From the IMG/VR virus record IMGVR_UViG_3300037184_000121, positions 32,001 to 96,000 of that record: 64,000 nucleotides of DNA; one strand, 5' to 3'. The position numbers were made by a program, and so were the translations under genes. Origin of the DNA: a virus. Positions 1 through 64,000 of the stretch are shown here, one piece after another (the stretch's first letter is position 1; the number at the start of each line of letters is the position of its first letter). The notes under the pieces were generated by a model. That model saw nothing but the letters and a program-made list of their open reading frames with translations, did not search any database and had not been told where the DNA came from.

Positions 1-23
1 ATGCCTATAGATCTTATATTTTA

Positions 24-869
24 ATGGTATTGAGAGAGCCCTATACATTCTTATCTACCAATGATCAGTATAGAGGTTTTATTCCATCTGTAGGAAATGC
101 TGCTCAAGATATTCATAATCATGCCAATCCTATTCAAGATGGCGAAATCTATATGGAAGCAACAGGCCCTTCTTCACCTACAGGACAGGGGATTCCAGGT
201 TTTGGGGCTCACCTATACCTTGGCAACAATGGGACTGCTCAAATTGAATCTGGGTCCACTGGTGAGCGTTTGGTAGTAGGTGGCACAGGTTCCGATGATG
301 ATCATGAGGTAGTATTGTCAGCAGATAATGGTTATTTTGAGAGTAATACAGGTACAAATAATATTCAAAGTACTTTCAATTTTACAACAAATTCTGTTAC
401 TGGATTAACTGAAGGTCTTCAAATAGCTACACAGTTATCTGTTCCTACAGGTCTTACTACAGTTGAAACTCCTATTTGTGAATTGACAATGGATACAATA
501 GGGAATATATCTCTTAATAATACTACTTTTGGGACTGGAATAAGTTTGGCTTCTTTAAAGATGGACCCCCTTGGAGATATTTCTTTAACTGGGACTACAA
601 TTTCTTTAAATGGTGGAGTTGGCCAAGGTGTAGCTCGATTGAATGACTTAACAATTTCAAATACATCTACGGACCCAATTTATTGGTTGTTTATACAGGC
701 AATTCAAAGCTTTTTTACGGCATTGGCAGGATTTCAAGGTGGAAGTCCTGTGTTGCATTCTGAACTTGGAGCATTAGGAGCAGCTTTCTTAGCACAATCA
801 CCAATTGTTCCTCCATCAATAACAAGCAAGATAAGTACATCATCACTTTCAGTCACGGCGGGTAATTAA
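24..869 (+). CDS. Baseplate spike / gpV-like protein
   Basis: Gly/Thr-rich beta-repeat protein with C-terminal GVARLND motif, upstream of gp25-like and J-like genes. Confidence 0.5.
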   Translation: MVLREPYTFLSTNDQYRGFIPSVGNAAQDIHNHANPIQDGEIYMEATGPSSPTGQGIPGFGAHLYLGNNGTAQIESGSTGERLVVGGTGSDDDHEVVLSADNGYFESNTGTNNIQSTFNFTTNSVTGLTEGLQIATQLSVPTGLTTVETPICELTMDTIGNISLNNTTFGTGISLASLKMDPLGDISLTGTTISLNGGVGQGVARLNDLTISNTSTDPIYWLFIQAIQSFFTALAGFQGGSPVLHSELGALGAAFLAQSPIVPPSITSKISTSSLSVTAGN

Positions 870-870
870 G

Positions 871-1362
871 ATGCCTAATCCTCCTACATCTGCTTTAACA
901 ACATTAGGTACATGCTTTTACAATTTCGTGAAGGCTATACTTTGCGGTAACGTTATTTTAAAAAGTACATTCAAAACCTTTTTGAATAGTCAGATATTGG
1001 CAGCAAATGCAGAGATTGCAATACTTGGAGCACAGGTTGTACGATTGGATATTTTGAATTCATTTGCACAATTAGAAATTAATACTCTTGCAGCAGTGCA
1101 GAATAAGATACAAGCAGATCTCAACGTGGTTCTTGGTCCTATGGTAGGAGCTTCTACTTGTCCAGTGATTAGCAATTTTATAGCTCAGGCTGAAAGTGGG
1201 GCAACTCTTAAGGCATTGGCAGGATTGCAGAATCTCATATACACGTACAATAGGAGAGCCTACGTTGCAACTGCTATTTCAAATAAAGTTAAATCGTTAC
1301 AAAATTTTGTGAATAAAGCGCAAACAGCTTTAAATTTAATTGATCAGATTTGTGGATCTTAA
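871..1362 (+). CDS. Hypothetical virion-module protein
   Basis: 163-aa ORF tightly packed in the baseplate operon. Confidence 0.5.
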   Translation: MPNPPTSALTTLGTCFYNFVKAILCGNVILKSTFKTFLNSQILAANAEIAILGAQVVRLDILNSFAQLEINTLAAVQNKIQADLNVVLGPMVGASTCPVISNFIAQAESGATLKALAGLQNLIYTYNRRAYVATAISNKVKSLQNFVNKAQTALNLIDQICGS

Positions 1363-1371
1363 GGAAAAAAT

Positions 1372-1851
1372 ATGTCAGATCTTTTGTTAACAACTATCCC
1401 AGTTTCAGGTCAGCCCCAGTATCCACCTCAACAGGGGAATCCTTCCCAATATTTTGGAGAGGGTACGAATGATTTGCAGATTGGGTCAAATAATGATTTT
1501 ACTTTGGTAAGTGGATTAGAGGAAACAGTTCAGGATGTTCAGAAGATTCTCTTAACAGAGCAGGGCACACCCATTACATTGTTCCCATTGTATGGCACTA
1601 CACTCCAATCCTTAATCGGCAACAGGATGAATCCAGCGACTATCAGTGGCACAGTGCAGCAGCAAATTACTCAAGCTCTACAGGTACTTTATCTGCTTAC
1701 ACAGAATAGAAGTAATCCAGCAGAAATTGTACAAACACTTTATTCGTTAAATGTATCGCTTCAGAGCGAAACAAATATAGCAGCATTATTAACCGTGATC
1801 GCCATGAATAATGAGGAGATCACAACTGGCATAAACGTAGGATCAATATAA
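1372..1851 (+). CDS. Baseplate wedge protein, gp25/GPW-like
   Basis: QDVQKILLTEQG...PLYGTTLQSLIG pattern; precedes the J-like gene. Confidence 0.75.
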   Translation: MSDLLLTTIPVSGQPQYPPQQGNPSQYFGEGTNDLQIGSNNDFTLVSGLEETVQDVQKILLTEQGTPITLFPLYGTTLQSLIGNRMNPATISGTVQQQITQALQVLYLLTQNRSNPAEIVQTLYSLNVSLQSETNIAALLTVIAMNNEEITTGINVGSI

Positions 1852-1852
1852 G

Positions 1853-2737
1853 ATGGCAAAAATTAAATTATCTGGAATATATAAAATTCAACATATAGAT
1901 GGAAAGATGTATGTTGGATCTGCTATTAATATTGATAAACGTTGGAAACTTCATTTGGCACAATTACATAGTAATAGACACCATTCAATCCTTCTTCAAA
2001 GAGCATGGAATAAATATGGTGAAGTTGCATTTAAATTTGAAGTATTAGAAATCGTTGACAATCCTACCAAAGAGTTATTGGAAGAAAGAGAACAATTTTG
2101 GATGGATTATTATCAATGCTATGATCCTGAAAAAGGATACAATGTAGCCATTAAGGCTGGAACAAATTTAGGTATTAAAAAGTCTAAAGAAGCACGTTTA
2201 AAATTAAGTCTTGCACGAAAAGGTTGTGTAGCATGGAATAAAGATTCTTGGAAAGATAAAGTATCTGAAGAAGAACTTGTTGCCTATTACCAAGCAGGAA
2301 ATTCTATGGGTGATTGTAAAATGAAATTTCATATTTCATTGGATTCCATTAGGTTGATTTTAAGACGAAATAATGTTATGCGTTCTCCATTAGAAGGACG
2401 AAGGCAAGAAAAATTTAGAAATAAGATAAGAATGACAGTTATTGGAAAACCTTCACCACGGAAAGGAATAAAAACAGAAAAAATAAGTTGGAATAATGGC
2501 ATTTGGAAGAGTAAAGCTTCTGAAGAAGAGATAGTTGAATTTTATAAATTAGGTAATTCAATACAAGATTGTCATGAACATTTTAACATATCTGTAGATA
2601 CTATTCGAATGGTTTTGAATAAACATAATGTTGTTCGTACACCACATGAAGGAATGATTTTAGAAAAAGCTCAGGGTAAAAGAATAAAAGCTTACAAAAA
2701 ATGGCGTAATACAAATAAAATTTTAGTTGAGGCATAA
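1853..2737 (+). CDS. GIY-YIG homing endonuclease (free-standing)
   Basis: GIYKI...MYVGS...R...LQRAWNKYG...FEVLE; NUMOD3-like segment and a duplicated C-terminal helical domain. Confidence 0.9.
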   Translation: MAKIKLSGIYKIQHIDGKMYVGSAINIDKRWKLHLAQLHSNRHHSILLQRAWNKYGEVAFKFEVLEIVDNPTKELLEEREQFWMDYYQCYDPEKGYNVAIKAGTNLGIKKSKEARLKLSLARKGCVAWNKDSWKDKVSEEELVAYYQAGNSMGDCKMKFHISLDSIRLILRRNNVMRSPLEGRRQEKFRNKIRMTVIGKPSPRKGIKTEKISWNNGIWKSKASEEEIVEFYKLGNSIQDCHEHFNISVDTIRMVLNKHNVVRTPHEGMILEKAQGKRIKAYKKWRNTNKILVEA

Positions 2738-2739
2738 TT

Positions 2740-4605
2740 ATGGCATTTCCCACATTCAGTCAAATCATTCAGCAAATGGTATCATTTTTACAGATATCGC
2801 GGCCAGATATCGCGTCTACACCTGGAACAGTAGTTTCGGACGTAATTATTTCAACTGTTGCAAATCAATTATCTGCTCAAAATGGTACTGATCCTTCTGT
2901 TTTTTCAAACTTGCAATATACACAGAATCTCCAAGCTTTTGTAGTGAATGCAGCTACAATTCTCCCTGCGGATATGGACAATATTGCACAGAATTATGGT
3001 ATGGTTAGAAATCCTGCAGTTCAGGCTACAGGATTTATCACGCTAAGGATTAGAAATTACACTACTTCTTCACCTATTATTACAGTTCCTTCTGGAATGA
3101 CAGTTACTACTCTATCTACCTCTAATACTCCCGCTGTTTCTTTTTCTACAACAGCCACAAAAACTTTTACGCCCTCTAATGCCCCCAGCTATTACAATCC
3201 TCAAAGTGGATTTTATGAACAAACGGTTGGAATCATAGCACAAACAGCGGGAAGCTTAGGAAATGTAAATTCAAATACCATCGTCTCCCTTGTTGGTCCT
3301 GGTCTTGGTATTGATAGTGTGACAAATATTGCAGCAACTAGTGGTGGAACGAATATTGAATCTAACGTTCAATTTGCTGCTCGTATTCAGATTAAGCTTG
3401 AAGGTAATAACGTAGGCACTCCTAATGGAATAATTTCCCTTATGGAGACAAATCCAAATGTTATTCAAGCTCTTATCGTTGGGCCTAATGATCCTAATCC
3501 TCCCTTGCGTAATCAATATGGGGGAAGTGTCAATGTCTATATTAGGGGGCAGATCCCAGTAACTGTATTGGCAGAACCTTTTACCTATTCTTCAACTGGA
3601 AGTCAGCAGTATGTTTTATTGAATCAGCCAGCACTATCAGTAGGTTCTGTCACTGGTATTGTTGGGGGTGTACCCTATACTTTTGTAGCTGGTACAGATT
3701 ATAAATTTGTATTAAATCCAAATCTTTTACTGGCAGGAAGTACTGAAGCAGCCAGCTATATCGTTTTTGGAAGATCCACTTATTTTAATATTGTAACAGT
3801 AGGTCTTCCTTTTACGGTTGCTACTGTAACAGATAGTGTACATTTAGTTGTTTCTTCTACTATAGGCATGACTGCTGGAGATACAATTGTACAAGGATCT
3901 AATACTACTACAATTACTATCATAACTGATGGGACCCATTTAGTCGTCGGATCTACAATTGGGTGGATAGGATCTGGAACTGCAGCTGCAGATACCTCTG
4001 TATCACAGTTAGTTGTTAATACAACAAGTGGAATGAATCCTGGAGATACAATTGTACAAGGAGCTTTTTTCACTACTGTTACTTCCGTTACTAATTCAAC
4101 TGTAGTTGTAGTGGCAAGTCTAACAGGTGCTGTAGCGGGATCAGCCTTCTTTGAGGGCTTCTTCCCTGATAATAATACAGTGGTCACAATTAATTATACA
4201 TATGATAGTTTGATTGCTACTCTCCAAGCTTTAATTAACAATAATTCTAATCATATTGTCGGCTCAGATATTCTTGTGGTGGAAGCTATTGAAGCAGTAA
4301 TTTCAGGTAATATGGGAATTTTTATTGTTCCAGGTTATGTTCCCGCCACAGTTCAAACTAATGTATCTACAGCACTTTCTACATACATAGATGCCCTTGG
4401 ATTAGGAGCAAACATTGTATTGAGTGAATTAGTTGCAATCGCGCAAGATGTACCAGGAGTAGCAGAGGTTGATCTTACGAGTCTCGTTTTGCAAAGTACA
4501 GAAGGTGTTGTGACGACTACTATACCTCCTGGGCAACAAATTTCAGTCGGTTCGGAGGCTTACCCAGTTACACCAATTGGAATCACTATAACAGTAGAAG
4601 GATAA
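2740..4605 (+). CDS. Baseplate J-like protein
   Basis: MDNIAQNYGMVRNPAVQATG, AGSLGNV...TI, SGGTNIES...RI, GSVNVYI and C-terminal DVPGVAEV motifs. Confidence 0.85.
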   Translation: MAFPTFSQIIQQMVSFLQISRPDIASTPGTVVSDVIISTVANQLSAQNGTDPSVFSNLQYTQNLQAFVVNAATILPADMDNIAQNYGMVRNPAVQATGFITLRIRNYTTSSPIITVPSGMTVTTLSTSNTPAVSFSTTATKTFTPSNAPSYYNPQSGFYEQTVGIIAQTAGSLGNVNSNTIVSLVGPGLGIDSVTNIAATSGGTNIESNVQFAARIQIKLEGNNVGTPNGIISLMETNPNVIQALIVGPNDPNPPLRNQYGGSVNVYIRGQIPVTVLAEPFTYSSTGSQQYVLLNQPALSVGSVTGIVGGVPYTFVAGTDYKFVLNPNLLLAGSTEAASYIVFGRSTYFNIVTVGLPFTVATVTDSVHLVVSSTIGMTAGDTIVQGSNTTTITIITDGTHLVVGSTIGWIGSGTAAADTSVSQLVVNTTSGMNPGDTIVQGAFFTTVTSVTNSTVVVVASLTGAVAGSAFFEGFFPDNNTVVTINYTYDSLIATLQALINNNSNHIVGSDILVVEAIEAVISGNMGIFIVPGYVPATVQTNVSTALSTYIDALGLGANIVLSELVAIAQDVPGVAEVDLTSLVLQSTEGVVTTTIPPGQQISVGSEAYPVTPIGITITVEG

Positions 4606-4610
4606 AATTT

Positions 4611-6950
4611 ATGAGCATAGCATATAAGTCAAAAGTAAATGAAAGAGTAACAGGATCTCCAATTAGTTTAGAGCCACATACTGTTGGTATTGTGGGAGTG
4701 TTTACAGTTGTTCCGAATGTAATTCGTTTAGTTGAAGTTCCTCAAGGCCCAGGTCCAGCTGTTTCCATTTATGGATATACTGAAACTCTAACACCTTCTC
4801 CCTCTGGCACTCAATTTTATGTTGACTACCCAACTGGAGTTATTACATTTAACGCCTCTCAAAATGGTCATTCAGTTTTAGTTTCCTATACGGGATTAGG
4901 GTCAGAAATTGCAGCAGAAGATATTAATGAACTTCAAATTCCAGTTGGCATTGCCTTAAATGCAGATGGATCATTGTCTGCTGGTATTGTTACTACTACT
5001 AGTCTTTCTGGTTCGCTGGTTCTTCCTTTCACTACTCTTCAGACATTAAATAATTCTATTGTTCCTGTAACAAATGGATCTGGGTATTTAATTTCTTCAG
5101 CTACTACCGCAACTGAATTAGGTTATCTATCTGGTGCCGCTTCTAATATTCAAGCACAATTAAATGCTCTTTCTTCTGGTACAATCACTTCTGTAGTTGG
5201 AACAACGCATGAAATTATTGCTTCTACTTCTTTTGGAGTTGTCACATTATCTACTCCACAAGCTATTGATACAACAAGTAGCCCAACTTTTTATTCACTT
5301 ACACTTACAAATCCATTGACAGTTGGGAATGGTGGAACTGGAGATAGTTCTCATACTGCTTACGCAGTACTTACTGGAGGTACTACTTCTACTGGAGCAC
5401 TTCAATCTGTTTCAGGGGTAGGAACCTCTGGTCAAGTTCTCACAAGTAATGGAGCTAGTACCCTCCCAACTTGGCAAACTTTGATTACTCCTTCTGGGAT
5501 TACAGCTTTGACAGGTGATGTTACTACTAGTGTTAGTCCTTCGAATCCTTATCTTAATACAGCATCTACTTATGCTGTTCTAGGTGAAACAGCAGTTACT
5601 AATACGGGAAGCACTGTTCTTATTGGAGATTTAGGTATTTCTCCTAATAATGCAACATCAATTACTGGCTTCCCTCCAGGGACTTATTCAGGTACAGAAA
5701 ATGCAGGTAACTCAGCTGCAGCGACTGCCCTTGCTGATGCAACATCAGCTGCTGCCACTTTAACAGCAATGGGTCCTGGTACAGACCTATCTTCTACTGA
5801 TCTAGGTGGTCATACTTGTGTTCCAGGCGTTTATCACACATCTTCAACAGCAACATGGTCTGCAGGTAACTTAACCTTAAATGGTGCAGGTACATATATA
5901 TTCCTAATTGGTTCAAGCTTAACAATGCCAGCCAATGCAACCGTAGTATTGGAAGGTGGAGCAATCGCTGATAACGTTTACTTCGTAACGGTGTCAACCT
6001 TTACCTTTGGTGCAAATTGTACTGTTAATGGAACTATTTTAGCTGGTACTTCTATTACTTTTGCTTCTAATAGTGTGTTGAATGGTCGTGCTCTTTGTTA
6101 TGGTCCTTCTGGAACAACTGTTGCATTCCCAAGTGCAGCTACTGTAACTGTTCCTCCAGGTTCTGGTGGAGTAGAAGTTGCCACATTAGCTACAGTAAAT
6201 AGTGATGTTGGATCATTTACTTGGACTAATTTTACTGTAAATGCAAAAGGTTTAATTACTGCTGCTTCTACTAATCCAACTCCTGTTACTTCTATCTATG
6301 CTGATAGTAATCCTCTTTTGACAGGTTCAGTTCAACTAGTTTCTGGCACAAATGTCACTCTTTCCCAGGTGGGTCAGGTGATCACCATTAATGCTACTTC
6401 TGGTGGGTCAGGCACAGTTAATAGTGGGACGGTACATCAACTTGCTTATTACTCAGCTACTGGAACGGCTGTTAGTGGCAGTTCCATATTATCTCAAGAT
6501 GTTAATGGTCTAATAATTACAAGTCCAGCACCTTATGTTCGAAGTGCTGCAGGTCTTGACATACTTGCTGCTGCAAATTTATATCTTACTGCTGGTGGAA
6601 CTATCTTTTTATATGGGAACGTAATAGATGCTGCAACTCATAAAATTATTAATCTAGGTAATGGATCAGCTGCCCAGGATGCTGCTGCATTTGGTCAAAT
6701 TACTGCAGCTAATGCAGGTGCTTTGGCCTTATCTGGTGGTACATTGATTGGATCTTTAGGAATTGGGGAATCTCCAGTAGCATCTGCTGTTTTAGATGTT
6801 GCTTCTACAACTCAAGGTTTCTTACCACCAAGAATGACTACAACCCAAATGAATGCAATTAGTAGTCCTGCTGAGGGTTTAGAGATTTATGCAACTGATA
6901 CACATCAATGGATGGGATATAATGGTTCTGCTTGGGTCATATTAGGCTAA
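4611..6950 (+). CDS. Tail fibre-like protein with ice-binding-like (DUF3494) domain
   Basis: Fibre motifs (TVNAKGLITAAS, KIINLGNG..AQDAA, GFLPPRMTT); internal domain ~5548-6150: YAVLG.TAVTNTG.TVLIGDLGISP..ITGFPPG...PGVY...ADNVYF...GTILAGTSITF...LNGRAL. Confidence 0.8.
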   Translation: MSIAYKSKVNERVTGSPISLEPHTVGIVGVFTVVPNVIRLVEVPQGPGPAVSIYGYTETLTPSPSGTQFYVDYPTGVITFNASQNGHSVLVSYTGLGSEIAAEDINELQIPVGIALNADGSLSAGIVTTTSLSGSLVLPFTTLQTLNNSIVPVTNGSGYLISSATTATELGYLSGAASNIQAQLNALSSGTITSVVGTTHEIIASTSFGVVTLSTPQAIDTTSSPTFYSLTLTNPLTVGNGGTGDSSHTAYAVLTGGTTSTGALQSVSGVGTSGQVLTSNGASTLPTWQTLITPSGITALTGDVTTSVSPSNPYLNTASTYAVLGETAVTNTGSTVLIGDLGISPNNATSITGFPPGTYSGTENAGNSAAATALADATSAAATLTAMGPGTDLSSTDLGGHTCVPGVYHTSSTATWSAGNLTLNGAGTYIFLIGSSLTMPANATVVLEGGAIADNVYFVTVSTFTFGANCTVNGTILAGTSITFASNSVLNGRALCYGPSGTTVAFPSAATVTVPPGSGGVEVATLATVNSDVGSFTWTNFTVNAKGLITAASTNPTPVTSIYADSNPLLTGSVQLVSGTNVTLSQVGQVITINATSGGSGTVNSGTVHQLAYYSATGTAVSGSSILSQDVNGLIITSPAPYVRSAAGLDILAAANLYLTAGGTIFLYGNVIDAATHKIINLGNGSAAQDAAAFGQITAANAGALALSGGTLIGSLGIGESPVASAVLDVASTTQGFLPPRMTTTQMNAISSPAEGLEIYATDTHQWMGYNGSAWVILG

Positions 6951-6965
6951 TAAAGGTAAATAACA

Positions 6966-9170
6966 ATGGCATTTTACGGCGCGGGAATTTTCTATGGATC
7001 GGGAAGTTTTTACATCGGGGCAACCACAACGGCTGCTCAGGGTATTCCTATTGATTTACGTTTTTATAGAACGTCACAGGATGGTGTTTATGTTTTTTGG
7101 TGGGGTTTTGATCCCACATTCATTACTCCTGCTTTAGCTTCCGCTGGATTTGATTTACAATTGGATACTGTTCCAACATTTAATTCTCCAAATTTAGTTA
7201 CGTATACTCAACTCACAGCTATTACTTTTCAAAATGGTAATGTTAGAAAAGGATTTGCTGTTCCAGTCGCTGCCCGTATTAATGATACAGTTCAAACTTG
7301 GTATGCACGAGTTAGGACTCATACTCCTTCTTTTATTTCAGATTGGTCAGCTACCTTAACTTGGATTATTCCTCAGAGTGTTCAGCAATCTTCTGCAGAA
7401 GCTTTGATGGAATCTTTGCCTGATTATCATGTATATGGTAAAGGAGATCTTTTAAAACCTGTTTCGCAGCGTAATACTAACTTATGGCAAGTTGAGAATA
7501 TGTATGGAAATCAATTAGACCAAGTATTTTATGCCAATTTTCTTACTCAGACAGATAATTATGTTGATATGTGTGTAGATGAAAATTTAGCTGAAAATTT
7601 TGGTGTGATGTTCAATTTCCCTAAACCAAATAGTATGCAGTACGTAGATTATCGTTGGATTTTGATGAATTTATATTTGGCTTCTTTAGTTGGTGGGACG
7701 AATGAAGCTGTTATTTTAACAGTTCAATCGTTTACGGGTGTTCCACCTGTTATTACTAATATACGAGACTTGAATAATTTCGTTTTAACTACAACTCAAG
7801 ATGCTCCAGAAACTCAGACACTTAATACAACTTCAATTATAAATATTATAGATGCTACTCATCTAGAAGTCGGAAGTACAATTGGTTGGGTTACTGGTTC
7901 TGCTTTAGATACAACAGTTTCCATTCCTTTTACTGTCACAGATGTGGAAGATAGCACCCATTTTATTGTTTCCTCAACAGTAGGTATGACAAATGGTGAT
8001 ACAATTAAGGAATCTGTATTTTATACTTCTTCTCCTTTTATTGATAGTACTTTAGTTGTCGAGAATATAACTCCAACTGCTTCACCTTCTCTTCTTGGTA
8101 CAGCATCTACCTTTGCTGTTTTGGGAGATACTGCAGTCACTAATATAGGCAGTACTATTTTAACAGGAGATTTAGGTAATGTGGCTGTATCTTCCATTAC
8201 AGGATTTCCTCCAGGTACATTTACAGGCATATTGCATAGTGGAGATTCTGCAGCAATACAAGCACATACAGATGCAACCTCAGCAGCAATTGCCTTGAAA
8301 GCACTTGTTCCTTTTACAAATATTTCATCAACGGATTTGGGGGGTGCTACACTTACTCCAGGTAATTATCATGCTTCCTCAACAGGAACATGGTCTGCTG
8401 GGCCTCTTACACTCAATGGTGCAGGACAATATGTATTTGTATTTGGAACTGCTCTTACTATGCCAGCTAATGCTACTGTAGTTTTAACAGGAGGTGCAAC
8501 AGCTGACAATGTTTACTTTGTAACTGGTACAACATTTACATTTGGAGCAGACTGTATTGTTAATGGCACTATCTTAGCTGGAACATCCATTACTTTTGCT
8601 TCTAACAGTGTTTTGAATGGTAGAGCATTAACGTATGGACCCTCTGGAACAACTGTGACATTCCCAAGTGCAGGTACAATAGTTGTTCCATCAGGTGGTA
8701 TTACTCCAGGTCTTATCGTTCCTCCCAGCACGTATACAACAAATGGGGCATTGGGATATTGGACTATGCTTGTCCCAACAACAAATACATTACAAGCTAT
8801 ATTTGATGTAGGCAATCCTATTAAAATATTCAATGCCTTACAAGGGGCTACTGCATTAACAGGTAATGTAACGTTTACAAATGGAAGTGCTACAGTTACA
8901 GGTGGTGGAACTTCCTTTTTATCTCAGTTATCTATTGGAGATCAGATTACAGATCCTACTGGGATTTATTTAGGTACTATAAAATTAATTACAGATAATA
9001 CACATGCCATACTGCTTGAACCTTGGGCTGGTCCAACGGAAGTCATTACAGCTTATAAATTGCAATATACGGAAGCTCAGTTGCCTGTTCCTGTTCTTTG
9101 GGATTCGGCTACATTAGCTTCTGGAGTACTTATTACAATTCTAAATCCTGGAGACTTTCCACTTTACTAA
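6966..9170 (+). CDS. Baseplate wedge/tail protein I-like with ice-binding-like (DUF3494) domain
   Basis: N-terminal LAENFG..F...YRWIL...GGT..AV...V..FTG pattern; second DUF3494-like domain ~8085-8690. Confidence 0.7.
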   Translation: MAFYGAGIFYGSGSFYIGATTTAAQGIPIDLRFYRTSQDGVYVFWWGFDPTFITPALASAGFDLQLDTVPTFNSPNLVTYTQLTAITFQNGNVRKGFAVPVAARINDTVQTWYARVRTHTPSFISDWSATLTWIIPQSVQQSSAEALMESLPDYHVYGKGDLLKPVSQRNTNLWQVENMYGNQLDQVFYANFLTQTDNYVDMCVDENLAENFGVMFNFPKPNSMQYVDYRWILMNLYLASLVGGTNEAVILTVQSFTGVPPVITNIRDLNNFVLTTTQDAPETQTLNTTSIINIIDATHLEVGSTIGWVTGSALDTTVSIPFTVTDVEDSTHFIVSSTVGMTNGDTIKESVFYTSSPFIDSTLVVENITPTASPSLLGTASTFAVLGDTAVTNIGSTILTGDLGNVAVSSITGFPPGTFTGILHSGDSAAIQAHTDATSAAIALKALVPFTNISSTDLGGATLTPGNYHASSTGTWSAGPLTLNGAGQYVFVFGTALTMPANATVVLTGGATADNVYFVTGTTFTFGADCIVNGTILAGTSITFASNSVLNGRALTYGPSGTTVTFPSAGTIVVPSGGITPGLIVPPSTYTTNGALGYWTMLVPTTNTLQAIFDVGNPIKIFNALQGATALTGNVTFTNGSATVTGGGTSFLSQLSIGDQITDPTGIYLGTIKLITDNTHAILLEPWAGPTEVITAYKLQYTEAQLPVPVLWDSATLASGVLITILNPGDFPLY

Positions 9171-9186
9171 AAATTAGGAGATTACG

Positions 9187-9654
9187 ATGACAGATACAAA
9201 TGATAGTTTCAAATTATGTGGTAGTGTAAGAAAGCAATTGTTTAATTCAGATGGAAATCTTATTTATGATCATACTGATTCAAATGTTGTAGTTACAGTT
9301 GGAATACAATATCTTACATCTTGGCTTACTGCTGCTACTCATGCAACCTCATTTATGCCTTATATGGGACTTGGGACTGGATCTACTACACCTGTTGTCG
9401 GGCTTACAGATCTTCAAACGCCACTTCCAACTCGTGTTCTTGGGACTTTAACAAGTTCTGCAAGTATATGGCAGAATGTCTCTACATTTGGACCTGGTAT
9501 TAATACAGGTACAATTACTGAAGCTGGATTATTTTCAGTAAATTGGACTTATCCCACTCCAGCAGGAACTATGTTTGCCTATCAAACTTTTGGTGCCGTA
9601 TCTAAAGGTGCTGGTGATACATTTATTTTAACTTGGACTGTGACTTTTAACTAA
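9187..9654 (+). CDS. Baseplate/tail-fibre attachment protein
   Basis: NVVVTVG...YMGLGTG...ITEAGLF...FILTWTVTF pattern typical of fibre-proximal proteins. Confidence 0.6.
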   Translation: MTDTNDSFKLCGSVRKQLFNSDGNLIYDHTDSNVVVTVGIQYLTSWLTAATHATSFMPYMGLGTGSTTPVVGLTDLQTPLPTRVLGTLTSSASIWQNVSTFGPGINTGTITEAGLFSVNWTYPTPAGTMFAYQTFGAVSKGAGDTFILTWTVTFN

Positions 9655-9663
9655 GGATAAAAT

Positions 9664-10590
9664 ATGTCTACTGTATTTGTACAGCAAGCAGGTAACGGAA
9701 TTAGTGGGGCAGGTACATTAAGTATAATGGTGCCCATTAGTGCTTCTACTTTAGGAAATCTTATAGTAGTCGCTACTGGGTTTGATAACTCTATAGGGGT
9801 TTTCGTATCTAGTATAACAGATAATGCTACTGGTGGTAGTAATACCTATGTTCAAGCTCCTGGTGCTTTTGCTGCAAATCCAAATGGTACTGGAGGGGCT
9901 GTTGGGGAGAATACAGATATTTGGTATTGCATGAATTGTAAGGCAGGGGCTACCCACGTAACAGTCTCCTATTCACCATCAGTTAGACACTGTATTGCAA
10001 ATGTTTTTGAATTTTCAGGTGCTAGTGTTTCTGTAATCGCAAATAATTTAATAGGTAATACAACACCAGTAAGCCCAGCACTTATTCCATCTAATACAGG
10101 GTCATTATTAGTAGCCGTAAGTCAAAATTATACTATTAATCCTACAGGTCAGACTGGAAGTTGGACACCTTTTATATATGGTGGTGGTGGTGGAGGTGGA
10201 AATATTGCAGCATATATAATTAATCCTCCTATAAGTTCACAACAATTAGTAGAAACTCCTAATGTTGCTGCCCAATTTGCTTCTTCCATAGTAGAATTCT
10301 ATACTCCTCTACCTCCTCTTACTCTAACTTTATCTGATTCTGTATCTTCAAGTGATACAACAGTAAAAGAGGATGAGAAAATATTAACAGATTCGGTTAA
10401 TATGGTGGACTCAGTAAATCAAGCAAAAGCAGTTCCATTAGCAGATAGCATGACAGTAACAGATTCCACCCCAGGATCATTCACTATTCAAAGTGATCAT
10501 CTCGTACCAGTTACAATTCCTATTATTGAGAAATTAGTTAATCAACTCGTGCCAGCCGACGTTAAGACATATTTTAAAATAGTTGAGTAA
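9664..10590 (+). CDS. Putative virion structural protein
   Basis: Beta-rich G/S/T composition, C-terminal L.DS repeats, in tail operon. Confidence 0.5.
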   Translation: MSTVFVQQAGNGISGAGTLSIMVPISASTLGNLIVVATGFDNSIGVFVSSITDNATGGSNTYVQAPGAFAANPNGTGGAVGENTDIWYCMNCKAGATHVTVSYSPSVRHCIANVFEFSGASVSVIANNLIGNTTPVSPALIPSNTGSLLVAVSQNYTINPTGQTGSWTPFIYGGGGGGGNIAAYIINPPISSQQLVETPNVAAQFASSIVEFYTPLPPLTLTLSDSVSSSDTTVKEDEKILTDSVNMVDSVNQAKAVPLADSMTVTDSTPGSFTIQSDHLVPVTIPIIEKLVNQLVPADVKTYFKIVE

Positions 10591-10601
10591 AGGAGATTCA
10601 T

Positions 10602-12515
10602 ATGAGTTCAGTGATTTTTAGTAACGCCCAGCGTATCATAGCCGCAATTTTTGATTGGCTACAAACCAGTAGTCAGGGCAGAATTGCAGATTTTATTACA
10701 GACACATTTTCAGCAGGTATTGATAATGCTACTACAGCAGGAGAAGGATTCCTTGTTGTTCCTGGTACAAATAATACCTCGCTCACTCCCTCCGTGAATG
10801 TTACTCTTGGGGGCATAGCTTATGATCTATTGGCGAATAGAATTTATATTTCTCCAACGGATACTACTCTTTATAATCCAGCAAATATAACGACTACAAC
10901 AAATGATGGTCTTGGGAATTTATTAGCTACCCCCCAGTCTACAGGTGTTGTTAATATCCCAGTAACCCAAGGTTCCCAAAATTATCTTTGGATTGATTAT
11001 CTTCCTACCATTAATACAGCTGCTTTTACAACTAATGAAATTACAAATGCTAAGATTTTCTATGAACAGACAGATGGGTACAACATTCAAGTAACTACTG
11101 TAAATGTTCCTCCAGATGCTAATTCTATTTTCTTAGCTTCCGTAAATATGACTGGTGGAGGTGCAGTAGCAAGTTCTAATATTTCACAAATTGGACGTAC
11201 TTACATGAGTATAGATCCTAAAATGGTTCCGATAACCACACCGTTTAATAATGGATCAAATCGTACTCCTGCTTATACTCAAAATACTACCTATACACTT
11301 GATGCTCATATTAAATCGATTGGTACAGGAACGGGAATAAGTCCCACGAATCCGCATAATATGTCCCTAGGGGATTTAGGAATATCTGCTATTGATACTG
11401 TAGTTGGGCGTAGCCAGATTGAAGGTAATAATAATGTTATTATCACTACAAATCCTAATCCTGTTGCTTCTGCTATGGCTTCTTATATTAATGGTGTAAC
11501 TTACGGTAGTGATACCCTTAATGTTTATGCTCTTTCAACTTACGGAGGTATTCCTGAATATGCCATTGTAAATGGTGCAGCTTATTCAGGGACCCAAATA
11601 TTTGGTGTGGCTCTTACAAATGCAACTGTGCCATTCCCCGCTGTTTCTGGTTTTTATTATGTCTATTGGGATTCTGTTGCTCAAGCTTTTGGGGTATCAA
11701 CATCTATTGCCGTTACAACGGATGTTACGAAGCTTTTACTTGCCTCTGTTACTTATACGTATGTGGGATCTACATTTCCACCAGATCACAATATTCTTTC
11801 TGGTTTAACAGATCTTAGACTTATTGGAGGTACAAATAGTTTATTGCAACGTTGGACTACAGTAGCAAGACCTGTAAATCCAGTAGTAGGGGAATTCGGT
11901 TTTAATACTACTCTTGGAATATTAGAATATTGGGATGGAACTGCTTGGCAACAGGTTGTTGAAGCTTCTGCAAATGGAAATGTTCCATCTGGAGCTATGT
12001 TAGATTTTGCGGGAACTTCTGCAAGTATACCAACTGGTTATCTTCCTTGTGATGGTTCAGTTGTATCTCAAGCAACTTATGCTAATTTATTCGCCGTCAT
12101 TAATACAATATGGAATACAGGTGGAGAAGGGGTCGGAAATTTTAGACTTCCTAATTTTCAAAGAAGTGTTGCTGTCGGATCTGGTGGAACGGAAACTACT
12201 GAATTGGGGAGTACCGTTGGTAGCGTTGGGGGAGTGGAATCTGAAACACATACTCATACAGAAAACCCCCATATCCACAATCAGGCAAATAATGGGATAC
12301 TTAATGTAAATATAGGTACTAATATAGGTATTTATGATATTTCAGGAAATCCACCATCTCCATCCTCAGACATGGGGGCTACAAATACTGCGGGGGGTAA
12401 TCCATGTTATCGTTTAACAGCTGGAACTACAACTCAAAGTAATTCTGGTATGAGTAGTTTCACCAGTAATAATTTTCAACCTTCAGCTGTAGTTACCAAG
12501 ATTATAAAATACTAA
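10602..12515 (+). CDS. Tail fibre protein with tail-collar domain
   Basis: VPSGAMLDFAG...PTGYLPCDGS.VS..TYANLF.VI...FRLPN collar motif. Confidence 0.85.
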   Translation: MSSVIFSNAQRIIAAIFDWLQTSSQGRIADFITDTFSAGIDNATTAGEGFLVVPGTNNTSLTPSVNVTLGGIAYDLLANRIYISPTDTTLYNPANITTTTNDGLGNLLATPQSTGVVNIPVTQGSQNYLWIDYLPTINTAAFTTNEITNAKIFYEQTDGYNIQVTTVNVPPDANSIFLASVNMTGGGAVASSNISQIGRTYMSIDPKMVPITTPFNNGSNRTPAYTQNTTYTLDAHIKSIGTGTGISPTNPHNMSLGDLGISAIDTVVGRSQIEGNNNVIITTNPNPVASAMASYINGVTYGSDTLNVYALSTYGGIPEYAIVNGAAYSGTQIFGVALTNATVPFPAVSGFYYVYWDSVAQAFGVSTSIAVTTDVTKLLLASVTYTYVGSTFPPDHNILSGLTDLRLIGGTNSLLQRWTTVARPVNPVVGEFGFNTTLGILEYWDGTAWQQVVEASANGNVPSGAMLDFAGTSASIPTGYLPCDGSVVSQATYANLFAVINTIWNTGGEGVGNFRLPNFQRSVAVGSGGTETTELGSTVGSVGGVESETHTHTENPHIHNQANNGILNVNIGTNIGIYDISGNPPSPSSDMGATNTAGGNPCYRLTAGTTTQSNSGMSSFTSNNFQPSAVVTKIIKY

Positions 12516-12529
12516 AAGGAAATTAAATT

Positions 12530-12802
12530 ATGAATGACTCTATAATTAGTTGTATTAAATGTACTGATGCAACAGGAAATGTAGACCACTATGATGTTTC
12601 TTTTTCTTTTTCTAATCTAGGATCTCTTCCTTTTACACCAATAGTAACTTTAAAATCATCAGATCTACAAAATTCTAATGATTTAAATGAAGTAAAAGCA
12701 AAAGCATGTACTCAAGCAACTCAATTAAAAGCTTTATATGTTTACCAAAATAGTCTTGTTTATTCAAAGCTTACAGATCTTAATGGCCCTGTAACTCTGT
12801 AA
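12530..12802 (+). CDS. Small protein, possible tail-fibre chaperone
   Basis: Position directly after the fibre gene only. Confidence 0.35.
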   Translation: MNDSIISCIKCTDATGNVDHYDVSFSFSNLGSLPFTPIVTLKSSDLQNSNDLNEVKAKACTQATQLKALYVYQNSLVYSKLTDLNGPVTL

Positions 12803-12815
12803 AAGGAGAACTACT

Positions 12816-13592
12816 ATGCATAAATTTACCTGGAAACCAGATCTACCTGATTTTCGTGATCTTACGTATAAGGCTATCCATAAGTACAGCCTTTATGAAC
12901 TTCCAGTAGCAGCAGATTTACGTTCTAGTTGTTCTCCTGTTGAAAATCAGGATCAGCTAGGCTCTTGCACAAGTTTCGCTTTGGCTGGAGCCCTTGAATT
13001 CTTGGAAGAGAAAGCTCTTTCAACAAAAACTGCTTCTGCTGAGATTCTTGCTTCTACCTATACTCCTTTTTCTCACCTTTTCATTTATTATAATGAACGT
13101 GATATGGAAGGTGACGTAAATGAGGATGGAGGTGGGCAGCTTCGAGATGGAATTAAGACATTGGCTACCCTTGGAGGCTGTTCAGAGCTTACTTGGCCCT
13201 ATGATGAGTCTAAAGTGTTTGATAAGCCCTCCGATGCATCTTATCAGGAAGCTCTTCAGCATAAAATTACTTCTTACCTTAGTTTGAATTCTATATCTGA
13301 TATGAAGCATTGTCTTTCAGATGGATTTCCCTTTGCTTTTGGATTTACGGTCTACGACTCCTTTGAGTCTGAAGAAACAGCTCGAACGGGTATTCTGAAG
13401 ATGCCTACTTATACAGATAGTTGTGTGGGTGGACATGCAGTGCTGGCAGTTGGCTACAGTGATGCTGAGCAAATGTTCATCGTTCGTAATTCCTGGGGTT
13501 CAGGCTGGGGCTTACAGGGATACTTCAAGATGCCCTACCAATATATCATGAATGCAAATCTAGCCTCGGATTTCTGGACGATTCGTAAGTAA
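12816..13592 (+). CDS. Papain-family (C1) cysteine peptidase
   Basis: QDQLGSCTSFA (Gln, catalytic Cys), GGHAVLAVGY (His), RNSWG..WG..GYF (Asn). Confidence 0.92.
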   Translation: MHKFTWKPDLPDFRDLTYKAIHKYSLYELPVAADLRSSCSPVENQDQLGSCTSFALAGALEFLEEKALSTKTASAEILASTYTPFSHLFIYYNERDMEGDVNEDGGGQLRDGIKTLATLGGCSELTWPYDESKVFDKPSDASYQEALQHKITSYLSLNSISDMKHCLSDGFPFAFGFTVYDSFESEETARTGILKMPTYTDSCVGGHAVLAVGYSDAEQMFIVRNSWGSGWGLQGYFKMPYQYIMNANLASDFWTIRK

Positions 13593-13602
13593 AGGAGATA
13601 AT

Positions 13603-14100
13603 ATGGACTGGGGAAATTTAATAAATCAAATTATCAGTGTTGTCTCACCTACCAATGTTCCAGTAGCGCAGCCTGACGATAATTTCGACGGGACTGAGCT
13701 GGAACTTGTAAGGGATACGTATTCTGAATTTTCTACACAGGGAAACCTTTCTATTGATGAGTCTTGGGAATGTTTTACTATAGAATGTCCTAAAGAATCC
13801 TACGAAGGTTCCCATGTGTGTATTCCTTGTGGCACATATGAGATTGAATTGGTTGATAGCCCTAAGCATGGACCAAATACCCCTCAGTTAGAAGAGGTTC
13901 CTGGTAGATCTCTTATTCAGATGCATAGTTCAAATTATGCAATTAATCCAGAAACTAAGCAAGTATTTTTATTAGGATGTATTGCCCCAGGCACTCAAAA
14001 AGATCCTAATGTAGTTTACAATTCTAAAGTAGCTATGGCTGCTGTTATGCAAAAGATAGATTGGGATAAACCAGTCAGAATAACAATTTCCGAGTCATAA
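13603..14100 (+). CDS. DUF5675-like protein (candidate cell-wall enzyme)
   Basis: STQGNL...FTIE.P...CIP.GTY...SPKHG...VPGRS.I.MH..N...GCI. Confidence 0.7.
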   Translation: MDWGNLINQIISVVSPTNVPVAQPDDNFDGTELELVRDTYSEFSTQGNLSIDESWECFTIECPKESYEGSHVCIPCGTYEIELVDSPKHGPNTPQLEEVPGRSLIQMHSSNYAINPETKQVFLLGCIAPGTQKDPNVVYNSKVAMAAVMQKIDWDKPVRITISES

Positions 14101-14123
14101 ATAAACCCTCCTGTAGTTCCCCC

Positions 14124-14152
14124 TTGACATTTTTCCTATCTAGATGTATACT
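14124..14152 (+). promoter_or_regulatory. sigma70-type promoter, predicted leaderless
   Basis: TTGACA-N17-TATACT; in-frame GTG 6 nt after the -10. Confidence 0.8.
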
Positions 14153-14158
14153 GTACTT

Positions 14159-14521
14159 GTGCAAGCATTTAATTTCATCTGTGTGTCTTGTGGCTCCCAA
14201 CTCTTAGAGACTGGTGTGCTACTTGCAACAGCAGAGGGACCTTTTGTGTTTTGTGAAACCTGCAGAACGCTCTATTATATTGATGCTCTAGAAAATGCTG
14301 AGGGTCATCCAGTGGTAGTTGTGGAACCTACTCGTCTTGAGCCTGAACAAGAGTTCGATATTATTAGGGGGGCATTGAAACAGACTCCTTTAAAAGAACA
14401 CTTAGATAAAGTGGAAGAGCGAAATGTTAATCCCCATTTCCAACAAGATTTGAAATCAATGATTACTGCTTCTGTAACTCCTAGCGATTTGATAAGGAAA
14501 CTACACAACTATCATGACTAA
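14159..14521 (+). CDS. Zinc-ribbon hypothetical protein
   Basis: CxxC...CxxC; start moved to GTG 14159 at the predicted +1. Confidence 0.6.
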   Translation: MQAFNFICVSCGSQLLETGVLLATAEGPFVFCETCRTLYYIDALENAEGHPVVVVEPTRLEPEQEFDIIRGALKQTPLKEHLDKVEERNVNPHFQQDLKSMITASVTPSDLIRKLHNYHD

Positions 14522-14807
14522 TTTTAAATGTTATGCCTGTTTGGTTAAACCCCCAGAACACAAGTTTAGTGAGTGCCTATCAGTTGAGTGTTCTTGTCAA
14601 TGTGTGAGAGAGGTTTATTCGAAAGGTCCAAATCAGGTGCTTGAAGATGTAGCAGCGGATAGTCCAAATTTTTTAAAGATAAATAATGCAGAGATTAAGA
14701 CTCTCCCAGATGCTACAAAAGAAGTGAAGGAGTTCAATAAAATAGATCGTTCCGAATGGCTACCTAAAAAGAAAAAAGATAAGAGATTCAAGCGCAGAGT
14801 GAGATAA
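14514..14807 (+). CDS. Cys-rich hypothetical protein with basic tail
   Basis: CYAC...H...C...CSCQC; KKKKDKRFKRRVR end. Confidence 0.55.
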   Translation: MTNFKCYACLVKPPEHKFSECLSVECSCQCVREVYSKGPNQVLEDVAADSPNFLKINNAEIKTLPDATKEVKEFNKIDRSEWLPKKKKDKRFKRRVR

Positions 14808-14811
14808 GACA

Positions 14812-15585
14812 ATCATAACCCTGAAGAGTAGTGAACATGTAGAACTTATTAAGAAAGCTGGCACAATCCTTTCGGATTGCCTCAGCTTTTTGTCGTTACA
14901 AGTACAACCTGGGGTGACAGGTTTACAGATTGATAAATTAGCAGATGATTTCATTCAGTCTCATGGTGGAACTGCTGCCTGTAAAGGATTTGAGGGATAT
15001 ACAGCAGCAACCTGCATTTCAGTTAATGCCAATGCAGTTCATTGTATCCCAGATAATAAACCATTTTTAGAAGGGGATATAGTAAAACTAGATATAGTAG
15101 TAGATTACCATGGCTGGAAAGCTGATTCTGCTATAAGTGTTCTCATTCCTCCAGTTAAACCAGAAGTCAGAAAGCTTGCAGAAACCACGTATACAGCAAT
15201 GCTACAGGGGATTTCAGCGTGTATTAATGGAAATACAGTCCAGAGTGTCAGTCAGGCAATTTATGACGCTAGAAACGAATATGGTATAGAATGTGGTGTA
15301 GTGAAAGAATTCACAGGGCATGGAATTGGACAAAATATCCATGAAGGGCCTTCTATTCCTAATGTGGTTATAAAAGAGAAGAATTCTCTCCTTGTTGAGG
15401 GGATGGTGCTTTGTATTGAACCTATTTTCTGCCTTGGAAAACCTGATATCTATTATAAAAAGGGGGAATGGAATACTTGGATGATGGACGGAGGTTTTGT
15501 TTCTCACTGGGAACACACAGTATTAGTAACTAACAATGTTCCTGAAATTTTAACATTACGAAAGGAAGAACGAGATCTTTTATGA
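14812..15585 (+). CDS. map: Methionine aminopeptidase type I (apparent ATC start)
   Basis: CISVN..AVHCIP, GDIVKLD, DSA, GHGIG..IHE.P, IEP, HWEHTV; MetAP-like N-terminus IITLKS...KKAG runs upstream of the called TTG. Confidence 0.9.
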   Translation: MITLKSSEHVELIKKAGTILSDCLSFLSLQVQPGVTGLQIDKLADDFIQSHGGTAACKGFEGYTAATCISVNANAVHCIPDNKPFLEGDIVKLDIVVDYHGWKADSAISVLIPPVKPEVRKLAETTYTAMLQGISACINGNTVQSVSQAIYDARNEYGIECGVVKEFTGHGIGQNIHEGPSIPNVVIKEKNSLLVEGMVLCIEPIFCLGKPDIYYKKGEWNTWMMDGGFVSHWEHTVLVTNNVPEILTLRKEERDLL

Positions 15586-15992
15586 AATGTAAAGATGTTA
15601 TTTGTGTTACATGTCACAATAAATTTTTTGGTGGTAGTACGGCTATGTATTGTTCTATATACTGTAGACCAAGGTATCAAAAAATAAAGAGAAATACCTT
15701 ACCAATTGCAAAGCGTTTTATAGGCTATTTAAGTGAGATTAAGATTGCAGCGGATTTGACTAGTAAGGAATATGAGCTTTTTTGGCCTGTTAGTATTGCT
15801 AATTCGTGTGATTTAATTGCTTTAAAAGACAATAAGTTATTTCGTATACAAGTTAAAACTGTCCATCGGGATACAAATGGTAAAATAACAATACCACAGG
15901 TTGATGTTTTGAAATATGATATTTTAGCATTATTTGTTGATAACTCAGAACTGCTATATTTTGATACTACTAATAAACCTTTTTATTTTTAA
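15582..15992 (+). CDS. PD-(D/E)XK homing-type endonuclease
   Basis: G..SE......L...Y....P....CDLI......RIQVKT...YDILA. Confidence 0.75.
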   Translation: MKCKDVICVTCHNKFFGGSTAMYCSIYCRPRYQKIKRNTLPIAKRFIGYLSEIKIAADLTSKEYELFWPVSIANSCDLIALKDNKLFRIQVKTVHRDTNGKITIPQVDVLKYDILALFVDNSELLYFDTTNKPFYF

Positions 15993-16008
15993 CCCTAGAA
16001 ATTATCCC

Positions 16009-16037
16009 TTGACATTCTTATCTACTCCTGCTATACT
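16009..16037 (+). promoter_or_regulatory. sigma70-type promoter, predicted leaderless
   Basis: TTGACA-N17-TATACT with extended TG; ATG 6 nt downstream. Confidence 0.85.
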
Positions 16038-16043
16038 TAAAAT

Positions 16044-16460
16044 ATGAGAACTGTCTTATTCATCTGCAGTGGTAACACTTGCCGAAGTCCAATGGCAATG
16101 AGTGTTGCCAGGACCTACCCTAAAATCTATGCATTTTCTAGGGGTCTTTCTGCTATGGATGGGGCTACAATGTCAGAGTGTGCTAAAAAGGCTTTAGAAT
16201 TAGCTAAGATCCCAGTGTCTCCTCATAAATCCAGGATGCTGCGTCCTGCTGATGTTGCACGAGCTGATTTGATTCTGGTGATGACTACCGTTCATCTCAA
16301 GGATATGAAGGTTGTATATCCAGAGGCTGCTGGTAAGACTTTCATGCTTAATCCCTTGGCTGATGTCGCTGATCCATTTGGTGATGAGTTGGAGCCATAC
16401 GTTAAGTGTCTTGAGAAGATTCAGGACTGGATAGCTCCGTGGTTGGACCAGCAAAAATAA
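16044..16460 (+). CDS. Low-molecular-weight protein phosphatase (LMW-PTP; YwlE-like P-loop)
   Basis: VLFICSGNTCRSPMA P-loop; ADLILVM; DVADPFG. Confidence 0.9.
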   Translation: MRTVLFICSGNTCRSPMAMSVARTYPKIYAFSRGLSAMDGATMSECAKKALELAKIPVSPHKSRMLRPADVARADLILVMTTVHLKDMKVVYPEAAGKTFMLNPLADVADPFGDELEPYVKCLEKIQDWIAPWLDQQK

Positions 16461-16463
16461 GAC

Positions 16464-16492
16464 TTGACAAGATAACAATGTCATGTTATACT
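16464..16492 (+). promoter_or_regulatory. sigma70-type promoter, leadered
   Basis: TTGACA-N17-TATACT; GGGAGG SD before ATG 16526. Confidence 0.85.
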
Positions 16493-16525
16493 TTAGTAGA
16501 TCAAAAAACCTGGGAGGGTACTAAA

Positions 16526-17182
16526 ATGGAAAGACACTTTTTGAAATGCTCGTACTGTGAAAGGCCGATGTCAGTTAATGTTGAGAATACTACTGAGATC
16601 GCTTTTATTCTAAAACAGAATTGTCCTTTGTGCGGAGAGCTTGCTCTTCGATATATGGGTCAAGTACGAAAGACAAATATTGTTCGTGGTGGAGTAAAGA
16701 GTGCTTGTGACTTGCGTTGCACCTCAGCAGTTGGCCCAAAGTGTGATTGCGTTTGCGCTAATGAAAATCACGGCACCCATCGTTTGGTGGTGTTTGATAA
16801 AGTTGTTGGTAAGCTGGAAGTTGTTGAAAAGGATTTGCTGAATAACAACGAGAATTACTTAGCCAGGATCAAGAGAATGGCGGCTGCAAAGAATAAGATC
16901 AAGGTTAATGTCATTACGTTCTTGAATTATCAAAATCGGGCTATCCTGGAATACCTTAAGCAGAATAAAGGGTATGCTTATAAGATGCCTTACGAAGATT
17001 ATCGCAAGTACAATATTTATCGTGAGATGCTGAAGAAAATTGACAAGATTGAAGACCTGAAGAGCATTCAGAAAAAGATCAACTCCTTGACGAAGCTGAT
17101 TAAGCAGATCGGGACAGGTCTTGACTACTTGGAAGCTTTGAGTGCAGCGAAAGAGGCTGCTGAAGCAAAGGTGGTCGCATGA
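16526..17182 (+). CDS. Cys-rich hypothetical protein
   Basis: CSYC, CPLC, CDLRC...CDCVC...NHG; strong SD. Confidence 0.6.
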   Translation: MERHFLKCSYCERPMSVNVENTTEIAFILKQNCPLCGELALRYMGQVRKTNIVRGGVKSACDLRCTSAVGPKCDCVCANENHGTHRLVVFDKVVGKLEVVEKDLLNNNENYLARIKRMAAAKNKIKVNVITFLNYQNRAILEYLKQNKGYAYKMPYEDYRKYNIYREMLKKIDKIEDLKSIQKKINSLTKLIKQIGTGLDYLEALSAAKEAAEAKVVA

Positions 17183-17513
17183 ACATCTACGGGACTGAGA
17201 AGGGACCTTTTTTCTGGAATAAGAATGCAATCATAGTCAAACTGTGGAATAGCTTGACTAAAGCTGACTATGATGCTGTGAGACTGCGACTGAACTAATT
17301 ACATGGGGTTAACACTTTTAACAGCAGCAGAACGTAAGATTCTCATTGATAAGCTTGTGGCAAATGATGTCACGGAGTATTTTCATATAGCTATTGGTGA
17401 AGGATCTTTGGAAGCAGGGAGAATTAGAAAGAATATTAGAAAACTCTATAATAAATTAGACGATGCAGAATTACTGAGTATCAAATTATGAATAGGATTA
17501 TCAAGGAGATCAT

Positions 17514-17735
17514 ATGATAGTTTGGGATGGATTTACTTTAGTTGGTTTAGTTATTGTTGGAATTGGATTTATATTGTATATTCTATCTATGGTCTTAGAT
17601 GGAATTGAGAAAGTATATGAACCAGTTGTCAAAGTAGAAAATAGTCTTGGATTGCCTTTCGGTGTAAAAGCAATTGTAAATTATGTTATTGCTTTATTTG
17701 TAATTGCTTTGTTGTGTAGATTTTTTAAAGTATAA
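17514..17735 (+). CDS. Small two-TM membrane protein
   Basis: Two hydrophobic segments; AAGGAG SD. Confidence 0.55.
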   Translation: MIVWDGFTLVGLVIVGIGFILYILSMVLDGIEKVYEPVVKVENSLGLPFGVKAIVNYVIALFVIALLCRFFKV

Positions 17736-17747
17736 GAAGAGGATAAC

Positions 17748-18362
17748 ATGCGTGTAAGGTATAATTTAGTCAGGAAAAAATTTGGTAGGCTTTTAGTGAC
17801 GAGTTTCCACCATAAGGATGAAAAATACAGAAGTAATTTCTGGAATTGTCAATGTGAATGTGGTAATATATTAGTACTTTCTGCATCAACTCTTCAAAGA
17901 AAGAAAAGACCTACAATATCATGTGGATGCTATAGATATGATAGGGTGTCGGGTCAGCCAGCTCCAAATAGATTACTTAAGGGTCGAGCAAATTTTAATT
18001 CCTTATTTCAGTCCTATATAAAAGCTGCTAAACAGCGAGAAATAATTTTTCTTCTAACACAAGAGGAATTTCGACAATTGACTAGTCAGAATTGTCATTA
18101 TTGTAATAGTGAGCCACTGCAGAACCATAGTAAAAGGGAAACCTACGGTTCTTATTTATATAATGGTATAGATCGTTTAGATTCTGATAAATCTTATATC
18201 TTAGATAATTGCGTTTCTTGCTGCAAGGTATGTAATTATGCCAAACGAATTATGACAGTTGAAGAGTTTAAATTTTGGATTACACGAGTATATAATAATT
18301 TTGTAAACCGAAGATTGGAGGATCATCCCCTCTCCTCAGCTCCAATTTCTTATGAGCAATGA
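17748..18362 (+). CDS. HNH homing endonuclease
   Basis: FGRL...WNCQCECG; CHYC...GIDRLDS...Y...NCVSCC..CN. Confidence 0.85.
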   Translation: MRVRYNLVRKKFGRLLVTSFHHKDEKYRSNFWNCQCECGNILVLSASTLQRKKRPTISCGCYRYDRVSGQPAPNRLLKGRANFNSLFQSYIKAAKQREIIFLLTQEEFRQLTSQNCHYCNSEPLQNHSKRETYGSYLYNGIDRLDSDKSYILDNCVSCCKVCNYAKRIMTVEEFKFWITRVYNNFVNRRLEDHPLSSAPISYEQ

Positions 18363-18588
18363 ATGTCCTTTACCGTGTAAGATTTGCTTTCACCCAGGAG
18401 AGCAGCATTTTGTATTTGAAGATACTGTTACCGAGTGGTTATTTAATGAGGATGTCGGTCATGAGGTCGAAGTAAATTCACCTTATCCTCGTCCTGTCTG
18501 TAATGAATGTTCAAGGGATTGTGTTTTTGAAGAGATGACTAATTTGGAATTTGTGGAATGGAAATATGATAATCATCAATGTAAGTAA
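18352..18588 (+). CDS. Cys/His microprotein, NLxYLE family
   Basis: CKICFH....H...CNEC...C; TNLEFVEWKY. Confidence 0.7.
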   Translation: MSNECPLPCKICFHPGEQHFVFEDTVTEWLFNEDVGHEVEVNSPYPRPVCNECSRDCVFEEMTNLEFVEWKYDNHQCK

Positions 18589-20017
18589 TGTGAAGAGCCA
18601 GCTTGTGGGTGAACTTGATCCCAGAGTGATCTCAGCCCTACGTGCTAAACTATCTGCAGAGATGGTTGGAGCCTTTTTTGCTCGTCGAGCCAATCCCTAT
18701 GCAGGAGTCAGATACTTTTTCACTCCAAAGACTCAGATGTTTCCTACAGGCATGATCCATTACGTGCGTGATATTCTTGATAAATATGGAGTTGCTTGGG
18801 AGATCGTTGATTTACGTCCTATTGCACAGCCTGGGACTGAAATGCCTTTGCATGGTGTAATCCTACGTGATTATCAGCAGGAAGCGGTAGATCTAGCTGT
18901 CCAGAAGCAACGAGGTATCATAAGAGCTGGTACGGGGGCAGGTAAGAGTGCTGTTCTATCAGGTATCATTGGTCGGCTGAATATGAAGACTCTCATCCTG
19001 ATCCATAAGCAAGACATCTTCTATCAGTTGATCAGAACCTTTGAGAAAAATCTTCAGATACCTATTGGAAAGATCGGTGACGGTGAATGCGAATTTCAGA
19101 ATGTGACGGTAGCTATGGTTCAGACAGTTGCTCATGTCTTCAATCCAAAGGTTAAGGTCCTGGCAAAGGATAATAAGATTCTGAAGGAGAAGGCAGACGT
19201 TATTAGGCAGTTTCTTTCAGGTGTCGAGTGTGTTCTGGTAGATGAAGCCCATCATATTGCTGCAGATACCTTTTGGGATGTAATGCAGAATATTCCTAAA
19301 GCTACCTATCGTATCGGGGTGACAGCGACTGCATTTAGGGAAGATAATATGGATCTGATGCTTGAGGGAGCCTTGGCGAAGAAATTTGTGGACATCTCTT
19401 CCTCTGATTTGATTGATCGTAAATTTTTAGTCCCTCCGTCTATCTATCTGTATCCCATAGATCATCCAAGGCGTAAAAAAGATGATCCCTATGCTGTTGT
19501 CTATGGTGAAGAGATCGTTAACAACATAGAACGTAATATGCTGATCTGCAATCTCGCTCTGAAGGCTAAACATGCAGGGAAAGCTGTGCTGATAGCGGTG
19601 ACACAGATTGAGCATGGAGAAACTTTAGAAAAGCTGTTGCAATCTGTAGATAAATCTGCTATATTTGTTAATGGTCAGTCAAAATCTGAAACCCGTAAGC
19701 AGATTCTGCAAGAGCTTGGTCAGGGTACAGTGAGAATTGTTGTGGCTACAAATATCTACTCAGAAGGAGTGGATATGCCAGCTCTGTCAGTCTTAATAAA
19801 CGCTGCAGGAGCTGCCTCTGGCATTCATTCCTTGCAGTTGCTTGGTCGAGTGCTTAGAACAGCTCCAGGTAAGACGAAAGCCTGGGTTGTGGATTTGCAA
19901 GATGATGGGAAGTTTTTAAACAATCATTCAAAGGAACGGGTCAACATTTATACGACGGAACCTCGTTATAAACTGATTCCTGTGAAGGATATTTCGGAGG
20001 TGAATTTTAATGACTAA
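18566..20017 (+). CDS. SF2 DNA helicase (UvsW/Rad25-like)
   Basis: LRDYQ, GTGAGKS, DEAH, TAT, EGVD.P, QLLGRVLR. Confidence 0.92.
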   Translation: MIIINVSNVKSQLVGELDPRVISALRAKLSAEMVGAFFARRANPYAGVRYFFTPKTQMFPTGMIHYVRDILDKYGVAWEIVDLRPIAQPGTEMPLHGVILRDYQQEAVDLAVQKQRGIIRAGTGAGKSAVLSGIIGRLNMKTLILIHKQDIFYQLIRTFEKNLQIPIGKIGDGECEFQNVTVAMVQTVAHVFNPKVKVLAKDNKILKEKADVIRQFLSGVECVLVDEAHHIAADTFWDVMQNIPKATYRIGVTATAFREDNMDLMLEGALAKKFVDISSSDLIDRKFLVPPSIYLYPIDHPRRKKDDPYAVVYGEEIVNNIERNMLICNLALKAKHAGKAVLIAVTQIEHGETLEKLLQSVDKSAIFVNGQSKSETRKQILQELGQGTVRIVVATNIYSEGVDMPALSVLINAAGAASGIHSLQLLGRVLRTAPGKTKAWVVDLQDDGKFLNNHSKERVNIYTTEPRYKLIPVKDISEVNFND

Positions 20018-20654
20018 GATTGATTGCATCAGTGACTTGCATATGTACTTTGGGCCTAAGCTCGAAGGTGGGGATATTCTCATTATGTCGGGGGATATTT
20101 CATTTGTCGGCAATGCTATAGACTTTGCTGAGTTCGATTTTTGGCTTGGCAAGATCAAGCACCAGTATAAAGCTATTATTGTGACTCCAGGAAATCATGA
20201 TCTGGGCAGTCAGCGTAATCCTTCCTTGTTTAAATCATTGATTACGAATGCTACCTATTTGGTGAATGAACCTGCTACCATCTTGGGTCTGAAGTTCTGG
20301 GTAAGTCCGATGACACCTACCTTTATGAATTGGGCATGGATGGCAGACCGTGGTGCATCGATTAAGAGATATTGGGACATGATCCCTGAAGGAACGGATG
20401 TAATTGTGACACATGGACCACCATTTGGTATTTTGGATGCTTGCCCTGACATGGATGATTCTACAAAGCTGGTAAACGTCGGATGTGAGGAACTTTTGAA
20501 AGCGGTGCAGCGAATTAAGCCTCGCTTGCACATTTTTGGACATATTCATGAGGGTCATGGTCAAGTCACGATTGATGGAACTACTTTTATCAATGCTTCC
20601 ATTATGAATGGTCAGTATCAGCCAGTGAATAGTCCGATTACAATAAATATTTAA
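20010..20654 (+). CDS. Metallophosphoesterase
   Basis: SDLH, GD, PGNHD, THGPP, FGHIHE. Confidence 0.9.
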   Translation: MTKIDCISDLHMYFGPKLEGGDILIMSGDISFVGNAIDFAEFDFWLGKIKHQYKAIIVTPGNHDLGSQRNPSLFKSLITNATYLVNEPATILGLKFWVSPMTPTFMNWAWMADRGASIKRYWDMIPEGTDVIVTHGPPFGILDACPDMDDSTKLVNVGCEELLKAVQRIKPRLHIFGHIHEGHGQVTIDGTTFINASIMNGQYQPVNSPITINI

Positions 20655-20663
20655 AATTAGCTA

Positions 20664-20692
20664 TTGACAGAAAGTTATTTACCTGATATAAT
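20664..20692 (+). promoter_or_regulatory. Perfect-consensus sigma70 promoter
   Basis: TTGACA-N17-TATAAT with extended TG; predicted +1 near G20699. Confidence 0.9.
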
Positions 20693-20698
20693 TATAGT

Positions 20699-20785
20699 GA
20701 GTGGTGTACAGCGTAATGGGGAACGGTGCCCCATCCCTTTATAAGGGGTTGCTCATAGATACGAGTTCGACTCTCCTCACCCTCA
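20699..20785 (+). ncRNA. Degenerate tRNA-like RNA (anticodon position TAT)
   Basis: GAG(T)GGTG/CACCCTC acceptor, CAGCG/CGGTG D-stem, ATCCC-TTTATAA-GGGGT anticodon arm, ACGAG-TTCGACT-CTCCT T-arm; several mismatches, no CCA. Confidence 0.6.
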
Positions 20786-20826
20786 AAATTTTGTATGTGT
20801 TAAATGAAATAATAGAGGTGATCCAA

Positions 20827-21822
20827 GTGAAAAAGTTACTAGCCGTACTAGCCGTGGTTTTAGTGTCGAGGTTTAGTTTTGCAGATCCGTCTACAATTGG
20901 TACACAACCACCTTCAGCTGGGTGGAATTTCGGTAACGTAACTTATGGACAAGAGGGGGGATCTCTTATCCTTAATTCATTGAGTGATCGTTATGGGATT
21001 GCACAGTTTCAAACTGCAAATACCAACGGTCAAACTACTCAAATGCTTGGGAACGCAGATTACATCCCAGAAGCAGCCGTTAAGAATCAATTGGCGATTG
21101 ATGGCTACACTCAGGCATGGGATTATAATCCTCAGTATGCGGGGATTGATGCTTCCTATTACAATCAGTCCCTCCCTACGAATATTCCTTTAACTGAATT
21201 AAGCTTTACTGGACTGGCAGGAGATCCAACTGCTCTGCAAAACGTCTATGTTCCTACTTCTGAATACAATGCTCTGTCAGCTCAGGGGCAAGCAGCCAGT
21301 ATCAGCACTTTGAATACTGGTCTTGCCACCACGAATACCCAGGTGGCAGCAAATACAGCAGGTATCACTTCCATAAATAATATGAGTGATCCTACAACAG
21401 TGTTGAACCAGGCTGTGAATGGTAACACTGTAGCGATTGCAAATGAAACAGTTAGAGCTACAACCACAGAGAATTCTTTGTACACAGGGCTTAATAATGA
21501 AACAGCACGAGCCCAAGGTGCCGAAGCTGGGCTGCAGAATCAGGTTAATGCTACCAATAGTAAGGTAGCTAACCTAGATAACCGTGTTGACAAGTTGGAA
21601 CAGGTTAAGGCTATGGTTGATATGAATGTACGTATTCTTGATGCAAAGAAGTATTCAGTAGGTTTCTTTGATACTTGGGATGTGTCCAATAGTAGGAACT
21701 TTGCCTTTGGTGCTCGTTTGACATACAAGCTTGGTTCGTCGTATGAGGAACGTCAACTTGAGAAGCAGCAGAAGCAGATTGAAGCCTTACAGCGAGTATT
21801 GACCAAGATTGCTAATCAGTAA
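20827..21822 (+). CDS. Secreted coiled-coil protein, trimeric-autotransporter-like
   Basis: GAGGTG SD + GTG; signal peptide MKKLLAVLAVVLVSRFSFA; NET.RA..AE stalk repeats; C-terminal beta-strands. Confidence 0.55.
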   Translation: MKKLLAVLAVVLVSRFSFADPSTIGTQPPSAGWNFGNVTYGQEGGSLILNSLSDRYGIAQFQTANTNGQTTQMLGNADYIPEAAVKNQLAIDGYTQAWDYNPQYAGIDASYYNQSLPTNIPLTELSFTGLAGDPTALQNVYVPTSEYNALSAQGQAASISTLNTGLATTNTQVAANTAGITSINNMSDPTTVLNQAVNGNTVAIANETVRATTTENSLYTGLNNETARAQGAEAGLQNQVNATNSKVANLDNRVDKLEQVKAMVDMNVRILDAKKYSVGFFDTWDVSNSRNFAFGARLTYKLGSSYEERQLEKQQKQIEALQRVLTKIANQ

Positions 21823-21830
21823 ATTAGCCC

Positions 21831-21859
21831 TTGACAAAAGTAGATAAGTATGATAGACT
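21831..21859 (+). promoter_or_regulatory. sigma70-type promoter, predicted leaderless
   Basis: TTGACA-N17-TAGACT; ATG 5 nt downstream. Confidence 0.8.
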
Positions 21860-21864
21860 GTAGT

Positions 21865-22020
21865 ATGAAGAAATTACCTTATCAGACAAAAGCGAAATGT
21901 CCAGTGTGCAATGAATTCAAATGGACGGATTTAAAATCTAAACAAAGGGCAGCTAGAGGTTGGTCTTGTACTGATTGTGTAGCTAAGAAATTTGGTATAA
22001 CCTTTGAGGAAAGACAATGA
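21865..22020 (+). CDS. 51-aa zinc-ribbon protein (not in ORF track)
   Basis: MKKLPYQTKAKCPVC...WSCTDC...; ATGA overlap with next ORF. Confidence 0.65.
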   Translation: MKKLPYQTKAKCPVCNEFKWTDLKSKQRAARGWSCTDCVAKKFGITFEERQ

Positions 22021-22201
22021 GTGAGACAGACGATATTTTTGATATTGATGATTTCCTAAAAAAGAAGAAAGCTCCTGCTTATATTCAGAAAGTATGGGAT
22101 AAGCATCTAAGATATCTCAATGAGTGTGAGCAAGCTGCAGAAAAAGGTTTAGAAATAACCCAAGCTCTTAGAACTATTAAAACTGCTCTTGAGAAAATTA
22201 A

Positions 22202-22390
22202 ATGAGCTTTATAACTAACGACAATACATGTGAGTGTGGGCATCCGAAATCGAACCATGTTTATAACAACAAGTTCGAATCAGTCTGGTGTGAGCTGAAT
22301 CAGAAGGTGTGTGATTGTTGGCAATACAAAGCGAGATATGTTGAGAGTAGAGAATATGTGGATCTTCAAATAGTTAGGGATTACAAATAA
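22202..22390 (+). CDS. CxCGH microprotein (no NLxYLE tag)
   Basis: CECGH....H...WC....CDC..Y. Confidence 0.6.
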   Translation: MSFITNDNTCECGHPKSNHVYNNKFESVWCELNQKVCDCWQYKARYVESREYVDLQIVRDYK

Positions 22391-22636
22391 CTCAAGGGAG
22401 GGTTATCCAATGGCTCATAAACCTTATACAGCAGCAGAGAAGGCTAGGATTGTGGCGAAGGGAGAAGCAAGACTTGGGAATCAGCATTTCATTGGGATGA
22501 CTGAGGTTGTTCCTGAAGTGCAAGTTCTTGAAACCTCAGAGCAGAAGGCTGAAAAGGCGCAAGCAAAGTTTCATGCTATGTACACTGATTTATTCGCTAA
22601 AGCGATTACTAATCTGCAGGATGGTCGGGATCTGAG

Positions 22637-22957
22637 GTGAAGATCCTAATTTCTATTCTGTGTTTAGGTCTATTGACTCCTGTGTATGCTGCAGAGTCAT
22701 ATCAGGACCTATCCAGGGAATATAATCAGGTCTATAGAGAGTTTCTTAGAAATAAGATTGAGAAGTTTCCTAAGAAAGCGACTATAGCGATTTTCTTGAA
22801 GGATGGAACGAGTGTAAAGGGAACCTTTGAAGGCTTTTCCAAATATGATGATGGTGTTTGGATTATGCCTCTGGGTAAGCATGGATTATTTGCAGATGAG
22901 GCATATGATATTCGGCAGATCCAGGATGTAAGTCTAATTATACTAAGGAGAATCTAA
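22637..22957 (+). CDS. Secreted protein with Sm/LSm-like motif
   Basis: Signal peptide; IFLKDGTSVKGTF.GF resembles Sm1. Confidence 0.45.
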   Translation: MKILISILCLGLLTPVYAAESYQDLSREYNQVYREFLRNKIEKFPKKATIAIFLKDGTSVKGTFEGFSKYDDGVWIMPLGKHGLFADEAYDIRQIQDVSLIILRRI

Positions 22958-23111
22958 TGAAAGAGAAATTATTGCTTGCATTATTCTTTGTATTGGTGGG
23001 GGGGAGTTTTGTTGCTATTACCCTCTCTGTCACAAAATTATTCGTTGCTAACGTGAATAGTGTAACAACAAGTTATTTTCCAGAAGGAAACTCTGGCATA
23101 GGTGAATAGTC

Positions 23112-23609
23112 ATGAATTATGGGGAGTTCTTAGCAGAAGCTCTTGGTGGTATTTTAATCTCCTATAAAGAGCATGGTAGCTCTCAGGGAGATTATGTTGC
23201 GATCATTGAAAAAGATCATGACTGGCATATTTATAAAGGGAGTTATGGATCTTGTACTGGTTGTGATTGGTTAAAGGGTACTCGAATTTATAGTGAAGAA
23301 GACTACAAGAAGTATGATCAAGATACGTATGATAGGGAAGCTCTTGAGAAGTGCGAAATCCTTCAATCGGTTAAGGACGAATATTTAAAAGAGAATGAGC
23401 CTTTCCTTATCATTCCAAAGTCTCAGATGCCTGAAACCTTAGAAGATTTGAAAGCTCTTTTGCCAGCGAACACAAGAACGATTGCTGACGAGAATTATAA
23501 TGACTTGGATTTGGATGCAGTGATTTTTGAGCAGATGAAAAATTTTCGATTGAATAACTTAGAGTATTTAGAAAAGAAAATTGAAGGCAAGGAGAGTTAT
23601 GGCGAATAA
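23112..23609 (+). CDS. Hypothetical protein with C-terminal NLEYLE tag
   Basis: YGSCTGCD motif; ends LNNLEYLEKKIE... Confidence 0.65.
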   Translation: MNYGEFLAEALGGILISYKEHGSSQGDYVAIIEKDHDWHIYKGSYGSCTGCDWLKGTRIYSEEDYKKYDQDTYDREALEKCEILQSVKDEYLKENEPFLIIPKSQMPETLEDLKALLPANTRTIADENYNDLDLDAVIFEQMKNFRLNNLEYLEKKIEGKESYGE

Positions 23610-23969
23610 AGGTGATAAGTTCTTAGCTAAGAGCATTGTTCCTCATGTCCAGGATCAGATTGTGGAATTTGTTGGCATTCAGGAGATCGGGATCGAGGAT
23701 TATCCTTCATTCGCTATTTATAATTTGACACAGGATATAGCAGGGCACCCAAAGAATAGTACCGTTAGTAAGTCTACTCTTATCGATTACGGTTTTGTTC
23801 TGCCTGAAGAGGCACCATAAAGGAGAGATGAGTATGAAAAAACTACTGAAGAAAGTCCTAATTAGCAAGAGGGAGAAGATTCCAGTTCAAGATCCTGTAC
23901 AGGTACTTATTGCTCGTTTATGTGATCCTTTAGATCCCATATATGATGCAGAATTTGTAAAAGGTATGA

Positions 23970-24431
23970 ATGAAACAAATCCCTTTAACACAAAATAAAG
24001 TAGCTCTAGTAGATGATGACACCTATGAGGCTATTGGTTCCTTGAAATGGTATGCCCTTAAGGATAAGCAAAGATGGTATGCAGGTCGGGCTGTAGGCTC
24101 TGGTATTAGAGCAATAATGCGTATGCATCATTGCATTGTTGGTCAACCCTTAAATAATGATGAGGTAGATCACATTGATGGTGATGGTCTGAATAATCAA
24201 AGATCGAATTTAAGGATTGTTTCTAAAAGATTAAATCAAGGTAATCAGATAAATAGAATCAACCCTAAATCTTCAAAATATGTTGGAGTTTCTTTTAGAA
24301 AAGCAACTGGAAGATGGGAAGCAGGTCTTAAGATTAATAATAAAAGAAAACATCTAGGATATTTTTTCTCCGAACAAGAAGCACATGAAGCTTACTTAAA
24401 CGCTTTAAGTAATTTAAATGAAAATAAGTAA
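23970..24431 (+). CDS. HNH-AP2 homing endonuclease
   Basis: ALVDD, MHH, VDHIDGDGLNNQRSNLR, SKYVGVS...W.A...HLGYF...A..AY. Confidence 0.92.
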   Translation: MKQIPLTQNKVALVDDDTYEAIGSLKWYALKDKQRWYAGRAVGSGIRAIMRMHHCIVGQPLNNDEVDHIDGDGLNNQRSNLRIVSKRLNQGNQINRINPKSSKYVGVSFRKATGRWEAGLKINNKRKHLGYFFSEQEAHEAYLNALSNLNENK

Positions 24432-24572
24432 TAATGGTAGTTTCTTAGACGTATCAGTATCTCACGGTTTGTTTAATATGAATGCCCAGGTCAAATTGGT
24501 AAACCTTTTGATTGGGTACGCTATATTAGGTTTGATTATTGCTGTCCGTTGGTATCGTAAACATAAAAATAA

Positions 24573-25745
24573 ATGAACTTTCTATTTGTCCTTGCAGCAC
24601 TAGTTCACTTCAGTCAGGGTATTGCGTCCCTGGCTGGTCAACCTTTATACTATTACCTGAGAGAACACCTGGGTATCAGCGTTTCCACTATTATGCTGAT
24701 TGGTTCACTCACGAATCTACCATGGATGCTGAAACCTTTGTATGGATTCCTTAGTGACTCATACCCCATTTTTTCCCTCCGTCGTAAACCCTACATTTTT
24801 ATCAGTGGAGCTATCTGTAGCATTATGGCCCTTGTGATCGGGCTTTCCCCTATTGTTTCCCTTAGCGTGTTGATCGGATTCCTTTTCATTTATGCCATTG
24901 GGCAAGCAGGAGATAATGTTGCCGTGAATGGTCTTGTGGTGGAGCAGGGGGTGAAGGATGGGACTGTGGGCAAGTATCAAAGTGTCCAATGGGCAAGCCT
25001 TGGTGTAGCGACTATCATTACAGGTATCCTGGGCGGCTATATCTCTGAAAAGGCTGATTATCACTTTGCCTATTTGGTGATTGCTTTATTTCCTGCATCT
25101 ATTATGGTGCTATCCTTCTGGCTCAAAGAAGAGAAGTGTAAGAAGATTATCAGAACGATTGGTTCTATGCATCCTACTAAAGAGTTTTTTGTTAAGCTGA
25201 ATAATCGGCAGCTCATCCTTTCAACTGCTTTCCTATTCCTGTTTTGGTTTGATCCATCCTTTGGGACTCCATTAATGGACAAGATGCGTAACACCCTTCA
25301 TTTTTCGAAGATTTGGATTGGATGGCTGGATACCATTGGCTCAGCATTTGGTATCGTTGGAGCGTTGATTTATTTTAAGTACAATAAGGGTCTAAATGTT
25401 AAAAAATGGCTGTATTATAGCGTTATTTTGAATGGTATCTTTACATTCGCCTATCTGTGGCTTACTCCCACAACTATACTGATTTATAGTGTTGTTTTTA
25501 ATGTCACTGGTCAGTTTACTCATCTTTTGATGCTTGGGATGATGGCCTATATGTGTCCAGAGGGCACTGAAGCCACTACATTTGCCCTTCTAACGGCTAT
25601 TGTTAACTTTGGGTCATTCTGTTCAGGCATCGTTGGGGCAAAGTTATTTGGGCTATTTGGATACAATGGATTGGTCATTATTTCGGCAGCAGCAGGGTTT
25701 CTCTGTTTGCCATTTATACCATTTCTACAGGTGCGAAATAAATAA
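24573..25745 (+). CDS. MFS transporter, folate/biopterin (BT1/FBT)-like
   Basis: About 12 TM segments; LPWMLKPLYGFLSDSYPIF..RRKPY and CPEG.EAT.FALL signatures. Confidence 0.85.
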   Translation: MNFLFVLAALVHFSQGIASLAGQPLYYYLREHLGISVSTIMLIGSLTNLPWMLKPLYGFLSDSYPIFSLRRKPYIFISGAICSIMALVIGLSPIVSLSVLIGFLFIYAIGQAGDNVAVNGLVVEQGVKDGTVGKYQSVQWASLGVATIITGILGGYISEKADYHFAYLVIALFPASIMVLSFWLKEEKCKKIIRTIGSMHPTKEFFVKLNNRQLILSTAFLFLFWFDPSFGTPLMDKMRNTLHFSKIWIGWLDTIGSAFGIVGALIYFKYNKGLNVKKWLYYSVILNGIFTFAYLWLTPTTILIYSVVFNVTGQFTHLLMLGMMAYMCPEGTEATTFALLTAIVNFGSFCSGIVGAKLFGLFGYNGLVIISAAAGFLCLPFIPFLQVRNK

Positions 25746-25790
25746 AGCTTGCAAATAACGAGCAAGTGTGAAGAGAGCTAAAAATAAGCC

Positions 25791-25819
25791 TTGACAAGAT
25801 AACAATCTTGTGTTATACT
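25791..25819 (+). promoter_or_regulatory. sigma70-type promoter, predicted leaderless
   Basis: TTGACA-N17-TATACT; ATG 25825 5 nt downstream; spacer contains AGATAACAAT. Confidence 0.85.
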
Positions 25820-25824
25820 GAAGT

Positions 25825-26043
25825 ATGGATAAATGTTTTGCATGTGGTAAGAAAATAGATAAAGAACCTCGTTTAGCTTTTACATTTGAAGGTGAGCAGG
25901 TTTTTGTTGGCTCAAATTGCTATAAGCATATTTCGAATATGACAATCCATGGATGGCAATATTCAGAAGATAAACCACGATTGTATACAACTATGTTGCC
26001 TCTGTGTAATTGTCATTGGCCTTGGAAAGGGAGGACACAATGA
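25825..26043 (+). CDS. Small Cys-containing protein
   Basis: CFACG...VGSNC; ATG at predicted +1. Confidence 0.6.
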   Translation: MDKCFACGKKIDKEPRLAFTFEGEQVFVGSNCYKHISNMTIHGWQYSEDKPRLYTTMLPLCNCHWPWKGRTQ

Positions 26044-26333
26044 AAAAACTAAAAATGAATAATGATTTATGTCAATTGTGCCAAGAGCGTGAGCATAATA
26101 CTATTGTGACCTTCGATATAAATACTTGTGCTGATTTGAACACTCCAGAATTCGTTTGCGATATTTGCCATGAGCTTAGATTAATTCAAAAGGGATGGAT
26201 TCAGGATAAAAGAACTAGTAATTGGGTAAATCCTAAGTTTGCAGAGAAAAATACAGGAGATGCTTGCATTATGTGTAGGGCTGCTATGCATAAACAATGT
26301 GAAGCAGAAGGTTGTGAGTGTCAGGATTGCTAA
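26040..26333 (+). CDS. Cys-rich hypothetical protein
   Basis: CQLC, CDIC, CIMC...H..C...CECQDC; GGAGG SD. Confidence 0.6.
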   Translation: MKKLKMNNDLCQLCQEREHNTIVTFDINTCADLNTPEFVCDICHELRLIQKGWIQDKRTSNWVNPKFAEKNTGDACIMCRAAMHKQCEAEGCECQDC

Positions 26334-26342
26334 AATAATCCC

Positions 26343-26371
26343 TTGACAAGATAACAATGTTCTGTTATACT
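26343..26371 (+). promoter_or_regulatory. sigma70-type promoter, predicted leaderless or near-leaderless
   Basis: TTGACA-N17-TATACT; ATG 26379 7 nt downstream; spacer AGATAACAAT. Confidence 0.85.
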
Positions 26372-26378
26372 GAAATAT

Positions 26379-26609
26379 ATGAAAAAACTAATTTCTATTA
26401 TAATTATTCTGTTTAGTTTGAATTCTATTGTGAATGCAACTGAGCTTCGTTATGTCCCACCTCAACCAGTTCAGAATAGCAGCAATGGAAATTCTCACAC
26501 AGCGGATTATGTAGCTATTTCAGTGGGCATTGCGGCATTGATTATTTGGATATACCAGATGCATCATAAGCATAAACAAGAGACAGAAATATTGAAAGGG
26601 AGGATTTAA
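26379..26609 (+). CDS. Small exported membrane-anchored protein
   Basis: Signal peptide plus one C-proximal TM segment. Confidence 0.55.
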   Translation: MKKLISIIIILFSLNSIVNATELRYVPPQPVQNSSNGNSHTADYVAISVGIAALIIWIYQMHHKHKQETEILKGRI

Positions 26610-26975
26610 AAATGAGAGGTCATAAATGTACTCAGAATCCAAGTCAACCATTTCGTGTCTCTCTTAATACTGACGGAATACCTGTGGTTAATTGCACTCA
26701 GGTTAAAAATCGTATCCGAGGAATTAGTAAGCAGGATTTTACAAGTTTTGATGCGGCTATAATGTTTAATCGCTTGCATGAATTGGGGGCAAGAGTAGGC
26801 AAGATCAATGACTTGCTCATCACCTTTGATGGCATTGCAAAGCATTGGGCTTGGAAACTAGAAAAGCTTGAATGGAATGTTAATCGTAGGCAGATTCGAG
26901 ATGCTATTGAATTAGTCTCTAGGAGAAAAGGATCTCTTGGTAATGGACCTTCAGAACAACTGGAAGGAGAATAAT

Positions 26976-27488
26976 ATGCTAAAAGGAACTCATCATTTAA
27001 AAGAGACACGTCTTGCCATTAGTTATTCAAAGCAAGGAGTTCTTTTTACTAAAGAGCATAGTGGTAAAATAAGTAAAGCTCTTAAGAATAAACACAAAAC
27101 TCTTGCTCATCGTAAAGCTATTAGCTTGGGTCGAAGAAATGGTCTTAAAAGGAATAGGGTAGTTTGTAAGATAGAGAAAGGAATTAGTAGAATGAATGTT
27201 CCTTTGCGTTATTTTTTGTCTAAATTGAAGATGAAGTTGACCAATAGAAATGAGTCTAGATTTTTGAGGATAAAAAAGACCATTTTAAATTTTGTCCAGA
27301 CACATAAACGTTTACCTCATAAGCATTCTTCCTATAATTATGCAGAGCTGCCAGATTGGTCTAAAAAAGAACGGGTATTAAATTATCGGTTGTCTTATTT
27401 CACTAGTAAAGGCTCTGGATTTGATCCTAGATTTAAACAGCAGCTTGAAGATTTGCGTAGTGAACTTGGTATTGGAAGAGGGATTTAA
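26976..27488 (+). CDS. NUMOD3-like repeat basic protein
   Basis: H..ETR.AIS, EH..KISKAL, AHRKAIS repeats. Confidence 0.55.
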   Translation: MLKGTHHLKETRLAISYSKQGVLFTKEHSGKISKALKNKHKTLAHRKAISLGRRNGLKRNRVVCKIEKGISRMNVPLRYFLSKLKMKLTNRNESRFLRIKKTILNFVQTHKRLPHKHSSYNYAELPDWSKKERVLNYRLSYFTSKGSGFDPRFKQQLEDLRSELGIGRGI

Positions 27489-27493
27489 AAGAG

Positions 27494-27676
27494 ATGATTA
27501 GGTATTTTGTCAAAAGTCAACGGTTTCAATTTAGCGTTAAGGATGAATTTTTATGTGGTGGGAAACCACTATGGGATCAGACACTGATGGATTTAGCAGG
27601 GATTGGTATAAATTATATTCCAGCGGATAATTTAAAATATTTAGAAAAGTGTTGGGAAGAATCTATAAATGAATAG
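27494..27676 (+). CDS. Microprotein, NLxYLE family (no Cys scaffold)
   Basis: YIPADNLKYLEKCWEE. Confidence 0.65.
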   Translation: MIRYFVKSQRFQFSVKDEFLCGGKPLWDQTLMDLAGIGINYIPADNLKYLEKCWEESINE

Positions 27677-27884
27677 TATTCCTTGTAAATGTAGTCATGG
27701 ATTAGAGGAGCATTTTCTAAATTCATCAAATAGGATTACATGCAGAGTGTGTGCTGCTCCAATATTTAGCATGAGCAAGGAAGAATGGAATTTAAAAAAG
27801 AAAGAATTAAGGTTTTATTGGGTACATCCATACAAGAGAGATAACCTCAAATATTTGGAGCAGTTGGTGAGTAACAATGACTGA
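27669..27884 (+). CDS. Cys/His microprotein, NLxYLE family
   Basis: CKCSH....H...CRVC...HPYKRDNLKYLE. Confidence 0.7.
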   Translation: MNSIPCKCSHGLEEHFLNSSNRITCRVCAAPIFSMSKEEWNLKKKELRFYWVHPYKRDNLKYLEQLVSNND

Positions 27885-28104
27885 GCAAGAGCGTCAAGAA
27901 CAGCGCATTAACTTTTATAAAATAAGGGCTATGTCTCCTTGCCTCTGCAGCCATGAATCTATCGATCATACCTGTTGGGTAGATGCTGATGGAAGTGGAA
28001 AAGGACTTGTGTATCCTGATTTTAGATACTGTGACACAAGGTATTGTGAATGTGAGAAGTATAAACAAGACAATCTAAGATACCTGGAGAGTTTAAGTGA
28101 GTAA
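27877..28104 (+). CDS. Cys/His microprotein, NLxYLE family
   Basis: CLCSH....H...C....CECEKYKQDNLRYLE. Confidence 0.7.
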   Translation: MTEQERQEQRINFYKIRAMSPCLCSHESIDHTCWVDADGSGKGLVYPDFRYCDTRYCECEKYKQDNLRYLESLSE

Positions 28105-28291
28105 AGATTTTCCTTGTGAGTGTGGACACATAAGGCAGTCAGAGGAAACCCTCAACAGTATTTGTGTATCATGGCATGATGATAGAGATAATGATCATCA
28201 ATTAGCTGCATGTCGCTACTGTGATTGTAAGAGATACAGACCAAGTAATTTAAAGTATTTAGAAAGGTTGGCTGAAAAGTATGAATATTGA
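28097..28291 (+). CDS. Cys/His microprotein, NLxYLE family
   Basis: CECGH...CRYCDCKRYRPSNLKYLE. Confidence 0.7.
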   Translation: MSKDFPCECGHIRQSEETLNSICVSWHDDRDNDHQLAACRYCDCKRYRPSNLKYLERLAEKYEY

Positions 28292-28493
28292 AATGAAAGA
28301 TGATGAAGTATTTGATTTTTTAAGTAAGAAATTGACCGTTCTTCAAGTTGATATAAAATATAATGAGAATGGGCCTACTTGGTTAGCACAGATGGAGAAG
28401 ATAAAATCCTTAACTAGAGCTGTGGAAGTTATAGTTAATAGGAAATTTAATGAACCTGAGTAATAAAGCCCTTGACAGCACTGGATAATTATA

Positions 28494-28835
28494 ATGTCAA
28501 ACAGTAATAGATATATAAGTGTTTTGAAATGCAAATGTAATCATAAATATTATGAGCATGAGTTTTTCGATAGCAAGGATATAGGGTTTGATATTGATCC
28601 TCGTCCAGAAGCATGTATTTATTGCGAATGTCTTGATTTTGTAGATTGGAGAATAAATAGGTGGTGTATTTGTGGTCATGCTGAAAGTGAACACCATCTT
28701 GGCATTGTATCAGGTTCTACTATTTGTCGTGAGTGTCTTAGGTTTAATATAAATCGTAATACTCATCCATTTAGGCCAGATAATCTAAGATATTTGGAAT
28801 GGAAATGGGAAGAAAAATTAGCTCTTGACAAGTAG
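28494..28835 (+). CDS. Two-domain Cys/His microprotein, NLxYLE family
   Basis: CKCNH....H...CIYCEC then CICGH....H...CREC...HPFRPDNLRYLE. Confidence 0.7.
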   Translation: MSNSNRYISVLKCKCNHKYYEHEFFDSKDIGFDIDPRPEACIYCECLDFVDWRINRWCICGHAESEHHLGIVSGSTICRECLRFNINRNTHPFRPDNLRYLEWKWEEKLALDK

Positions 28836-28853
28836 ATAAAGATCTGCTAGACT
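28825..28853 (+). promoter_or_regulatory. sigma70-type promoter, leadered
   Basis: TTGACA-N17-TAGACT with extended TG; small ORF from 28884. Confidence 0.75.
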
Positions 28854-29043
28854 TAGGAAACAAGAGAAAGGTGGATAACAAATATGGACATTTTAATGAC
28901 CCAAGAAGAAATGGACAACCTTATAATACAGCATCGTCAGTTGATTTATGATTATCAGCATTGCCATGCTATCAATACAGTTAAAGGTATGTTTGGATGG
29001 ACTGAGGACCCCACTACACCTTATTTTTGGCCTAGTAAAGAGC

Positions 29044-29072
29044 TTGTAAAGTAGTTGAATTTATGTTATACT
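29044..29072 (+). promoter_or_regulatory. sigma70-type promoter upstream of the replication cluster
   Basis: TTGTAA-N17-TATACT with extended TG; AGGAG SD before ATG 29091. Confidence 0.6.
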
Positions 29073-29271
29073 TGCTACAGGAGATATAATATGAGTAAGA
29101 AGAAATCTTTTATTAAGTCAACAGATAAAGAGAGAATAGAATTTCTTAGAACAGCTATCAGGCAAGCTACAGAACGAGATGGTGTGCCTTGCATGTGCAT
29201 TCTCTGTGAGGCTCTTCAGTTCGACTACATGGCTATGAAAGGTGAGATAAATCTGAAGACTGGCAAAAGAA

Positions 29272-29439
29272 ATGAAGCCTAATGCTATAACAAGTTGTCA
29301 ATCTAAGAAACGCTATGATGGGGAAGCTGAGGCAGAACAGACAGCTATGTATTTGTATACTTATAAAGCAGTGGTAGTTAAATCTTATCATTGTACAGTA
29401 TGTCTTGGATGGCATCTCACTAGACGAGGAACAGTATAA
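29272..29439 (+). CDS. 55-aa zinc-binding phage protein (not in ORF track)
   Basis: C..KKRY.....A......Y.CTVCLGWHLT. Confidence 0.6.
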   Translation: MKPNAITSCQSKKRYDGEAEAEQTAMYLYTYKAVVVKSYHCTVCLGWHLTRRGTV

Positions 29440-30815
29440 TGGATTCTACACTAGAAGGTAAATTTTTAGCACATGTTTTAAAAAGTCCCAGTGGCTTAGC
29501 CATAGCCCAGCAAAAAGGTATAACCTCAGATTTTTTCCAGGAAGATGTATCCAAAAAATTGTTTGATATTAACCGTTGGTACGTTAATACCTATGGAGTT
29601 CTTCTTTCTGCCAGCGAATTAGAGGGTTCCTTAAAGCAAGCTACTACCCTGGACGATGAATTTAAGAAATCTATTCTTAAATCATTCTTCGAGTTGCAGC
29701 TTCTTCCGTTAGATACAGATATCAATTTTCTTTGTGATCAATTCAGCACTTATTATAAAAAGAATCTGTTAGAGACTGCCTTAAGACGTGCAGGGGCAAA
29801 ATATTCTAATAATGAAATTGAAGATTCTATTGCAGCCTTGAAATATGATTTGGTTAAGATTGACAGTAAATTTCGAGTTGAAGAGAGTCGATCAGGTCAA
29901 CTTGATGAGTTTGGGGATCGAATTTTTGCTGAATATGAGGATCGTAAGGTAAATCCAAGTAAATATGAAGGCTTAAAATTAGGCTTTGGAGAACTTGACA
30001 AGATAATTGGTGGACTTGTGAAATCTAGTGTGTCTATTTTGCTTGCCCCTCCTAAAGATTTTAAGACAGCTTTAGCAATGACTATTTGTTATAATGTTGC
30101 AAAACGAGGGGTATATTCAGTTTATTTTGCAAATGAAGGTACAATCGAACTTTTTTACATGCGGTTTGCAGCAATGGAGCTTAGTATACCTCTATCTAAC
30201 ATAAAAGATGGAAATATGACAGGCATGGAAGAATCAAGATGGATTCAATTTATAACCTCAGTTAGAGAAGGTAAACATCAGATCCTAAATAAGATATATT
30301 TTGCAGAAGTACCACTGTCATTAAGTACACCCACCTATCTTGCTGAATTGCTTAAGAAACTTAGAGAAGAAGGTAAGAATGTTGGCTTAGTTGTTATTGA
30401 TCACTTTGGTCGTATGACTACTACAGATAAGACTATTTCACAAGATTGGCAAAAAAAAGGGGTAGTTGCTGAGGAATTGTGTAATTTGGCACGATCTGAA
30501 CGTGTTCCTTTCTTTTTATTGACACATGTAAAATCTCAAAGTGCAAAAGATGCTTTAGAAGACAATGCAGATTTCTCAGCATACGATATCGAAAGGTCGG
30601 GACAGCCCCTTAAAGATGTTGATTATGTCTTTAGTTGGCGTATAGAAAATCGTGAAGAATTTGATAGGAATGGCAAAAAAGGATTTGCTCGCCTTGCCTT
30701 AGTACTTTCCAGACATTCAGAAACATGTGGTTCAGTATTACAAATCAATGGAAAATATATGCAGATCCAAGAAATGAAGATAGGTGGCACCAATCAGGTA
30801 AATAACAATGAGTAG
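29439..30815 (+). CDS. DnaB-like replicative helicase
   Basis: GLKLGFGELDKIIGGL, Walker A APPKDFKT, LVVIDH, SG...KDVD, SRH. Confidence 0.88.
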   Translation: MDSTLEGKFLAHVLKSPSGLAIAQQKGITSDFFQEDVSKKLFDINRWYVNTYGVLLSASELEGSLKQATTLDDEFKKSILKSFFELQLLPLDTDINFLCDQFSTYYKKNLLETALRRAGAKYSNNEIEDSIAALKYDLVKIDSKFRVEESRSGQLDEFGDRIFAEYEDRKVNPSKYEGLKLGFGELDKIIGGLVKSSVSILLAPPKDFKTALAMTICYNVAKRGVYSVYFANEGTIELFYMRFAAMELSIPLSNIKDGNMTGMEESRWIQFITSVREGKHQILNKIYFAEVPLSLSTPTYLAELLKKLREEGKNVGLVVIDHFGRMTTTDKTISQDWQKKGVVAEELCNLARSERVPFFLLTHVKSQSAKDALEDNADFSAYDIERSGQPLKDVDYVFSWRIENREEFDRNGKKGFARLALVLSRHSETCGSVLQINGKYMQIQEMKIGGTNQVNNNE

Positions 30816-31485
30816 AAAGAAAGGAAGTAAAAATAAAGTCCACAAACAATTTTGTCTTAATGGGCATGATGTACTTATTTGTGGCAGATCTAACACTGGT
30901 AATTGTAGAGATTGTGAACGGGCTAGAGGACTACAATATTATCAAGATCATACAGAAGAAGTAAATGCTACAAATAATAGATGTTATGCTAGAGATCGAT
31001 TAAAAATATTGAAAAATCAAAAAGTATATGAAAAAGAAAATAGATCAAAAATTCTTGCTACGAAATTAGCACGTAGAAAGGTAAGACGTGCAACTGATCC
31101 AGTTTTTAAGTTAAAAGAGAAATTAAGGGGCAGACTTCATACGGCTCTTGTAGGAAAAAAGAAACAAGGATCTGCAGTTAAGGATTTAGGATGTGGAGGG
31201 GAATTTCTAAAAGATTATATTGCTGCTAAATTCTCTGCTAGTATGACTTGGGATAATTGGGGTAAAATATGGGAGTTAGATCATATAGTTCCATTGTGGA
31301 AGTTTAATTTAGAAGATAGAGAACAGTTCTTAAAGGCAGTTCACTATACTAATCTTCAACCATTAACTGTAGAAGATCATGCTAGAAAATCAGCGAATGA
31401 AGTTAGAGAATGGATAAAGTATCAACAGGAATTGAAAAAGACTAGAGGAATAGATAAATGCCAAGACTCACCATTAAAGAGCTAG
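30808..31485 (+). CDS. HNH endonuclease (paralogue of 44989..45522)
   Basis: DLGC..EFLK.YI..KF...MTWDNWG..WELDHIVP...HYTNLQPL. Confidence 0.85.
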   Translation: MSRKKGSKNKVHKQFCLNGHDVLICGRSNTGNCRDCERARGLQYYQDHTEEVNATNNRCYARDRLKILKNQKVYEKENRSKILATKLARRKVRRATDPVFKLKEKLRGRLHTALVGKKKQGSAVKDLGCGGEFLKDYIAAKFSASMTWDNWGKIWELDHIVPLWKFNLEDREQFLKAVHYTNLQPLTVEDHARKSANEVREWIKYQQELKKTRGIDKCQDSPLKS

Positions 31486-31955
31486 TTGAATCCTACGGTG
31501 TAAGGCTGTGGCCTATTGGGGAAGGCATCCTTCGAGGAAGCTGTCCGATGCATACTAATGTGAATACCCCTTCCTTCACTGTTTATGTCAACACAGATTC
31601 TTACTTTTGTTTCGGGGAAGGCGTTGGTGGAGATGCAGCAAATTTTCTTTCCAGGATGGAACATATCTCATATGCTGAAGCAAAGAAGCGCATGGATGGT
31701 GATACAAGTTTTCAAGAGGAGTTCGATCAGATGATGGATGCGGGATCTGTTAAAGAAGAGATCAGTTACCTTCACCAGCTCAATTCTTCTGCCAGCAAGA
31801 TTTGCCGAGATACCATGTATGCTCATCCAGAGCAAGTAGGTAACATTCTAACGTTTTTACAGAGACTTGATAAAGATGTATTGACAAAACCAGTAACTAG
31901 AGATATACTTAAGCAGGGAATAGAGGAATCGTGGAATCTGAGAGGTGGTTTATGA
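31458..31955 (+). CDS. Stand-alone primase CHC2 zinc-binding domain protein
   Basis: CPMH...TPSFTV....YFCFG.G.GGDA..F. Confidence 0.85.
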   Translation: MPRLTIKELVESYGVRLWPIGEGILRGSCPMHTNVNTPSFTVYVNTDSYFCFGEGVGGDAANFLSRMEHISYAEAKKRMDGDTSFQEEFDQMMDAGSVKEEISYLHQLNSSASKICRDTMYAHPEQVGNILTFLQRLDKDVLTKPVTRDILKQGIEESWNLRGGL

Positions 31956-32153
31956 AATACAATATTTCAAAAAGGTTCAGTGATAGTGTGAAAGCAACTG
32001 ATGGGACGCTGAAAAGTTTCACGACAGAATTGAATGTAGATATTGAAGCTGATTCTGCTGAAGCTCTTATTGCTGAGAGTGATAAACTCTTTGCTCAGGT
32101 CAAGTGGCTCGTCGAACATGACGAAGAAAAGATTTTCGGGACAGGAGCTTAAT

Positions 32154-32669
32154 ATGGCACTAACAGATGAACAGATGGCAGAGAAACTAGAAGAGGTAAA
32201 GAAGATCCAGGTATTTCTTGATCCAGATCCTACGGTCAAAGGATTGGTTTCTTTGAACTATAAATTGGCTGAATTGCAGTTGGCTAAAGATCATGTTTCA
32301 GCTCTTCTTCTTGAGGCTATGAAAAGTATGGCAGAGCATGAGATCTTAGAAAAAGAGGCCCTAAATGCTCATGATCGTCAACAGGATCTTCTCATTGCGA
32401 CTGATGCTTCTATCCAGGCTCAGAAATCAGCAGAGGCACGAAGTATTCATGCTCGTATAAAGATGCCTGACTTAGTATATGCACTTCATCTTGAAGAAGT
32501 TGCTCAATTAAAGGCTTCTTGGTACATGAAATGTTTAGCACTTGTGGCTTCCAATTTAGAAAGTGCTAATAGTAATCTCAGCAGACAAATTACCGTCATT
32601 CAGATGGATCAGAATCTGCAGGGCAATGGTAATGGCAATCGGGGTTCGATCAAGAACATTAATATATAA
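32154..32669 (+). CDS. Coiled-coil hypothetical protein
   Basis: AGGAG SD; helical; upstream of SSB-like and RecA genes. Confidence 0.5.
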   Translation: MALTDEQMAEKLEEVKKIQVFLDPDPTVKGLVSLNYKLAELQLAKDHVSALLLEAMKSMAEHEILEKEALNAHDRQQDLLIATDASIQAQKSAEARSIHARIKMPDLVYALHLEEVAQLKASWYMKCLALVASNLESANSNLSRQITVIQMDQNLQGNGNGNRGSIKNINI

Positions 32670-32682
32670 AAGGAGAATTGAA

Positions 32683-33435
32683 ATGGCAAAATTAGGACGT
32701 TACGTACCAGTTGAAAGACCTGACATTGATGATGGTGTTTATTTGGCGAAGATTCTATCAGCTGAGGTTAAAACATGGCCTGATGGCAATTCATCTGTAA
32801 ATTGGAAGTTTGAATTGTCTCAACCTCCATTTATTGGGAAGAAAGTATGGACATGGGGATCAACGGGTGCTGTGCCTACTCCAAGAGCTAAACTTACTAC
32901 TTGGGGTTTTGTTTTAGGTCAAACACTAGAACAGCTCAAAGATGAAAACTTTGATACTAAGGTACTCGAAGGTTTTTATGTTAAGATCACAATCAAAACC
33001 TGGGAAAAAGAGAGTGGAGGTACAAAACAAGCAGTTACAGATATCAACTACCTAAATGAAGCTGATGTCTCAATGCTGCAGCTATGGCTTGGTCAGGCTG
33101 GTGTAACGGGAGCTATTAAGGTTGCAGTAAAGGCTAATCCTTCCCTTACATTTACTCCTGCACCAGTTCAAGCACCAGCTCCAGTAGTGGCAGCTCCTGT
33201 ACCAGTCGTAGCTCAACCAGTGTTTGTTCAGGCGGGACTCCCAGTTACAACAGCTTCACAAGTACAGGTAGCAGCTCCAGTTGTTCAGGTTCAACCAGTA
33301 CAAGCACCAGTTGTAGTAGCTCCTGTGACAGCTCCAGGCTTTGCTCCAGGCTTTGCTCCAGTAGTTGCTCCAATGCAGCCAGTGCCAGTAACAGCAGCTC
33401 CAGCAGTTAAGAAATCATCTGGATTCCCTTTCTAA
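32683..33435 (+). CDS. Putative ssDNA-binding protein with Ala/Pro/Val-rich linker
   Basis: DGVYLAKI..AE...WKFE N-domain; low-complexity linker; PF C-terminus; adjacent to RecA. Confidence 0.6.
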   Translation: MAKLGRYVPVERPDIDDGVYLAKILSAEVKTWPDGNSSVNWKFELSQPPFIGKKVWTWGSTGAVPTPRAKLTTWGFVLGQTLEQLKDENFDTKVLEGFYVKITIKTWEKESGGTKQAVTDINYLNEADVSMLQLWLGQAGVTGAIKVAVKANPSLTFTPAPVQAPAPVVAAPVPVVAQPVFVQAGLPVTTASQVQVAAPVVQVQPVQAPVVVAPVTAPGFAPGFAPVVAPMQPVPVTAAPAVKKSSGFPF

Positions 33436-33465
33436 GGGATAGTAATTTAATATAGGAGAAACAAC

Positions 33466-34470
33466 ATGTCTGATGAAAAAGGACTCAAAGCCTTTCTAGC
33501 AAAGATCAGTGAGAATCGTAAAACGGTGGTATCTCAAATTAAGCATATGGATGATCGTCCTGCTTTTGAGGTAATTCCATCAGGAAGTTTAGCTATTGAT
33601 GATGTGCTTGGTGCAGGTGGATTTCCTCGTGGTAGGGTCATTGAAGTTTTTGGACCTGAATCAGGTGGAAAGACTACCTTGTGCCTCTTAGCTATCGCTT
33701 CTTGTCAACGGGCGGGAGGGATTGCTGCTTTCATTGATGCAGAAAACTCCATCTCACTTGATTGGGCTGCTAAACTTGGGGTTGATGTTGAGAATCTTGT
33801 TTTCAATCAACCTGATAGTGGAGAACAGGCTTTATCGGTTGTTCGAGATATGATTGAATCTAATCTATTCGACATGATCGTTGTTGATAGCGTTGCAGCT
33901 CTTACACCTCAGTCGCAGCTTGCAGGAGAGATCGGTGATCAGACAATGGCATTACAGGCTCGTATGCTTGGGGCTGCAGTTCCATTGCTGGTACATGCAG
34001 CAGCTAGTTCAAAGACTGTACTTCTGTTCATTAATCAGTTGCGTGATACGATGGCTATGTATGGTCCTAAAGAGACAACTCCAGGAGGGAAGTCACTGAA
34101 ATTCTACAGCAGCATTCGTCTTGGCGTTAGCAAGGTCAGTGGTTCTGAGATTAAAGTAACGAAGGATAATGGTGAAGTGGGCGAAACAGGAGAAGTCTTG
34201 GGTCATCGAGTGAAAGTCAAAGTAGTTAAGAATAAGGTTGGTCGTCCTATGCGTGAGGCTGAATTCAATCTGCGATTCACTCAGGGTATTGATCGATTCG
34301 ATGAGCTTATTACCCTTGGTATCTCCAGAGACATCATTAAGAAAAGTGGTCCTATGGTTGCCTTTGGACCTATCAATGCTAAAGGTTTGGAGAAGTTTAC
34401 CGAAGCTCTTAAGGCTGATGAAGCTTTGCAGAAGACATTAGAAGAGGCCATTCGAGGCGTTACAAAGTAA
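33466..34470 (+). CDS. recA: RecA recombinase
   Basis: GPESGGKTT, IDAE, VVDSVAAL, FINQLR, TPGGKSLKFYSSIRL, KNKV. Confidence 0.97.
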   Translation: MSDEKGLKAFLAKISENRKTVVSQIKHMDDRPAFEVIPSGSLAIDDVLGAGGFPRGRVIEVFGPESGGKTTLCLLAIASCQRAGGIAAFIDAENSISLDWAAKLGVDVENLVFNQPDSGEQALSVVRDMIESNLFDMIVVDSVAALTPQSQLAGEIGDQTMALQARMLGAAVPLLVHAAASSKTVLLFINQLRDTMAMYGPKETTPGGKSLKFYSSIRLGVSKVSGSEIKVTKDNGEVGETGEVLGHRVKVKVVKNKVGRPMREAEFNLRFTQGIDRFDELITLGISRDIIKKSGPMVAFGPINAKGLEKFTEALKADEALQKTLEEAIRGVTK

Positions 34471-34472
34471 AC

Positions 34473-34925
34473 ATGGCTATCCTAAAACTAAAAGGCAGTT
34501 TGTTTGACGCTCCAAAGGGGTCTCTCTTAATTCATGCTTGCAATGCCAGAGGAGTTTGGGGTACTGGCATTGCAGTAGAATTCAAGAAGAGATTTCCTGA
34601 GAGCTATGCCTTTTATCATGGGTTCTGTGAGCAAGAAAAAGATAAACTTGTAGGAGTTTCAATTCTGTGTCCAGAAGAGAATGGCTATGCAGTTGGTTGC
34701 ATAATCTCATCGAATGGATATGGCAAATTTAAAGATTCTCCCGCTGATATTTTAAAGAGTACCCGTTTAGCATTACCCAGCATATTGCAGGAGAATAGAC
34801 CCATTCATAGTAATATGTTTAATTCAGGGCTCTTCAATGTACCCTGGAATGACACTGAGAAGATTTTATCTGAAGTTCTAGATGAAGTAGGCTACAAATC
34901 AGATTGGACAGTTTGGCAGATATAA
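34473..34925 (+). CDS. Macro-domain protein (Poa1p-like ADP-ribose processing)
   Basis: GSLFDAP...HACNARGVWGTGIA..FK..FP; FNSGLFNVPW. Confidence 0.88.
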   Translation: MAILKLKGSLFDAPKGSLLIHACNARGVWGTGIAVEFKKRFPESYAFYHGFCEQEKDKLVGVSILCPEENGYAVGCIISSNGYGKFKDSPADILKSTRLALPSILQENRPIHSNMFNSGLFNVPWNDTEKILSEVLDEVGYKSDWTVWQI

Positions 34926-34937
34926 AGGAGATTAATC

Positions 34938-36248
34938 ATGGCTGATTCAAAGTTGGTCCGAGATATAGTTAGAGAGATTGAACGAATTTCTGGAAAGTTA
35001 GGGCTGCAGCCTTCCCAGTTGGGTAAAGCACAGTTCAAAGAGTTGTCTAAGATTTCCGAATGGGATCTCCGCAAGGTTGGAGGCTACGCTACTCTCTTGA
35101 GTACATATTATCCAGTTCCCGATAAGTCTCTTAAGGATATCCAGCTTCTTAAAGAGCGCAAGTCTTATGTTTCAAAGCTCGAAAAGAAATATGGGTCATG
35201 GGAAGTGTTTTCAGAACAGCTTACGGAATCCTTGACAAAGCGATTAGAGACTATGCGGGTTGAGCCTGTCATTCTAAATGAAAAGGCTACAAAAGAGTAT
35301 ATTAAGACTGTTTCAAAACGTGAACTGCACGATAGTACCCCACGATCTATTTGTGTGGCCTTGACTGATGTTCACTTTGGAACACATATTGATAAAGAAG
35401 AGCTTGGTGGGAAGAATGAATTCAATTGGAATATTGCTGCCCGTCGTTTTGGGTTCATTATTGAACAGCTTGAGACGTATAAAATGGAACTGAGACATTT
35501 GCATGAAGAAGTCGTATTCCTGCTTGGTGGTGATCTGATCGGCGGGATTATCCATAATCAGGAAGGCCCAGACTATGACTTGATCACCTTTCAGGTCAAT
35601 GGGGCTTTGAGTTATTTCATTCAAGCATTTGAGCATATCAAGGCATTCTACCCTAAGATTCGGGTGGTTTGCCAGCCTGGGAACCATGGGCGTATGATGC
35701 ACAAAGAAGATAAAGGCCGAGCGTTATCACAAAAGTATGACTCGTATGAGAATATTATATTCTTTGCCTTGGCTAAGTATTTTGAGAAAGATCCAAAAGT
35801 CTCTATCACTGTACCAAAGTCACCTTATGCCGAAGTGACTGTGCAGGGCCATAGAATCTATATGACTCATGGAGATGGGGTATTCATTACAGGTAATCCT
35901 GGCAAGAGTATCAATACAGAGAAAATTGAAACACAGGTCCATCGTATCAATGAAGAAGAACGTTCAAAGAATCGCCAGCCATTCGAATTGTTCGTCTTTG
36001 GTCATGTGCATCAAGCAGCTCACTTCCAGACAAACAGTGGTATTCAGATTCTGATTAATGGTAGTATGATCGGGACAGATAGTTATGCTCAAGGTGTCGG
36101 CATCATGAGCAATAACCCAGTCCAGGTCATGTGGGAAATGAATTCCAAGTTTTCTGTTGGAGATTCCCGCTGGTTATTCGTTGCAGCAGCAGATGAAGAT
36201 AAGCGTCTTGAGAACATTATTAAACCATACAATTACGAGCTTCAATAA
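34938..36248 (+). CDS. Calcineurin-like phosphoesterase/nuclease
   Basis: TDVHFG, GGDLI, PGNHGR, THGD, FGHVH. Confidence 0.85.
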   Translation: MADSKLVRDIVREIERISGKLGLQPSQLGKAQFKELSKISEWDLRKVGGYATLLSTYYPVPDKSLKDIQLLKERKSYVSKLEKKYGSWEVFSEQLTESLTKRLETMRVEPVILNEKATKEYIKTVSKRELHDSTPRSICVALTDVHFGTHIDKEELGGKNEFNWNIAARRFGFIIEQLETYKMELRHLHEEVVFLLGGDLIGGIIHNQEGPDYDLITFQVNGALSYFIQAFEHIKAFYPKIRVVCQPGNHGRMMHKEDKGRALSQKYDSYENIIFFALAKYFEKDPKVSITVPKSPYAEVTVQGHRIYMTHGDGVFITGNPGKSINTEKIETQVHRINEEERSKNRQPFELFVFGHVHQAAHFQTNSGIQILINGSMIGTDSYAQGVGIMSNNPVQVMWEMNSKFSVGDSRWLFVAAADEDKRLENIIKPYNYELQ

Positions 36249-36257
36249 AGGAGATTT

Positions 36258-37658
36258 ATGGCACGAAATCCACGTAAGCATCATAAAGATACATTTTTCA
36301 CATCTCAATTCGACAATATACCTCCTCAGTTGATGCCAAATCTTTCTGCGAAGGATTATATCGAGGTCTTGAAAGAGGCTCGTTGGAATAACGACTACAA
36401 GAATGCCGTGACGATAGAATACCTTGGGGCAAAATCCATCGATGAAGTGGTTTATGCAGATTACAAGTGTTCTCTGGCTACTTCATTGGTCCTACGTAAT
36501 ATTCTTCCTGAATTCATTGAGAGCAAGGGCCTGAAGGTTGATAAAGTTGCAGCTGTTGAATCTGATGGCGATTATGCGCCTTCCTATAGCTCTATCGAGG
36601 TTGCTCCTGGGAAGATGGAAAACCGATTAGTCTATGGAGATTACTTTGTGTCCAGCGATACACAGAAGTATCTTATTCATCTGGAAGATTCATATCCTGA
36701 TTCTTTTAGATTTAAGATTGCCAGCAAGAAAACCACTACCCCAGATGCTAATATTTTATCGGAAGAGATGATAAAGTATGGAGAAACTCACAATTTCCTT
36801 AAGGGTCAGAAGATTGATCCTAATTGTAACTTTGTGAAATTTAATCGTAAATTCACTTGGGATGATCTTATTCTGTCCGATAAGATTAAGACTGAGATTC
36901 AGATGAATCTAAAGAATCTCATCGAGTATCGTGAGATCTATAAGAAAAATGGTTTACAGGTTAAACGTGGTTTGATTCTTGCAGGTGAGCCAGGGACAGG
37001 TAAAACTGTACTAGCTAAGATTCTTTGTAACCAGATTGATTGGACATTCGTTTGGGTTACATCAAAGAATCTGGAAAATGCTAAACGTGTTGCTCAGATT
37101 GTTGAGCTGTGCCGAGATCTTTCTCCAGCTATTCTATTCTTGGAGGATATTGATCTATTCGGAGGGTCACGAGAATCAAACAACAATCCTATGCTGCTTG
37201 GAGAGTTGCTGAATCAGTTGGATGGTATTGAAGAGAACACGGACATCATTGTTATTGGCAGCACAAATAATAAAGAGGTTCTGGAAAAAGCCTTAGTAGC
37301 TCGTCCAGGTCGTTTCGATAAGGTCATCGATTTCCCTCTGCCAGATTATGAGGAGAGATTGAAGATGCTTAAGGTGTTCAGCAATGGCTTACTAGATGAG
37401 AATCTTCCCTTCCTTGATAAGATTGCCAAAGAATACACAAAGAAGACAGGGGCTCAGATTCGTGAGTTAGTTAATATGGCTATTATTTTTGCCGTGGATT
37501 CAAAATCCTACGCTGAAGATAAGAAGCTCATTATTACCGAAGCACATTTCAATAAAGCAATGAAAGCTGTAGCAGGTAAAGACTTTAAGGCAGTCACTGG
37601 ATTCAGCACAGGTGGACGCAACAACATTGGCAGCAGTTTTGATGCATTCGATGATTAA
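36258..37658 (+). CDS. AAA+ ATPase (classical clade)
   Basis: GEPGTGKT, LFLEDID, LLNQLDG, ALVARPGRFD. Confidence 0.9.
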   Translation: MARNPRKHHKDTFFTSQFDNIPPQLMPNLSAKDYIEVLKEARWNNDYKNAVTIEYLGAKSIDEVVYADYKCSLATSLVLRNILPEFIESKGLKVDKVAAVESDGDYAPSYSSIEVAPGKMENRLVYGDYFVSSDTQKYLIHLEDSYPDSFRFKIASKKTTTPDANILSEEMIKYGETHNFLKGQKIDPNCNFVKFNRKFTWDDLILSDKIKTEIQMNLKNLIEYREIYKKNGLQVKRGLILAGEPGTGKTVLAKILCNQIDWTFVWVTSKNLENAKRVAQIVELCRDLSPAILFLEDIDLFGGSRESNNNPMLLGELLNQLDGIEENTDIIVIGSTNNKEVLEKALVARPGRFDKVIDFPLPDYEERLKMLKVFSNGLLDENLPFLDKIAKEYTKKTGAQIRELVNMAIIFAVDSKSYAEDKKLIITEAHFNKAMKAVAGKDFKAVTGFSTGGRNNIGSSFDAFDD

Positions 37659-37678
37659 TCTTAAGGAGATATAATAAA

Positions 37679-38104
37679 ATGGCAAAGACAAAATATGTAG
37701 AAGCAGATATGACAGTCCATGCATTGGTAGATAGCATTATGAATACTTGGCCTGATAGATTCATGCATGTTCAAAGAAATGATCTTTTGATTATCATGAA
37801 AGATGCTCCAAAGAGTTCTTATAAAGCAAAGACGAAAGTTATGAATGGCTTCTATCGAATGCTTACCAAAAAGAAAATTGTCATTGAAATTCACAAGCAG
37901 GAATGGGATCTAAGTAAGCCAGCAGACCGAGTATTGATGCTTTATAGAGAACTATGGCGCATTGATCTCAATGCTAAGACAGGGGATTATAAGTTGATAA
38001 GGCCAGATCTCACAGACTTTACAGCAATCCTTGACAAAGTTGGCTTGCATAAAGAGACAGTCGATACATATTTTATCAAAATCATTAAGCCAGAAGAAAA
38101 GTAA
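37679..38104 (+). CDS. Phage metallopeptidase-like protein, degenerate site
   Basis: IEI....W.......LMLYRELWRI...YKL..PD...F; HExxH not intact. Confidence 0.45.
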   Translation: MAKTKYVEADMTVHALVDSIMNTWPDRFMHVQRNDLLIIMKDAPKSSYKAKTKVMNGFYRMLTKKKIVIEIHKQEWDLSKPADRVLMLYRELWRIDLNAKTGDYKLIRPDLTDFTAILDKVGLHKETVDTYFIKIIKPEEK

Positions 38105-38107
38105 GTC

Positions 38108-38452
38108 ATGATTAAGCAAGTCCTCATATTGCGGCATGATCTCAAGGTGCGAAAGGGTAAACTAATCGCTCAGGGGGCTCATGCTGCAATAGGGGCTTTA
38201 GCCAAAGCCAAAGCAGAAGATATCAAGAAATGGGAAGAGAATGGATGTACGAAGATCTGTGTATCAGTGCCTGATGAGAATTCTTTGCTGCAGCTCAGGT
38301 TGGATGCATGGGTCGCTCAACTTCCCTATTATCTGGTGCAAGATGCAGGTCGTACAGAGTTTCACGGTGAGGCTACATATACTGCCTTGGGTATTGGCCC
38401 AGCTTCAGCAGAAGAGATTGATAAGCTAACTGGAAAATTACCACTTCTATAA
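38108..38452 (+). CDS. pth2: Peptidyl-tRNA hydrolase type 2
   Basis: KQV.ILR.DL...KGK..AQ.AHA, KI, DAGRTE, LGIGP...IDKLTG.L.LL. Confidence 0.95.
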   Translation: MIKQVLILRHDLKVRKGKLIAQGAHAAIGALAKAKAEDIKKWEENGCTKICVSVPDENSLLQLRLDAWVAQLPYYLVQDAGRTEFHGEATYTALGIGPASAEEIDKLTGKLPLL

Positions 38453-39693
38453 TGTACATCAGTAAAATTATCTTAGAGAATTTTCAGGCATTTGACAAGG
38501 GAGAATTTGTTCTTTCTCCGAACCTGAATATTCTAGTTGGAGTCACAAATGTGGGAAAGAGTTCTGTAGCAAGGGCTCTTTCTCTTGTGCTGTTTAACCA
38601 GTGGGATAAGAGTTGGTGCAGATTTGGGGCTAAGTATTGCAGAGTGTCCATCCTGACTGATACTGGTATTGAAGTGATCCGTGAGAAGGGTGAGAAAGTC
38701 AATCGCTATATACTACGGTTGCCCAGCCAGCCAGAGCAGCTATTTGAATCCTTTGGTACAACGGTGCCAGAGCAGGTCCAGCAAGCTCTAAGGATTCATG
38801 AGGTCCAGGTTGATACAACAGATAAGCTCAACTTGAATTTGGCAGGACAGATGGATGCTCTTTTCCTGCTATCTCAGACTGGCAGCTATCGTGCTAAAGT
38901 TTTGGGTAAGCTTTCAGGTGCTACGTATTTGGATCATGCCATTCGGGAACTTAACAAAGACAAGAGGCAAGTTACAGCAGAGAAGAATTCCAAGGATCTT
39001 GAAATCGTTGAGTTACAGGCCCAGGTATCTAAATTAGAATCAATTGAGTCATATTCTGATGTTATAAAGGCACTTGAGGGCAGATTAGAGTCCTTAAGAT
39101 GCTCTCAAGAGCGTGTAGAGCGCATAAGGAGCCTATTTGAGCGTGTAAAAGTGCTAAAAGCTGCTTGGCTAAGGGAAACAGAGATTGAGGCTCTTTTAGG
39201 GCAAGTTGAAGTAGGTAAGATTGATCAATTAGTTCAGAAATCTGTTAAATTGTCTACCTTAAGTTTACTTTTTAGCAAATTTACTGAATTTCATACAGTA
39301 TTTGAGCACCAGACTAAACTACAAACCCTTTTAAGTCAAATAGACCTTGATTCAATTAGCCAGTTAGAACCAAAAGTGAATAGAGTAAAAAAGCTAGTTA
39401 TATTATCTGCTAAGTACAATGCTTGGCAGGGAATGTACTCTAAACAGAATCTAATTAATAACCTATTGACCCCTGTTGATATTTCTGTTATATCTGTATT
39501 GGCTGAGAAAGCATCTAATTTAAAACGAGTTAATGATTTATCGGTTAGGATTAGTAGAAATCAAAAGGAACTTGTAAGTAAAGCTGATGAGTTGGGGCAA
39601 GTAGAGCAGCAATATCAAGAGGCTAAGGAACAGTATAGTGAGATGCTTAAAGCTAATGGGACCTGCCCTATTTGTGGAGTGAGTACGATATGA
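38452..39693 (+). CDS. SbcC/Rad50-like ATPase, N-terminal half
   Basis: ENFQ, Walker A GVTNVGKS, Q-loop, coiled coil, terminal CPIC hook; no Walker B. Confidence 0.85.
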   Translation: MYISKIILENFQAFDKGEFVLSPNLNILVGVTNVGKSSVARALSLVLFNQWDKSWCRFGAKYCRVSILTDTGIEVIREKGEKVNRYILRLPSQPEQLFESFGTTVPEQVQQALRIHEVQVDTTDKLNLNLAGQMDALFLLSQTGSYRAKVLGKLSGATYLDHAIRELNKDKRQVTAEKNSKDLEIVELQAQVSKLESIESYSDVIKALEGRLESLRCSQERVERIRSLFERVKVLKAAWLRETEIEALLGQVEVGKIDQLVQKSVKLSTLSLLFSKFTEFHTVFEHQTKLQTLLSQIDLDSISQLEPKVNRVKKLVILSAKYNAWQGMYSKQNLINNLLTPVDISVISVLAEKASNLKRVNDLSVRISRNQKELVSKADELGQVEQQYQEAKEQYSEMLKANGTCPICGVSTI

Positions 39694-39926
39694 AGAAGTG
39701 TCCTCCTGAGCCAACAGATGAATGTCGTAATTGTTTTCATTTTGATTATCAACATATTGGAGCTGATGAATTTATAATTCCTTGTGCCGAGATATTGCAG
39801 ACCGTATATGATACGACAGAAAAGATAATTCTTGTTATAAAAAGATGTGAATGCAGTAATTATGAACCATTGGATAATTTAAAATATTTGGAAAAAGAAT
39901 ATGAATACAGGGCCTTACACGCTTAA
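39690..39926 (+). CDS. Cys/His microprotein, NLxYLE family
   Basis: CRNCFH....H...CECSNYEPLDNLKYLE. Confidence 0.7.
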   Translation: MKKCPPEPTDECRNCFHFDYQHIGADEFIIPCAEILQTVYDTTEKIILVIKRCECSNYEPLDNLKYLEKEYEYRALHA

Positions 39927-40104
39927 ATTAATTCATGATAAATGTCCTTGTGGTCATGCTAGGTATGATCATTATAGTGAGAAATTTGATTATGGATGTA
40001 TTCATAGAATGGGTAGATATACTGGAAAGAAATGTATCTGCCCTGGATTTTCTGAAGATAATTTGATTTATTTGGAGAAGCTCTGTGTCAATAGAGATAG
40101 TTGA
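39901..40104 (+). CDS. Cys/His microprotein, NLxYLE family
   Basis: CPCGH....H...CICPGFSEDNLIYLE. Confidence 0.7.
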   Translation: MNTGPYTLKLIHDKCPCGHARYDHYSEKFDYGCIHRMGRYTGKKCICPGFSEDNLIYLEKLCVNRDS

Positions 40105-40288
40105 TTTTAGCCCTTTATGTCATTGCAATCATAGGAAGTATGAACACATTTATGATATGACTTGTAGTGGAAGAACTTTAATTGAAGAAAGGAAAGGTGT
40201 ATTATACTATTTGTCATGCAATTGCAAAAAATATAAATTAAATAATCTTGCTTATTTAGAACAAAAGTATGAGGAGAGTTTAGTATGA
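40085..40288 (+). CDS. Cys/His microprotein, NLxYLE family
   Basis: CHCNH....H...CNCKKYKLNNLAYLE. Confidence 0.7.
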   Translation: MSIEIVDFSPLCHCNHRKYEHIYDMTCSGRTLIEERKGVLYYLSCNCKKYKLNNLAYLEQKYEESLV

Positions 40289-40382
40289 ATTTAGGATTTG
40301 GATATGTTTGTTTTTATTGTGAAGGGGATACAAGTAATGCAAGTGGAATTTGTGAAAGATGCAGAAAAGATAGAGGCAGTAA

Positions 40383-40757
40383 ATGAAATGTATTATTGCA
40401 GGTAGTAGAACAATTACAGATCCATTAGAGCTTGAGAAGGCTATTAAGCTTAGTGGCTTTTCACCCATAGATGAGGTTGTATGTGGAGGGGCAGTTGGGG
40501 CTGATGAATTAGGAAGACTTTGGGCTATTAAGAATAGCATTCTCCTTAAATTCTTTTTTCCTGATTGGGAAACTTATGGCAAGTCAGCAGGTCCTCTAAG
40601 AAATACTCAAATGGCTACTTATGTGGGTCCTGAAGGTGGATTGATAGCTTTGCATGATGGGATCTCTAAGGGAACGGCTGATATGATTCGAAAGGCAGAA
40701 AGATTTAATTTGAAAGTATATGTGCATTTGGTGAAGAAGGAAGAGAAAGAATCATGA
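40383..40757 (+). CDS. SLOG-family (YspA-like) protein
   Basis: IIAGSR, VVCGGA.GAD..G, W..YGKSAGP.RN..M, SKGT..MI. Confidence 0.85.
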   Translation: MKCIIAGSRTITDPLELEKAIKLSGFSPIDEVVCGGAVGADELGRLWAIKNSILLKFFFPDWETYGKSAGPLRNTQMATYVGPEGGLIALHDGISKGTADMIRKAERFNLKVYVHLVKKEEKES

Positions 40758-40927
40758 TGAAAAAATGCAGCAAGTGTAGACATTTTTTAGAACAGCATAT
40801 TAATATAGATTCTAGACTGCTTAGATCTAGATATGTATCTTTTCTTATTCCCAGTTCCTATGGAGAGCACCCTTTTTATAAAGGATGTTCCATAAGGGAT
40901 TGTAAATGTCACGAGTTTGCTTTATGA
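40754..40927 (+). CDS. CxxCxH microprotein (not in ORF track)
   Basis: CSKCRH....H...C....CKCHEF; ATGA overlaps at both ends. Confidence 0.6.
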   Translation: MMKKCSKCRHFLEQHINIDSRLLRSRYVSFLIPSSYGEHPFYKGCSIRDCKCHEFAL

Positions 40928-41847
40928 AAATTCTTTACTTTACCGATGCTCATTTAAGATCACAGTCTGATAGACCTAAATGGAGAGTAGATGATCATTA
41001 TGTTTCTCAATTTGAAGAGCTTCAGGAAATTCGGGATTTAGCTGTAATCCATAATGTAGATCTTATAATCTCTGGTGGGGATACAATACATCATCCTGAT
41101 GTAAGTCATGCATTGGTTGGGGATATTATAAATTGGTGTAAAACTCTTCCTTGTGCTTTCTACTCAGTGGTGGGTAATCATTGTTGTTTTGCTTATCGAA
41201 CAGCTGATTTGAGAAGCAGCGGATTGGGAGTCCTGTTTGAGTCGGGTATGGTGGGACGATTGGATGAGTTGGTATTTGAAAAAGAGAAAGTGGTTATTCA
41301 TGGTATACATGCATTTCTTGATCCCCATCAAGGAAACTATTTGTTTGAATCTAAGTATGATGGCTATAAGAAATATATTGTAAGTCATAATTTTGTAATC
41401 AAAGAAGATGTGATCTTTGATGCTGTGAAACCGAAAGATATTAAAACAAACGCAGATATCATTTTTTTGGGTCATTATCATAAGGGATCGGATTTAGTAG
41501 AAGGAATGACAAGATTTATTAATCCTAGTTCTCTTAGTCGTTGGGCAATAAATGAGCAGCATAAACCAACTATTCTAATTTTAGATACTACAACTAATGA
41601 AATTATTCCTATTGAATTGAAAAGCTCTAGGCCAGCCAATGAAATCTTCGACTTGGCAGGGGCTGCAGAGATGAAATCTACTGAGATGAATTTACAGACA
41701 TTCGTGGATAGTTTGAATAACTCAACTTTTGAAAATGTGGATGTTAGCCAAGTGGTCTTGACAAAGGGAAAAGAACAAGGTATACTTAAAGAGATACTGG
41801 ATTTGTGTCTAAAGAAAGTGGAAGAAGCTAAGGAACAGTTAAAGTGA
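40924..41847 (+). CDS. SbcD/Mre11-like nuclease
   Basis: TDAH, GGD, GNH, SH, LGHYH, NPSS. Confidence 0.88.
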   Translation: MKILYFTDAHLRSQSDRPKWRVDDHYVSQFEELQEIRDLAVIHNVDLIISGGDTIHHPDVSHALVGDIINWCKTLPCAFYSVVGNHCCFAYRTADLRSSGLGVLFESGMVGRLDELVFEKEKVVIHGIHAFLDPHQGNYLFESKYDGYKKYIVSHNFVIKEDVIFDAVKPKDIKTNADIIFLGHYHKGSDLVEGMTRFINPSSLSRWAINEQHKPTILILDTTTNEIIPIELKSSRPANEIFDLAGAAEMKSTEMNLQTFVDSLNNSTFENVDVSQVVLTKGKEQGILKEILDLCLKKVEEAKEQLK

Positions 41848-41981
41848 AAATTTGCATATGTGGCCATGGTGAAAAAGAGCATGAATCAGATTCTCAATGG
41901 GATAGGGAATCGGGGGATGAATGGTATATGACATGGTGTTTAATAGAAGGATGTAAATGTGGAGAATATACAAATGGATAA
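41844..41981 (+). CDS. CxCGH microprotein (not in ORF track)
   Basis: CICGH....H...WC....CKCGEY. Confidence 0.6.
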   Translation: MKICICGHGEKEHESDSQWDRESGDEWYMTWCLIEGCKCGEYTNG

Positions 41982-42194
41982 TTATCAAAGAACAGAAGGA
42001 TGGGCAGCTTGTGATAGGATAAAAGAATTAGTTTCTAAAGGATTACCTGTTCCATTTTCAGAATTATATCTTGTAACCACTTTTAAAAATTCAGATGGAG
42101 AATTAGCTAGAGCAGAATGGAAGAAATATTTAGAAGATAACGATTATGAAATGAGTATTCTTCATTTACAATATGCTAAGAAGGAGTCTAAAAT

Positions 42195-42449
42195 ATGAGT
42201 ATTGAACAAGATCTATTAAGTTTAAAATCTAAAGGTGAACAGCTTAATACTGCCAAAATTCAAAATGCTACTAAGCTTGCAGCTCTTGAACAAGAAAAAG
42301 AGAAGCTGCTATTAGAAGCTAAGGAATTAGGTATCGCACCAGAGGCTATTGAGGCTACATTGAAGAGCGAAGAGGCAGCTATTCAGGCAGAAGTTACAAA
42401 GATTGGCACTGAACTAGCAAGGGTCTTAGATGAAATCAGTCGAATATAA
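42195..42449 (+). CDS. Small coiled-coil protein
   Basis: Heptad-rich; AAGGAG SD; lies between the SbcC halves. Confidence 0.55.
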   Translation: MSIEQDLLSLKSKGEQLNTAKIQNATKLAALEQEKEKLLLEAKELGIAPEAIEATLKSEEAAIQAEVTKIGTELARVLDEISRI

Positions 42450-42741
42450 GAGTATTTGCCGAGCTTGTGATCATCTCCATCAAGGATATGTTTGCAATTG
42501 GCAAGTCAATAAAGTTGGCACTATCAAACTAAGGCCAACCTATTCCAGTCTATGGGGTTTACTTCCAGGACATACACATAGTGAAGAAGATGTCTCACGT
42601 ATAGAAGATCATGCAACTAATTTGTATAAAGAAGAGACATTTGAATATAGGCAAGAAGTCGATTGTGGCTGCAGATGCTACATACCCAGTGAGAATTTAG
42701 AATTTTTAGAATGGAAATATGATGAGACTGGGAAGATATAG
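42430..42741 (+). CDS. Cys/His microprotein, NLxYLE family
   Basis: CRACDH.H...CGCRCYIPSENLEFLEWKY. Confidence 0.7.
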   Translation: MKSVEYKSICRACDHLHQGYVCNWQVNKVGTIKLRPTYSSLWGLLPGHTHSEEDVSRIEDHATNLYKEETFEYRQEVDCGCRCYIPSENLEFLEWKYDETGKI

Positions 42742-42880
42742 TTACTGTATTTGTGGCCATACTTTGTATCAGCATACATTCTTTTTATGTGAAAAGTGTT
42801 TGAGTAGCAAAATTTGTTGGCACCAATTTAAACTAGATAATTTAAAATACTTAGAAAAACAATATGCAAAGAAATTATAA
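42719..42880 (+). CDS. Cys/His microprotein, NLxYLE family (not in ORF track)
   Basis: CICGH....H...CEKC....C.HQFKLDNLKYLEKQY. Confidence 0.7.
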   Translation: MMRLGRYSYCICGHTLYQHTFFLCEKCLSSKICWHQFKLDNLKYLEKQYAKKL

Positions 42881-43109
42881 ATGTCAAAATTGTGAATGCT
42901 ATCATCAAGCATCTTATAATGCTCTCATAGGGTTTCAAGAGGATAAGCCAGTATATGAATTGGGGAATCCTGAAAGTGTTTGTGAAGATTGTATTCGATT
43001 ACCTAAATTTGAAAATAATGTATTAGGGTGTTGTAAATATCAGCCACGATATATAACTAATTTAGAATTCTTAGAGTGGAAATATAATGAATCTGATAAA
43101 TCAATTTGA
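42864..43109 (+). CDS. Cys/His microprotein, NLxYLE family
   Basis: CQNCECYH...CEDC...CCKY...TNLEFLEWKY. Confidence 0.7.
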   Translation: MQRNYKCQNCECYHQASYNALIGFQEDKPVYELGNPESVCEDCIRLPKFENNVLGCCKYQPRYITNLEFLEWKYNESDKSI

Positions 43110-43725
43110 TCAACTAAAGAACAACTATCATAGAAAAGCAGGGCAGCTACAAGCCTTGAAAGATCGAGTTGCAGTATGTCAAGAGAAGGTTATCCAGTTG
43201 ACAGATAAAGAAGATACTACGCTGAAAGCCAGTCTCTTCCTTCAGTCCCTGTCAGATCAGACTCGCTTGCAAGTCCTTGATAAAATCTCTGGCATTGTGA
43301 CTGATGCCTTGCAGACAGTAAAGGATAAGAATCTTGTATTTTCTATGCAGCTGGTAGTTAAGGCTAATCAGCCTACCCTGGAAATGGGGATCTTGGATAA
43401 GTTGTCAGGTCAGACCTACGATGTGCTTACCTCTTTTGGTGGTGGGATCTGCGATATCGTTTCCTTGGCCTTGCGGGTAGCTTTATTAGTGAAGTGGCAA
43501 CCATCCTTGTCTCGTGTGTTGATCCTGGATGAATCTTGCAAGCATGTGGCTCAGAAAGATCAGGAGCTATTAGCCGAGTTTGTTAAGAAGCTTTCAGAAG
43601 CACTTAATTGTCAGTTCATTTGGATTAGTCATAGCGAAGTTTTACAGCAAGCCGCGCATAAGATTTTTGAGGTAACTAAACATGACGGAATATCAACAGT
43701 CACAGAAAAAAGCTCCAGTCTTTAA
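43087..43725 (+). CDS. SbcC/Rad50-like ATPase, C-terminal half
   Basis: Coiled coil, signature-like SFGGG, Walker B LILDE, H-loop ISH. Confidence 0.85.
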   Translation: MNLINQFDQLKNNYHRKAGQLQALKDRVAVCQEKVIQLTDKEDTTLKASLFLQSLSDQTRLQVLDKISGIVTDALQTVKDKNLVFSMQLVVKANQPTLEMGILDKLSGQTYDVLTSFGGGICDIVSLALRVALLVKWQPSLSRVLILDESCKHVAQKDQELLAEFVKKLSEALNCQFIWISHSEVLQQAAHKIFEVTKHDGISTVTEKSSSL

Positions 43726-44260
43726 CGAAGATGCTACACTTAGAGGTGCTTGGAGACGAGTTTTTGCGAGAGCCCCTATTGTTAGGGAAATAAGAGAAGA
43801 GGGCCGTAGAACAGTTCCTCGTTATACTAAAGATGGGTCCAGACATAAAGTAGATTCTGTACAGTACTTGTGTCAAGTTTGTAATCAATGGGCACCTGCT
43901 AAGATGATTGAAGTAGATCATATAATTCCAGTGATCGATGTAGATAACATTTCTGGAAAGGTGCAGGATTGGAATGAGTACAAGCGAAGACTCTTCTGTG
44001 AGAAGAAGAATTTGCAGCGAATCTGCGATACTTGTCATGATAAGAAAACTTATGAAGAGCGTATGATTCGACAGTCACATAAAGATAGAGTGATTTTAGA
44101 TCAATTAGAAGAACGTCTTAAGAGTGCTTGGACGATTCATGAAGAAGTAGACCTTAAGAAGCAGGTTACAAAATTTCTTAGCAAGAAGAAAGCTCAAGAA
44201 ACTCGTGATAGGGCTCTCAAATTAAAGCAGATCATTGTTAGTAAATTAAAGGAAGATTGA
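43682..44260 (+). CDS. HNH endonuclease
   Basis: CQVC...EVDHIIPV...NLQRICDTCH..KT. Confidence 0.85.
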   Translation: MTEYQQSQKKAPVFNEDATLRGAWRRVFARAPIVREIREEGRRTVPRYTKDGSRHKVDSVQYLCQVCNQWAPAKMIEVDHIIPVIDVDNISGKVQDWNEYKRRLFCEKKNLQRICDTCHDKKTYEERMIRQSHKDRVILDQLEERLKSAWTIHEEVDLKKQVTKFLSKKKAQETRDRALKLKQIIVSKLKED

Positions 44261-44523
44261 TGAATACTCCCGCCATTTGTGGATGGGTTGCTACATTACT
44301 ATTCGCTCTTTCATATCTTCCACAAATTTTTCATACCTATAAAATAAAAAAGGTAGGAGATATTAGTGTTAGTTTATGGTGGATATTGCTTGTAGCTTAT
44401 ACATGTGGGATCTGGTACGGGATTGATTTAAAGCAATGGCAGCTTATCTGTGGATATTTTTGGGGTTTCGCTTGTAGTTTTATCTATTTGGTGTTATACT
44501 ACAAATACAGGGGTAACAAGTAA
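44260..44523 (+). CDS. SemiSWEET / PQ-loop small transporter
   Basis: Three TM helices; YLPQI...YK.K...DIS. Confidence 0.82.
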   Translation: MNTPAICGWVATLLFALSYLPQIFHTYKIKKVGDISVSLWWILLVAYTCGIWYGIDLKQWQLICGYFWGFACSFIYLVLYYKYRGNK

Positions 44524-44988
44524 ATGTATAGACTAACAGATGAACTAGCAAAGTTGGTTATGTCGAAAATTAAGTCTCCTGAATTAGAGTCTGCAGGGAA
44601 TACGGCTTTCTTACCCAGGAATCTAAACAGCGTTGGTATTATTGATCCTATTTGTTGTGTTGGATCAGCCTTTCATTATATTTTGGAGAGTCCTAAACCT
44701 GTGATTTACCAGGATATTCCATTTGTGCCCGTTGGGGTACAGGGATATTTCTTGTACCGTAAAGAAGAGCTGTCCTCTCCTGAAGAGCCCTTTGAGGTCA
44801 ATAGAGTATTCATTGATCCGACAGCTCAGGACCCAGAGGAAAGAATTGATGTACGAGATGCCTCAATTGTGCTACCTAGCGACATAGAGAAATTAACAGC
44901 CCAGACTATTAGTACTATGGATCAATTGATTAAAAAAGAACCTCTATTGATCGATTGTCTTGACTGGAAAGATAACAGATAACGTTAT

Positions 44989-45522
44989 ATGAAAAAAGGT
45001 GAGAGAAAACAATTTTGTATAAGAGGCCATGATACCTTTATTTGTGGTAGAGGTAAAAATCATACCTGTAATAAATGTGTAAATATTTTATGCCAAAGAT
45101 CATATAAAATTAATTGGAAAAAACGAAATGAAGCGCATAGGAAATATGCAGAAAAACATCAGAGTAAACTTAAAAAATACAGAACAACGTATATAATTAC
45201 AAGAAGAAATGTTGATATCTATTTTAAATTGAAGACAAACTTGAGATCTAGACTTTATAGTGCTATTAAACGTAATTATAAATCTGGATCAGCCATTAAA
45301 GATCTTGGCTGTTCCATTGAGTTTTTAAAACAATATATTGAATCGAAATTTTATGGTGGTATGGCATGGAAGAATTGGGGCTTAGTTTGGCAGCTAGATC
45401 ATATTAAAGAACTTCATACATTTGATCTTACTAATAGAGAACAATTACTTAGGGCTGTTCATTATACCAATCTTCAACCTCTAACAATTGAAGACCATAA
45501 AAAGAAATCAAATAAAGGATAA
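44989..45522 (+). CDS. HNH endonuclease (paralogue of 30808..31485)
   Basis: KQFC..GHD..ICGR; GSAIKDLGC; WQLDHI; HYTNLQPL. Confidence 0.85.
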   Translation: MKKGERKQFCIRGHDTFICGRGKNHTCNKCVNILCQRSYKINWKKRNEAHRKYAEKHQSKLKKYRTTYIITRRNVDIYFKLKTNLRSRLYSAIKRNYKSGSAIKDLGCSIEFLKQYIESKFYGGMAWKNWGLVWQLDHIKELHTFDLTNREQLLRAVHYTNLQPLTIEDHKKKSNKG

Positions 45523-45905
45523 AATAATGGAAAACAAAAAGCCAAATAATTTTAGAGAAGCAGCTTTGTCACATATTCCTGCAGATCTTGTAGCGTCTAT
45601 GACAAAGGCAGCAGCGGTAACAACGGATGGTCTATCCCCTCTTGAAGCCATAGCTAAGAATACTGGTACTCAATTGCTGCCCCAGAGAGTGGATGCACCA
45701 GTAGCTCCTAAGCATATTTCATTGGCAGTGGATGGACACGTTATTAAAGTGGCCCTAGATCCTACGCAAGGAGCAGTCACTATGCTCCTATATCTATTGG
45801 CTACGGTGTGGTCAAAGGATAAGAAAGTTGCAAAGGTATTGAAGCAGTTTAATTTTCACTTCTTTGATGAGAATAACATTCAACTCTACCCAAAAGTGAA
45901 ACGTA

Positions 45906-46064
45906 ATGGTCGCAATTAATTATCCTTGTATTTGTGGTCATTCTAAAATTAACCACAACAATATAAATACACAGACTTGGTGTTTAGTTGCAAGGTGTGA
46001 TTGTAGTTTTTTTAACCCTGATAACCTTAGATATTTGGAGAAGAAAAGTGGATCTGCAGAATAA
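45906..46064 (+). CDS. Cys/His microprotein, NLxYLE family (not in ORF track)
   Basis: CICGH....H...WC....CDCSFFNPDNLRYLEKK; overlaps the polymerase start. Confidence 0.7.
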   Translation: MVAINYPCICGHSKINHNNINTQTWCLVARCDCSFFNPDNLRYLEKKSGSAE

Positions 46065-48582
46065 AGCTTGTATAAAATGTCCTCTGAATGAACTTAGAAC
46101 TTGTGTCCTTAATGGAACAGGTAATGAGCAATCAAAGCTCATGTTTGTGATGGATGCCCCCTCCAAAGAGGATGATATGTACAAGGAGCCCTTTCGTGGG
46201 CCAGCCAGTAGAAAGCTAGATGCACTTTTGGCTAGATTTGGTATTCATAGAAGTCAAGTATATTTTACATACGCAACAAGGTGCCGAGCTAATTTAAAGA
46301 CGATGGAAGGTGTGCGTCCAGCTCATTTTGAAGAGATCCAGGCTTGCTCTGAGTATCTTGTTAAAGAGATTGAGTCTATTAAGCCGTATGTCATTGTGGC
46401 TATGGGAACAGAGTCTATTTCGGCTGTGCTAGATATTAAAAAGCCGAAGGTTGGGGAGTTGCGGGGAATTGAAACCTGGAGTGATAGATTTAATTGTAAG
46501 GTCTTTCCTACACTCAGCCCAGGAGCCATTTTAAGGAATCCGAACCAAGAAGAAGTATTGATTCAGGATCTTCGCAGGGCTATTGAATCTTCTAAATACC
46601 AGCCTATGACTGTTGTAGAGAAAGGCAATTATATTGTCATTGATAGCATTGAGAGATTGGATGCCTTCTATGATAGAATCATGGAGCAGGAAGAGGTAGC
46701 TGTAGACTTAGAAACGACAGGATTTGATTGGCAGACAGATAAGATCATTTGTTGCTCTTTCTCATGGGCTGCTAATACTGGAGTATTGTTACCTATTACT
46801 AAGTGGATCGGTGTACCCCATGAGAAAAAAGTTGTAAAAGATAAGAAGGTTACACGAAAGGGGGTCACGACTATAAAGCAGGTTGAGTCTTTGGAAAAAA
46901 CTATTGAAGATACTTATCAACCATGGTGGGGTGATCAGCAGGAATATGTGATGGCTAAATTCCGCGCTATCATGGAAAGCAATATTAAGTTTATAGCCCA
47001 GAATGGCAAGTTCGATTGGAAATTCCTTTTACAGATGGGATGGGATCTTAAGCCACTAGCCTATGATACTCTTCTGTTACATTACTTGCTCCGTGAAACT
47101 TCTAAGGGTGAGCATAACCTGGAGGACATGTCCCTTCAATATCTTGGAAAAGGTCAGCACAAAAAAGAGTTGGATGATTGGTTTAAAGCCAATAAGATGA
47201 ATGATGATGAAAAGAAGAACTATGCTAGAGTTCCTACCGATTTGCTATTCTCCTATGGTGCAGCCGATGCTGATGTAACCTTGCAGCTTAAGAACATCTT
47301 CCTTCCTCGTGTAGAGGCCGAAGGGATGAGCGAATTATTTTATCGCCTTGTGATGCCCTTAAATTATACACTAACCATTATGGAGTTTGGGGGATTTAAG
47401 GTTGACCGTAAGGCATTAGCTAAAGCTAGGGCTGATCTGGAACAACAATTAATTAACAAAGAAAAAGAAATTAAGACTATCGTTGGTGAGGTTGATTTGG
47501 ATTCTCCTAAACAACTTTCTAAATTGCTATTTGAAACGTTGAAGCTTACACCTGTCAAACAGACGAAGACAGGATTTTCAACAGATGAAGAAGTCATGCT
47601 CATTCTAAAAGACAAGCACCCCGTACCAATGAAGATTGTCGAGTACAGAGGTATTGCTAAGCTGCTTAGGACTTATGTTATTGGAATTGAAGAACGCTTA
47701 GATGCAAATGATCGTCTTCATACAAAATTTCTTCAGGAAGGTACAGAATCAGGACGACTTTCCAGCCGAGATCCAAACTTTCAGAATTTCCCTCGTGATG
47801 CTAAGGCTATTAAGAATTCTTTTATCGTCGATCCAGGTAATGTATTAATTGAGGCTGATGAAGGGCAGAATGAGTTTAGATGGTGGGGAATTTATTCAAA
47901 TGATTCTCAGTTGGTTCGAGATCTAAATGAAGGAGTAGACATCCATAAACTTGTGGCTTCTTTAGCCAACAAGATTCCAATTGAACAAGTAACCAAAGAT
48001 CAACGTCAGAAAGCTAAGTCTATCGTTTTCGGTCTGATGTTTAATATGGGAGCTGAAGAACTTTCTAAGAAGCATGGTGTTACAGTCGAATACGCTGAGC
48101 AGGTTAAAGCTCTGTTCTTCGCTCGTTATCCAACAGCCAAACAGTGGAAGTACGAGATTGTTAAATTTGCGAAAAAGAACTTATACGTCCAGAATCGTTT
48201 TGGTCGAGTGCGTCACCTCTTAGCAATCAATAACCCAGATAATAAGGTTGCCTATGCTGATGAACAGGGTGCAGTAAACTCTCCTATTCAGGGGGCTGCA
48301 TCCGATTACGTATCCAATTCAGCCAATAGAATTTTTATGCGCTTCAAAGAAGAAGGGCTGCATGGCAAGCTCCGTAACCTGATTCATGATGCTATTTACG
48401 TAGAGGCTCCCCAAGTTGAGTTGATCCAGACCTTGAAGATCATTAAAGAAGAGATGGAACGTAGAATTCTGGGTATCCAGGTTCCTTTGGTAGCTGAGTT
48501 TAAGGTTGGTAAGCGTTGGGGTCGAATGCACAAGCTGGAAGTAAATAACATTCTTAATAAACAGGTAGCAAAATCGATATAA
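46048..48582 (+). CDS. Family A DNA polymerase with N-terminal UDG-like domain and 3'-5' exonuclease
   Basis: UDG4-like N-domain; DLETTG, NGKFD, YGAADAD; GRLSS..PN.QN; motif A DEGQNEFR, B RQKAKSIVFG, C IHD; GGAG 7 nt before GTG 46048. Confidence 0.93.
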   Translation: MDLQNKACIKCPLNELRTCVLNGTGNEQSKLMFVMDAPSKEDDMYKEPFRGPASRKLDALLARFGIHRSQVYFTYATRCRANLKTMEGVRPAHFEEIQACSEYLVKEIESIKPYVIVAMGTESISAVLDIKKPKVGELRGIETWSDRFNCKVFPTLSPGAILRNPNQEEVLIQDLRRAIESSKYQPMTVVEKGNYIVIDSIERLDAFYDRIMEQEEVAVDLETTGFDWQTDKIICCSFSWAANTGVLLPITKWIGVPHEKKVVKDKKVTRKGVTTIKQVESLEKTIEDTYQPWWGDQQEYVMAKFRAIMESNIKFIAQNGKFDWKFLLQMGWDLKPLAYDTLLLHYLLRETSKGEHNLEDMSLQYLGKGQHKKELDDWFKANKMNDDEKKNYARVPTDLLFSYGAADADVTLQLKNIFLPRVEAEGMSELFYRLVMPLNYTLTIMEFGGFKVDRKALAKARADLEQQLINKEKEIKTIVGEVDLDSPKQLSKLLFETLKLTPVKQTKTGFSTDEEVMLILKDKHPVPMKIVEYRGIAKLLRTYVIGIEERLDANDRLHTKFLQEGTESGRLSSRDPNFQNFPRDAKAIKNSFIVDPGNVLIEADEGQNEFRWWGIYSNDSQLVRDLNEGVDIHKLVASLANKIPIEQVTKDQRQKAKSIVFGLMFNMGAEELSKKHGVTVEYAEQVKALFFARYPTAKQWKYEIVKFAKKNLYVQNRFGRVRHLLAINNPDNKVAYADEQGAVNSPIQGAASDYVSNSANRIFMRFKEEGLHGKLRNLIHDAIYVEAPQVELIQTLKIIKEEMERRILGIQVPLVAEFKVGKRWGRMHKLEVNNILNKQVAKSI

Positions 48583-48594
48583 TTGTGGTATACT
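48566..48594 (+). promoter_or_regulatory. Extended -10 promoter
   Basis: TAGCAA-N17-TATACT with TG extension; AAGGAG SD follows. Confidence 0.5.
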
Positions 48595-48609
48595 TTGAAG
48601 GAGATAGAT

Positions 48610-48738
48610 ATGAAGAAGTGTAAATGTGGGCATAAAGAAGATTCTCATTTTACTTGGATGGATTATGGAGTTTATGATTACACCTGTAGGAATGTAAGTT
48701 GTAAGTGCAAGAAATTTAGTCAGGGAAAAAAGTCATGA
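48610..48738 (+). CDS. CxCGH microprotein (not in ORF track)
   Basis: MKKCKCGH....H...C....CKCKKF. Confidence 0.65.
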   Translation: MKKCKCGHKEDSHFTWMDYGVYDYTCRNVSCKCKKFSQGKKS

Positions 48739-49061
48739 AAGCGAATGAGTATCAGGCTTGGTCTGAGAAGACGGCTATTTATCCCAAAGATGCATCTATG
48801 GCCTACGTGATTTTGGGGCTTACCAATGAGGCAGGAGAAGTAGCAGGTAAGTATAAGAAATGCATTCGTGATGACGGGGGAATACTAACGGCTGAACGTA
48901 GAGTTCAGCTTATTGATGAGGCTGGAGATGTATGTTGGTATTTGGCTAGACTTGCCGAAGAATTGGGCACAACTCTCGAAGACATTATGCAGAGAAATCA
49001 TGATAAATTGGAAGATCGATTAGCTCGAAATGTGATTAAGGGATCAGGAGATAACCGATGA
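48735..49061 (+). CDS. MazG-like nucleotide pyrophosphohydrolase
   Basis: LGL..EAGEVA...KK, DEAGDV.WY, N..KL..R, GSGDNR. Confidence 0.9.
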   Translation: MKANEYQAWSEKTAIYPKDASMAYVILGLTNEAGEVAGKYKKCIRDDGGILTAERRVQLIDEAGDVCWYLARLAEELGTTLEDIMQRNHDKLEDRLARNVIKGSGDNR

Positions 49062-49567
49062 TAAAAATTTATCTCGCTACCAAAATGACTGGAAAAGATA
49101 AGAAAGAACAGGTAGAACATGCTCAATATGTTACTGAGATTCTTAAAAAGTATGATGTTCAGGTAGTTAGTCCTGTTTTAGAGGAGAAAGTTCTTGCCCT
49201 TCCTGGCCCTCTGTTAAATACTGATGAAGTTAAACTAAGAAAATTTTGGAAAAGGGACAAAGAAATAATAACTAGAGAAGTACATGCTATAGTTATTGAT
49301 GGAGCAGATCAGAAGTCTTTTGGTGTGGAACGGGAATATGGTCTATCCAGATATTGTATGTGGAAGCCTACCGTTTTGTATATGCCTAAGACCTTTTTGA
49401 ATGTTTCTCAATTTGAGGATGATTGGGTATCAGATGATTTGGATGCAATTGGCAAATATCTTCAAGAGAATTTTGGCACGAGGCGTAAGCGTGTTTTGTG
49501 GCGTATTAAGATGTTGTCACGAAGTTTACCTAAATGGATTGTTGACCAGATGTACCAATTCAGATAA
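49058..49567 (+). CDS. Nucleoside 2-deoxyribosyltransferase-like protein
   Basis: KIYLA..MTG, SP, RD..I, S.G...E. Confidence 0.6.
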   Translation: MIKIYLATKMTGKDKKEQVEHAQYVTEILKKYDVQVVSPVLEEKVLALPGPLLNTDEVKLRKFWKRDKEIITREVHAIVIDGADQKSFGVEREYGLSRYCMWKPTVLYMPKTFLNVSQFEDDWVSDDLDAIGKYLQENFGTRRKRVLWRIKMLSRSLPKWIVDQMYQFR

Positions 49568-49587
49568 ATTAGATGGGAGAATGAATT

Positions 49588-49926
49588 ATGAGTGGTAATG
49601 CAAAGCACTTCGATGATGGTAAACCAGAGATGCAGTTCCTGCTAGAGATGGAAGGTCTAGAAGAAGTTGCAGCCTGTGGAACACATGGACAGAGGAAGTA
49701 TGGTGATCGCTATAACTTCAAACATGGAATGCCGTGGATGAAGCTCTTAGGTTCTTGCAGTAGACATCTTCGTGCCTTCATTAAGGGACAGGAGATTGAT
49801 CCTGAGAGTGGATTGCCTCACTTGGCCCATCTCATCTATGATGCGCTGATGTTACTGGATTACACAAAGCATACTGAGTACCGCGAGTTCGATAATAGGT
49901 ATTCAACACTAAAGGATCGAAAGTGA
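49588..49926 (+). CDS. dATP/dGTP diphosphohydrolase-like (DUF5664)
   Basis: D.GKP, G..KYG..N...G, RHL, DPESGLPHLAH. Confidence 0.85.
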   Translation: MSGNAKHFDDGKPEMQFLLEMEGLEEVAACGTHGQRKYGDRYNFKHGMPWMKLLGSCSRHLRAFIKGQEIDPESGLPHLAHLIYDALMLLDYTKHTEYREFDNRYSTLKDRK

Positions 49927-50579
49927 TTTCAACAGTACTTCCAGCATACAAATATCTGACTGAACAACGTAAGCTTACTGAAGATACAATTCGGATTTTT
50001 AGTTTAGGCTATGTTGCTCAGAATGGTGAAGTATATGTTGGTGCTGATTTCACTGGGACACTTCCTGCTATGGACAAGAGATTTTATCACTCTACCATGT
50101 TCCCTATTTTTGATCTGTATGGAACATGTATTGCAGTGTCTTCTCGCCCATTAGGTCCTACACAGACAAAGTATATCAATACCCATTATGAGAAGTCCGA
50201 GCACTTGTATGGATTGTCTGTAACCTGGAAAGAATGTCTTAAAGAACAGGCTGTCTATGTAGTTGAGGGGAATGTAAGTCTGCTGCAGATGTATCAAGCA
50301 GGACTTAAGAATTGTGTTGCTATGCTTGGCTCTAAGTTATCCCTTCGACAAGTATGTTTGCTCAGTCGTTTTGTGAAAAAGATTATCCTCGTTCCAGATG
50401 CAGATAAGGCAGGTAATGAGTTCCTTAAGAAGATGAAAGAGAATATCCCTACAAGACTTTATGAAGCTGATGTTAAATTTACCTATGTAGCGTTGCCTGT
50501 ATCTCAAGACCCAGACGACTATTTTAGGCAACATTCCAAACAAGATTTTCTAGATCTCTCTCAACAGGAGTTAATATGA
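49923..50579 (+). CDS. DNA primase catalytic/TOPRIM subunit (no Zn domain)
   Basis: F.LGY, MFPI, KYIN, LYG, VVEG, VAMLG, PDADKAG, QDPDD. Confidence 0.88.
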   Translation: MISTVLPAYKYLTEQRKLTEDTIRIFSLGYVAQNGEVYVGADFTGTLPAMDKRFYHSTMFPIFDLYGTCIAVSSRPLGPTQTKYINTHYEKSEHLYGLSVTWKECLKEQAVYVVEGNVSLLQMYQAGLKNCVAMLGSKLSLRQVCLLSRFVKKIILVPDADKAGNEFLKKMKENIPTRLYEADVKFTYVALPVSQDPDDYFRQHSKQDFLDLSQQELI

Positions 50580-51142
50580 GTAATGAAAAAGCATGGTATA
50601 TTGTAAGTACACAAGGCATTGGTGCAAGGGGTGCCCTTCAGATTCAATCATTGCTAGATAGGATGGGATATGATGGCTTGCTATGGAGTCCAACACTTAA
50701 GGTTCCTATCCTGAAGTATGGAAAGACTCAGAATAATGATAAGACTCTATTCCCTAGTTATGTATTTATCAACACTGTCATTACCGATAGTAAGCTGGAG
50801 CAAGCTCTGATTGAAGCAAAGATTGGACGTTTTCTGAAACTGCCTGGGGAGACTCTTCCTACGAAAATCTCTGAAGCAGATATTGATCACATAAAAAAAT
50901 TGGAGGAGTCAGATGTCGAACCTGTACCTGAAGAGATTATCTCTATTGATATAGGTAATTTAGTTGAGATTTGCGTTGGACCTTTTATTGGATTCAAAGG
51001 TATTGTCACTAAGATATCAGGGCATAGTGCTTCTATTGATACCCTTGTTTTTGGTCGATCAACACCTGTAAGTGTTAATATTGCTCATTTATCCAAGTTG
51101 ACGGAGAATAATCCAGATGAAAAAGAAATCAAAGGGTCATAA
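50576..51142 (+). CDS. NusG/RfaH-family transcription factor
   Basis: WYIV, LFPSYVFI (NGN); GNLVEI..GPF.GF.G.V (KOW); VFGR.TPV. Confidence 0.88.
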   Translation: MSNEKAWYIVSTQGIGARGALQIQSLLDRMGYDGLLWSPTLKVPILKYGKTQNNDKTLFPSYVFINTVITDSKLEQALIEAKIGRFLKLPGETLPTKISEADIDHIKKLEESDVEPVPEEIISIDIGNLVEICVGPFIGFKGIVTKISGHSASIDTLVFGRSTPVSVNIAHLSKLTENNPDEKEIKGS

Positions 51143-51557
51143 GCTGGTAGAAGTTGTTAAAGATAATTTAGGAACACCCAGGCAGATAATTCATGATGTG
51201 ACAGAGATTAGTATGGCTCATGAGGATCTTGAGATCCTGGCTCAAAAGCATTCTCAATTGATTGATCAACGAAATGATCCTGTGTTGCGAAAGCATACAG
51301 TACGCCGACAAGAAAAGTTGCTGAGAAAAATATTTAAGGCTGCATCCCAGGTATTGACCGATTCTCAGTTTCAAATTTTTACCATGCGTTATGTTTATAA
51401 TATGCCAGAATCCGAGATAACTCAACAGGTTGGGTGTGTACAGAATTATATTTCCAGGATTTTGAAAGCATCCATTAAGAAGATTCAGAAGAGTTTGCGA
51501 CTTCCTATCAATTTAACAGGATTCACAAAAGATCGTAAGGTCAAGGAAATTGAATGA
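51117..51557 (+). CDS. Sigma70 region-4-like HTH protein
   Basis: LT..Q.QIF.MRY..NM.E.EI...VG..Q.YISRI....IKKI. Confidence 0.7.
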   Translation: MKKKSKGHKLVEVVKDNLGTPRQIIHDVTEISMAHEDLEILAQKHSQLIDQRNDPVLRKHTVRRQEKLLRKIFKAASQVLTDSQFQIFTMRYVYNMPESEITQQVGCVQNYISRILKASIKKIQKSLRLPINLTGFTKDRKVKEIE

Positions 51558-52159
51558 AAAGTCCAAAACGACGAGGACCCTATAAAAGTAGGTACAACCG
51601 TATTTATCTTAGGGATAAACTATCTGAACGAGAATTGGAATTGATGGAAAAGGATCTCGTAGATCATTCCGTTCAGGTCGCTCTTAGGATAAAGAATATA
51701 GGATTCCCCAAGGAGCAGATTGAGATAGTAGTTAAGAATGCTGTTGAAAGGGCTCTGCAGACTTATCAATTTGGAAGTGGCGGGAGCCTTGGAGATCTAG
51801 TTAAGATGCATGTAATGGGGGATTTAAGGGCCGAATATAACAAAGCCTACCCAGATAAGGTTTCCAGTATAATATGGCCTGATTTAGTTGAAAAGAAGCC
51901 CTTTGACAGACTTCTAGAGATCCTTGAAGGGATTAAATTACTTCCCCATGAAATAGTATGTGAGATTTTTGAAGAAGCTAATCAGATGCTTAATGGACGG
52001 CAGCAGAAATTGTTATCTACTGTCTATAAAACTCCAGGTATTACTTATGTTGAGGTTTGTAAGCAGTTTGGGGCTCGTGGTGTAATGACTTATCGAGAGA
52101 TTAAGATAATTTATGCTCAGCTACTGGAGACATTGAAATTTTTAGAGATTGTGTTATAA
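51554..52159 (+). CDS. Divergent sigma-factor-like protein
   Basis: Weak region-2-like helix and C-terminal HTH (LN.RQQKLL...TYVEV...FG). Confidence 0.45.
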   Translation: MKSPKRRGPYKSRYNRIYLRDKLSERELELMEKDLVDHSVQVALRIKNIGFPKEQIEIVVKNAVERALQTYQFGSGGSLGDLVKMHVMGDLRAEYNKAYPDKVSSIIWPDLVEKKPFDRLLEILEGIKLLPHEIVCEIFEEANQMLNGRQQKLLSTVYKTPGITYVEVCKQFGARGVMTYREIKIIYAQLLETLKFLEIVL

Positions 52160-52170
52160 GGAGAATTTAA

Positions 52171-52914
52171 ATGAGTGAAGAAACTACACCACAACCAGAA
52201 TCAATACCATCTCAGATTCCAATTCCTCCAAAAACTGGTGTAAAGCGTCATAAAGGAGTATTAGAAAATCTTCCTGTTGAGGTGAGGGAAGACATGGAAA
52301 ATGTCATGCGTACTACCAATCCATCAGCAGCTTATGAGTATATGAAAACCAAGTATGGGGCTCAGTTTCCGATTTTGAATGAACTTCCTAGGACTTCATT
52401 TCACCATTATTTTAAAAAGCATAAAGTGAAGATGGCGAAGGAGCTATCTCTACAGATTGCAAGTGCTGCTCCTCCAAAAGAACTTCTTACTGTGATCGAA
52501 AACCTTGGAAATCCTCAGATAAATATATTAGATAAACGTGCTGCTTTAACAGCTCTTTTTAATGCTGTTGAGGCTCGTAATAAGCTGTTGTTGGAACGAC
52601 AAGCTAATTTCCTTGACCCTTATATTGAAAAACTCCTCCAGGAAGGCCGCAAAGAACAACGTGTAATCATTGAAAAGGTAACACTTATGCAGGATCAGCT
52701 ATCTAAAGAATCTGATAAAGATTGGTTAGCTGAAGCTGTTTATATCGAGAATATTTTTACTGTAGCAGCTATTACTGCCTATAAATTGGTCCATCAGGAC
52801 CAGTCTAAGTATTCCCTTTTTATGACTACTTTAACGTCAACACTTACCGATTGTATGAAAGCCTATCGTTTAGTACGAGAGGCCCTAACCGAGAATGAAA
52901 ATAACAAATCTTAA
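52171..52914 (+). CDS. Hypothetical protein
   Basis: 247-aa ORF with AAGGAG SD. Confidence 0.55.
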   Translation: MSEETTPQPESIPSQIPIPPKTGVKRHKGVLENLPVEVREDMENVMRTTNPSAAYEYMKTKYGAQFPILNELPRTSFHHYFKKHKVKMAKELSLQIASAAPPKELLTVIENLGNPQINILDKRAALTALFNAVEARNKLLLERQANFLDPYIEKLLQEGRKEQRVIIEKVTLMQDQLSKESDKDWLAEAVYIENIFTVAAITAYKLVHQDQSKYSLFMTTLTSTLTDCMKAYRLVREALTENENNKS

Positions 52915-52929
52915 CATCAAAAATAGCCA

Positions 52930-52958
52930 TTGACATTTATCCATATTCCTGTTAGACT
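52930..52958 (+). promoter_or_regulatory. sigma70-type promoter, leadered
   Basis: TTGACA-N17-TAGACT; GGGAGG SD. Confidence 0.8.
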
Positions 52959-52993
52959 TAAGTAGATCAAAAATATTCTTAGGGAGGATATAA

Positions 52994-53455
52994 ATGGATC
53001 TTCGAAAAGCTCAGACGATGGTGACAGACATGATGAAGCACCATAGCTTGATCGGTTGGAGCTTTAAATTTGATCGAGCTGTTAATCGCCTTGGGATGTG
53101 CAGCCATAGTCGTAGAGTGATCTTTTTAAGCACTCATGCTACTTCAGTCAACAGTGAAGCAGTTGTTTTAAACACGATTTTGCATGAAATCGCCCATGCC
53201 TAGGTTAGCGTTGATCACGGTCATGATGATGTTTGGCGCAACAAAGCTATTTCAATTGGGTGTGATGGGCAACGTTGCAGCAATATCGCAGTAAAAGCTC
53301 CTCCTAAATACACCATTGCCTGTAAGAGCTGCAATCAGATTCGAGGTCGTTTGTATCGCCTAACGCAGAGATATGCTACTCGTTTAGAATTTATGTGGTG
53401 CTCTTCCTGTGGGAAAGAACAGTCTAAGGGCAAATTAGTTTTGACGGCTGTATAA
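52994..53455 (+). pseudogene. SprT-like zinc metalloprotease interrupted by in-frame TAG
   Basis: HEIAHA-TAG(53201)-VSVDHGHDDVWR...IGC...CKSC...CSSC continues in frame to TAA 53455. Confidence 0.8.
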
Positions 53456-53461
53456 AAGGTC

Positions 53462-53490
53462 TTGACAAGATAACCTTTGGGGGCTATACT
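53462..53490 (+). promoter_or_regulatory. sigma70-type promoter, predicted leaderless
   Basis: TTGACA-N17-TATACT; ATG 53496 5 nt downstream. Confidence 0.85.
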
Positions 53491-53495
53491 TTAGT

Positions 53496-53597
53496 ATGAT
53501 GCCGAGTGATCACATGTTGCAGAGTTACTACCAGACTGGAACTGAACCTATAGAAGAGGTTGAGGAAGAAATTTTGGTTGATGAGGATGAGGATTAG
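53496..53597 (+). CDS. 33-aa acidic peptide (not in ORF track)
   Basis: MMPSDHMLQSYYQTGTEPIEEVEEEILVDEDED at predicted +1. Confidence 0.55.
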   Translation: MMPSDHMLQSYYQTGTEPIEEVEEEILVDEDED

Positions 53598-53600
53598 ATT

Positions 53601-54869
53601 ATGAGTATGCTTACAGTGATGGAAAAAGTAACAATCCGCTTGATCCAGTCAAGTCCCTTTTATGCCAGTCTCCTATCACAGATGCGTAAGATCGAGTGTG
53701 TAGGAGATCTTGCAAAGCAGATTCCTACTGAGGCAGTTGCCGTTGAGAATGGCAGAATCAATTTCTATTTCAATCCGAAGTTCCTTGAGACTCTTACCGT
53801 CGAGGAAGCGGTTGCAGTTCTTACTCATGAGTGTAACCATGTGGTTCTAGGACATCTGACTCGTATGCGTGATGAGTATAAAGAGAATGGTTCCCTTGCC
53901 AACATAGCTCAAGACATGAATGCCAATCAAAATATTCAGCACCTTCCCCATGGGGCTTGCACCGTTCAATCAATCACAGCAGAGTTTGCTAAGAAGGGAA
54001 TCAAATTGAATCTGAAGGATGACGATACCTCTGAGAATCATTATAAGGAATTGAATAAACATTCCAATAAAATGTCAGTAGAGCAGAACGCTGATGGCAC
54101 CTATGATCTTGTTATTAAAGATGCAAACGGTAAAGAGGTCGGGCGAATCAAAGTATCACCCTGCAGCAATAAGGATAAGCAATCTGAAGGTAACATGAAG
54201 GGAGATATCCCTGAGTTGGCTAAAGAAGTGATCCGACAGGCGGTTAAAGAAGCGGCTGAGGCAACACAGAAGGCTCGTGGGCACCTTCCTTCTGGCCTGG
54301 AAGAGGCTATCGGGGAATGGCTTAAGCCTCCAGTGATTTCCTGGAGAACCTTGCTAAAACGATTTCTGGCTGCATCCATTAAGTCGGGGAGTAAGAGAAG
54401 CTGGAAGCGTCCTAATCGTCGCTTTGGTGACTTGCAGAAGGGTAAGCTGAGTGATCGAATGGTCAGTGTCACGATTGCCATTGATACCAGTGGCAGTATA
54501 TCCACTGAGGATTTTAAATCCTTTATTTCTGAAATGAGAGCTATACAGTCCTGTTATAAGGGAACGATGACAGTCATGGAATGTGATGCTGAGATTCAGA
54601 AGACCTATAAACTGAACAAGTATAAAAAGATCCAAACTAATTTTAAAGGAAGAGGTGGGACAAGCTTTAGACCTGTGTTTGAGTATATTAAAGAGAAAAG
54701 ATTGAAAACAGATTTGCTTGTGTTTTTTACAGATCTTTGGGGTGATCAGGAAAACTGCCAAAAACCCCCTTACCCTGTTCTGTGGGTTTCTACGACAAGT
54801 GATCAAAAGGTCCCATTTGGACATGTAATATCTTTAGTAGATAATCCTGATAAAAGGGATAAAAAATAA
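53601..54869 (+). CDS. Metallopeptidase-VWA protein (DUF2201-like)
   Basis: HECNH, NIAQD..AN; DTSGS MIDAS; GRGGTSF.PVF; FTD. Confidence 0.9.
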   Translation: MSMLTVMEKVTIRLIQSSPFYASLLSQMRKIECVGDLAKQIPTEAVAVENGRINFYFNPKFLETLTVEEAVAVLTHECNHVVLGHLTRMRDEYKENGSLANIAQDMNANQNIQHLPHGACTVQSITAEFAKKGIKLNLKDDDTSENHYKELNKHSNKMSVEQNADGTYDLVIKDANGKEVGRIKVSPCSNKDKQSEGNMKGDIPELAKEVIRQAVKEAAEATQKARGHLPSGLEEAIGEWLKPPVISWRTLLKRFLAASIKSGSKRSWKRPNRRFGDLQKGKLSDRMVSVTIAIDTSGSISTEDFKSFISEMRAIQSCYKGTMTVMECDAEIQKTYKLNKYKKIQTNFKGRGGTSFRPVFEYIKEKRLKTDLLVFFTDLWGDQENCQKPPYPVLWVSTTSDQKVPFGHVISLVDNPDKRDKK

Positions 54870-54872
54870 CCC

Positions 54873-54901
54873 TTGACGGATTGTTATTTACATGCTATAC
54901 T
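54873..54901 (+). promoter_or_regulatory. sigma70-type promoter, leadered
   Basis: TTGACG-N17-TATACT with extended TG. Confidence 0.75.
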
Positions 54902-54933
54902 AAGGCGTACTAGAAAACTAAGGGAGATTAAAA

Positions 54934-64000: not shown

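What the first reader, a model, noticed from the sequence alone, without database searches (positions are those of the whole stretch)
5548..8690. Two ice-binding-like (DUF3494) domains built into adjacent virion proteins
Seen: two closely similar ~200-aa domains (~5548-6150 and ~8085-8690), with NGTILAGTSITFASNSVLNGRAL identical in both, inserted in a fibre-like and a baseplate-like protein. Established: the pattern (F/Y)AVL...VTN.G.T...GDLG...ITGFPPG...PG.Y...NVY(F)...GTILA..SIT.....LNGRAL is characteristic of the DUF3494/IBP-1 beta-solenoid of microbial ice-binding proteins and ice adhesins. Inference: the virion displays multiple copies and may attach to ice, resist freeze damage, or use the fold to bind a receptor or surface. 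I know these domains mainly from cellular organisms.
Basis: partly seen in the sequence, partly recalled or inferred. Interest (0 to 1): 0.78.

Follow-up and report, generated by a model that had tools for sequence, protein, structure and literature searches.

The report
Phage tail studded with ice-binding-fold domains
An uncultured phage of roughly 190 kb carries complete copies of the microbial "ice-binding protein" fold as optional cassettes in two tail genes in this window and in its tail sheath just upstream, which may let the virus particle grip ice or another surface, although no binding has been measured.

Summary
P0001 (window 4611-6950) and P0002 (6966-9170) each hold a full PF11999/DUF3494 domain (133 and 117 bits; cut-off 28.7). 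The two domains are 69% identical. The modelled P0002 domain superposes on the Antarctic fungal ice-binding protein AnpIBP (Z 31.8, 1.5 A).

A third, more canonical copy lies 8.9 kb upstream of the window in the tail sheath. That protein's fold matches more than 20 solved sheaths at Z 18-24.

All three are optional cassettes. Relatives 79-99% identical in the flanks lack exactly the ~210 residues.

The two window copies belong to a virus-only DUF3494 lineage that moves between sheath, fibre, wedge-like and small proteins. They are under purifying selection (dN/dS 0.21). On the face homologous to the proven ice-binding site, 17 of 18 outward positions are Thr or Ser.

Display on the tail is well supported (~0.9). 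Ice binding is plausible but untested (~0.45). General adhesion is the main rival, because PF11999 is abundant in all soils and I could not get habitat data.

The literature I searched notes PF11999 in viruses only as a putative host-protecting gene. This scan already reached the same reading on related phage genomes, so this is a further case, not a first.

The parts
4611..6950 (+). P0001, a 779-aa baseplate-attached fibre-like protein that carries DUF3494 cassette 1
   Evidence: ORF. It lies directly after Baseplate_J. Precomputed Pfam hits are PF26696 (PTL_trimer), PF11999 and PF27067 (YomF_N). The N-terminus matches phrog_11315. The C-terminal ~55 aa are shared with proteins of other phages.
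5526..6179 (+). DUF3494 cassette 1 (P0001 aa 306-523; Pfam envelope aa 323-496)
   Evidence: PF11999 at 133.3 bits. Best PDB sequence match is EfcIBP 6EIO, E 2e-26. Relative P0072 is 99% identical over aa 1-305 and 83% over aa 524-779 but lacks exactly this stretch. Putative B-face rungs are TSIT(349), STATWS(412), SSLTMP(435), STFTFG(462), TSITFA(480) and TTVAFP(502).
6966..9170 (+). P0002, a 734-aa tail or baseplate-periphery protein: FN3-like N-terminus, helical domain, Thr-rich module, DUF3494 cassette 2, and a C-terminal domain shared with tail-fibre or distal-tail proteins
   Evidence: ORF. AF2 model m55ab596f43c7 has pLDDT 79. The FN3-like part, aa 20-138, scores Z ~10. The C-terminus, aa 633-700, matches phrog_9922, phrog_1980 and PDB 23gd_B. 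The wedge role rests on a weak lead only: Atlas scores of 0.77 to Tail_P2_I and 0.75 to T4 gp7.
7809..8066 (+). Second optional module in P0002 (aa 282-367): two Thr-rich units with the motif D-x-T-H-(L/F)-x-V-x-S-T
   Evidence: It is absent from P0192-type homologues, which skip aa 282-570. The same module occurs in the baseplate J protein (aa ~353-444) and in a 470-aa protein upstream of the window.
8073..8699 (+). DUF3494 cassette 2 (P0002 aa 370-578; Pfam envelope aa 385-556)
   Evidence: PF11999 at 116.8 bits. The model matches AnpIBP 7BWX at Z 31.8, rmsd 1.5 A, 198 of 203 residues, and Foldseek TMt is 0.89. Relative P0190 aligns to aa 1-369 and aa 579-734 and lacks exactly this stretch. 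Column-4 Thr ladder: T412, T475, T498, T525, T543, T565.
1372..1851 (+). gp25-like sheath initiator or baseplate wedge subunit (context)
   Evidence: phrog_120 at E 7e-10. PF10934 Sheath_initiator scores 32.8 bits, just under its cut-off of 32.9.
2740..4605 (+). Baseplate J-like (gp6-like) wedge protein (context); it also carries the Thr-rich module
   Evidence: PF04865 at 60.2 bits. phrog_6 at E 7e-28. Module shown.
10602..12515 (+). Tail fibre with a phage tail-collar domain (context: end of the fibre module)
   Evidence: PF07484 at 49 bits. Tail-collar and tail-fibre PHROGs also match.

Best explanation
The window belongs to a large uncultured contractile-tailed phage. The record is 107.6 kb and about 56% complete; a complete relative is 192 kb.

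Two adjacent late genes just after the baseplate J gene each carry an in-frame, self-folding cassette of about 210 residues with the IBP-1/DUF3494 beta-solenoid fold. These genes are a YomF/gp10-type fibre (P0001) and a peripheral tail protein (P0002). The tail sheath gene upstream carries a third cassette.

The cassettes are optional display modules. They sit between folded parts of the carrier proteins, they are present or absent among near-identical phages, they move between carrier genes, and they are kept by purifying selection. Because the sheath is a six-fold helical polymer, the tail would display on the order of a hundred or more copies (inferred).

Most likely mechanism (inferred, about 0.45): the flat Thr/Ser-rich face that binds ice in proven DUF3494 proteins is exposed on the tail. 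It lets the particle adsorb to ice surfaces and/or locally restrain ice recrystallisation. That would keep virions in the liquid veins where hosts concentrate and protect the contraction machinery through freeze-thaw cycles in soil or peat.

Shown here: the domains, the fold, the carriers' identity as tail proteins (firm for the sheath, by context for the other two), optionality, mobility and selection. Not shown: any binding, the ligand, the habitat or virion incorporation.
For: Domains and fold:
- PF11999 is far above its cut-off in all three carriers.
- Modelled domains superpose on AnpIBP at Z 34.8, rmsd 1.1 A, 202/203 residues for the sheath, and Z 31.8, rmsd 1.5 A for P0002.

Carriers:
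- The sheath protein matches more than 20 solved contractile sheaths (phage 812, R2 pyocin, T4 gp18, P1, AFP, PVC) at Z 18-24, across residues 23-768 on both sides of the insert.
- Its distant homologue P0069 passes PF17482 Phage_sheath_1C.
- P0001 and P0002 follow the gp25-like and Baseplate_J genes and carry fibre and tail modules.

Optionality:
- Empty-site relatives exist for all three carriers: L012/P0003 for the sheath, P0072 for P0001, 99% identical in the flank, and P0190 for P0002.
- Only about 17 of 68 sheath homologues and 11 of about 90 full-length P0002 homologues carry PF11999.

Mobility:
- The P0001/P0002-type cassettes form a virus-only clade of 26 sequences (SH-aLRT 100). Copies from sheath, fibre, P0002-like and small proteins are intermingled in it.

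Selection:
- dN/dS is 0.21 at dS ~1.07.
- The identical 23-aa stretch has 12 of 69 base differences.

Ice-binding-site homology, using the AnpIBP B-face rungs and the S153Y/T156Y loss-of-function data (PMC7277481):
- The sheath cassette has SSATLG identical to AnpIBP S153-G158.
- In each window cassette, 17 of 18 outward positions in rung columns 1, 2 and 4 are Thr/Ser, against a 27-28% background (hypergeometric p ~6e-10).
- Thr/Ser is kept at 88% of these positions across the clade, with an almost invariant six-rung Thr column.

Recurrence:
- Complete or large relatives hold 4-5 copies each.
- Two unrelated complete phages of 162-166 kb hold 5 each.
- An unrelated contig fuses the domain to a Baseplate_J protein.
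Against:
- PF11999 is among the most abundant Pfam families in soils of all kinds (PMC11237643).
- The nearest cellular relatives, at 48% identity or less, come from ordinary soil bacteria as well as peat and permafrost MAGs. The fold alone therefore does not imply ice.
- DUF3494 proteins are also discussed as substrate-binding or adhesion proteins (PMC12337378).
- The window cassettes belong to a virus-only lineage on a long stem (1.04 changes per site), which allows a changed ligand.
- B-face outward positions are not more conserved than other polar positions (Mann-Whitney p 0.39).
- The rung mapping is by sequence and structure alignment. I could not inspect coordinates, and one rung (P0002 aa 472-477) is not a DSSP strand in the model.
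- The cassettes are dispensable between near-identical strains.
Confidence: 0.5

Rival explanations
1. General adhesion module. The beta-solenoid serves as a weakly sticky decoration, like the Ig-like, FN3 or carbohydrate-binding domains on other phage structural proteins. It would bind polysaccharide, humic or mineral surfaces or host envelope glycans, which keeps virions near hosts. Ice is not the ligand.
For: - The behaviour is typical of accessory decoration domains: optional among close relatives, placed on several structural proteins and shuffled between them.
- A second optional module, Thr-rich, travels through the same proteins.
- PF11999 is abundant in all soils and is treated as an adhesive domain class in fibrillar adhesins (PMC8286594).
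- DUF3494 is described as ice-binding and substrate-binding (PMC12337378).
- The cassettes form a virus-only lineage on a long stem.
- An earlier follow-up of this scan on a related genome preferred this reading (e1-5676700).
Against: - The face homologous to the ice-binding site is not eroded. It is regular: 17 of 18 positions are Thr/Ser, with a near-invariant Thr column.
- No DUF3494 domain has a demonstrated non-ice ligand in the papers I read.
- The sheath-type cassette is 46-48% identical to proven ice binders and keeps their tested residues.
Confidence: 0.33
2. Host receptor-binding domain. The cassette is the specificity determinant of the fibre and wedge proteins and sets host range.
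For: Two carriers lie in the fibre and baseplate module. Cassette swapping is how phages change receptor-binding tips.
Against: - The same domain sits in the sheath, which does not contact the receptor.
- Cassettes are 65-97% identical across different phages and carriers and are under purifying selection, unlike fast-evolving receptor-binding tips.
- In P0001 and P0002 the cassette is internal, and conserved C-terminal domains follow it.
- A separate tail-collar fibre is encoded downstream.
Confidence: 0.07
3. No external ligand. The cassette is either a structural brace that stiffens or spaces tail parts, or a selfish in-frame insertion spread by recombination. In the second case it is kept foldable only so that it does not damage its carrier.
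For: - It is dispensable between 99%-identical strains.
- Free-standing GIY-YIG homing endonuclease genes lie beside both cassette-bearing gene clusters and could drive local gene conversion.
- The whole cassette is evenly conserved, not just one face.
Against: - dN/dS of 0.21 over dS ~1 implies long-term retention.
- Independent phage lineages hold 4-5 copies each.
- The cassette contains no intein or endonuclease motif; PF11999 is the only family found in it.
- Outward-facing Thr/Ser are kept at 88%, which folding alone would not require.
Confidence: 0.07
4. Auxiliary metabolic gene: a soluble ice-binding protein made during infection to cryoprotect the host. This is how PF11999 on Arctic viral contigs has been read.
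For: Rahlff et al. 2024 (PMC11515562) annotated three PF11999 genes on Arctic vOTUs this way. Relatives of this phage also encode small 314-341-aa proteins that are mostly the domain.
Against: In this genome all three copies are internal domains of 734-779-aa structural proteins in the tail operon, flanked on both sides by sheath or fibre sequence. There is no free-standing copy in the 107.6 kb available.
Confidence: 0.03

Closest known systems
AnpIBP (Antarctomyces psychrotrophicus ice-binding protein, PDB 7BWX/7BWY) and EfcIBP (PDB 6EIO)
   Same: Same Pfam family and same fold. The sheath cassette is 46-48% identical (Z 34.8, rmsd 1.1 A). The P0002 cassette is 35-37% identical (Z 31.8, rmsd 1.5 A). 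The B-face rung pattern is kept, including the residues whose Tyr substitution abolishes AnpIBP activity.
   Different: Those are free, secreted single-domain proteins of cold-adapted cells with measured thermal hysteresis. Here the domain has no signal peptide, is spliced into the middle of phage tail proteins, and has no measured activity. The window cassettes belong to a separate virus-only lineage.
Multidomain DUF3494 proteins of bacteria: IBPv (PDB 5UYT, tandem domains) and SfIBP_1 (PDB 6BG8, DUF3494 with Ig-like domains)
   Same: DUF3494 is used as one module of a larger surface-exposed protein, sometimes in two copies. Relatives of P0001 and P0002 also hold two copies.
   Different: The carriers there are cell-surface or secreted proteins, not virion parts.
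Accessory decoration domains on phage structural proteins (Ig-like, FN3 and carbohydrate-binding modules; T4 Hoc). This comparison is from general knowledge, not tested here.
   Same: Optional, surface-exposed, shuffled among structural proteins, and dispensable for assembly. The same behaviour is shown here by the empty-site relatives and the cassette tree.
   Different: The fold is an IBP-1 beta-solenoid of ~210 aa rather than a ~100-aa beta-sandwich. One insertion site is the contractile sheath itself.
PF11999 genes on Arctic viral contigs, read as auxiliary metabolic genes (Rahlff et al. 2024, PMC11515562)
   Same: Same Pfam family on viral contigs.
   Different: That paper reads them as host-cryoprotecting genes and does not analyse structural context. 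Here the domains are parts of sheath, fibre and tail proteins.
MpIBP ice adhesin of Marinomonas primoryensis (from general knowledge and as cited in PMC7277481)
   Same: A possible functional analogy: an ice-binding module held on a long surface structure, used to stay at the ice and not to lower the freezing point.
   Different: The ice-binding fold is unrelated (an RTX-type beta-solenoid), and the structure is cellular and not viral.

Membership tests
DUF3494 / IBP-1 (Pfam PF11999 Ice_binding) | Match to the family HMM above the curated gathering score | tested here: met
   P0001 scores 133.3 bits, P0002 116.8 bits and the sheath 196.6 bits, against a cut-off of 28.7.
DUF3494 / IBP-1 (Pfam PF11999 Ice_binding) | Beta-solenoid of about six coils with a long alpha-helix packed alongside | tested here: met
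   The AF2 models superpose on 7BWX at Z 31.8, rmsd 1.5 A, 198/203 residues (P0002), and on 7BWY at Z 34.8, rmsd 1.1 A, 202/203 residues (sheath). DSSP shows helix 428-445 inside the strand ladder. These are predicted models, not experimental structures.
DUF3494 / IBP-1 (Pfam PF11999 Ice_binding) | [quoted passage not shown] | tested here: met
   I mapped the AnpIBP rungs (PMC7277481) by alignment. In P0001 and P0002, 17 of 18 positions in columns 1, 2 and 4 are Thr/Ser; in the sheath, 14 of 18. The figure is 88% across the viral clade. Flatness and exposure could not be inspected in 3D, and one rung is not a strand in the model.
DUF3494 / IBP-1 (Pfam PF11999 Ice_binding) | Measured ice binding (thermal hysteresis, recrystallisation inhibition, ice shaping) | not testable with these tools
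   This needs expressed protein. Family membership does not guarantee activity.
DUF3494 / IBP-1 (Pfam PF11999 Ice_binding) | Origin in a cold or freezing habitat | tested here: inconclusive
Cellular relatives include SPRUCE peat and Stordalen palsa/fen MAGs but also ordinary soil bacteria.
Contractile tail sheath (carrier of the third copy) | Sheath fold with conserved N- and C-terminal core, plus gene order sheath then tube | tested here: met
   Z 18-24 to phage 812, R2 pyocin, T4 gp18, P1, AFP, PVC and other sheaths over model residues 23-768. Foldseek E is 4.8e-8 to 8q1i_I. Homologue P0069 (39% identical) passes PF17482 at 35.9 bits against a cut-off of 26.9. A 176-aa ORF follows the gene. 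No direct Pfam or PHROG hit on the protein itself.
Phage tail fibre or baseplate protein (carriers P0001 and P0002) | Homology to known tail-fibre or baseplate modules, and a position in the baseplate operon | tested here: inconclusive
   Position after the gp25-like and Baseplate_J genes. P0001 has precomputed PF26696 PTL_trimer and PF27067 YomF_N; these models are absent from the local Pfam copy, so I could not re-score them. The P0002 C-terminus matches phrog_9922, phrog_1980 and PDB 23gd_B at E 5e-7 to 7.5e-8. For the N-terminal two thirds of P0002 there is only an FN3-like fold and Atlas leads below 0.8.
Optional decoration or display module of phage structural proteins | Present or absent among close orthologues with intact flanks; found on several structural proteins | tested here: met
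   Empty-site orthologues exist for all three carriers. There are four or more carrier types in the clade, and the cassette tree does not follow carrier type.

The most novel reading that the evidence does not exclude
These are virus particles that bind ice. A lineage of large soil and peat phages has domesticated the IBP-1 fold into a virus-specific cassette and plated the contractile tail with it, on the sheath, a baseplate fibre and a peripheral tail protein. On this reading the particle itself adheres to ice and survives freeze-thaw. That would be the first structural, as opposed to metabolic, cold adaptation of a virion, and a natural polyvalent ice-binding nanorod.
Probability: 0.4. Interest if true: 0.85.

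Novelty: new variant of a known kind. Interest (0 to 1): 0.72.

Why it matters
Ice-binding proteins are known as secreted or cell-surface products of cold-adapted cells. Accessory binding domains on phage particles are known mostly as small Ig-like or sugar-binding folds. Here the two ideas meet. A full ice-binding-fold domain sits in the repeating subunit of a contractile sheath and in two more tail proteins, as an optional and mobile cassette with its own virus-only lineage.

If the cassettes bind ice, this explains how phages persist and find hosts in seasonally frozen soil and peat. It would change how PF11999 hits on viral contigs are read: as structural parts, not as a metabolic aid to the host. 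It would also offer a naturally polyvalent ice-binding scaffold for cryopreservation research.

If they bind something else, these would be, as far as the papers I read go, the first DUF3494 domains with a demonstrated non-ice ligand. That bears on the function of a family that is among the most abundant in soil metagenomes.

The question is directly testable, because natural pairs of cassette-plus and empty-site alleles exist at up to 99% flank identity.

Tried and rejected
- **Cultured phages.** tblastn of P0001 and of the sheath cassette against 50,697 GenBank phage records gave no hit to the DUF3494 part. Megablast of 25 kb of the window gave none either. No cultured relative was found, though the low-complexity filter may hide weak hits.
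- **Naming the sheath by sequence.** Pfam and PHROGs on the sheath protein and on its domain-less orthologue gave no sheath family. A PDB profile search returned only ice-binding proteins. The identification came from structure and from a distant homologue.
- **Recent gene conversion as the cause of the identical 23-aa stretch.** Rejected: 12 of 69 bases differ.
- **Excess conservation of the putative ice face.** Not found (p 0.39).
- **Baseplate role of P0002.** Foldseek and the wide VIA search returned only ice-binding proteins and FN3 domains. Atlas leads to Tail_P2_I and T4 gp7 scored below 0.8. The role stays unresolved.
- **PF26696 and PF27067.** They are not in the local Pfam library. 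Their names come from the Atlas output.
- **Habitat.**
  - Cluster look-up gave no sample names.
  - IMG sample numbers appear in no searchable paper.
  - My recollection that several of these numbers are peat or permafrost metagenomes is unverified, and I did not use it as evidence.
- **Literature.** Searches for DUF3494 with phage, for ice-binding with bacteriophage and tail, for ice-binding with viral and permafrost, and for PF11999 found only the auxiliary-metabolic-gene reading.
- **Not done.** I did not attempt host prediction. I did not use complex prediction or the search of protein representatives.

Full report
**Setting.** The window is G000:C1:32001-96000 of an IMG/VR virus record of 107,602 bp, about 56% complete and linear. 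GC is about 0.38, and all sizeable ORFs are on the + strand. The first 14 kb hold the distal part of a contractile-tail operon:
- a gp25-like sheath initiator at 1372-1851;
- a GIY-YIG homing endonuclease at 1853-2737;
- a Baseplate_J protein at 2740-4605;
- P0001 at 4611-6950 and P0002 at 6966-9170;
- two small unknown ORFs;
- a tail-collar fibre at 10602-12515;
- a papain-like peptidase and a DUF5675 protein.

**Observation.** P0001 aa 323-496 matches Pfam PF11999 (Ice_binding) at 133.3 bits, and P0002 aa 385-556 matches at 116.8 bits. The cut-off is 28.7. Sequence searches of the PDB return only DUF3494 ice-binding proteins, with EfcIBP 6EIO and AnpIBP 7BWX best.

**A third copy in the sheath.** A search of the whole record found a stronger, full-length PF11999 match (196.6 bits) in a 768-aa protein at G000:C1:23093-25399, which is 6.6-8.9 kb upstream of the window.
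- No family library names this protein.
- Its AF2 model (pLDDT 75, 42-sequence alignment) matches AnpIBP over residues 161-367 at Z 34.8, rmsd 1.1 A.
- The rest of the model, residues 23-768 on both sides of the insert, matches the sheaths of phage 812, R2 pyocin, T4, P1, AFP, PVC and others at Z 18-24.
- A 39%-identical homologue passes PF17482, Phage_sheath_1C.

This carrier is therefore the tail sheath, and the ice-binding fold is an insertion in the repeating unit of the tail.

**The cassettes are optional.**
- *Sheath.* The orthologue in L012 is 81% identical but lacks the ~200-residue insert. Only about 17 of 68 homologues carry PF11999.
- *P0001.* Protein P0072 is 99% identical over aa 1-305 and 83% over aa 524-779, and lacks exactly aa 306-523.
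- *P0002.* P0190 aligns to aa 1-369 and aa 579-734 and lacks aa 370-578. Shorter homologues also lack aa 282-369.

These natural empty sites define the cassette edges and show recent gain or loss.

**The cassettes are mobile and selected.** A scan of IMG/VR with two peptide patterns found 66 loci on about 50 viral contigs.
- In the related clade of roughly 180-190 kb phages, the domain occurs in sheath, P0001-like fibre and P0002-like proteins, sometimes twice. It also occurs in small 314-341-aa proteins.
- A complete 192,085-bp relative with terminal repeats has 4 copies. Others have 4-5.
- Two unrelated complete phages of 162-166 kb have 5 each, some inside proteins of 2,600-2,800 aa.
- One unrelated contig fuses the domain to a Baseplate_J protein.
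- In a quick maximum-likelihood tree of 107 viral and cellular domains, the P0001/P0002-type cassettes form a virus-only clade of 26 sequences (SH-aLRT 100, stem 1.04). Copies from different carrier types are intermingled inside it.
- The sheath-type cassette sits among cellular sequences. This is a quick tree, not the finished careful search.
- Cellular relatives in 185,579 species genomes reach only 48% identity. They come from Acidobacteriota (including SPRUCE peat and Stordalen palsa/fen MAGs and Danish soil MAGs), Actinomycetota, Lysobacterales, Planctomycetota and Streptomyces.
- Between the two window cassettes, dN/dS is 0.21 with dS ~1.07. The identical 23-aa stretch differs at 12 of 69 bases, so the identity is due to selection, not copying.

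**Is the ice-binding site kept?** The AnpIBP paper defines the site as the B-face. [quoted passage not shown] By alignment:
- The sheath cassette has TSIT, SSAQLT, STLTTA, SSATLG (identical to AnpIBP S153-G158), ASITAD and GAVTLD.
- P0001 has TSIT, STATWS, SSLTMP, STFTFG, TSITFA and TTVAFP.
- P0002 has SSIT, STGTWS, TALTMP, TTFTFG, TSITFA and TTVTFP.

In each window cassette, 17 of 18 positions in outward columns 1, 2 and 4 are Thr/Ser, against a 27-28% background (p ~6e-10). Across the viral clade the figure is 88%, and the column-4 Thr is almost invariant over six rungs. This resembles the T-A/G-X-T/N and T-X-T repeats that the same paper describes for FfIBP and EfcIBP.

There are three caveats. 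I could not inspect coordinates. One rung is not a strand in the model. These positions are no more conserved than other polar positions (p 0.39).

**Carriers in the window.**
- *P0001* has the precomputed families PTL_trimer and YomF_N and a C-terminal ~55-aa module shared with other phages. I read it as a baseplate-attached fibre.
- *P0002* (model pLDDT 79) has an FN3-like domain at aa 20-138 and then a helical domain. After these come a tandem Thr-rich module and the cassette. Its C-terminal domain matches tail-fibre or distal-tail families. Its exact place in the baseplate is unresolved.

**Interpretation.** The anatomy is well supported: optional, mobile, selected IBP-1 cassettes displayed on tail proteins. 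Because the sheath is a polymer, it implies a polyvalent display.

The ligand is open. Ice binding is the most specific reading and fits the kept Thr/Ser face. However, PF11999 is one of the most abundant families in soils generally (PMC11237643), and DUF3494 is also discussed as a substrate-binding or adhesive domain. The window cassettes sit on a long virus-only branch, and habitat data could not be obtained.

I put ice binding at about 0.45 and general adhesion at about 0.33. Receptor binding, a ligand-free structural or selfish role, and a soluble host-protecting role share the rest.

**Prior knowledge.** The searchable literature mentions PF11999 on viral contigs only as a putative auxiliary gene for host cryoprotection in three Arctic vOTUs (PMC11515562). 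No paper I found describes it as a virion part. Within this scan the same feature was already noted on this genome from an overlapping window. It was also followed up on two related genomes, with the same reading. This report therefore adds an independent case, not a first discovery.

Noticed in passing
window 7809-8066 (P0002 aa 282-367); window 2740-4605 (baseplate J aa ~353-444); G000:C1:20770-22179: A second optional module, Thr-rich, with the motif D-x-T-H-(L/F/I)-x-V-x-S-T. It occurs twice in P0002 and also in the baseplate J protein and in a 470-aa protein with a He_PIG Ig-like domain. Sheaths of relatives L009 and L010 carry it as an extra ~60-aa insert. It behaves like another shuffled decoration cassette, and its fold is unknown.
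   Followed up: partly
window 1853-2737 and G000:C1:22184-22939 (L001:73-828): Free-standing GIY-YIG homing endonuclease genes sit next to both cassette-bearing clusters. One lies between the gp25-like and baseplate J genes, the other directly upstream of the sheath gene. They could promote local recombination that spreads cassettes.
   Followed up: no
window 12816-13592 and 13603-14100: A papain-family (Peptidase_C1) cysteine protease gene and a DUF5675 gene lie directly after the tail-fibre module. This is unusual cargo at the end of a tail operon. It might be a lysis or depolymerase function.
   Followed up: no
G000:C1:19048-20187 (L005:1048-2187): A Kelch-repeat beta-propeller protein (four or more Kelch motifs, E 2e-25) lies in the structural region upstream of the sheath, next to a protein with a putative Ig (He_PIG) domain. 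These are further candidate surface-binding decorations.
   Followed up: no
L047:444-7448, L049:918-8666, L051:906-8672; records G004 and G005: Unrelated large phages (162-166 kb, complete) carry DUF3494 inside giant proteins of 2,300-2,800 aa, sometimes twice. One of these proteins also has a Baseplate_J domain. A giant-virus MAG contig (L068) encodes a 543-aa DUF3494 protein.
   Followed up: partly
L030:4890-5831 and similar loci (L025, L028-L031, L034-L037, L040, L041, L044): Relatives encode small proteins of about 314 aa that are little more than a short N-terminal leader plus the virus-type DUF3494 cassette. No counterpart is present in the 107.6 kb available for this genome, which is only ~56% complete.
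   Followed up: partly
protein P0037 (sheath of a 178,899-bp relative): This sheath carries the P0001/P0002-type cassette instead of the canonical sheath-type one, preceded by ~190 aa of two tandem Ala/Thr-rich repeats. The sheath insertion site accepts different cargo.
   Followed up: no
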